Source: Stramenopiles sp. TOSAG23-2
Taxonomy: Eukaryota
Direction of reading: 5' to 3'
DNA length: 32,384 nucleotides
Assembly: GCA_900128395.1 (NCBI GenBank)
Contig: LT649363.1
Span: 1-32,384, forward strand
Shown: in pieces, positions 1-32,384 of the stretch
How the letters are laid out: each line of letters starts with the position of its first letter
How positions within the stretch are numbered: the first letter of the stretch is position 1
Made by a program: the position numbers and the translations under genes
Notes under the pieces: generated by a model
The model's input: the letters and a program-made list of their open reading frames with translations, nothing else
Database searches by the model: none
What the model was told of the DNA's origin: nothing

Positions 1-547
1 GAAGATACCTCTGTTGGCGCGACAAAAAATTGGCGGGGTATTACCTCCTCAGCAGACGGGACAAAGCTGGCAGCGACTGTTCAAGACGGCAACATATGGA
101 CCTCCAGCAACAGCGGTGCGACTTGGACGGTAGATACCTCCGTTGGTGCTACGAAAAATTGGCGGGGTATTACCTCCTCGGCAGACGGAACGAAGCTGGC
201 GGCGGTTGTGAATAATGGCAACATATGGACCTCCAGCAACAGCGGTGCGACCTGGACGGAAGATACCTCCGTTGGTGCGACGAAAGCTTGGTATGGTATC
301 ACCTCCTCGGCTAATGGGACGAAGCTGGCGGCAGCTGTGAGTTGGGGCAACATATGGACCTCCATTGAATGTCCTGCTGGTAACCGCCATACCCCTGGGC
401 TTTGTAAGCCATGGACTACGTGTTCTACAGCGGTGCGACCTGGACGGAAGATACCTCCGTTGGTGCGACTAAAGATTGGTGGGCTATTACCTCCTCGGCA
501 GATGGAACGAAGCTGGCGGCAGGTGCGTGGAATGGCAATATATGGAC
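1..547 (+). repeat. 129-bp coding tandem repeat (~4 copies)
   Basis: GWAGATACCTC unit starts at 1, 130, 259 and 447; the last spacing is 129+59. Confidence 0.95.
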
Positions 548-1079
548 ACTTGACACAACACCAACAACAGACACAAGTAGTTCCACAACCAACGACTTAG
601 AAATATGTGAGTTCGGATTTTTTAAAGATGAAACCGGTACGTGTGTACACGAAAGCACCAGTTTAGATAATTCTGACAATACATATGCCTATATAAATGA
701 TGAAAACTGGTATCATGAAGATTTATTAAAATATTATAATGCGTGGGACGAAGAAGAATTTAAAGATAACCCGCCAAATGTAGTGACCGATATAGCAGGT
801 GTACAAGCCTCATTTGAACAACAAATTGAAAATATAGAAAATAGCTATTTAGATAATACCCCAGATAGCCGATTTGTACAAATTAATCATGAATACGATG
901 GGATAGAAATGGATATTCTAGGAAATTATGATGATACTATGACAGAAGAAGAAAAACTGGCTGAACTGGAACGTTTGAAAAAGCTATATAAAGAAGACCT
1001 TGTAGAAGATGAATCGTTTAGGACGAATGGGAAAATTTATAGTTACGAACCATCATATGTTGAATTTGAGCGGTTGTGA
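1..1079 (+). pseudogene. BNR/Asp-box (beta-propeller) repeat protein with acidic C-terminus, 5' partial, frameshifted near 365-426
   Basis: Frame 1 from base 1 reads EDTSVGATKNWRGITSSADGTKLAATVQDGNIWTSSNSGATW in 43-aa units. After a 62-bp Cys-rich segment (ECPAG...CKPWTTCS) the repeat resumes in frame 3 and runs to TGA at 1077-1079. Confidence 0.75.
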
Positions 1080-1569
1080 AATATTAGACTAAAATATTTA
1101 ATAAATAATCCCGTTTTATTAGCAAATGTGAAGTTAAGGGAAAGTTATATAAACTTGTTGATATTAATACCCTGGACCCTGGAAATTCTTACCAATTATA
1201 TTGGTAAATAATAAAATAGAATAACAATAAGTATAGCGAGATAATAGGCCAGCATATTTAACAGGCGATTACTGTTAGGAATGCTTAGGTATAATGTAAA
1301 TAGTGGGACACAGCATTACGTATGCTCAAAAATAAAATCTTTAATCCAACTCCAACTCTAAAAGATAATAATTATTATTATTTTTGATGAACATAGATAA
1401 CCACCCGGAATATCGCACGCAAACGCACAAACAAGAACCGAAACAGATAACGAGCCGTATATTCAACAAAATATATTGGAAAGCACGAATAAAAAACACA
1501 TTTACAATCGCATATTGAAACAACATTTACTTTTCGCCAAACACCAAAACAAACTTTAAATTGACTACC

Positions 1570-2493
1570 ATGTCCAGCAGCAGCTCCCGACCACGAAAAA
1601 AAAGGAAAATTGAGCAGCCGAAAATTGACTGGAAGAAGTTGAAAAAAATTATCGGTGCGAAGATAGTAAAAAAACTACAATCTCCCAGTAAAACAGATAA
1701 TGGAAAATTAAACTTGAGTAAAAAAAATCTTACAGCAGACGATTGTAAGTTGCTGGCACCTGCTATTATCCATTATGGCAAAATTTTAAAAGAAAAAACA
1801 GAGGGTTCAGTGTCCGGCTGGTCCAATCTCAATTTATCGTTTAATAAAATTGGCGACGAAGGTTGTAAAAACTTGGTTGATATTTTGAAACACCACAAGG
1901 GAGGAAACAACCGCTTTTTTTTCCTAAACCTACGTAGCAACAACATTACCGCAGAAGGCTGTAAATACATAAATGTGTTTGCTGATTTGGACGCTAGCCA
2001 TACTGAAACCATATTTAACATCAGCGACAATAATATTGGTGACGAAGGTGTAAAAATGCTCTTAAGTGGAAGTTGCGAGGTTGAGAATACCGCTTTACAG
2101 TTTAACAATGTTGGTTTGACAAATAAAGGGTTGAAATATTTACTTGTTAATATTGACCAAAGCGAATACGGATACGCTCGTAAAATTGAAATGGCAAACA
2201 ATAATTTGACTGACAAATGTGAGGAAAATATGTTGGATTTTATAAAATGTTCAAATAGTTTGCCTATGAATATTTCTGGTAATAAATTTTCTACAAAAGT
2301 TCAAAGAAGATTTAAAGCCTGTTTCGGTGCTAAATTACGTTTCAGTGAAAGTGAAAGCACATTAAAAGATTTTAAATGTGATTACAAAAGAAAAATTACA
2401 AAAAAAGAAATGAAACTTTTTGAAAGCGACGACGAGGACGAAGAAAGCAGCGAAGAAGAGGAAAGTAGCGAGGAAGAAAGCAGTGAAGAATAG
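1570..2493 (+). CDS. RI-like leucine-rich repeat protein with N-terminal NLS-like patch and acidic tail
   Basis: LNLSFNKIGDEGC, LNLRSNNITAEGC, FNISDNNIGDEGV, LQFNNVGLTNKG; RPRKKRK at the N-terminus; EDEESSEEEESSEEESSEE tail; first ATG at 1570. Confidence 0.85.
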   Translation: MSSSSSRPRKKRKIEQPKIDWKKLKKIIGAKIVKKLQSPSKTDNGKLNLSKKNLTADDCKLLAPAIIHYGKILKEKTEGSVSGWSNLNLSFNKIGDEGCKNLVDILKHHKGGNNRFFFLNLRSNNITAEGCKYINVFADLDASHTETIFNISDNNIGDEGVKMLLSGSCEVENTALQFNNVGLTNKGLKYLLVNIDQSEYGYARKIEMANNNLTDKCEENMLDFIKCSNSLPMNISGNKFSTKVQRRFKACFGAKLRFSESESTLKDFKCDYKRKITKKEMKLFESDDEDEESSEEEESSEEESSEE

Positions 2494-2531
2494 TATTTAT
2501 AAAAACAATAAAAACTATTCAATATTAAAAT

Positions 2532-4001
2532 TTATGAACCGCTAATAATTACATTACCATCTTTCATAGTCATCATTCTTTCACATTCCGCCCACAAAAA
2601 CAAGTCATATTTACCATTTTTCTGTAAAGTTCGTCCTCTAGTTTGTCGCCATACAACAGGATTATTGCTGTCAATCGCCGTTCCCATGCCTGGTTCATTT
2701 TCACTACCTTTACTTAGATTTATACCATAATAATGTCCCACGCCATTTAATTCATTGAATTGATAACCAAAAATAGTGTGATTGTTTCCAAAGTTCTGTG
2801 AAATATCAGCATTGTACAAAGTTGCTGGAGTGACACTTGTTTGACCTTCAAAACTACTCATTCCTACAGGAACATTATGGATTGCGCCTGCCTCACACTC
2901 AGATAATTCCTGCCAAATTCTAGAATCCATGTCAATTGGACTAGGATAAACAGGGTGATTGTTAATAGTAAGTTGGACGGTTTCGTCACTACTCATAGTT
3001 GCTTCACTTACAAAGTTTCCAGCAATATTATTTGCTGGAACTTGTGGAGAAGCAGCAAAATTAGGTTGAGGAGTGACTGCCGCAAATATTTTACGAACAA
3101 TTTGATTATTTAATCCCAAAACTTGGCTAGTTTCTTGTTGGGTTTTTTGACCAGCAGCAACTGTAATTGCTGGAAATGCGTTTGAAATTTTAACATTCAC
3201 ATTATCGGTATAAGTTAAACTAAGTCCTTTTGCCATTTCTGCTTGTAATTTTTCCATGACTGGCACCTCATCTGGTTGATCATCAAAATAAATTAAGTCA
3301 CAAACTAATTTCATTTTTTCTTCAACAATCTTGTTTCCAGCAACAAAATTAAATCCAGACAAAGTAGTTATACGATTACCAGCTCTATCTGGTGCGAAAT
3401 CTAGAACCACACTAAACTGACCTAACAAACCTAGTGGTAATTGTAATTGCGACATCATTGGGAACAAATCTGACAAGTAAATTCTAAATTCAGGTGTTGT
3501 TGCCGCTGTTGTACCTAGTTTAAAGGCACTATTTATTGCGAAATTACCTGTAGCAACTATATCTACACCATTTATATTTTTGTCTAAACTATATTGGCCT
3601 TGTACACCATTACTTCCGGTCTCAACCATGAAGTCTTGTATCCCACCCGTTCTAGTAGGCATCACCTGGCGTCTTTTAGATGGCACCCTGTACCATGATT
3701 TTAAACTGATATAACTATTTACATCACGGGTTTGAGCAATTACATTATTTTCATACATTAATGTAGCTGTTTCAATACAACCAGTTATTCCAGCAAATAA
3801 TGGAAGATTTCTTGAAGCATCCACTGCTGTTAAACTAATTGTAATGTAAGCATTATTGTCCAATATACCGCTTCTAGGTAGATTTAATCTACAAGTTTCA
3901 TCGGTAAATGATTGTGGTTCAACTACTCTAGTTTCAACATTTACAGACTGACCTAAATTATCCGGCTTTCCGCCAACTTTTAAAACACTAGCAATACTCA
4001 T
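2532..4001 (-). CDS. PLV major capsid protein (double jelly-roll), 489 aa
   Basis: N-terminal VETRVVEP..TCRLNLPRSGILD and LPLFAGITGCIETATL, central IYLSDLFPMM..LQLPL, KLVCDLIYFD and C-terminal LFLWAECERMMTMKDG resemble PLV MCP motifs; typical length. Confidence 0.85.
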   Translation of the reverse strand: MSIASVLKVGGKPDNLGQSVNVETRVVEPQSFTDETCRLNLPRSGILDNNAYITISLTAVDASRNLPLFAGITGCIETATLMYENNVIAQTRDVNSYISLKSWYRVPSKRRQVMPTRTGGIQDFMVETGSNGVQGQYSLDKNINGVDIVATGNFAINSAFKLGTTAATTPEFRIYLSDLFPMMSQLQLPLGLLGQFSVVLDFAPDRAGNRITTLSGFNFVAGNKIVEEKMKLVCDLIYFDDQPDEVPVMEKLQAEMAKGLSLTYTDNVNVKISNAFPAITVAAGQKTQQETSQVLGLNNQIVRKIFAAVTPQPNFAASPQVPANNIAGNFVSEATMSSDETVQLTINNHPVYPSPIDMDSRIWQELSECEAGAIHNVPVGMSSFEGQTSVTPATLYNADISQNFGNNHTIFGYQFNELNGVGHYYGINLSKGSENEPGMGTAIDSNNPVVWRQTRGRTLQKNGKYDLFLWAECERMMTMKDGNVIISGS

Positions 4002-4033
4002 TTGTTATACCGAAAGAAAATATTTTACTAAAG

Positions 4034-4064
4034 TTAAACTTTATATTTCTTGTATAAAGTTTAA
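4034..4064. terminator. Perfect 12-bp stem hairpin between the MCP2 remnant and the MCP
   Basis: TTAAACTTTATA (4034-4045), 7-nt loop, TATAAAGTTTAA (4053-4064). Terminator role is inferred. Confidence 0.45.
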
Positions 4065-4134
4065 TTTATGGGGATGGATGGGGGACTACAACTCATTTAC
4101 CTACGGCTTTTACTCTATAAAATACACAAATATT

Positions 4135-4284
4135 TTATTCTACAGTAGTTGCCGAACCATTGCCGCCCAGAATTAGGACACTTCTATGTAGCATATATGT
4201 ATAAATACTGTTAGGTGAACTACCATTTAATGTAGAGCGGATACGATGAGTAAATGGACGACCACGCATATTTGCTCCATATCT
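4135..4284 (-). pseudogene. C-terminal remnant of a second MCP paralog
   Basis: Hand translation: RYGANMRGRPFTHRIRSTLNGSSPNSIYTYMLHRSVLILGGNGSATTVE*, paralleling the last beta-strands of PLV MCPs. Overlaps the 3' end of the upstream ORF in another frame. Confidence 0.65.
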
Positions 4285-5495
4285 TCAAATATCTGCTCTG
4301 CTTCTAACTCAATAAAACAAGTTAAGGGCTGTAGCAATGGGCTAAATTCAGTTTCATTATTACCCAAAACTACATTCATACCGTTTGGGAGAGGTTGTGG
4401 ACCTTGATAATCGTTTCGTAACAAGATGTAGGGTTTATTTGAAAAACCTTCTCTTACATTAAATGATTTTATTTCTACTGGACCAGTTGAATTTGGGTAT
4501 TTTTCCGTCATGTTAAACAAGTTATTACCTCTGTAACGTGGAACATTATAAAATGGTGCTGGGATGCCAGTTGTATTAATATGGTCAGCGTTATATAGTC
4601 CTAACCCAACATTATTATTAACATTGTCTATTCCAAATCGTATGGGGGTCCCTTGTGGACTGGAACTAGGTGCTGCTGCTGGTGAAAAGAGATATGGTAG
4701 TGTATTTACTATTGGAACAGCATTTGTTAATTCACAAACAATTCTATTATTAGAAATATCAAAAGATTTAACAGTAGATAAAATGCTCCATTCTATATCA
4801 CCTCCATCATCAATATTACTGTAAAGAACATTCATTCCAGTTAAAGCTTTAAAACTAGATGTATAATTAGAATAATCAGTATTCAGTGGTAAAAGCATGC
4901 CTGATGGGTCTGAGTCACCGGCAGTAGATAAATGAATTTTTTTTAAATTCTGTAAAAGCCCTGAATCAGTTACAAATACTCCTCCTTCATCTTCTAGACC
5001 AAAAACTACAAAGCATTTAGATATATCAGCCGATAAAACATCTATTTGACTATTAATTTCAGGAGGATTAGCACCAATTCCGTTGTCAAAATCAGTTGAA
5101 TAACCAATTGGATTATAAGTAGCATCATTTATAGGTATTTTACGGTTTGCTGCTTGACTACCATAACCAGGTGCTGGAAGTTGTACAGGAAGTGTATTTG
5201 TCTTACTACCATTGTTATTATTTAAATAAAATCCAACTTCTAAAACTACTTTATTATCCACGTATGGTTTCTTCACGCCATTTATCTGAGGATTTGTTCT
5301 CGTAAATTCTAAAACATCAGGACTTCCAATACCTTCGGATTCTATAGCCACACTTTGAACTGATACTTGGTCCCCGGGCTTCAAATTAAATGGTGTAATA
5401 TCACTAGTATAAATAGAATTATACTCTTCGTTTTGGGATAAAATAGTAGAATTTGCCCTATTACACTCAATTAAATACGTTTGTTGTAAATTCAT
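4227..5495 (-). CDS. PLV minor-capsid/structural protein, probably C-terminally truncated
   Basis: N-terminal YLIECNRANS...FNLKPGDQVSVQSVAIE..G.G..DVLEF resembles the start of PLV minor-capsid-like proteins; beta-rich N/G/P composition; the last ~18 aa are an out-of-frame reading of the MCP2 remnant. Confidence 0.7.
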   Translation of the reverse strand: MNLQQTYLIECNRANSTILSQNEEYNSIYTSDITPFNLKPGDQVSVQSVAIESEGIGSPDVLEFTRTNPQINGVKKPYVDNKVVLEVGFYLNNNNGSKTNTLPVQLPAPGYGSQAANRKIPINDATYNPIGYSTDFDNGIGANPPEINSQIDVLSADISKCFVVFGLEDEGGVFVTDSGLLQNLKKIHLSTAGDSDPSGMLLPLNTDYSNYTSSFKALTGMNVLYSNIDDGGDIEWSILSTVKSFDISNNRIVCELTNAVPIVNTLPYLFSPAAAPSSSPQGTPIRFGIDNVNNNVGLGLYNADHINTTGIPAPFYNVPRYRGNNLFNMTEKYPNSTGPVEIKSFNVREGFSNKPYILLRNDYQGPQPLPNGMNVVLGNNETEFSPLLQPLTCFIELEAEQIFEDMEQICVVVHLLIVSALH

Positions 5496-5537
5496 AATAT
5501 ATAATACAAATAAATTAAAATTAGTATAAAAACATGT

Positions 5538-7781
5538 TTAACTAGGTTGTTTTACACCAGGAAGCGGAACGTATGTATAATCAACTACATCTCCAATGTG
5601 TTCACTGTCGCTGTTGTATATTTTATTCTTACATCCTTCTACTACATAATGTCCCTCTTCAATAAAATAATACCCTGTTTTCTTAAAATTTTTTGATTTT
5701 TCGCACTCTATTATGTCGTATGGCTTCTTCCACATTTTTATTTTTCTTATTTTGTCCTTTTGTTTTATTTTTGCTTCTTCTTTTAACAATTTTGTCATGT
5801 CAACATGTTCTTTCTTGTTGTCTTCATCTTCAATTTCTTGTTCTAATTTATCTATTTCTTCCTGTATTTCATCCTGTTTTTCACTATTCCACTCGTAGTC
5901 ATAATCTGAATCTTCATTCTGCTCAGATTCGTTATATAAATCTTGTATTTCTTGCTTTAATTGACAAATTTTTTCTAGTTTTATCTGCTTTTGTTCTTCT
6001 TTTTTTTGTAATTTTAATTGTTTTTCTTTTTCTATTTTCTCTTTTTTTTTTTCTAACTTCATGTAAGCCACTTCTATTTCATACGTGTCTTTTACATTCG
6101 GTTCTGCTAGATAAGGCGTTTCTTCTTCTTCTTCTTCTACTTCTTCTTCGCTTTTATTCTCGTTTTCGCTAGAAGCACTTGTATTAGACAATTCATCATC
6201 TTTTTGAGTTTTTAATTTCACTTCTTTTTTTTCAACAACATCATATACTAATTCACCGTCAATAATTTCGCCTTTTCGTTTTCCGCGTCTGCTGTAAATA
6301 ATATCGTTGTAAATAGTTTTAAAATCTCTCAACATTTGTTCGTCTTTAAAATTTTCTAGCCAATCGTTTGTTTCTACATTAAATGGACGCATTTTATACC
6401 TAATTTTTATGACATTAGATTTTGTTTGTGGAACTAATGCGATAAAAATAAAGTTTGGATGATAAAAATTTGGTCCGTCACGTCCTACATCAACGTCACA
6501 CCCAACTATTTCATCGTTTTCGTTGTAAATGTATTTACCACCATAATTTTTGTATATTGCTTCACGGAATTTGTTGCCACGTGTAAAACTAGTTTTTGGA
6601 GCTGGTTGTGGAACTAATCGTTGTAAGCATGCGTGCTTTACATTATATGGTTGCCGACCATTTGGTTCATCTACTTCTGTTCGTGCTCTTGTGTGTCTAG
6701 CTTCATGTGGATACGCTATATCATATATGTTAAACAAATTGCGGTATTCTTCTCGTTCAACTTCTAGCATTTCAAACTCATCATTATCAAAAGAACTAAA
6801 TTTTGCTTGTTTTGGGTCAGGAATATAAACGCCATCTTTCATTTCACCTTTTCTTCTGCCATTTTTATCGTAAATCACGTCACTGTCTTCAAGCTTATAA
6901 TATAACACCCTGCTCGTGTTGTAAAATCGTTTTTTTTTACAATTATACATACGGATATCCCATTTTAGCTTCTTTCGTAGTTCTTTTTTTGTCATAAACT
7001 TGTAAAATCGTTTATATCTTGTTAAGTGATATCCAACGACTTCACCGCTTAAATCACAAATTTTAAAACCCCTTTCGTCTCTGTTTCCCACAAACAAATT
7101 TTGGCACTTTTCATTAATTCGCACGTATTTTGTTTTTATATTGTGAACCACAATCTTCCGAATATTACAATATTTGCTGACATTAACGTTTTTTAAGTCA
7201 ATCGGTGGTTTTCGTTTTGACATTAAATCAATTTTATATACTTCCAATGAGTCTTTATACGTTTTAATATCTTGTTTCAACAAGTTCAATTTTTCTTCGT
7301 AATCGCTAGGTAATTTTTTCATGCCTGTGCTTTTCTTTTTTTCCTTCAGCATTGCTCGCCATTCGTTTGCTTTCTTTTGGTGCTTTAATGTTTTGTTGTG
7401 TGCTTTTAAATTTGAACGACTGGTTACTTTCTTATCACAAGAATAACAATAAAACGTTGGTGTGTAAATTGACATACTATTTTCGTCGCAAAATTGCTCA
7501 AGACGTAGCATCGCTTTTTCGTTTTTCCAAAAGCATCGTGTTATTTTATCGTTGGATAACTTTTTCCAACCCTTCTCATATTTGCTAGGCTCTCCCATTT
7601 TAGACGGTTCAATATACGCTTCATATTCCATGATATTTGAAGCATCGTAGTCCGTAAAGTGACAGTGAAGAAATGCATTACGCTTTAGTTCCAAATATTC
7701 GGCGGTGACTCGATCTGATGCATGTTCTGTTGATAAATTTTTCTCAGTAATTTTCCCTGACAATGTTGCTAATGATGCCAT
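5538..7781 (-). CDS. C2H2 zinc-finger protein with repeated IYxxxGxxxG motifs and an acidic coiled coil (giant-virus-like)
   Basis: FYCYSCDKKVTSRSNLKAHNKTLKH; repeats VIYDKNGRRKGEMKDG, IIYSRRGKRKGEIIDG, YIYNENDEIVG, KIYNSDSEHIGD; 747-aa intronless ORF. Confidence 0.8.
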   Translation of the reverse strand: MASLATLSGKITEKNLSTEHASDRVTAEYLELKRNAFLHCHFTDYDASNIMEYEAYIEPSKMGEPSKYEKGWKKLSNDKITRCFWKNEKAMLRLEQFCDENSMSIYTPTFYCYSCDKKVTSRSNLKAHNKTLKHQKKANEWRAMLKEKKKSTGMKKLPSDYEEKLNLLKQDIKTYKDSLEVYKIDLMSKRKPPIDLKNVNVSKYCNIRKIVVHNIKTKYVRINEKCQNLFVGNRDERGFKICDLSGEVVGYHLTRYKRFYKFMTKKELRKKLKWDIRMYNCKKKRFYNTSRVLYYKLEDSDVIYDKNGRRKGEMKDGVYIPDPKQAKFSSFDNDEFEMLEVEREEYRNLFNIYDIAYPHEARHTRARTEVDEPNGRQPYNVKHACLQRLVPQPAPKTSFTRGNKFREAIYKNYGGKYIYNENDEIVGCDVDVGRDGPNFYHPNFIFIALVPQTKSNVIKIRYKMRPFNVETNDWLENFKDEQMLRDFKTIYNDIIYSRRGKRKGEIIDGELVYDVVEKKEVKLKTQKDDELSNTSASSENENKSEEEVEEEEEETPYLAEPNVKDTYEIEVAYMKLEKKKEKIEKEKQLKLQKKEEQKQIKLEKICQLKQEIQDLYNESEQNEDSDYDYEWNSEKQDEIQEEIDKLEQEIEDEDNKKEHVDMTKLLKEEAKIKQKDKIRKIKMWKKPYDIIECEKSKNFKKTGYYFIEEGHYVVEGCKNKIYNSDSEHIGDVVDYTYVPLPGVKQPS

Positions 7782-7862
7782 GATGATTGTTGTGGCGATT
7801 GAAAATAAATAATTTATTTATATCCTGAATAAATGTGTGTTTTTATTTTGGTGGAGTTTCCG

Positions 7863-7870
7863 TCAATTTT
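7863..7870 (-). promoter_or_regulatory. AAAATTGA (Mimiviridae early-promoter-like octamer)
   Basis: Plus-strand TCAATTTT, ~80 bp upstream of the zinc-finger gene ATG in the correct orientation; chance occurrence is possible in AT-rich DNA. Confidence 0.3.
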
Positions 7871-8112
7871 ACGTTTATAGTTTGACGACACGTGTTGCTA
7901 CTTATTTATTCATTTTTATTTAAATAATTATATGTTTACTATAAAATTATTTATTGGACGATGTTATTTTTATATGGCTTTAAAAGGGAAAACAATAAAA
8001 GTTGTTTTTGGTGATTTTTGATAGATTTTACATGGTATAGCATTAAGTATTTTAAATATTATAAATAAACAATAAAAAAATACTTAGAGTTATATTAATT
8101 ACTATAATTATA

Positions 8113-8589
8113 ATGAAAAAATTAACTCCAGAAGTTGTTGAACGTCTATTAGCATTGGCTAATATATTAACACCAGAAGTAGTAGAAAAACTACTACAAG
8201 ATAGAGTAGCAGAAAAGCCTACAAAAAAATCCTATATGGCAAAACTAGCAAAAAAAACAATTTGTTATAAGAAGTTTGTAGATGAAATCAAGTTACCAGA
8301 TAATCCTATGGAATCATTATATGATGAAAAACAAGTTGATTTTTATTCGTATGTCATATTAAATTATATAAAAAAATATAAATATATTCCCATCTTTTGT
8401 AGTGCTATAAAAAACAATAAAATGTATAAAATATATAATGGAACAACATGGGAAGAAAAAGAAGATTTAAACGATATTATTGATAAAATATGTAAACTAC
8501 TTTTAGTTAAAGGATTTCAACAATGGGAAAAAAAGAATCCTGATTTCCAAAAAAATCAAAAAAAAAACGATAAATTTAAGGATATATAG
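8113..8589 (+). CDS. Protein resembling the C-terminal domain of giant-virus MIGE-type proteins
   Basis: IPIFCSAIKNNKMYKIYNGTTWEE...QQWEKKNPDF parallels the RPIHCSD..RE.LY.KD..WEK...W...NPD motif; duplicated LTPEVVExLL at the N-terminus. Confidence 0.55.
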   Translation: MKKLTPEVVERLLALANILTPEVVEKLLQDRVAEKPTKKSYMAKLAKKTICYKKFVDEIKLPDNPMESLYDEKQVDFYSYVILNYIKKYKYIPIFCSAIKNNKMYKIYNGTTWEEKEDLNDIIDKICKLLLVKGFQQWEKKNPDFQKNQKKNDKFKDI

Positions 8590-8861
8590 TGTAAAATATT
8601 CTCAGGTATCACATAAAAAATAATGAGGAAAACTTACAAATATACAAATAATTCTTGTAAAAAATGTTCCAACAATTGCGCAAATTATTTTTAAAAAAAG
8701 TCCTGATTTCCAAAAAAATCAAAAAAAAAACGATAAATTTAAGGATATATAGTGTAAAATATTCTCAGGTATCACATAAAAAATAATGAGGAAAACTTAC
8801 AAATATACAAATAATTCTTGTAAAAAATGTTCCAACAATTGCGCAAATTATTTTTAAAAAA
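8538..8861 (+). repeat. 163-bp period near-perfect tandem duplication
   Basis: TCCTGATTTCC... starts at 8538 and 8701; copies differ essentially only in homopolymer lengths. Confidence 0.95.
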
Positions 8862-8970
8862 CTTGTTTCATGCCAATAATTTTCATAATTTATTCTAATA
8901 ATTGACACATTAAAACAAGTTATTTTTTATTACAAACTTAAATATTTTTACCTTTGAAACTAGTTATTTT

Positions 8971-9525
8971 AAAACATCAATTTTGGTGATTTTTGATAGT
9001 TTTTATAGTTATACTTATGTGTATTCTCCCAGCCTATCTATGAGAATTAATATAGGATTATCATTGTGTTTGTTGGCTTTCTAAGATTTTGTTGTTATAC
9101 TTATGTGTAATGTCCCTAGCCTATATATGAGAAATAACAGGGGAATAACATGGGTAATCATTTTGTATCATTGTGTTTGTTGGCTTTCTAAGATTTTGTT
9201 GTTATACTTATGTGTAATGTCCCCAGTCTATATATGAGAAATAACAGGGGTATAGCATGGGTAATCATCTTGTTGTAACTAGATAATTTCCGCAAACTAT
9301 TATAAAATAAATCATTTAATATATAATATTTAACTAGTTGTATAAAATATATTTTTCTTTCTAATTACGATATTTCAAAACATCAATTTTGGTGATTTTT
9401 GATAGTTTTTATAAGTATATATATAGGTATTCTTAGATTCCTATGTATAATATGTAATATACTTGTGTGTATTCTTTTCACGCCTATATATGAGAATTAA
9501 TAGGGGAATAGCATGGGGAAATCAT
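8971..9525 (+). repeat. Complex direct repeats (107-bp tandem pair, partial copies and a 37-bp repeat)
   Basis: TATCATTGTGTTTGTTGGC at 9059 and 9166; partial units at ~9008 and ~9458; AAAACATCAATTTTGGTGATTTTTGATAG at 8971 and 9377, with its core also at 8006. Confidence 0.9.
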
Positions 9526-9716
9526 TATTTTTATCTAGTTTTATGTAGTCAAACAACTTAATAAGTATTTGAATACAACTAGATTTCATGTAAAAATTAA
9601 TGTTTTTTATAAAAATAACAACTTGTTTTAAACAAGATTGTTGGAAACGTCATTTTTTTTAAATAATTTTTTTATTAAGACCTTAACGGGATTTTTACAG
9701 AAGATTGTTGGGGGGA

Positions 9717-9954
9717 ATATATATATGGCCCATTTTTCTAAGGATTTATCATTTAATTTTTTTCCAGTCAAAATTTCTGTTAAAAATATAAACGCGTGAG
9801 CAGAGAATAGTTTTAAACTCTATAGACACGATTAGATTAAATTAGAAATCCTTAGAAAAATGGGCCATATATATATATCCGGATATCCTAGACACGATTA
9901 GATTAAATTAGAAATCCTTAGAAAAATGGGCCATATATATATATCCGGATATCC
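9717..9954. repeat. 31-bp perfect inverted repeat plus 66-bp tandem duplication
   Basis: 9717-9747 is the exact reverse complement of 9846-9876 and 9912-9942; 9823-9888 equals 9889-9954. Confidence 0.95.
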
Positions 9955-10317
9955 TGTGTATATATATACTATAGCATGCTAATGGTATTTTATTTTAAGA
10001 AGACAAAAAAAAAGGCCATAAGTGCGCTAGTATGGCCATAGTATGTATTTTACCGAAGGATTTGGGATATTGGTTTATAGTTGATTAGCTAAGCTACCAC
10101 AGTACCACAGTCCGGATTACAAGTGGTGCAGTGCCAGTTTTGTATGGATTATGATTTTTATTAAATTTTCGTAGCTATAAATACCTGGTATAAATTCTTC
10201 GTAGTTCAAGTAGCGAGAAGATCTTCGATTTTTCTTATTCTTTGCAAAAATGAAAGGTGCAGATTTAACTAAAACTTTTTTAAAAATTTATATTTACATT
10301 CTCTCTGTTTATCCTTG

Positions 10318-10485
10318 TAGTACAAATTTAGTATACTATAGATATATATTTATATAGGATAATATAAAAAATCGGATATTCTAGATATTTTCATCCAATT
10401 AACATTGGTCATTTTTGGATTTTATGAATTAATTATCTCCTTAGATCTACCTATCAAATATCTATAGTATACTAAATCTGTACTA
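10318..10485. mobile_element. Small MITE-like element with 28-bp inverted repeats
   Basis: TAGTACAAATTTAGTATACTATAGATAT (10318-10345) vs ATATCTATAGTATACTAAATCTGTACTA (10458-10485), 27/28 complementary. Confidence 0.55.
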
Positions 10486-10644
10486 ATTTGACCCCGCCTG
10501 TTTTGAGGAGAGTTTCATCCGTCTTATTTACAAGGATAGCCTGGATAGGTGCATAGGACAAAATATAAAAAATAAAAAAATTTCACAAATGGAAATTTGG
10601 AAAATGGTAGGCTGGTAGGCCCAGTAGGTGCGTAGGCCAGTAGG

Positions 10645-11840
10645 CCCTGCCTTAGGCAGGGTTTTAAAAGATGCCGATGTGATGCCGATGATGATGCCGC
10701 CTTAAAAACATCAATAACATTTCAGGAATTTTTTCATATAAAAATAATTATTAAATATATACATGAAAGCAGTAAATAGTTATAAATTATCGGATATTAT
10801 TATTCCTATCCGACTCTAAATAGTCAGTTCGGTAACTTCAAATTTCTAAAGTTCGACGTTTTTATTATTAGTGTTGGCCACCACGATAAATAAAATAAAA
10901 GTCAGTTATCATCAAAGAAAAGCTTTTAACACGCAAGCTACCAGAACCTGCACAAGAAAGACTGCGTATTGATTGAAACGAGCTATATTGGTTGTGAATA
11001 TATAGCATACAAAGTAATTTGGTCCGACATTCGTTTGCTGTTTCGTATTGTTTGGTCAAGATCTGTTGAGAATCGGAGAAAAAAGTATTCAGATAAGGTC
11101 TAAACTCCTGGTTTAGTTAGCTTACAGTGGTAAAGGTGCCCATATTGTGAAACATAATGATGATTTAGGTGAAACATTGATAAACAATCGTCGGAATAGT
11201 ACAATTGAAATGCCAGAGGTGCGTGAATTATTTTCAGAAATATTAGATACAGCTGGATGAAGTAAATATAAAACCAAATTTGCTAGATATGGTATAAAAT
11301 CAACCAAACATTTAAATGATATCGTAGAAGAAGATTTATAAGAGCTTGGTTTAAGTAGATTTCAACAACGACAATTTAAAAAAGCAGTAACGAAGAAGGC
11401 GAAGAAGAAGGAAAGGGGAAAAACTCAAAACAATGATAATAATAATAATGTTGCTAAAGATAATAGTAATGTTGCTACAGGTAATGATAATGATAACGAA
11501 GGGAGTAAGAAGATTGAAACAATGAGAAATACAAATGAAATAAAAAAAGATAAAGAAGAAAACAAACTCAACAAATAAAAACGAATTTGATGAAAGTTTA
11601 TTCATCATCATTTCATATACCTGTAAATACGATGATGATGATGTAGAAGATGTGTTTGAAGAGAATGAATTAGTATTGCAACGACCAGATTAATAGCAAG
11701 TTTCAGCTATACCATCTGAAAATGACTTTCACCTATGATGGAACATCAATGTATACATTTGCCTGCTATGTCTATGCTAACGCATGCGGCATCATCGGCA
11801 TCACATCGGCTGCACCCCTTTTTTATAGGCTAAGGCAGAG
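10645..11840. mobile_element. Putative non-autonomous TIR element carrying a decayed gene
   Basis: GCCGATGTGATGCCGATGATGATGCCGC (10673-10699) inverted with GCGGCATCATCGGCATCACATCGGC (11786-11810); outer CTGCCTTAG (10647) / CTAAGGCAG (11830). Confidence 0.55.
11210..11578 (+). pseudogene. SAM (sterile alpha motif) domain pseudogene
   Basis: MPEVRELFSEILDTAG*SKYKTKFARYGIKSTKHLNDIVEEDL*ELGLSRFQQRQFKKAV; in-frame stops at 11258 and 11339. Confidence 0.75.
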
Positions 11841-11850
11841 TTTTTGGTGT

Positions 11851-12199
11851 ATTTATAATGATGGTTAAAATCTAAGTTATAATATTTTTACACTTCTCGT
11901 GTTAAAGTAATATGCTCAATACTCAATCGCAAGAATAATATGTTATCCTACTGTAGTAAAGCTCTAATGCACCTCTGCAAACAAGCACAAGTAGGTTTCT
12001 ATCCTTCCGTGCGCAATCGTTGAACGCGCTTAATATATATATATTTATAAATGATGGTTAAAATCTATAAGTTATAAAGTAATTTTACACTTCTCATGTT
12101 AAGTAATATGCTCAATACTCAATCGCAAGAATAATATACTAATACTCTACAAGCACAAGTAGGTTTCTATCCTTCCAACATGTTCGAACGTTGAACGCG
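11851..12199 (+). repeat. Diverged tandem duplication (~180/155 bp)
   Basis: ATGATGGTTAAAATCTA, GTAATATGCTCAATACTCAATCGCAAGAATAATAT and ACAAGCACAAGTAGGTTTCTATCCTTCC each occur twice in the same order. Confidence 0.9.
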
Positions 12200-13077
12200 T
12201 TGGACGTCGGGTTCACTCGATAGCGGTGAGGCTGTCAAAGTGAAAGATCCTGTTGTGAACAACAACCGGTAACTATCCGGATAAAGATCTTGAAGTGCAC
12301 GGTTGTGGCAAAAAGCCACGGTTTTGATCACTTTAGCTTGTAGATCTCTACATGTTTCATTGACCCATTGTGCTTTAAGCCAGTCCGATTTTCTTTTCGT
12401 AGCCGAATAAAATATATCTATTTTTATAATCTTCTATTTTAGCTATGTATCAATATGATATTTTGATATATATAAATATATAACATGATATTAATATGTA
12501 TCATATGCATTTAAGCTCCGGGACCAGCTAATCTAGGATCGTTTACTTTCCTTAATGGGGGGCCTATGGCACAATTACTCAAGTAATAATTTAAGCGCCT
12601 TTGGCAAATTGCTTTAATTCCTTTCACTATCCCATTCATGTTGGTACCAACTCTGAATTTTTCTCTGGAAAATGTTTCTAGCTCTACTAACGAAGGCGGC
12701 GAAGCTCTGAAAACACTTGTTGTTCCACGTGTTATTGCTGGCTTTTTTACCAAATGGTGTTCCATATATTTATTTACAACACGAACTATTTTGGCATGTT
12801 GTTGTGACAACGATAATGCCGAAGAAGCCGAAGACGATGATGGTGACAGGATATCGTGTTTATTGTTCTCGTTGTTGTTCTTGTCATGATTATTATTATT
12901 TACATAAATATGATTTTCACTAAATAAAATGTCTTTTAACTCCCCGTTTAGCAATTGATGTTTTAAATATATTTCTAATGATTCCCCTATTTGTTGATTA
13001 TTCGCATACGAACATTGTAAGGACGTTCCTATTATTATTATCGTTGCGAAACAGTTCCAATAAAGTAGTTTCGTCAT
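12167..13077 (-). CDS. Putative secreted protein of unknown function, probably two exons (13077-~12547 and ~12433-12167)
   Basis: Signal-peptide-like N-terminus; AT-rich gap at ~12434-12510; an ATG-less 88-codon open frame (..YSATKRKSDWLKAQWVNETCRDLQ..) ends at TAG 12167. Splice sites uncertain. Confidence 0.5.
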
Positions 13078-13111
13078 TATATTTACAATACTTTGTCTGT
13101 TTGCGTGTGTA

Positions 13112-13113
<2 letters not shown>

Positions 13114-13146
<33 letters not shown>
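13114..13146. repeat. (TG)n microsatellite
   Basis: Uninterrupted TG run. Confidence 0.95.
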
Positions 13147-13148
<2 letters not shown>

Positions 13149-13461
13149 CTACATATATGATGTGTGTGTTTAAATACCTATAGTTCTAATAGTAGTAGAT
13201 ATAAAATGTCATATTATTTATATTATTATTATTTTTATTATTATTATTATTATTATATTATTTACATCTATTAGCCTGCTGGGCCTGGGCTTTAGCTTTG
13301 ATCTTTGATCTTCGTGCCTTCTTCTTTTTTAATTTTTAATTTAGATAGTAAAAAATACACTAATTATAGTAAGTTTTATTATACTTAAATATTTAAGAAC
13401 TTATATACTTAATTTATACAAAAGTTTTTAAACGAAAAAATAATAGGATGTGATATTTTAA

Positions 13462-13671
13462 CAATATTTACTATACGAGGATGCCAGTAGTGCAGTATGG
13501 GGAAAAGATACTATAGACAAATGTTTTTTCAAAAAAAAATATTATACTATTGATGATGCCTACAGTGCATTTAATGATTTGGCATCTGGTACCAATTTAC
13601 GAGGTGTCTTTATGATGCATGATTTGGTAAATAAAGTTTCAAGCCAAGGTAATAGTGGTGCAAATTTATAA
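13462..13671 (+). pseudogene. Orphan 3' fragment resembling the C-terminus of a Zn-dependent alcohol dehydrogenase (MDR family)
   Basis: Open frame lacking an upstream start: ..IDKCFFKKKYYTIDDAYSAFNDLASGTNLRGVFMM..GANL*; resembles the y.ld....Af.dl..G...Rgv pattern. Confidence 0.45.
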
Positions 13672-13863
13672 ATTTCGTATATATATTTTTCAATAAATTA
13701 TATTATACACACATGTATCTTGATAAAAAAAAAAAAATGTAGTATTTTTTTTATTTATTTTTATGGCATTTATCATATCATATGCATATATAAAAAAAAA
13801 TATAAATATCATACGACATCATATAAAATTTTGATTACTTTTTTATCTTTATTTTAAATCACA

Positions 13864-14508
13864 TCATGCCCTTTTATATTTATATTTAAGCTTTTCTAAA
13901 AGGTGAATTTTCTTTTTTGTATCATCCAATACATTCAAAACCATTCCACATACTAATACATAACACACTGGAAACAGATGGTAATAAACAAAAATATGTT
14001 TCGTGCCATATGACATTCCAAACAAAAGATCCAATACATTCAAAACCATTCCACATACTAATACATAACACACTGGAAACAGATGGTAATAAACAAAAAT
14101 ATGTTTCGTGCCATATGACATTCCAAACAAAAGAGAAGGTAAAATAATACCGAAAATAAAATAATAATTTGTTTCACCCTCAATACTGCTACTATCAGCT
14201 AACCCAACCATGCAACAACAAAAACATATAAACGTAGAACAAAATGCAAACAAGCAATTAGTTTCACTGACAATCGCTTCAGATGATAGGATATTGATTA
14301 AAATACAAAATCGATCAGTGGCAATAGCACTGAATGCTGCAAAGAACATTAACAACAATGTAACCAATTGATACATTTGAATCCAAAAGCTTCGATTTTT
14401 TTTTTCCTTTATTTTATATCTATCTATTAATGATTCTTGTTCATCTTCGTCTAAATATTCTATCTCTTCAACATGTAAATTTCTAAGTGTCTTCTTTCTT
14501 TTTTTCAT
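13864..14508 (-). CDS. Multi-pass membrane protein with an exact 35-aa internal duplication
   Basis: Several hydrophobic segments; N-terminal YLDEDEQE; basic C-terminus; 105-bp perfect tandem repeat 13924-14028/14029-14133. Confidence 0.75.
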   Translation of the reverse strand: MKKRKKTLRNLHVEEIEYLDEDEQESLIDRYKIKEKKNRSFWIQMYQLVTLLLMFFAAFSAIATDRFCILINILSSEAIVSETNCLFAFCSTFICFCCCMVGLADSSSIEGETNYYFIFGIILPSLLFGMSYGTKHIFVYYHLFPVCYVLVCGMVLNVLDLLFGMSYGTKHIFVYYHLFPVCYVLVCGMVLNVLDDTKKKIHLLEKLKYKYKRA

Positions 14509-15143
14509 TATTACACATTACGTGTGTGTGTGCGTGAGTGTGCCTCTGATGTTTATGCCACGTGTTTTTAATGATGTACATAACTGGCAAAACATTAACA
14601 AGTATAATTAATATAAATATAGATACATGTATAGTGCTATACAGAGCTTGCCAGAGTAAACTAATAATATTCCTGCCGGATGATCGGATGATGTGTGTGA
14701 TGTACAGTATTGGCCAGTCCAGCAGTATTATCCTATAAGTAGATACAAAAAATATGATGATGTGTGCATGCTGGCCCCTAAGGTGGCTTGCATTTTTTTT
14801 ATTTTATTGGCAACATTACAGGTAACATTGCCAGATTGCCAGATTGCTATTGCACTATATTTGCAACCTTGGCGGCAACAACCAACAACCTGCATTTTTT
14901 ATATATAAATTGTGCTTAATATAAATAATCATGCTGGCATGGTAACTTGTTTTTACAAAAAAAAAAAGGAATGCAAAGCACCATGTAAAGTGATGATGAT
15001 CGCCATTTTTACAATTACCATCATTGATGCATAAAAGTTATTAATATCATAATAACAAAAACAAAGCTAATATCGAATTATTCGGAAATTATATTCGAAT
15101 ATATCTATAGAAAAAAATATATAGAAAAAAATAAAAAAAAAAT

Positions 15144-15818
15144 ATGGAAGCAATATACAACTCATTAGCAAATATTGCAATAGCATTATTAAAAGAAAGA
15201 AAAAATAATAATAACGAGAAGAATCAAATATTTATTGGGATTGCAGGTGGTCCAGGTAGTGGTAAAACAACTACTGCTGCTCAAGTATGTAAATTATTAA
15301 ATAGGAAACACATAAAATCCATTGTACTGCCTATGGATGGTTATCATTTTTATAAAAAAGAATTAGATTTAATGGAAAATCCTGAAGAAGCCCATCAATT
15401 TCGTGGAGCACCATTTACATTCAATTCTAAACGTTTTATTAAAGATATGGTAAATGCAAAAAGCACAGGTACTGGCAATTTTCCAGATTTTGATCATGCA
15501 GCTGGTGATCCAAACGAGGGTCAAATTAAATTAGACACATCTGTAGAAGTAGTCTTCGTCGAAGGAAATTATGTCTTGTTAAAGCAAGATCCTTGGTGTG
15601 AACTTTCAAATAATATTTTTGATTTATGTTGGTTCATTAAATGTCCAGAGGAAGAAGCACAAAAACGTGTTGTTTTAAGACATATGAAGGCATGGAATTT
15701 TACCGAAGAACTAGCTTTGGCAAGATGGTTAGATAACGATTTGAAAAATTATCGCTTTATAAATAATAATTCTATCAGCAAAATGGATAAGATAATTGAA
15801 TCTGTTTCTCATGTCTAG
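15144..15818 (+). CDS. P-loop kinase, YFH7/YggC-like (phosphoribulokinase/uridine kinase/pantothenate kinase superfamily)
   Basis: GIAGGPGSGKTT, LPMDGYH, RGAPFTF, PDFDHAAGDP, VFVEGNY. Confidence 0.92.
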   Translation: MEAIYNSLANIAIALLKERKNNNNEKNQIFIGIAGGPGSGKTTTAAQVCKLLNRKHIKSIVLPMDGYHFYKKELDLMENPEEAHQFRGAPFTFNSKRFIKDMVNAKSTGTGNFPDFDHAAGDPNEGQIKLDTSVEVVFVEGNYVLLKQDPWCELSNNIFDLCWFIKCPEEEAQKRVVLRHMKAWNFTEELALARWLDNDLKNYRFINNNSISKMDKIIESVSHV

Positions 15819-15962
15819 TAATAACAAGTAAATGGTTGCTGTAATGTTTATTATATACGAAATTCATATATGCATAGCAATATTTAATATATAATGTTTT
15901 ATTACACAGTACAGTCCAAAATGTAAGCTTTGATGAATGGTGATAAGGCATTTGATGATAAT

Positions 15963-16314
15963 TAAAAAATTGCTTCTGCTAAATAAACAATCAATATGTA
16001 CACGTTTGATCTCAAAAAACTTGCAGGATCTTCCTAATATGATAGGTTATGCCTCTGTCAACAATGCTATTTGAAACACGAATGTTTTCGCCGTTCTTGA
16101 AAGTAGCTTTTATCGAAAATACATGAATGCTTTTTTTTTTGAAATATATTTTTATAAAAAATTGTTCGAGCTAGTGGTGGTATAACTAAAAATATTGATT
16201 TTTCAATTTTCAAAATCGCCAGAGGCATAACCTGAGATAAGACGATTTAGACACTCGAAGCTCAGCTCGAGAGGACAATATCTTCCATCAAAATTTAGCA
16301 GAAGAAATTTTTTA
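15963..16314. mobile_element. Nested inverted-repeat (MITE-like) structure
   Basis: Outer IR 15963-15984/16293-16314 (21/22); inner perfect 14-bp IR AGGTTATGCCTCTG 16044-16057/16220-16233. Confidence 0.55.
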
Positions 16315-16548
16315 TTTAATATATTTTTTTATATTGAGAGAGGTAAAATCACGAAAGACAATAGAAACATAGCAGGTAAATACTATGGGAAATTAATGGA
16401 TTTTATTGCTATATGGCCATTTTCCAAAATCGTCGTATACGGGATTTATCAGCTGTGGGTCATTTGAAGTCCATATGTATAATGCATATAATATATGATA
16501 TGATACATACATGTCATATCATTCAAGTTATAAAATATTTTTTTATTT

Positions 16549-17256
16549 TTAAAAATATTGGACATCACATTCCATTTTCTGCTTTAAACTTAAGGATAAG
16601 CCTTTGACCACTACATTGCATTTGATTATACCTTTTTTTTCAATAAATAACACTTTAACATCAAGATCCGTATTAATATAATAAGTAATATCTTTACCAG
16701 CTAACCATTCAACAGCCATTGTTACTATTGATGGCACATCAGAAATATTCCATTCTTTCGTATGTGATATTGTTTCAATAACTGAAGTTCCTGCTTTTAA
16801 TTCCATACCTGGTAGATCTACGACATCCAAAATTGTTTGATCTTTCGCATCATCGCTAGAGCCATAACTTAAATATACTTTTGTAGGTTTTGTCGTCATA
16901 TGAAATCCGTTCTCCGTATTATCTATTGCTAAATGGCAATCCCATCCAATTTTCAGTCCATACGGTAGTAACAACGTTTTAACCTCAAAGGCTGTAAATT
17001 CAAAATCATTATATGAAACTTTAGGATCTTTATATGATAATGCTGCTATAACTAAAAATAAAAGTATGGGAATTAAAATAACACAAATCCAACAAGCAAA
17101 ACGAAAAATGGTGCATGGTCCACTACAAAGACTGAAACGTTTACCACGACCAACTCGTTTTGTAACTACAGTCCTTTTCACAATAACACGTTGCTTTTTT
17201 GCATTTCCCTTTTCCATCAATTGAATGGCACGAGTATTCATTGTTGTTTGTTGCAA
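16549..17256 (-). CDS. Single-pass membrane protein with LEA_2 (NDR1/HIN1-like) domain
   Basis: Basic N-terminus, Cys-flanked TM helix, KDPKVS, then beta-rich LAIDNTENGF segment. Confidence 0.7.
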   Translation of the reverse strand: MQQTTMNTRAIQLMEKGNAKKQRVIVKRTVVTKRVGRGKRFSLCSGPCTIFRFACWICVILIPILLFLVIAALSYKDPKVSYNDFEFTAFEVKTLLLPYGLKIGWDCHLAIDNTENGFHMTTKPTKVYLSYGSSDDAKDQTILDVVDLPGMELKAGTSVIETISHTKEWNISDVPSIVTMAVEWLAGKDITYYINTDLDVKVLFIEKKGIIKCNVVVKGLSLSLKQKMECDVQYF

Positions 17257-18028
17257 TAATTAATGTCTATATGCAAATATATTCTCTATTACACTATCTT
17301 TTAATCTTTTATCTTATTTCTGTTTTTCAATATATAGCATTTACTATAAAATCCAATATATCATATCCTATAGATGATTCTTGATGATAATATAAATAAT
17401 AATAATAATAATATAATAAAATGTATAAAAATTGTCAGAGAGAAGAAATTGTTAGTATAATAGAGGAGGATCCAGTCTAAAAAATGCCACTAATTTAAGG
17501 TAAATATAACGGCGGAGTTAAGGTGTGGAAACTTAAAATGTCTAAAAAAAAATTAAAAAAAAAAAAAAATTTCTTAGATTATAAACTAAAAATAATAACG
17601 TTCAATAACAAGATTTAATTAATATGGTTTTACCACCAGGTACCAGGTATTATTATTAATAATATGTTAATAATATGCAGACGTCTGAAAAGTATTATTA
17701 TACCAGGTATTAATATTATTATTTCAATTTTATATTATGTATCCATATATGTGTTCAGGAAAAGTAGATACACCGTTTGTATATATAATAATACAGATCA
17801 TTGCTATTGTTAATACTAAATCACGGCTTTTTCCATTATCATTGTTATTTCACCATCGTCACCGACAAAATAAATATTATTTATATTCATCATAATATAT
17901 TTTATCGTATACTAGCTCTTGCCAGCTTGCATGTTATTATTATATTAATATATTTGTAAATTAACTTACTAAACGAAAGTAAGAAGACATAGTATATATA
18001 TATATATAAATTGAAGCAGAAAATAGAA

Positions 18029-20488
18029 ATGGCATCAAAAACTTCTGAAGAAAGTAAATACGATGCATATGATGATGTGTCCGATGCTGAAGAAGAGCAA
18101 CAAAATGAAATAGTGGTAGTAGCACCTCCACCAAGAAGAAAAGGTGGAAGAAGTGGAGGAAGATCAATTTTACCACCAAGTGGTAAAAAACCAAATAATT
18201 CCAGCGCTAGAAGTCGGGCACGAATGCAGCATGTAAAACCACCACCTAAAGGTAAACGTGGCCCAGGAGTCAGTGCAAGGGCACAATATCGCCGTATGGC
18301 AATGGAAAAGGCCCAAGCAAATAATAAAAACGACGATGTTCGTGAAGGCAAAGTTAGGGACATTTCAGATAGTGAAGATGAACACAGTGAAGAAAATAAT
18401 GATGGTTTTTCATCAAAAGTTGCCGATAAAGGCGATAGATTCAATAGCAATAGCGGTTACTATAATAATAATAGTAATAATAATAATAATAATAAAGGAA
18501 ACGACATTCTGGACCTGTCTGATGATGCTGAAGATTCAGACGAGGATATGTATGAACATTTTTCAATGCAAAATAACAAGGATGATCATCGAAAACCACG
18601 GCAAGAAAAGGCAAAGAAACCAATACAATCTGGATTTTTTGACGATGATTCAGATGATGATCAATTTGATTTGCCAGATATTACAGAAGGGAGTCATGAT
18701 TTAGACATTGAGGCATTTCAAGATGAATTTGGAGTGTCTGGTTGGGCTGAAAAGAAGCCAAAAAGCCACTATAGTAGAAACCGAATTAATAAAAAGAAAA
18801 CAGAAGGTTATCCTAAAAGGAGTGTAAAAGCTGGTCAACGAGTATCAAGAAACAATGAAAGGGAAATTGGAAGGAAAAAAAGAAACAATAAAACGGATGA
18901 CCATCTTAAGGAAGATCGGGAAGTGGGTGATCAATATGCAACAGCTGGAAGCAAAAGTTGCGATATTGAAGTGGTGGAAGATAATGCTAGGTTGCCATTT
19001 TTAAGAGTCGGGGATACTGTTGATGCGAAAGCAAAGGGTTGGATACGATATTACAGTGGTGCTGTTAAGAAGGTGCGTAATGATGGCAGTATAGACGTAC
19101 ATTTTGATGATGGTGAATTGCACCAACGTCTACCGCGTATCCACGTGAAATTAATTAAACGAAGAGAACGTGTTGGCTTTAGCAATGCAAGAGATCATGA
19201 TGAACAAAAGGTCAAAAGAATACAAACGAATATGAACGCGCAGAAGGTGGATAAAGTGGGCGATGATTATGATAGCGAAATGTGCATAGATGAAAATATA
19301 TCAATACAAAATTCCGGGACTTCACGATCAAATAGTGAAATGACTGAAAGATCTTCGCCAAAACGTGCTGGAAGAAATGAGGATACTAAGAAGAAGACCA
19401 GAAATGAAATGTTACACGTGGAAGAGGAAGGCGATGAGTATAATAAATCACACGATTGTGGGACGGGGTTAGATTCAGGGTCGCAATCACCAAAAGGTTC
19501 ATCTACAGAACCAAAAGGCGTAAAAAGACAAGAAATGACTCCGTACAATGAAGCCCTAGTGCCAACCCGAAGAGCCGATTTGGCAAAGTTTTTAATTCTT
19601 CCACCTTATAAAGGTGTCAATAAGACCATACGTTGTTACATCAAAAGGCATAACAAAGGCCTCAATGCTCTGAATCCAATTTATACTTTTCATTTAGAAA
19701 AAGCTGGCGCCAAGGGCAAACATGCTTCAAGGCAATTGATGGTTGCTCAAAAAATATTGCAATCCAGCTCATGTAACTTTTTGATTTCTTTAGATCGTGA
19801 TGATATGGGTAAATCATACAACAACCGTAGTAAATTTTACCTGGGAAAGCTACAAGCAAAAAAAGGTACAGATGAGTTTGTGCTATATGATCGTGGTATG
19901 AATCCAAGCGATTTAGTAGACTTGGTAAAATCAACTACATTTGAAATGAAGGAAAGTGCTGCAAGGCGAGAGATGGCATCGATCGTTTACGATAGGTCGA
20001 AAGATGTGATAAAATCACGTAGGATGGAAGTTACACTGCCAGCCGTGGTTAGAGATGATGGGAAAACAGTAACTGAGGCACAATTTAGGCCATTCACTGA
20101 TGAAGATAGTATGTACAAAAAATTTAAAGAAATAAGAGAAAATGGCACCCAAAATGTTGAAGCAAATGAGCGCTTGTTATGTTTACATAATCGTATGTTT
20201 AGTGCTGGGCGCACTGCACTATTGAGTGAGTATAGTGGAAGAGCAAATGAAACGTCTGTAAAAAATTTTCAACTGTGTGTCTCACAACCACGTAAGCGTG
20301 ATCATATGGAGAAATTTCATGAATCAAAACTAGGGCAAGCAGAAAAAGATGAGCCGGAACGTGTCATGTTACAATTGGGTCGTGATGCAGATGAATTTAA
20401 TGTTGATTTTACTTATCCGATGTCATTTTTTGCTGCTTTTGGTATTTGCCTTAGCCGTTTTGTCACGAAACAAAAGGAAGATTTTTAA
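18029..20488 (+). CDS. Tubby-like protein with a central Tudor-like domain
   Basis: IRCYIKR, YLGKL, SVKNFQL, LQLGR..DEFNVDFTYPMSFFAAFGICLSRF; LRVGDTVDAK..GWIRYYSGAVKKVRNDGSIDVHFDDGE; first ATG at 18029. Confidence 0.92.
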   Translation: MASKTSEESKYDAYDDVSDAEEEQQNEIVVVAPPPRRKGGRSGGRSILPPSGKKPNNSSARSRARMQHVKPPPKGKRGPGVSARAQYRRMAMEKAQANNKNDDVREGKVRDISDSEDEHSEENNDGFSSKVADKGDRFNSNSGYYNNNSNNNNNNKGNDILDLSDDAEDSDEDMYEHFSMQNNKDDHRKPRQEKAKKPIQSGFFDDDSDDDQFDLPDITEGSHDLDIEAFQDEFGVSGWAEKKPKSHYSRNRINKKKTEGYPKRSVKAGQRVSRNNEREIGRKKRNNKTDDHLKEDREVGDQYATAGSKSCDIEVVEDNARLPFLRVGDTVDAKAKGWIRYYSGAVKKVRNDGSIDVHFDDGELHQRLPRIHVKLIKRRERVGFSNARDHDEQKVKRIQTNMNAQKVDKVGDDYDSEMCIDENISIQNSGTSRSNSEMTERSSPKRAGRNEDTKKKTRNEMLHVEEEGDEYNKSHDCGTGLDSGSQSPKGSSTEPKGVKRQEMTPYNEALVPTRRADLAKFLILPPYKGVNKTIRCYIKRHNKGLNALNPIYTFHLEKAGAKGKHASRQLMVAQKILQSSSCNFLISLDRDDMGKSYNNRSKFYLGKLQAKKGTDEFVLYDRGMNPSDLVDLVKSTTFEMKESAARREMASIVYDRSKDVIKSRRMEVTLPAVVRDDGKTVTEAQFRPFTDEDSMYKKFKEIRENGTQNVEANERLLCLHNRMFSAGRTALLSEYSGRANETSVKNFQLCVSQPRKRDHMEKFHESKLGQAEKDEPERVMLQLGRDADEFNVDFTYPMSFFAAFGICLSRFVTKQKEDF

Positions 20489-21074
20489 TTTGCTACTCTT
20501 TGATATGAGCACACGGAATATGTTAGAGCGATTTTATCATATATATATATATGCATTATACCAATATAAAATACATGTATATAGATGACCCACCGCAGAT
20601 AATAAATAAATAAAATCAGAGAATTTGGGGAAAAACCTTAACATGATAGGGAGTCTCCTGTAATATTGTATATACTAATTAGTACAAACATAAACCGTAT
20701 CTCCTTTTCCCAAAAAGATTACCACAGCAGCAGCACCTAATCCAATAAATACTTGTATTAATACTGTAAATTTTAAAAATCAAAGATAAAAATAGTCTGC
20801 CTGGTCTGCGTCGTCAGACTCTTTCTCGAAAGATAAAAATTTCTTTTGTTATTGTTACCTTATTAAATTTTATTTTTGTCCAAAAAAATTTCAGGGATGA
20901 GGATGATTTTTATAACATGCCGGTTTACGCGTATGCCTCTGTGACAAGGCGAGAGACAAAATGCAATCACACGAGCAATGAAAAAGTTTTGGGAAGTCAC
21001 AAGAAAAAATGGGTTCATTCGAAAACGGCGAGGCTGTCGAAGTGAAAGTTATTTATATATACGAAGTGTATTAT

Positions 21075-22063
21075 ATATCTCATAGTAAGGATAATATTTT
21101 TAGCATGCAATAGGCCTTGGTAGTGTTAAGTATAAAATATATAGGCTGTTAAAAAATAATTTTATTTTGACGAAAAAAATTCGTCAATATTTTCGTCAAT
21201 TAAAATAACACTATTTATAATTGAATTTTTCGTGTACTTTATCAATAAAACATAAAAAAAAACAACAACAACAAAATTTCTGAGACGGATACCCAAGTAC
21301 AAACAACACAGTTAAAAATTAGTATACTAAAAAACACACCTACCAATTGGCGATTATTGCACCGTAATTTTTCAAATGATAAATAGTTAAAAATAAAATA
21401 TAATATTTTCTGACATCGGATACCTAAGTATAAATATCACAATAAAAAATTAGTATACGGTGAAACACGCCTAACGATTTCGTATGAAGCACCAAAGAAG
21501 ACATAATAAAATTATTATGGAATTATTAAATTTATTAGTTTGTATTCTTTTAGTATAAATTGACCCTATTTATCCAAATATCGTTAAATTTTTATTTTTT
21601 TTTTTCTAACGATTGTTTTCGTCAAGATTGATACAGAATTTCCTATGATAATCCCTTGTATTTTTAATGGATGGCGCATTTTCTTTTTGACGAATTTTTT
21701 TCGTCAACTTCCGAAAAAAATACACTCATACACTCCACTCGAATCGGACATTTGATACACAAAATGATATTAACAAACCCCACTTTGTTAATAGAATCGA
21801 CTTTAACAAACTCGAGCGAAAATCCCAGCGAAAAAAAATTAAAAACAAAATGTTTTGCGTTCCATTTTTTTTTTGGTCCATTTTTTTTTTTGGATTGACG
21901 AATTTTTTTCGTCAAAATCAGCATAAAACATAAAACTAACTATTATTAAAATTTTTACGATGTTACTTTTTTTCTGTTACCACGACTCTTTTTCCTATAT
22001 GTCGTGTACTTGACACTACTAAGCCTATTACCTGCTAAAAATACTATCCTTACTATGAGATAT
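21075..22063. mobile_element. ~1-kb non-autonomous DNA transposon with ~70-bp imperfect TIRs
   Basis: 21075-21145 is the near reverse complement of 21994-22063 (ATATCTCATAGTAAGGATA...); three TTGACGAA-W5-TTCGTCAA palindromes; internal direct repeat at 21287/21417. Confidence 0.85.
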
Positions 22064-22149
22064 GACATAATATATATACTTTTTTCGTATATATTTTAAT
22101 AAAATTATACGAAGTACGAACGTATGAAATGTACGCGTTCGTAAAAACT

Positions 22150-22261
22150 TTTTAATTATCATACTCGTTAGAACCGTGCGCTATTTTTTTTTATATTGAG
22201 TGGATAATTTTTTTAATTACTCGTTAGAACCATGCGCTATTTTTTTTATATTGTGGATAAT
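22150..22261 (+). repeat. ~56-bp tandem duplication over the USP stop codon
   Basis: TACTCGTTAGAACCRTGCGCTATTTTT at 22162 and 22218. Confidence 0.9.
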
Positions 22262-24540
22262 ATCATATGTTTTGCTTCATATGCCTTTTGTAATTTCTTC
22301 CCGATACCAACGCTTCCATCATAATTATTTTTGTTTTTCACTTTTTTCGTCTTACCTTGATCATAATTGGAATCCCATTCATCTGGCCGCCGTTTCTTTG
22401 CCCAGTCTTTCTCTGCTCTTACTTGAAAGTTTTGAAGAGACTTTTGCAGCCTTTTCAGTGGATTTATGTGATTGTCATTATTTGGCAATGGCATTTTATC
22501 AGAATTTTCATTATAATTATTATTATTATTGTTCACAATATTAAAATCCCAGCCTTCACTATTTACTCCATTTTTATTTAAAGTGTAATGACGTGTACTT
22601 TTTCTTAATTTCAGCATTTCTTTCCAATCATTTATAGAATTGTTTATATTTATTTTACCATTATTGTAATCATGAAATTGTATAGTTTCATTTCCTTGTC
22701 GAAATTTAACAGTACGTATATTCTGATTGTTGCTGGTGATTTTAGACATTTTCTTATTGTCATGATAATCAACAACTGGGACAGTTCCTGTTGTTATAGG
22801 TTTATCATCGTCGTCTTCGGATCTTCTTTCAACTATGTACATTTCACTTTTATGAATTGAGTTACCACCAACATATGCCTTTGATCCATGTAATGCTCTG
22901 GTATTCATTATAAATCTGCGTAAAACTGGTGTGCCAACTTGACCTTTCATGATTGAATGAATACTTGCATTATATGTTCTTCTTTTCAACTGATTTTTTA
23001 CACTCTTTATTTCTTCCTTGTTTACTATATTCTTCTTATTTATTTTTTCCCTATTGTTAAAAATTGACAATGCTGGTGGAGCCAGTGGTGGTTGTGGGAA
23101 ACTAGGTCCAATCATATTATTGTTGCTATTAGTATTTTGATGCTTGGTATTGTTCCATACATCCTCTAAATTTGTTACTTTTTCACCAACATCAAAACTA
23201 TTATTGTCAACACAGTTGCTGCTTGGGCTTGCCACATCGTTTTTGTTCTTTAAAACCATTTTATTATTACGTTGTTTCAATGATAATGTTTTAGTCTGTA
23301 TTTTTTTCTCTACACGTACCACTCGCTTTTGATAGAATAATATGTATGCCTGTTGGTTCAATGCTCGTTTGATACCTATCTGCTGCACTGAACTATCATT
23401 CATTTCGTACCATGCACCATTCGATGCTTTTATAAAGCTATAATAATGGCCTGAGCTGGCATAATTCCCAGCATGAACCAATACACCATATAGATCATAC
23501 ATAAAGTTTTCTTCACCATCTTTATTGTTTGTAAATGATTTCATATTCAATTCTTTTGGATATTCAACACGCTTTGATATTTTATCCCCATATGGTGAAA
23601 ATCGTTTTAGGTGTATTACTAATACTAATGGCATACGGCGAAATTTAAATTGCTTCGTTGCTGGTACCAATTTTTTGCAATTGTCACAGCGCCAACGATT
23701 ATCATGGTCTAGTACTTCTAACTTTGTATGTTGTTTTAATGCTTTTTCCAACGTGTGACTTTTGCCATAAATTTCTAAGGATATATCCAAACATGCATCA
23801 TATGTTGTGGAAGCAAATTTGCATATTTTACATTTCACTTGACTTTGCAAATATCCACCAAAAATGCGATGGATAGAAGTTGTTTCAGCCTTTCGAGAGT
23901 TATCATTTGGGCGCATACCCATCGCTTTTAAAGACGCTTTTTGCATAGCATCTATGAACGTCCTTAAAAATTCATGCGCATCCTCTTGTCTGCCCATTCT
24001 AAAATTTCTTGATATTTTCTGAAGTTTTTGTACAATAGGTTTCGGTGAAAACGCGCGATTGCTTTTCGCGCTTAACGCTTTGTTGATATGCTGTTCCATC
24101 AAGCAATACATGTCATTGCCATGCTTTGACTTATTAGTATGATATTTTATACTTGCAAGTTGTGCTAATGGCGCTGTGTATGTTAAACATTGCAACACAC
24201 TATTTAAAAAGCAGGTGTTGCCTAAATTATATAACCCGCCACCAGCTCTTGATATATTTTTCCAGTGTGCTTTTGATGCAACAAATTTATATTCGCATAT
24301 AGGAATTTTGTGACCTGGAAAGCTTAAATCATCGTCATCGTTGTTCATACTATTGGCATTGTTAATATTGATGGAGTTATTATTACCACCATTTACAAAC
24401 GAACGATCTAAATAATAACTACTGACCGATGGATTCATAGCATTGATACGCTTTTTTGCCAACACAAATTTAATTGGCCGTGGTATAATTTCCCTTTCCA
24501 CTCGTTTCAATCGTTTCAAATATTCATTCGTTGCTTCCAT
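22246..24540 (-). CDS. USP36: Ubiquitin-specific protease, USP36/USP42 family
   Basis: Cys box GLYNLGNTCFLNSVLQCL, GRQEDAHEF, His box HAG....GHY, WYEMNDS; C-terminal DEWDSNYDQGKTKKVK typical of USP36-like proteins. Confidence 0.9.
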   Translation of the reverse strand: MEATNEYLKRLKRVEREIIPRPIKFVLAKKRINAMNPSVSSYYLDRSFVNGGNNNSININNANSMNNDDDDLSFPGHKIPICEYKFVASKAHWKNISRAGGGLYNLGNTCFLNSVLQCLTYTAPLAQLASIKYHTNKSKHGNDMYCLMEQHINKALSAKSNRAFSPKPIVQKLQKISRNFRMGRQEDAHEFLRTFIDAMQKASLKAMGMRPNDNSRKAETTSIHRIFGGYLQSQVKCKICKFASTTYDACLDISLEIYGKSHTLEKALKQHTKLEVLDHDNRWRCDNCKKLVPATKQFKFRRMPLVLVIHLKRFSPYGDKISKRVEYPKELNMKSFTNNKDGEENFMYDLYGVLVHAGNYASSGHYYSFIKASNGAWYEMNDSSVQQIGIKRALNQQAYILFYQKRVVRVEKKIQTKTLSLKQRNNKMVLKNKNDVASPSSNCVDNNSFDVGEKVTNLEDVWNNTKHQNTNSNNNMIGPSFPQPPLAPPALSIFNNREKINKKNIVNKEEIKSVKNQLKRRTYNASIHSIMKGQVGTPVLRRFIMNTRALHGSKAYVGGNSIHKSEMYIVERRSEDDDDKPITTGTVPVVDYHDNKKMSKITSNNQNIRTVKFRQGNETIQFHDYNNGKININNSINDWKEMLKLRKSTRHYTLNKNGVNSEGWDFNIVNNNNNNYNENSDKMPLPNNDNHINPLKRLQKSLQNFQVRAEKDWAKKRRPDEWDSNYDQGKTKKVKNKNNYDGSVGIGKKLQKAYEAKHMILSTI

Positions 24541-24687
24541 CGTCTTGTTCTTCGGGTATATGTATAATTGATCTTTGTTTTAATTACATGAAATATTGTA
24601 AATAGATAAGATAAAAATAATAACAGAGTATATCTCATACTGCGTATTATAAATATATATATATATGGATATATATATGCGAAATAA

Positions 24688-25509
24688 TGTCCATAATAAT
24701 AATAATAATACTGCTGTACAGGTATGGTGCTATGTGGTTGTGCACTTGTTGTCCCGGATTATTTACACGTACGCACGTACATCAAGAAGCCAAAATATAT
24801 TAGATAGCCACCAATATTTAATGAATTTAAGTGTGGTTTACACAGACGACTAACAAAAATCACCACATTCTAACTCGCACCCCTTAAAAAACAAATGTAG
24901 GGCCCTCGCCGTATGGCATTTTTTAAATAATAAAGTAAAAGGAGAAGTGATTCACGGCAAGAACCAAGAATTGGAATGCAGGAGATTTTCGCAACTTTCG
25001 TGTTGTAGCCAAAAGTCATATATAGATATTAACTATATTTATGTTTAAATGCATCCAATTGCGAAAATGGACTGATAAAATTAATGACAGTAGCCAATGG
25101 TATGTACCTATTAAATAAATATAATATAGTAATACCATTACCATGCTATGTAGTGTATATACCACTATAGCAGGTGAATACTGTGACCCAGGTTTTTGCA
25201 CCCCTATAGGTGTCCATAATAATAATAATAATAAATACTGCTGTATGGTGCTATGTGGTTGTGCACTTGTCCGGATTATTTACACGTACATCAAGAAGCC
25301 AAAGTAGAATTTTCCATACTGTGCCATTTTAATAATTGGATTATTCCAGCAATATAGATAGCCACCAATATTTAATGAATTTAAGTGTGGTTTACCAGGT
25401 TTACACACAGACGACTAACAAAAATCACCACATTCTAACTCGCACCCCTTAAAAAAACAAATGTAGGGCCCTCGCCGTATGGCATTTTTTTAAATAATAA
25501 AGTAAAAGG
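24688..25509 (+). repeat. Spaced direct repeat (24688-24942 and 25211-25509)
   Basis: Collinear copies differing mainly by short indels; 268-bp spacer. Confidence 0.95.
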
Positions 25510-25981
25510 TATATAGCTCTATTTTAATCATTATACATGTAGGCATGGTTTTTGGTATACTAATATTTTTAAAAAACTCAATAGGCATGAATTTTGGATT
25601 AGTATAAACATGAATTAATAGGAGGAATACAATGTATTTTTTATACTTTGAGTATAATATTTTAATAATAATAATCGCACAATCTACAATCATACATGTA
25701 TATAATACGAGCACACCAGCACACCAGGCACACGAGACGAAGCGAAGAAGTATATCGGGAGGAGAATTATTAATGAATTATTATATTAATAATATAAATA
25801 CAGTTATTATATAGTACAGATGTATATATTTAGATATAGAAGATATAAAAGCAATATCGTTTATATAATATACGTAATACCAACTATCGTATAAATATAA
25901 AAATAACATAGTATAAAATAGAATTAACAATATCTACATCAATATATTCGTATATTGATAAATATTAAATAATTGAGACAA

Positions 25982-26055
25982 ATGTCATTGTTAAGACAAA
26001 AGGTTAGCAAAAAGAAGAAACGATTCCAGGAGGATGGATTTGATTTAGGTAAGTA

Positions 26056-26087
<32 letters not shown>

Positions 26088-27254
26088 ATCACGTTATCTT
26101 TTTAATGCATAAATGATATATGTAATATAGAACGATATAACTAACAATGTTTTTCATATTTGCTACATAATATGCAATTAAACAAAAATGTGTGTGTGTG
26201 TGTGTGTGTGTGTGTTTATCGTTCGTAATGGTTAGACCTTTCATACATAACAGATCAAGTCATAGCAATGGGTTTTCCAAGTGAAGGTGTAGAAAAAACA
26301 TACCGTAATCCAATGTCAACTGTACAACGTTTCTTCAATACACGGCATAAAGATAAATACATGATATACAACGTGTGCTCAGAAAAACATTATTCCGGGG
26401 AGAAGTTTAATGGTGCGTGCGAACATAGTTTCGTATGGGATGATCATAATCCACCGCCAATGAAATTGATCGAACCTATGGTAGAACATATGGTGAACTT
26501 TCTAAGCAAAGGTAGTGATTATATTGTTGCAGTCCACTGCAAAGCTGGCAAAGGTAGAACAGGTACCATTATTGCTTGTTTGTTAATGCGTTTGGGTTTG
26601 GTAAATAATCCAAATGCAGCATTGCAAATGTTTGGCGAAAAGCGAACAAAGGATGGGAAAGGTGTTACAATACCGAGTCAAATGCGATATGTGCATTACT
26701 ATGGGCAAAGACTCGCAAATGGCCAATGGAAGCCACCACGAAAATTTCGTATAAAAACTATACGTTTTTTTACAACACCAAATTTCGATGGATGGGCTGA
26801 AGGTGGCGGTTGTGATCCATATTTCCATATAAAAATACGAAATGAAGAAGGTAAAATGATTAAAATTTTTGATTGGAGCAAAGTCAATACAGTTAAGCAT
26901 TTTAAACTCAAAACAACTCAAATTACTTTGGATTGCACAAAACACCCTCCACCAATATTGGAAGGTGATATTAAATTTGTATTCTATGATTACGATAAAT
27001 TAAGTTCGGATGATAAAATGTTTCATTTGTGGGTGAATACAGCATATATTGAACACACATATTTACGTTTTAGTAAGCCTGTGATTGATAAAGCGTGCAA
27101 AGATAAATCTTGTCAATACTTTGATGATAATTTTGAGATAGAATTTATATTAGAGTTAGATACAAGTGAGGAAGATGTCAAATATCAAGACTTAGGGGGG
27201 TATGATAAAGATATTGATGTGAATACAGACGAGGAGGAAGGCCCAGATCAATAA
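25982..27254 (+). CDS. PTEN: PTEN lipid phosphatase; exons 25982-26048 and 26236-27254
   Basis: Exon 1 MSLLRQKVSKKKKRFQEDGFDL; 187-bp phase-1 GTAAGT...TTAG intron; DLSYITDQVIAMGFP, DHNPP, catalytic HCKAGKGRTG, GVTIPSQMRYV, C2 domain MFHLWVNT. Confidence 0.97.
26189..26215. repeat. (TG)n microsatellite in the PTEN intron
   Basis: TG run ending 20 bp before the acceptor. Confidence 0.95.
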
Positions 27255-27793
27255 AAAAAAATTTCTTTTTTTTTTTGTCTTGAGATAAATATTTTATATA
27301 TAAATTAAAGTACGAATAATTTATAAATATACGTCGTACTTGTTATTAATTGATTTATACGGCTTCGTAAAATTTTAATCAAAACTCCACCCTAGCAGCC
27401 CTACCACCCAAACACTTTTATGATATTAAAATGCATTTTTATATAAAACTTTTATTTTTTAATAATTTACTCACACATATCATATCATTAATGATAATTC
27501 CTAGATATGATACTCTCCAGAAAGAATACAATAACTGAGACAATAATATCTATCTCACTAAATTGAAAGATGGACAATGAATCGTAACATTGCAAATTGC
27601 GATAGAGTTCATTGAAATCCGCAGAGTGTGCCAAATATTTTGAAGACTGATATAAAAACATTGGTGGAGGTTATATATTTTACCGTGTATATCTGGTATT
27701 CTAACATAAAAAAATAAGAAGGTTTGTCCTGATTTTGGGCATTCTATACACGTCTATTTTACGTGACTTCGTACGAGAGTACACCCTTTTAGC

Positions 27794-29707
27794 TTAAACC
27801 TTTTTGAAACCATCTTTTTCCATTGTCAATATTTGTTTGAAAAAATCATTATTTTTATTTGTGTGGCTAATCGCAATAATAGTTACATCTTTCTTCTTTA
27901 GCAATGCATATAACGGTTCAACAGATTCCCCATTGATAGCAGCTGTTGCTTCATCAAGGTATGCCACTTTTGGGTTGTGAAATAGTAAACGTGCCCATAT
28001 TACGCGCTGTTTTTGCCCACCACTTAACACCATTTGCCAGTCTTCCACCTCGTCTAACTTATAACGAGTCAATAATCCATTTAATTCAACTGCTGATATC
28101 AAACTACGTATATGTTCATCTTGGTTTTGCACATTGATTTTTGGGTATGTGATTTGATCTCTTAAAGACATTTGAGGCATGAAATAAGGTCGTTGTGGTA
28201 GAAACTGAACATCATTTTTTGTGTTTACTGCCCCAGAACCCGTTTTCCACAATCCTGCAATTGTTCTATACAAACTAGTTTTACCAATACCATTTATTCC
28301 TTGTATCAACGTATGTTGTCCTTTTCCAACTTCTAACGATAGATTATTAGCAATACAATCACCGTTTTTAGGTGCCTGGATGCTTAAATTCTCCAACTGT
28401 AACACTAAACTATCCTTTAATTCGCCGCTTGCAATTGGTCCAACCACATTTGCTATGTTTTTAGCGTCCTCCTCAAATTTATCAAATAAATCTCGTAATC
28501 TTTCTGCAAAGCCTAAAAGTTCATTGTAGCATGTAATTGAATCTGTTAAATCTTTCACTGCATTTGCTAATGCACCAAGCAATGAACTTTGAGATAAATA
28601 TTCAGATGTTATTTGCTGTCCACTCTTATTAGTCGTATCCATGTATACGCTTGGTATCAGCATGGAAAATGCACACATCGCACCACCGTATTTCAATACA
28701 TACGTATTCAATAAATTAACAACCGCAAAACTTTCTGCCATATTCATTCTATGATTGATGGCATGACGAAATTTTTGTTTAGCAACAATACTTTCTGATT
28801 GAATAGCACCAGTTGTAAACATAATTTCTTCTCGATAATCATGCACTACGCCATGGTGCTCCAATAAGTGTGCCTCGCGCCTTTGAAATTCACTTGTATA
28901 CCAGCGCAAGCTATTTGGCAACCCTTTTCTTACCGCTTCTAACGTAACTTTGGATAAATAAAAGAAACCAAAAAAACCAAGCAATGGATATGGGCCAATT
29001 TGAGTTGACAAATCATATGATAAATATCCTATATCAATAACTGGTTTTACAACATGTCCAAAATGATGGACAAGCTCATCGCTGAATTTTTTGACATCTG
29101 TTGTTAGCCTTGATGCAGTATCGACCAGATTGTTATTGTACATGGACAAAGCATTTTTATCGAAATATTTTGAATGAAAATGCCCATACACAATTTCACG
29201 TACTTGCACACCAACTAATTTCTCCAAATATGACATACTTTGTGTCCATGTTGTTGCAAGCATGCACCATAAACCAAAACGCACTTGATTCATAAACATT
29301 TTATCGAATTCCTTCGATGAAAAGTAACCACCCATTTCCCCAGCTAATTTAGCAAGTATTGTGGTGATACGAATTCGACCAACTAAGGCAACTAAGTAAA
29401 CAAGCACAGTAGCGCCAAATTTTCCATATAAGGATGGGTATATCATATTTAAAAAGGGTGCTAATACATGCGATTTTTGTTCCTTGTTTGAGGTTTTCTT
29501 CATTTTTGTCCTTGCTTTTGTCCCACGTCCTTTCTTTGTCTGTTCTTTATAAGTCTTTTGCCATAATAGTAGAGGAGATGGAGCACCAATTGCAGTCCAT
29601 CCAAGGAAACTAGTCCATACGCCTATTAATAAACGGCCACGCTTAGTCGACCAGACTACACTTGAAAAGTGATATATTAAATCTGATATTGTTTTTCTTG
29701 TTGACAT
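27794..29707 (-). CDS. Peroxisomal ABC half-transporter, subfamily D
   Basis: TM domain with RLTTDV, KPVIDI, EAA-like EEIMFTTG, LKYG; Walker A GINGIGKTS, FLPQRPY, LSGGQKQR, Walker B AYLDEAT, ISH. Confidence 0.95.
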   Translation of the reverse strand: MSTRKTISDLIYHFSSVVWSTKRGRLLIGVWTSFLGWTAIGAPSPLLLWQKTYKEQTKKGRGTKARTKMKKTSNKEQKSHVLAPFLNMIYPSLYGKFGATVLVYLVALVGRIRITTILAKLAGEMGGYFSSKEFDKMFMNQVRFGLWCMLATTWTQSMSYLEKLVGVQVREIVYGHFHSKYFDKNALSMYNNNLVDTASRLTTDVKKFSDELVHHFGHVVKPVIDIGYLSYDLSTQIGPYPLLGFFGFFYLSKVTLEAVRKGLPNSLRWYTSEFQRREAHLLEHHGVVHDYREEIMFTTGAIQSESIVAKQKFRHAINHRMNMAESFAVVNLLNTYVLKYGGAMCAFSMLIPSVYMDTTNKSGQQITSEYLSQSSLLGALANAVKDLTDSITCYNELLGFAERLRDLFDKFEEDAKNIANVVGPIASGELKDSLVLQLENLSIQAPKNGDCIANNLSLEVGKGQHTLIQGINGIGKTSLYRTIAGLWKTGSGAVNTKNDVQFLPQRPYFMPQMSLRDQITYPKINVQNQDEHIRSLISAVELNGLLTRYKLDEVEDWQMVLSGGQKQRVIWARLLFHNPKVAYLDEATAAINGESVEPLYALLKKKDVTIIAISHTNKNNDFFKQILTMEKDGFKKV

Positions 29708-29893
29708 TATTTAATAATAATATGTTGTTCGATTGAATAATTGAGTATATATATCCTCGCCTTTATCTTTATGATATATGTACGTATAGAATATTTTTCC
29801 AGTTTGAAATGTGCAAATGTATACAAACAAATCTTTGGAAAAGAAAAATACTACTACTACCAGACTACATACATTCAAAATTATTATCCTATT

Positions 29894-30240
29894 ATAATAA
29901 TAATGTGCTATTACTATACCTGGCCTGGGCTGGTATATTACCTGGGTAATAGGATTACGGTGGCGGCAACAATATATGACTTTAACAAATAGCCGTTTTC
30001 CCGTGGTTTGGTTAACGGTAAATCCTGATTTTGGCTTGAATTTACGCCCGATTTGGGCAAGTCAAACGGGGATGAAAGGTATTGATCACTGTTCTTATAC
30101 TAACAAGTATAAGAAAGTGGGAACAGTCCGAGATGTTTCGAGAGATAATAATAATGTGCTATCTGGCCTGGGAAGCTTCGCTTCCGCGAAGCGTCGAGCT
30201 AGCTCGACTAGCCTGGGCTGGTATATTACCTGGGTAATAG
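29894..30240 (+). repeat. Spaced direct repeat; the second copy is interrupted by a 38-bp double-hairpin insert
   Basis: ATAATAATAATGTGCTAT..CTGGCCTGGG..CTGGTATATTACCTGGGTAATAG at 29894-29952 and 30145-30240. Confidence 0.9.
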
Positions 30241-30601
30241 TAATTAAAAATAATTGAAATAATTAATAATAATAATAAAAAAATATACTACTCGTCGTGC
30301 ACTCGTCGATAATATTATTACAAGTCTTGTATTATATTATGAAATTTCTTACCTGTTACTCTCCAAAACATGATACGAATAAATAATACTTTAAGTGAGC
30401 CAACATTAAAATATGATATACTATCATATGCATAGAACACACAAAAGCTTTATATACAATCGTATACATAATATAAAAGAAGCGTATGCTCGAGTCTTCG
30501 CACGTATGCGTTAATACATCACATATATATATATATCAATATATTGTGTTGCACCCATCATCACATTTGATACTTGCATCATAAAGTATAATTCGTATTT
30601 T

Positions 30602-31951
30602 TTATAAATAAAACAATTTATAACACAAGCCGTTTGACTCTGAGGATTTAATTAAATCGATAACCATGAAACATCCATCATTTTTGCTTGGAAGAATCGT
30701 TGTATCTAGAAGTTTTGGCAGTGAAGTGCCAAATCCTAGGTTCGCTACAAAGTGCCCAATTATAGATGGTGCTTTTTGCCTATGTGTTAGATAGTTTAAT
30801 AAATACTTTTCAATGCTTTGGATAGATACATTATCACATTTATCTTCATTCAATATAGTTAATTTCTCGATACAATATGTCGTCCTGGATTTGGTCTTAT
30901 CATCATCGTTATGATTATTATTATTATTACTATTATAGATATAACCATGTAAAAACCCCATGATTGGTATCATATGTTTAATATTTTCATTTTTGTCATA
31001 AGTTTTGCCATGCTCACGGTTGATAGCGTCTATTTTTTTCTTATTTAAAAAATCTATAAAATGATGTTCTACTATATTATCAATGTTATATCTCCATTTA
31101 CGTACTACATCGTTGTCCAGAAATAATTTAAATGCAGTAAAAGAGTTTTGTTTAATTTTTATATTGGCATTATCATCATCTGTTACAAATACACCAACAC
31201 TATAATGAAGCAATTTTTTAGTAAATCCTTCATCCCTAGTATTACCGATGTTTTTATTGTGTATTATCAATGTTGTGTTCTTTTTTACGTTATTATTATT
31301 CTTATTGTCGCTACGTAAAATAGCGGTATTGTTTTCCATTTTTTTCTTTTTTCCATCATCACCTTGGTAGTAATTATTATTAACATTGCTAATGTTACTA
31401 TTATTATCAGGACTAATAACGTAATAATCCTTATCTATGATTGTTGATGAAACCAAATTTTTAAGTCGAATTAATATCATAGGATTTATTGCCCTGCATG
31501 AATCAATACTATACGGTGGAAACACTTGTGCTGCATCTGCCAATATAGATATTACCCCATTTTCCTTATTCAAAACTGGCCCCAATTGACGATTACTTAA
31601 TGACTCAACCAATACCTCTTGCATTCTAATAATTTCGATTGAAAAATTTCGTCCCTGGTTTTTATTATTCTTTGTCACTGGGTTTTTGATATTTTCACTA
31701 TTTTGTATAATATTTATATTTTTTCGTTTTTGCAAAACATGTAACTTTTCTATAGCATGTAAATATACAATGGATGCGTTACAACTATCAACATAACTAC
31801 CCAGGCCATTTCTTTTACTTGCCATTATCAACATGATATATTTTCCAAGCCTATCTACAAGATATAATAGCCCAATCTTATATTTGTTTATATTTGTTGA
31901 TTTTAGTTGTACTTTTACAATATCACCTACGGCATCTTCTAAATTGAACAT
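30602..31951 (-). CDS. GEMIN6: Gemin6-like protein fused to a degenerate MPN/JAMM domain
   Basis: Sm-like VGDIVKVQL..YKIGLLYLVD..YIMLI..IVYLHAIEKL; Gemin6-like C-domain VFPPYSIDSCRAINPMILIRLKNLV; MPN-like IMGFLHG..IIGHFVANLGFG..LD..FMVIDLIKS..YKLFYL. Start could be 31951 or 31969. Confidence 0.7.
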   Translation of the reverse strand: MFNLEDAVGDIVKVQLKSTNINKYKIGLLYLVDRLGKYIMLIMASKRNGLGSYVDSCNASIVYLHAIEKLHVLQKRKNINIIQNSENIKNPVTKNNKNQGRNFSIEIIRMQEVLVESLSNRQLGPVLNKENGVISILADAAQVFPPYSIDSCRAINPMILIRLKNLVSSTIIDKDYYVISPDNNSNISNVNNNYYQGDDGKKKKMENNTAILRSDNKNNNNVKKNTTLIIHNKNIGNTRDEGFTKKLLHYSVGVFVTDDDNANIKIKQNSFTAFKLFLDNDVVRKWRYNIDNIVEHHFIDFLNKKKIDAINREHGKTYDKNENIKHMIPIMGFLHGYIYNSNNNNNHNDDDKTKSRTTYCIEKLTILNEDKCDNVSIQSIEKYLLNYLTHRQKAPSIIGHFVANLGFGTSLPKLLDTTILPSKNDGCFMVIDLIKSSESNGLCYKLFYL

Positions 31952-32384
31952 AGCTGCCAATATCAACATATATAATATGATGCAAAATTACCTATCTTGG
32001 GTATTTCAAATATCTAATATTAACAACCGATGTTGTTGCTTATATATTTTCAATTTCATAAATAGAATGCCAGTATTAATAATAGAAGTAGAGTAAGAGT
32101 AATTATTATTATTTGAAGAAGAAAATAATAATAGTCGTCTAATAGATCTAATATTATATATATAATAGTGCAATCCAGCAATAAAAAATAATACAAGTAT
32201 TGTTGAGTTATTTTTATATTTATTATTTATTTAATTTATGCACTTATTATTCTAATAGAAAATAATAACAAAAAAAAATCTCCATACGTGCATACCAGGT
32301 ACTATAGTTTTAAAAAGCTGTCGAACTACCTTGTTATACGTGTTAATTTAATGCTAAGCCCATGGTAGGAACATGCCTCGAAAC

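Follow-up and report, generated by a model that had tools for sequence, protein, structure and literature searches.

Roughly the first 10 kb of the stretch of DNA analysed here (the window, 32,384 nucleotides from Stramenopiles sp. TOSAG23-2; contig C739 in an assembly of 32.8 Mb that is broken up into 9,146 contigs) probably represent an integrated polinton-like virus (PLV) of the Trimcap group, or group X, that has lost its middle. On the minus strand, at 4280..4281, a penton-like gene and a major capsid (MCP) gene, MCP-B, are joined out of frame.

The tail of a second major capsid gene

The minus-strand frame at 4138-4284 encodes 49 residues and is closed by a stop codon at 4135-4137. It shares 58 bases with the 3' end of an ORF at 4227-5495 (P0002, 422 aa), which is read in another frame, and 133 bases separate its stop from the ORF at 2532-4001 (P0001, 489 aa). 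An earlier note on this DNA had quoted such a 49-aa tail beginning inside the 3' end of a minor-capsid-like ORF in another frame, and the frame reads as quoted. Only residues 3-49 (4278-4138) are capsid-derived, the first two residues being read across the seam; the MCP-B remnant itself occupies 4135..4280 on the minus strand and comprises codons 395-441 and the stop, with 4280-4279 probably the last two bases of codon 394.

BLASTP aligned residues 3-49 with the last 47 residues of P0008, a 441-aa protein from public assemblies that was retrieved by a search with the 439-aa protein of sibling contig C7271, and 46/47 residues were identical (E 1e-30). Two further members of the P0008 cluster, P0011 and P0016, are identical to the tail at 47/47; 10 of the 15 members listed, out of 17, are 441 aa long. 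The profile search proposed in the earlier note did find MCP similarity: against 98 distant homologues, the four closest of the 102 rows being excluded, the peptide scored 40.8 bits, and 1,000 shuffles of it scored at most 6.5 bits. Within the same assembly the tail resembles the C-terminus of the 439-aa ORF on C7271 (62%, E 3e-13) and that of a frame on C3879 (48%), each of which directly precedes a homologue of P0001.

A structure model of P0008 built with 102 sequences (pLDDT 91, pTM 0.90) gave Foldseek matches to iridovirus and EhV capsid chains (E 4e-13) and aligned with a PBCV-1 capsid chain over 362 residues (Z 26.5, rmsd 3.1), and the top 13 rows of its structural matches were all viral capsid or scaffold entries. 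On the model, P0008, the full-length orthologue of the tail, is a double jelly-roll MCP with two tandem barrels, and the tail is predicted to form the last strands of the second barrel. That the tail comes from another MCP gene, as had been claimed, is borne out by its agreement at 46-47 of 47 residues with 441-aa proteins that model as double jelly rolls; judged by sequence comparison it is the C-terminus of the middle gene of a three-MCP cassette. The parallel that had been drawn between the tail and the end of the window's own intact MCP, P0001, was not detectable (BLASTP E 2.1). The last 49 residues of P0001 scored -1.6 bits against the MCP-B profile, and hhalign gave tail and P0001 a probability of 1%, or 15% with profiles on both sides. 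Pfam families gave no match for the tail, P0001, P0002, P0008 or the long penton-like proteins, and a sequence search of solved structures with the MCP-B profile found none.

The truncated penton-like gene

The ORF upstream of the tail (4227..5495, minus strand) consists of codons 1-405 of a gene for a minor capsid (penton)-like protein of ~1,285 aa followed by 17 residues that are MCP-B DNA read in the wrong frame. Residues 1-405 of P0002 are 82% identical to P0189 and 79% identical to the 1,285-aa P0190, both of which run on for hundreds of unrelated residues past the position of Asp405. The complete members of the cluster have 1,283-1,285 aa, and two sibling frames in the same assembly have >1,060 and ~1,240 aa. 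In 16 viral loci with a penton-like frame, 15 of the frames are 1,327-2,476 aa long (two run off the stretch examined); the remaining one is broken at 382 aa, on a contig in which MCP-B is also split. The reading of this ORF as a minor-capsid-like gene whose remainder has been removed is upheld by homologues that continue for ~880 unrelated residues.

The model of a sibling penton-like protein (first 1,160 residues) was poor (pLDDT 31). Its top seven matches were virus capsid entries, including the mavirus penton (Z 6.9), and the other six chains are presumably pentons as well; N- and C-terminal strands were aligned together at Z 6.8-8.0, which is near the level of common folds. A Foldseek comparison of this low-confidence model with viral models gave nothing usable. 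The gene is likely, from the model, to be a penton with a very large insertion, and if so the cut takes away half of the jelly roll, with the 422-aa ORF likely to lack its C-terminal half.

The minor-capsid-like gene of these Trimcap viruses is very long, at 1,283-2,476 aa (L034-L059; P0190-P0192; C1557, C1298), and its jelly roll is apparently split between the N-terminus and a point ~1,000 residues later. A further penton-like gene, broken and in pieces, was seen at C2276:5412-6459 (L021). A literature search found no paper on DUF5901, the ESM Atlas lead for the penton-like protein.

Position of the seam and its presence in other assemblies

Homology to the penton-like gene stops at Asp405 (4283-4281) and homology to MCP-B begins at Gly395 (4278); since the bases between them, 4280-4279, are compatible with the end of the preceding Asn codon of MCP-B, the seam is placed at 4281|4280. 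The breakpoint previously suggested near 4280 can thus be given exactly to the base.

The window was compared with the contigs of four runs, of which X1 is possibly the assembly's own source, X2 comes from a different sample under the same study and organism label, and X3 and X4 are environmental, X4 being a viral metagenome. RNA runs shared only 5-7% of the sequence words. One contig of X1 covers 2603-5800 and spans the seam with 0 differences. A 726-base contig of X2, over 4089-4814, spans it with one difference and no gap, extending 192 and 534 bases on its two sides. Where the earlier note had asked for read support for the junction, separately assembled contigs of X1 and X2 bridge it. Both flanks are identified and the seam lies at the same position in two libraries. 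No seam-bridging contig was among the pieces listed for X3 and X4. The matched part of one X4 contig is placed, from distances to its end, at 4281-4384, starting at the seam, which is a hint and no more.

Three MCP genes and their order in relatives

The window's intact MCP gene, MCP-C (2532..4001, minus strand), is an open frame behind the MCP-B stop, and its product P0001 resembles viral clusters at 0.98 in its ESM Atlas features, and in some of these clusters 15-24% of the members carry Capsid_N/Capsid_NCLDV; on comparison with its relatives it is classed as the third MCP. Orthologues of MCP-C are present in 24/25 viral loci, these loci being the ones found with the MCP-B alignment, and all three MCP families are present in 23/25, the other two being cut by contig ends. 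When compared with the viral loci, the tail and P0008 both hit the middle gene and P0001 hits the third, with no overlap among the A, B and C sets. The families are strongly diverged: hhalign gave A-B a probability of 95% at 20% identity, A-C 9% and B-C 0.2-15%. Three MCP-like genes also stand in tandem on sibling contig C7271, where, just as in the window, the homologue of the tail immediately precedes that of MCP-C. The window has one whole MCP and a 47-codon tail, with no match to MCP-A. Three distinct MCPs per genome, by which Trimcap is recognised, are found on C7271 and in 23/25 viral loci and not in the window copy, which is accordingly classed, by gene content, as a remnant of a three-MCP (Trimcap/group X) PLV and not as a complete member.

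The order of these genes varies among relatives. In all 24 distant viral loci that have both genes (24/24) the penton gene lies downstream of MCP-B, directly after MCP-C in 19 and directly after MCP-B in 5, and it lies upstream in none. In L044, L045 and L049-L051 the third MCP gene has been relocated behind the penton gene and inverted, so that the order of the three-MCP cassette is not fixed. A close relative, 97% identical to P0008 over 243 residues, came from a scan of one metagenome, on a 4-kb contig that ends inside MCP-B and carries, in order, an ATPase-like gene, a 310-aa acidic gene, MCP-A, a 101-aa gene and MCP-B. The first four of these have no match in the window and the tail alone matches; the ATPase-like genes of siblings, too, have no match in the window. 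The label ATPase-like was given in siblings from position and a Walker-A-like motif seen by eye, and neither Pfam nor PHROGs gave a match.

Within the assembly the end of C1557, which carries the penton gene, a D5 helicase and two more genes, overlaps the start of C4178 in one gene at 92% on the same strand, and the joined order is penton, D5 helicase, ATPase-like, MCP-A and MCP-B, all on one strand. These contigs stem from two different copies, whose lineage is more distant (MCP-B 28% to P0008, penton ~31% to P0190). None of four penton-bearing contigs of the assembly has a match to MCP-C. Scans of viral contigs with single proteins gave no close relative; P0013 (MCP-B) and P0192 (penton-like) are encoded on contigs of ~26 kb. 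A relic of the 3' end of MCP-C with downstream bases, 83-87% identical to the window and with two stops, lies at C8582:1114-1330 (L002), where it adjoins an unrelated gene.

Origin of the seam

The explanation that fits best, and that we consider likely, is one deletion in an integrated Trimcap PLV. Such a deletion, by end-joining or template switch, would have joined codon 405 of the penton-like gene out of frame to the last 47 codons of MCP-B, removing ~880 penton codons, the ATPase-like gene, the acidic-protein gene, MCP-A, the small gene and 394 codons of MCP-B. The loss would amount to at least ~7.2 kb (at least 7,153 bases with the penton remainder), and to more if replication genes lay between. 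We infer the ancestral gene order, the single event, the size of the deletion and its mechanism. The deletion proposed in the earlier note is supported: both flanks are cut at 4281|4280, and the window lacks the ATPase-like gene and MCP-A; that one clean event produced the seam is no more than likely, since in distant relatives the genes stand in a different order. A simple deletion implies that the penton gene preceded MCP-B in the ancestor, and the order of C1557/C4178 fits. Identity is unequal across the seam, at ~80% to the best relatives on the penton side and 98-100% in the tail, and this could reflect different rates or two parents.

The inequality also speaks for a more complex origin of the seam, either a backward join, with later losses, in a genome whose genes stood as MCP-A, B, C, penton, or recombination of two different Trimcap copies. 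An origin of this kind is unlikely, if still to be reckoned with. It agrees with the position of the penton gene downstream of MCP-B in the 24 distant viral loci and with the several Trimcap copies of the assembly, and a second chimeric junction near 426/427 indicates that the element rearranges. It would, however, need two further breaks, since the 747-aa gene precedes the penton-like gene and the leucine-rich-repeat (LRR) gene follows MCP-C, and in the sibling copies of the assembly the penton gene is likewise uncoupled from MCP-C.

Far less probable is that the seam is a chimera of amplification or assembly. Such chimeras are described as frequent where endogenous viruses are assembled from short reads of protists (PMC10120064), this assembly is fragmented into its 9,146 contigs, and both bridging runs are small, come from one study and were compared as contigs rather than raw reads. 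Against this, the same seam was assembled separately in X1 and X2, from different samples, and the missing pieces of this copy were not found elsewhere in the assembly at high identity.

A programmed ribosomal frameshift fusing the N-terminal part of the penton and the MCP tail into a functional protein is very improbable. The two frames do overlap, from 4284 to 4227, but 4220-4310 contains neither an XXXYYYZ heptamer nor any base repeated more than three times in a row, the intact homologues of both genes are separate full-length proteins, the tail holds only the last strands of a second jelly roll, and no bridging X3 or X4 contig was among those listed; the earlier judgement that such a fusion was less likely than a deletion holds. 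If the upstream gene naturally ended in this peptide and a single indel had severed the two, it would be clear why the peptide starts where the upstream homology ends. This reading is refuted by orthologues of the upstream gene, which continue with ~880 other residues, and by the peptide itself, which is without a match in P0004 and belongs with another gene family (46/47 to P0008).

Comparison with known elements

PLVs with several MCPs have been described repeatedly. Triplication of the MCP was noted by Yutin 2015 (PMC4642659), and Bellas and Sommaruga 2021 (PMC7805220) write of a group with 'all 39 members ... encoding three distinct MCP genes'. Groups X1-X3 were described in Piedade 2024 (PMC11502894), and the published Trimcap and group X profiles are A1-A3, B1-B4 and X1-X3. 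Bellas 2023 (PMC10120064) reports Trimcap MCPs in unclassified stramenopiles. More recent preprints describe three-MCP PLVs as common in a coastal series (bioRxiv 10.64898/2026.05.28.728513), Trimcap as endogenous in marine stramenopiles with a capsomer modelled as a heterotrimer (bioRxiv 10.64898/2026.06.19.733378) and Trimcap as monophyletic (bioRxiv 2026.10.13.758929).

With Trimcap or group X, as these sources portray it, the remnant and its relatives share three highly divergent MCP families, minor capsid and ATPase-like genes and an occurrence in marine samples, and both MCP genes of the window and its penton-like gene have orthologues on Trimcap viral contigs (three-MCP in 23/25 loci). 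The window copy differs in having one whole MCP, 47 codons of a second and nothing of the remaining one, only a third of the penton gene and no ATPase, and it differs from the 24 distant loci in that its penton gene lies upstream of the MCP genes. With the endogenous PLVs of protists described in PMC10120064 it appears to share a position adjoining host genes, together with probable terminal inverted repeats; that source warns that many degraded copies are artefacts, whereas here there is a gene-to-gene seam in two libraries. A literature search, judged on result headings, gave no report of an internally deleted Trimcap element, which makes this copy a new example and not a new kind. Transposons and proviruses give rise to internally deleted, non-autonomous derivatives. 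Like these, the window element apparently keeps both ends and has lost core genes; unlike these, it shows no sign of spread in the assembly.

Function and meaning

The tail, which has no start of its own, would be a non-coding scar. Going by the ORFs, the element has no ATPase-like gene, lacks one and nine-tenths MCP genes and has no recognisable replicase or integrase, and the remnant would be unable to build a capsid alone. The element is most likely a non-functional fossil inherited with the chromosome, because the tail lacks a start, the penton lacks its closing strands and core genes are missing. There is a slight chance that the remnant is a defective-interfering element, or a single subunit kept by the host that unbalances capsid assembly in Trimcap viruses that come in or are reactivated; this reading draws on the retention of both ends and one intact MCP and on the heterotrimeric capsomer proposed, from modelling only, in bioRxiv 10.64898/2026.06.19.733378.

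The remnant links to a protist genome a Trimcap virus whose MCP has near-identical relatives in public marine assemblies, which offers a clue to the host of an abundant group for which the literature consulted records no cultured host-virus pair. The seam probably documents, to the base, genuine decay in an endogenous PLV and not an assembly artefact. It also carries a warning for annotation: the 422-aa ORF resembles a minor capsid gene of normal size and the element a PLV with one MCP, and both impressions are wrong. No new mechanism is involved unless expression of the surviving MCP, and selection on it, come to light; the element is a case of ordinary decay within a known virus group.

The element, its neighbours and its ends

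Directly upstream of the penton-like gene lies a 747-aa gene (5538..7781, minus strand) with a C2H2 zinc finger Pfam match below the cut-off (E 0.001). It has a single match in the assembly and none in the 25 viral loci, and it is probably part of the element. The LRR gene (1570..2493, plus strand; Pfam LRR_6, E 7e-13) converges on MCP-C and is probably cargo, since it is located between the presumed ends of the element. At the start of the window (1..1079, plus strand) is a gene for a host-type repeat protein with 129-nt repeats, apparently carried inside the element, which is broken and chimeric near 426/427: positions 160-426 are 96% identical to the host-like locus C2945 and positions 615-1082 are 84% identical to C631. 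The 96% identity of one part suggests a recent capture of the repeat gene. The family has 43-residue repeats (C8717, C2945, C631, C2617, C858), and the junction near 426/427 is out of frame. Beyond ~12 kb the same contig carries eukaryote-type, host-like genes, named by eye from the ORF list.

The other end of the element is marked by a probable right terminal inverted repeat and terminus at 8747..9954, with repeat arrays, 41-nt inverted arms and an AT-run end. An inverted copy of 8747-9113, 95% identical, stands at the start of C8717, the other end of which corresponds to window 1-109 at 99%, and C1462 begins with 55 bases of the terminus followed by a host-like gene. If C1462, C8717 and the window are parts of one element, it would be ~12 kb long with both ends, the left end lying on contigs other than the window; the joining is tentative, as the overlap falls in a tandem repeat common to host-like genes. 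At this size the element would be about half as long as the longest related viral contigs (23-29 kb). Within the assembly the terminal repeat was found only on the window contig and C8717, with the outer terminus on C1462 as well, and there seems to be a single copy of the element.

Several smaller repeats were seen in and around these sequences. In the terminus, at 9717-9954, the 41-nt inverted arms surround 78 bases and are accompanied by a 66-nt tandem duplication and the AT-run end; a related palindromic end is carried by C2898:6457-6745 (see also C1462:1-55). An 88-base motif is common, at 74%, to window 1399-1486 and C8717:1079-1166; it stands before both the LRR gene and the repeat gene and is perhaps a promoter of the cargo genes. 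Window 8530-8855 is a 163-base tandem duplication (99%) spanning the 3' end of a 158-aa ORF and the beginning of the terminal repeat. Two short repeats that recur many times in the assembly lie at 10318-10537 and ~11850-12420, and the former has 28-nt inverted ends and is MITE-like.

Follow-up and report, generated by a model that had tools for sequence, protein, structure and literature searches.

Descriptions of the Gemin6-7-8 module of the SMN complex come from animals and fission yeast, and as of 2018 its function was stated to be unknown (PMC10470402, PMC6385987). No description of a Gemin6 fusion was found in the literature searched (Gemin6 with MPN, LSm12, evolution or protists). A modular design around an Sm domain is familiar from EDC3/LSm16, in which the Sm domain is followed by a low-complexity linker and then by a catalytically inactive YjeF_N domain. 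Loss of catalysis is likewise typical of the MPN-minus pseudo-enzymes, namely the C-terminal MPN domain of Prp8, Rpn8, CSN6 and eIF3f/h, while the zinc site of a JAMM domain is formed by a Glu, an HxH motif, a Ser and an Asp.

Here we describe a gene that joins a Gemin6-like module to a second conserved domain. It is located in a window, i.e. the whole stretch of DNA that was analysed, of 32,384 nt from Stramenopiles sp. TOSAG23-2 (assembly GCA_900128395.1, contig LT649363.1, positions 1-32,384 of the forward strand).

One reading frame with two conserved modules

The ORF runs on the minus strand over 30602..31969 and comprises 455 codons followed by the stop codon (30602-30604), and its true start is probably M7, the second in-frame ATG at 31951, because the orthologs all have their start aligned with it (MLNLE..). 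This one gene encodes, in a single ORF, two conserved modules with a poorly conserved, Asn-rich linker between them. The Gemin6-like module at the N-terminus (residues 7-180; 31430..31951, minus strand), which is supported by hhalign and phmmer comparisons with the stand-alone protein P0008, consists of an Sm-like part and, behind it, a Gemin6_C/AD-type part. The latter includes the PPY..C..N..IL.R stretch (residues 149-176; 31442..31525, minus strand), which is the part matched by Pfam Gemin6_C and has its PPY at residues 151-153, followed by C158, N162, IL165-166 and R168. The variable linker (residues 181-269; 31163..31429, minus strand) stands out by its Asn share of 22%, compared to 11% in each flanking module, and by its low identity between sequence groups. 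It leads into the conserved C-terminal domain of ~185 aa (residues 270-455; 30605..31162, minus strand), which is supported by the identity between groups and carries the motif GHFVANLGFG (residues 405-414; 30728..30757, minus strand), proposed in a preliminary description of this DNA as the counterpart of the JAMM HxH. Direct reading found both motifs quoted there, as well as the Asn-rich linker, in place, the end coordinate given there (31951) coincides with M7, and the claim that the two halves lie in one ORF was borne out, with the same two-module protein occurring in three sequence groups. The open frame is beyond chance, as mononucleotide shuffling gave no stop-free sequence for either the 89-codon linker (0/20000) or the whole ORF (0/20000), and the other two frames of the minus strand contain 40 and 77 stops over the ORF.

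Relatives were collected by phmmer with the ORF product (P0001) against 1.84 billion representative proteins and, further, by word-index searches and a cluster look-up. At E<=0.001, phmmer returned six matches, i.e. P0003-P0006, which are members or fragments of the same family, P0007 and P0008. Among these representatives the C-terminal domain matched only its own small family, apart from the repetitive P0007 (404 aa, with ~45-aa repeats), seven stretches of which match residues 299-345 (window 30935-31075) with an E value of 1.4e-5 in what is probably a repeat-driven chance match. The word-index searches, which covered proteins of 200-797 aa, found no members beyond the small family. Judging from these sequences, the C-terminal module seems to be restricted to a small set of marine microbial eukaryotes. 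Full-length two-module proteins are P0002 (99% identical), P0004, P0009, P0010, P0012 (365-367 aa) and P0011 (417 aa), and P0003 (149 aa, 97% identical) spans residues 120-267 and hence the linker. A metagenome scan added two contigs with a continuous frame, namely L001, with a nucleotide identity of 98.7%, and L002, part of a 61.5-kb contig, with an uninterrupted 454-codon ortholog that is 41-47% identical.

The family falls into three sequence groups, all of which have both modules. Between the groups, identity is 35-51% for the N-terminal and 36-50% for the C-terminal module, so that the latter is conserved as much as the Gemin6-like module, in contrast to the linker with only 10-27% identity over 40-71 alignable positions and greatly differing lengths. 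L002 also carries an ortholog of an ABCD transporter (4921-6846, plus strand) downstream of the Gemin6-like gene, in the same order and orientation as in the window, where an ABCD-type half transporter of the peroxisomal type (ABC_membrane_2 + ABC_tran; 27794-29707, minus strand) is located directly downstream. The two-module fusion is conserved, with synteny. When the window is compared by eye with L002, whose Gemin6-like ortholog is 41% identical, the transporter is much more strongly conserved than its Gemin6-like neighbour. At short range, the window and L001 differ by 8 synonymous and 8 non-synonymous codon changes, which is only modest evidence of constraint.

In a related species, the frame on an 8065-nt contig stays open from residue 150 across the linker and up to the C-terminal end (P0015, which matches the end of P0012 exactly), with the first 57 residues in a separate ORF of this contig (P0013), and the whole 365-aa frame is present on a 1785-nt contig. 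This pattern would be expected if the gene had an intron in its 5' part and its spliced mRNA coded for both modules. In related species, the gene-caller products P0005, P0026 and P0020 depart from the reference frame, either within the linker or between the Sm-like and the Gemin6_C part, which suggests short introns at these points in the related species, the genes of the window and of L002 being intron-free. In the AT-rich intergenic region upstream of the gene, similarity between L001 (1-273) and the window (32251-32384) is lost upstream of 32251, and an indel or rearrangement at the strain level seems a better explanation for this than splicing. An upstream exon at the splice-acceptor-like ttctattag near 32251 was considered and rejected, as the upstream part of L001 looks like diverged AT-rich intergenic DNA.

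The window as a whole is AT-rich, with a GC content of about 22-46% per kb and about 29-32% at the Gemin6-like gene, and its gene content is eukaryotic. It also encodes a PTEN-like phosphatase with a C2 domain (26268-27254), a USP/UCH hydrolase (22246-24540) and a Tubby-family protein (18029-20488). Three long ORFs on the minus strand (2532-4001, 4227-5495 and 5538-7781; 489, 422 and 747 aa) had no match to Pfam families at E<=0.001 and may represent lineage-specific genes. Between 8000 and 17500 there are only shorter ORFs (150-230 aa), with a partial MA3-domain match (8113-8589) and a PRK/uridine-kinase-like ORF (15144-15818), and the genes in this part are probably intron-bearing, unlike the single-exon genes around the Gemin6-like ORF.

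The C-terminal domain and the MPN question

The C-terminal half had initially been read as an Rpn11/CSN5-like MPN domain, for which comparisons with Pfam, PDB and a JAB profile gave no support. According to this idea, the domain would have a degenerate, zinc-less MPN (JAB1/MPN/Mov34) fold and would constitute a pseudo-deubiquitinase scaffold fused to Gemin6. If the settings are permissive, hhalign indeed yields a best path against a JAB alignment that is collinear over 120 columns, pairing IPIMGFLHG with the E-x-x-G-x-L-x-G strand of JAB, IIGHFVANLGFG with IVGWYHSHPGFG, and FMVIDL with the V-I-D-P strand. Moreover, a Glu is retained at the first position in one ortholog group (IPIEGF), D422 and D438 do not vary among orthologs, and the spacing of these elements is, we assume, close to that of Rpn11-type domains. 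However, the hhalign score was only 10.4-10.7 with a probability of 0.14%, compared to 10.9 for the N-terminal control, and 69-70 of 100 column shuffles reached the same score. Families of the JAB/MPN clan in Pfam had no match at E<=10 in eight family sequences and three C-terminal slices, and sequence and profile searches of the PDB gave no match to the C-terminal half. In hmmsearch --max, a 110-sequence JAB profile, which is prokaryotic and selected on one motif and hence a weak probe for a eukaryotic pseudo-MPN, gave -0.6 to -1.6 bits, less than random six-frame pieces of the window. This reference was derived from 123 ORFs with a JAMM motif from prokaryotic genomes, of which 110 domain slices were aligned, and all of the sampled members (9/9) passed the Pfam JAB cut-off. 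The collinear resemblance to MPN is real as a pattern, yet statistically indistinguishable from noise.

Searches beyond the MPN clan were equally negative, with no Pfam family of any kind at E<=10 in the C-terminal half (eight family sequences and three isolated C-terminal slices), no NCBIfam family in four family members and no usable match in the ESM Atlas for P0001 or P0004. An internal duplication, by which the C-terminal module would have arisen from the N-terminal one, was rejected at an hhalign probability of 0.2%. AlphaFold2 returned low-confidence models both for the full-length single sequence (mean pLDDT 30.7) and for the C-terminal domain with a 6-row alignment (mean pLDDT 40.8, pTM 0.32), and the fold searches with Foldseek and VIA-align carry no weight because these models are too poor to show any fold. 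We thus retain a pseudo-MPN domain as a minor, though real, possibility.

Across the orthologs, the stretch around GHFVANLGFG reads IG[HY]F[VA]A[NST][NLI]GFGT[SA], with G405, F407, A409, G412, F413, G414 and T415 invariant and no conserved His. The position of the candidate JAMM Glu is occupied by E, M or T, depending on the ortholog, and the invariant residues of the domain include E301, E368, D422 and D438 and neither His nor Cys. Going by these residues, an active JAMM site is excluded, whatever the fold. As a separate observation, a screen of viral contigs with the JAMM motif pattern gave a sole match, a 137-aa phage-type JAB protein on a 210-kb viral contig (L003, 12030-12443, minus strand) that reaches a sub-threshold 19.7 bits with Pfam JAB.

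Gemin6 or LSm12 at the N-terminus

The assignment of the N-terminal module builds on P0008, a stand-alone protein of 165 aa that scores 29.4 bits with the Sm-like Gemin6 family of Pfam (cut-off 23.9) and 63.8 bits with Gemin6_C (cut-off 33.4), and therefore was treated as a true Gemin6. P0001 matched P0008 with a phmmer E value of 6.4e-4 in the 1.84 billion representatives, and we judged this protein to be the only probably genuine match outside the family. When the family profile (A3) was aligned to P0008, hhalign gave a probability of 96.2% over 133 columns (residues 29-176) and covered both parts, i.e. similarity to a bona fide Gemin6 is significant over both domains. Pfam Gemin6_C (PF20417) matched six of the eight family sequences in the right place with 13.1-19.5 bits (E 0.0008-0.08), including the window protein (15.7 bits, E 0.013), and none of the eight reached the gathering score of 33.4 bits. 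The match was absent in P0010 and in the fragment P0006, and the Sm-like Gemin6 family (PF06372) had no match at E<=10 among the eight sequences. Within the PPY stretch, P152, Y153, C158, A160, I161, N162, P163, L166, R168 and L169 are invariant across orthologs. Sequence searches of the PDB, from the family (P0001, A3, A1) or from P0008, missed the solved Gemin6 chains and gave chance-level rows only. Taken together, these comparisons support a Gemin6-like nature of the N-terminal ~175 aa, in line with the earlier proposal that the first ~170 aa follow the Gemin6 pattern.

The module might instead be an LSm12, i.e. an Sm plus AD domain protein that partners with ataxin-2, and the whole protein would then be unrelated to snRNP assembly. 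The Pfam AD model (PF09793) indeed gives weak matches in four of the eight family sequences (E 0.0036-0.15; 12.5-17.7 bits, below the cut-off of 23.4 bits) and beats Gemin6_C in P0010 (AD E 0.0036), and an earlier confusion of Gemin6 with LSm12 is documented for Drosophila Hezron (PMC6385987). Nevertheless, Gemin6_C performs better than AD in five of the six sequences that match it, with P0005 nearly tied (0.010 vs 0.014). Furthermore, phmmer found one Gemin6 (P0008) and no LSm12 in the 1.84 billion representatives, an absence that is notable because LSm12 is the more widespread family of the two. We thus regard an LSm12 identity as distinctly improbable and continue with the Gemin6-type assignment.

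Transcripts, possible role and known architectures

Parts of the stretch are present in 24 public runs, every labelled one of which is marine or seawater and 17 of which are recorded as RNA. RNA-library contigs from four marine runs of two studies (X4, X5, X6 and X8) lie on both modules and extend past the stop codon, covering pieces within 30313-31295 and 31538-31949. The interval 31296-31537 is without a covering or bridging RNA contig, and the contigs of these four runs have no joint on the gene. With respect to a single mRNA for both modules in this species, the RNA contigs neither show nor contradict one. Downstream of the stop codon, an X6 contig (30343-30832), which crosses it, and an X8 contig (30313-30530) hint at a 3' UTR at 30313..30601 on the minus strand, with the proviso that contigs cannot define transcript ends. 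At the edge of the window, two RNA contigs, one of 1153 nt (X5) and one of 1032 nt (X6), show a match only at 32310/32312-32384, and their remaining ~1 kb is unlike the window, which may represent a splice junction of an upstream neighbour gene or a structural strain difference. That two adjacent genes were read as one ORF, or that the assembly is chimeric, would fit the unbridged interval 31296-31537 but can practically be dismissed given the same continuous frame in the window, L001 and L002 and in independent protein records from three sequence groups, the span of P0003 across the linker (residues 120-267) and a linker that was stop-free in none of 20000 shuffles.

With somewhat better than even confidence, we favour a lineage-specific Gemin6-type protein with two modules, of which the N-terminal one would act in an SMN-type complex and the C-terminal one would be a non-catalytic binding module. 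The N-terminal module (about residues 7-180) would be a Gemin6-type unit that has diverged, built from an Sm-like barrel and, after it, a Gemin6_C/AD-type domain. By analogy with the Gemin6 family, it could serve as an Sm-like subunit of an SMN-type snRNP-assembly complex and pair with another Sm-fold partner; we infer this membership from the family assignment. A flexible, fast-evolving Asn-rich linker would tether the second, equally conserved module of ~185 aa, through which the Gemin6 unit might gain a further partner or surface. Since a conserved set of metal-binding His or Cys residues is missing, this module is most likely non-catalytic and used for binding, the binding role itself being pure inference.

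Going further, one could speculate that the C-terminal domain, as a new fold or a pseudo-MPN, was welded onto Gemin6 in a marine protist clade and replaces or recruits Gemin7/Gemin8-type partners. We consider this unlikely, although, if true, it would amount to a previously unseen snRNP-assembly architecture outside animals and fungi. Should the extra domain be a pseudo-MPN, snRNP assembly would be linked to a type of scaffold that is already present in the spliceosome (Prp8). For now, the extra domain amounts to a domain accretion confined to one lineage. A Gemin6-type protein outside the opisthokonts could nonetheless offer a handle on the composition of the SMN complex there, and one that is tethered to a second domain in an unrelated marine protist lineage would show what Gemin6 must link to.

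Compared with known systems, the C-terminal domain shares with the MPN-minus pseudo-enzymes a collinear motif resemblance and the absence of zinc ligands, and differs from them in that the similarity has no statistical support. LSm12 has the same general Sm + AD-type architecture, with weak AD matches in four of eight family sequences, but Gemin6_C usually outscores AD in the window family, phmmer found no LSm12, and to our knowledge LSm12 has no such C-terminal domain. EDC3/LSm16 has no sequence relation to the window family, which is without YjeF_N or FDF Pfam matches at E<=10, and its Sm module differs from that of the window protein, which is Gemin6-type with an AD-like part; what the two have in common is the design, i.e. 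an Sm-type module, a disordered linker and a globular domain without evident catalysis. With Gemin6 itself (PF06372 Sm-like + PF20417 Gemin6_C), the window family shares the layout, in which the Sm-like part comes first and the PPY..C..N..IL.R signature lies in the C-terminal part, although its Pfam scores stay below the cut-offs. Whereas the known Gemin6 proteins are small and stand alone, as in the case of P0008 with its 165 aa, in the window protein a linker and a further conserved domain of ~185 aa follow.
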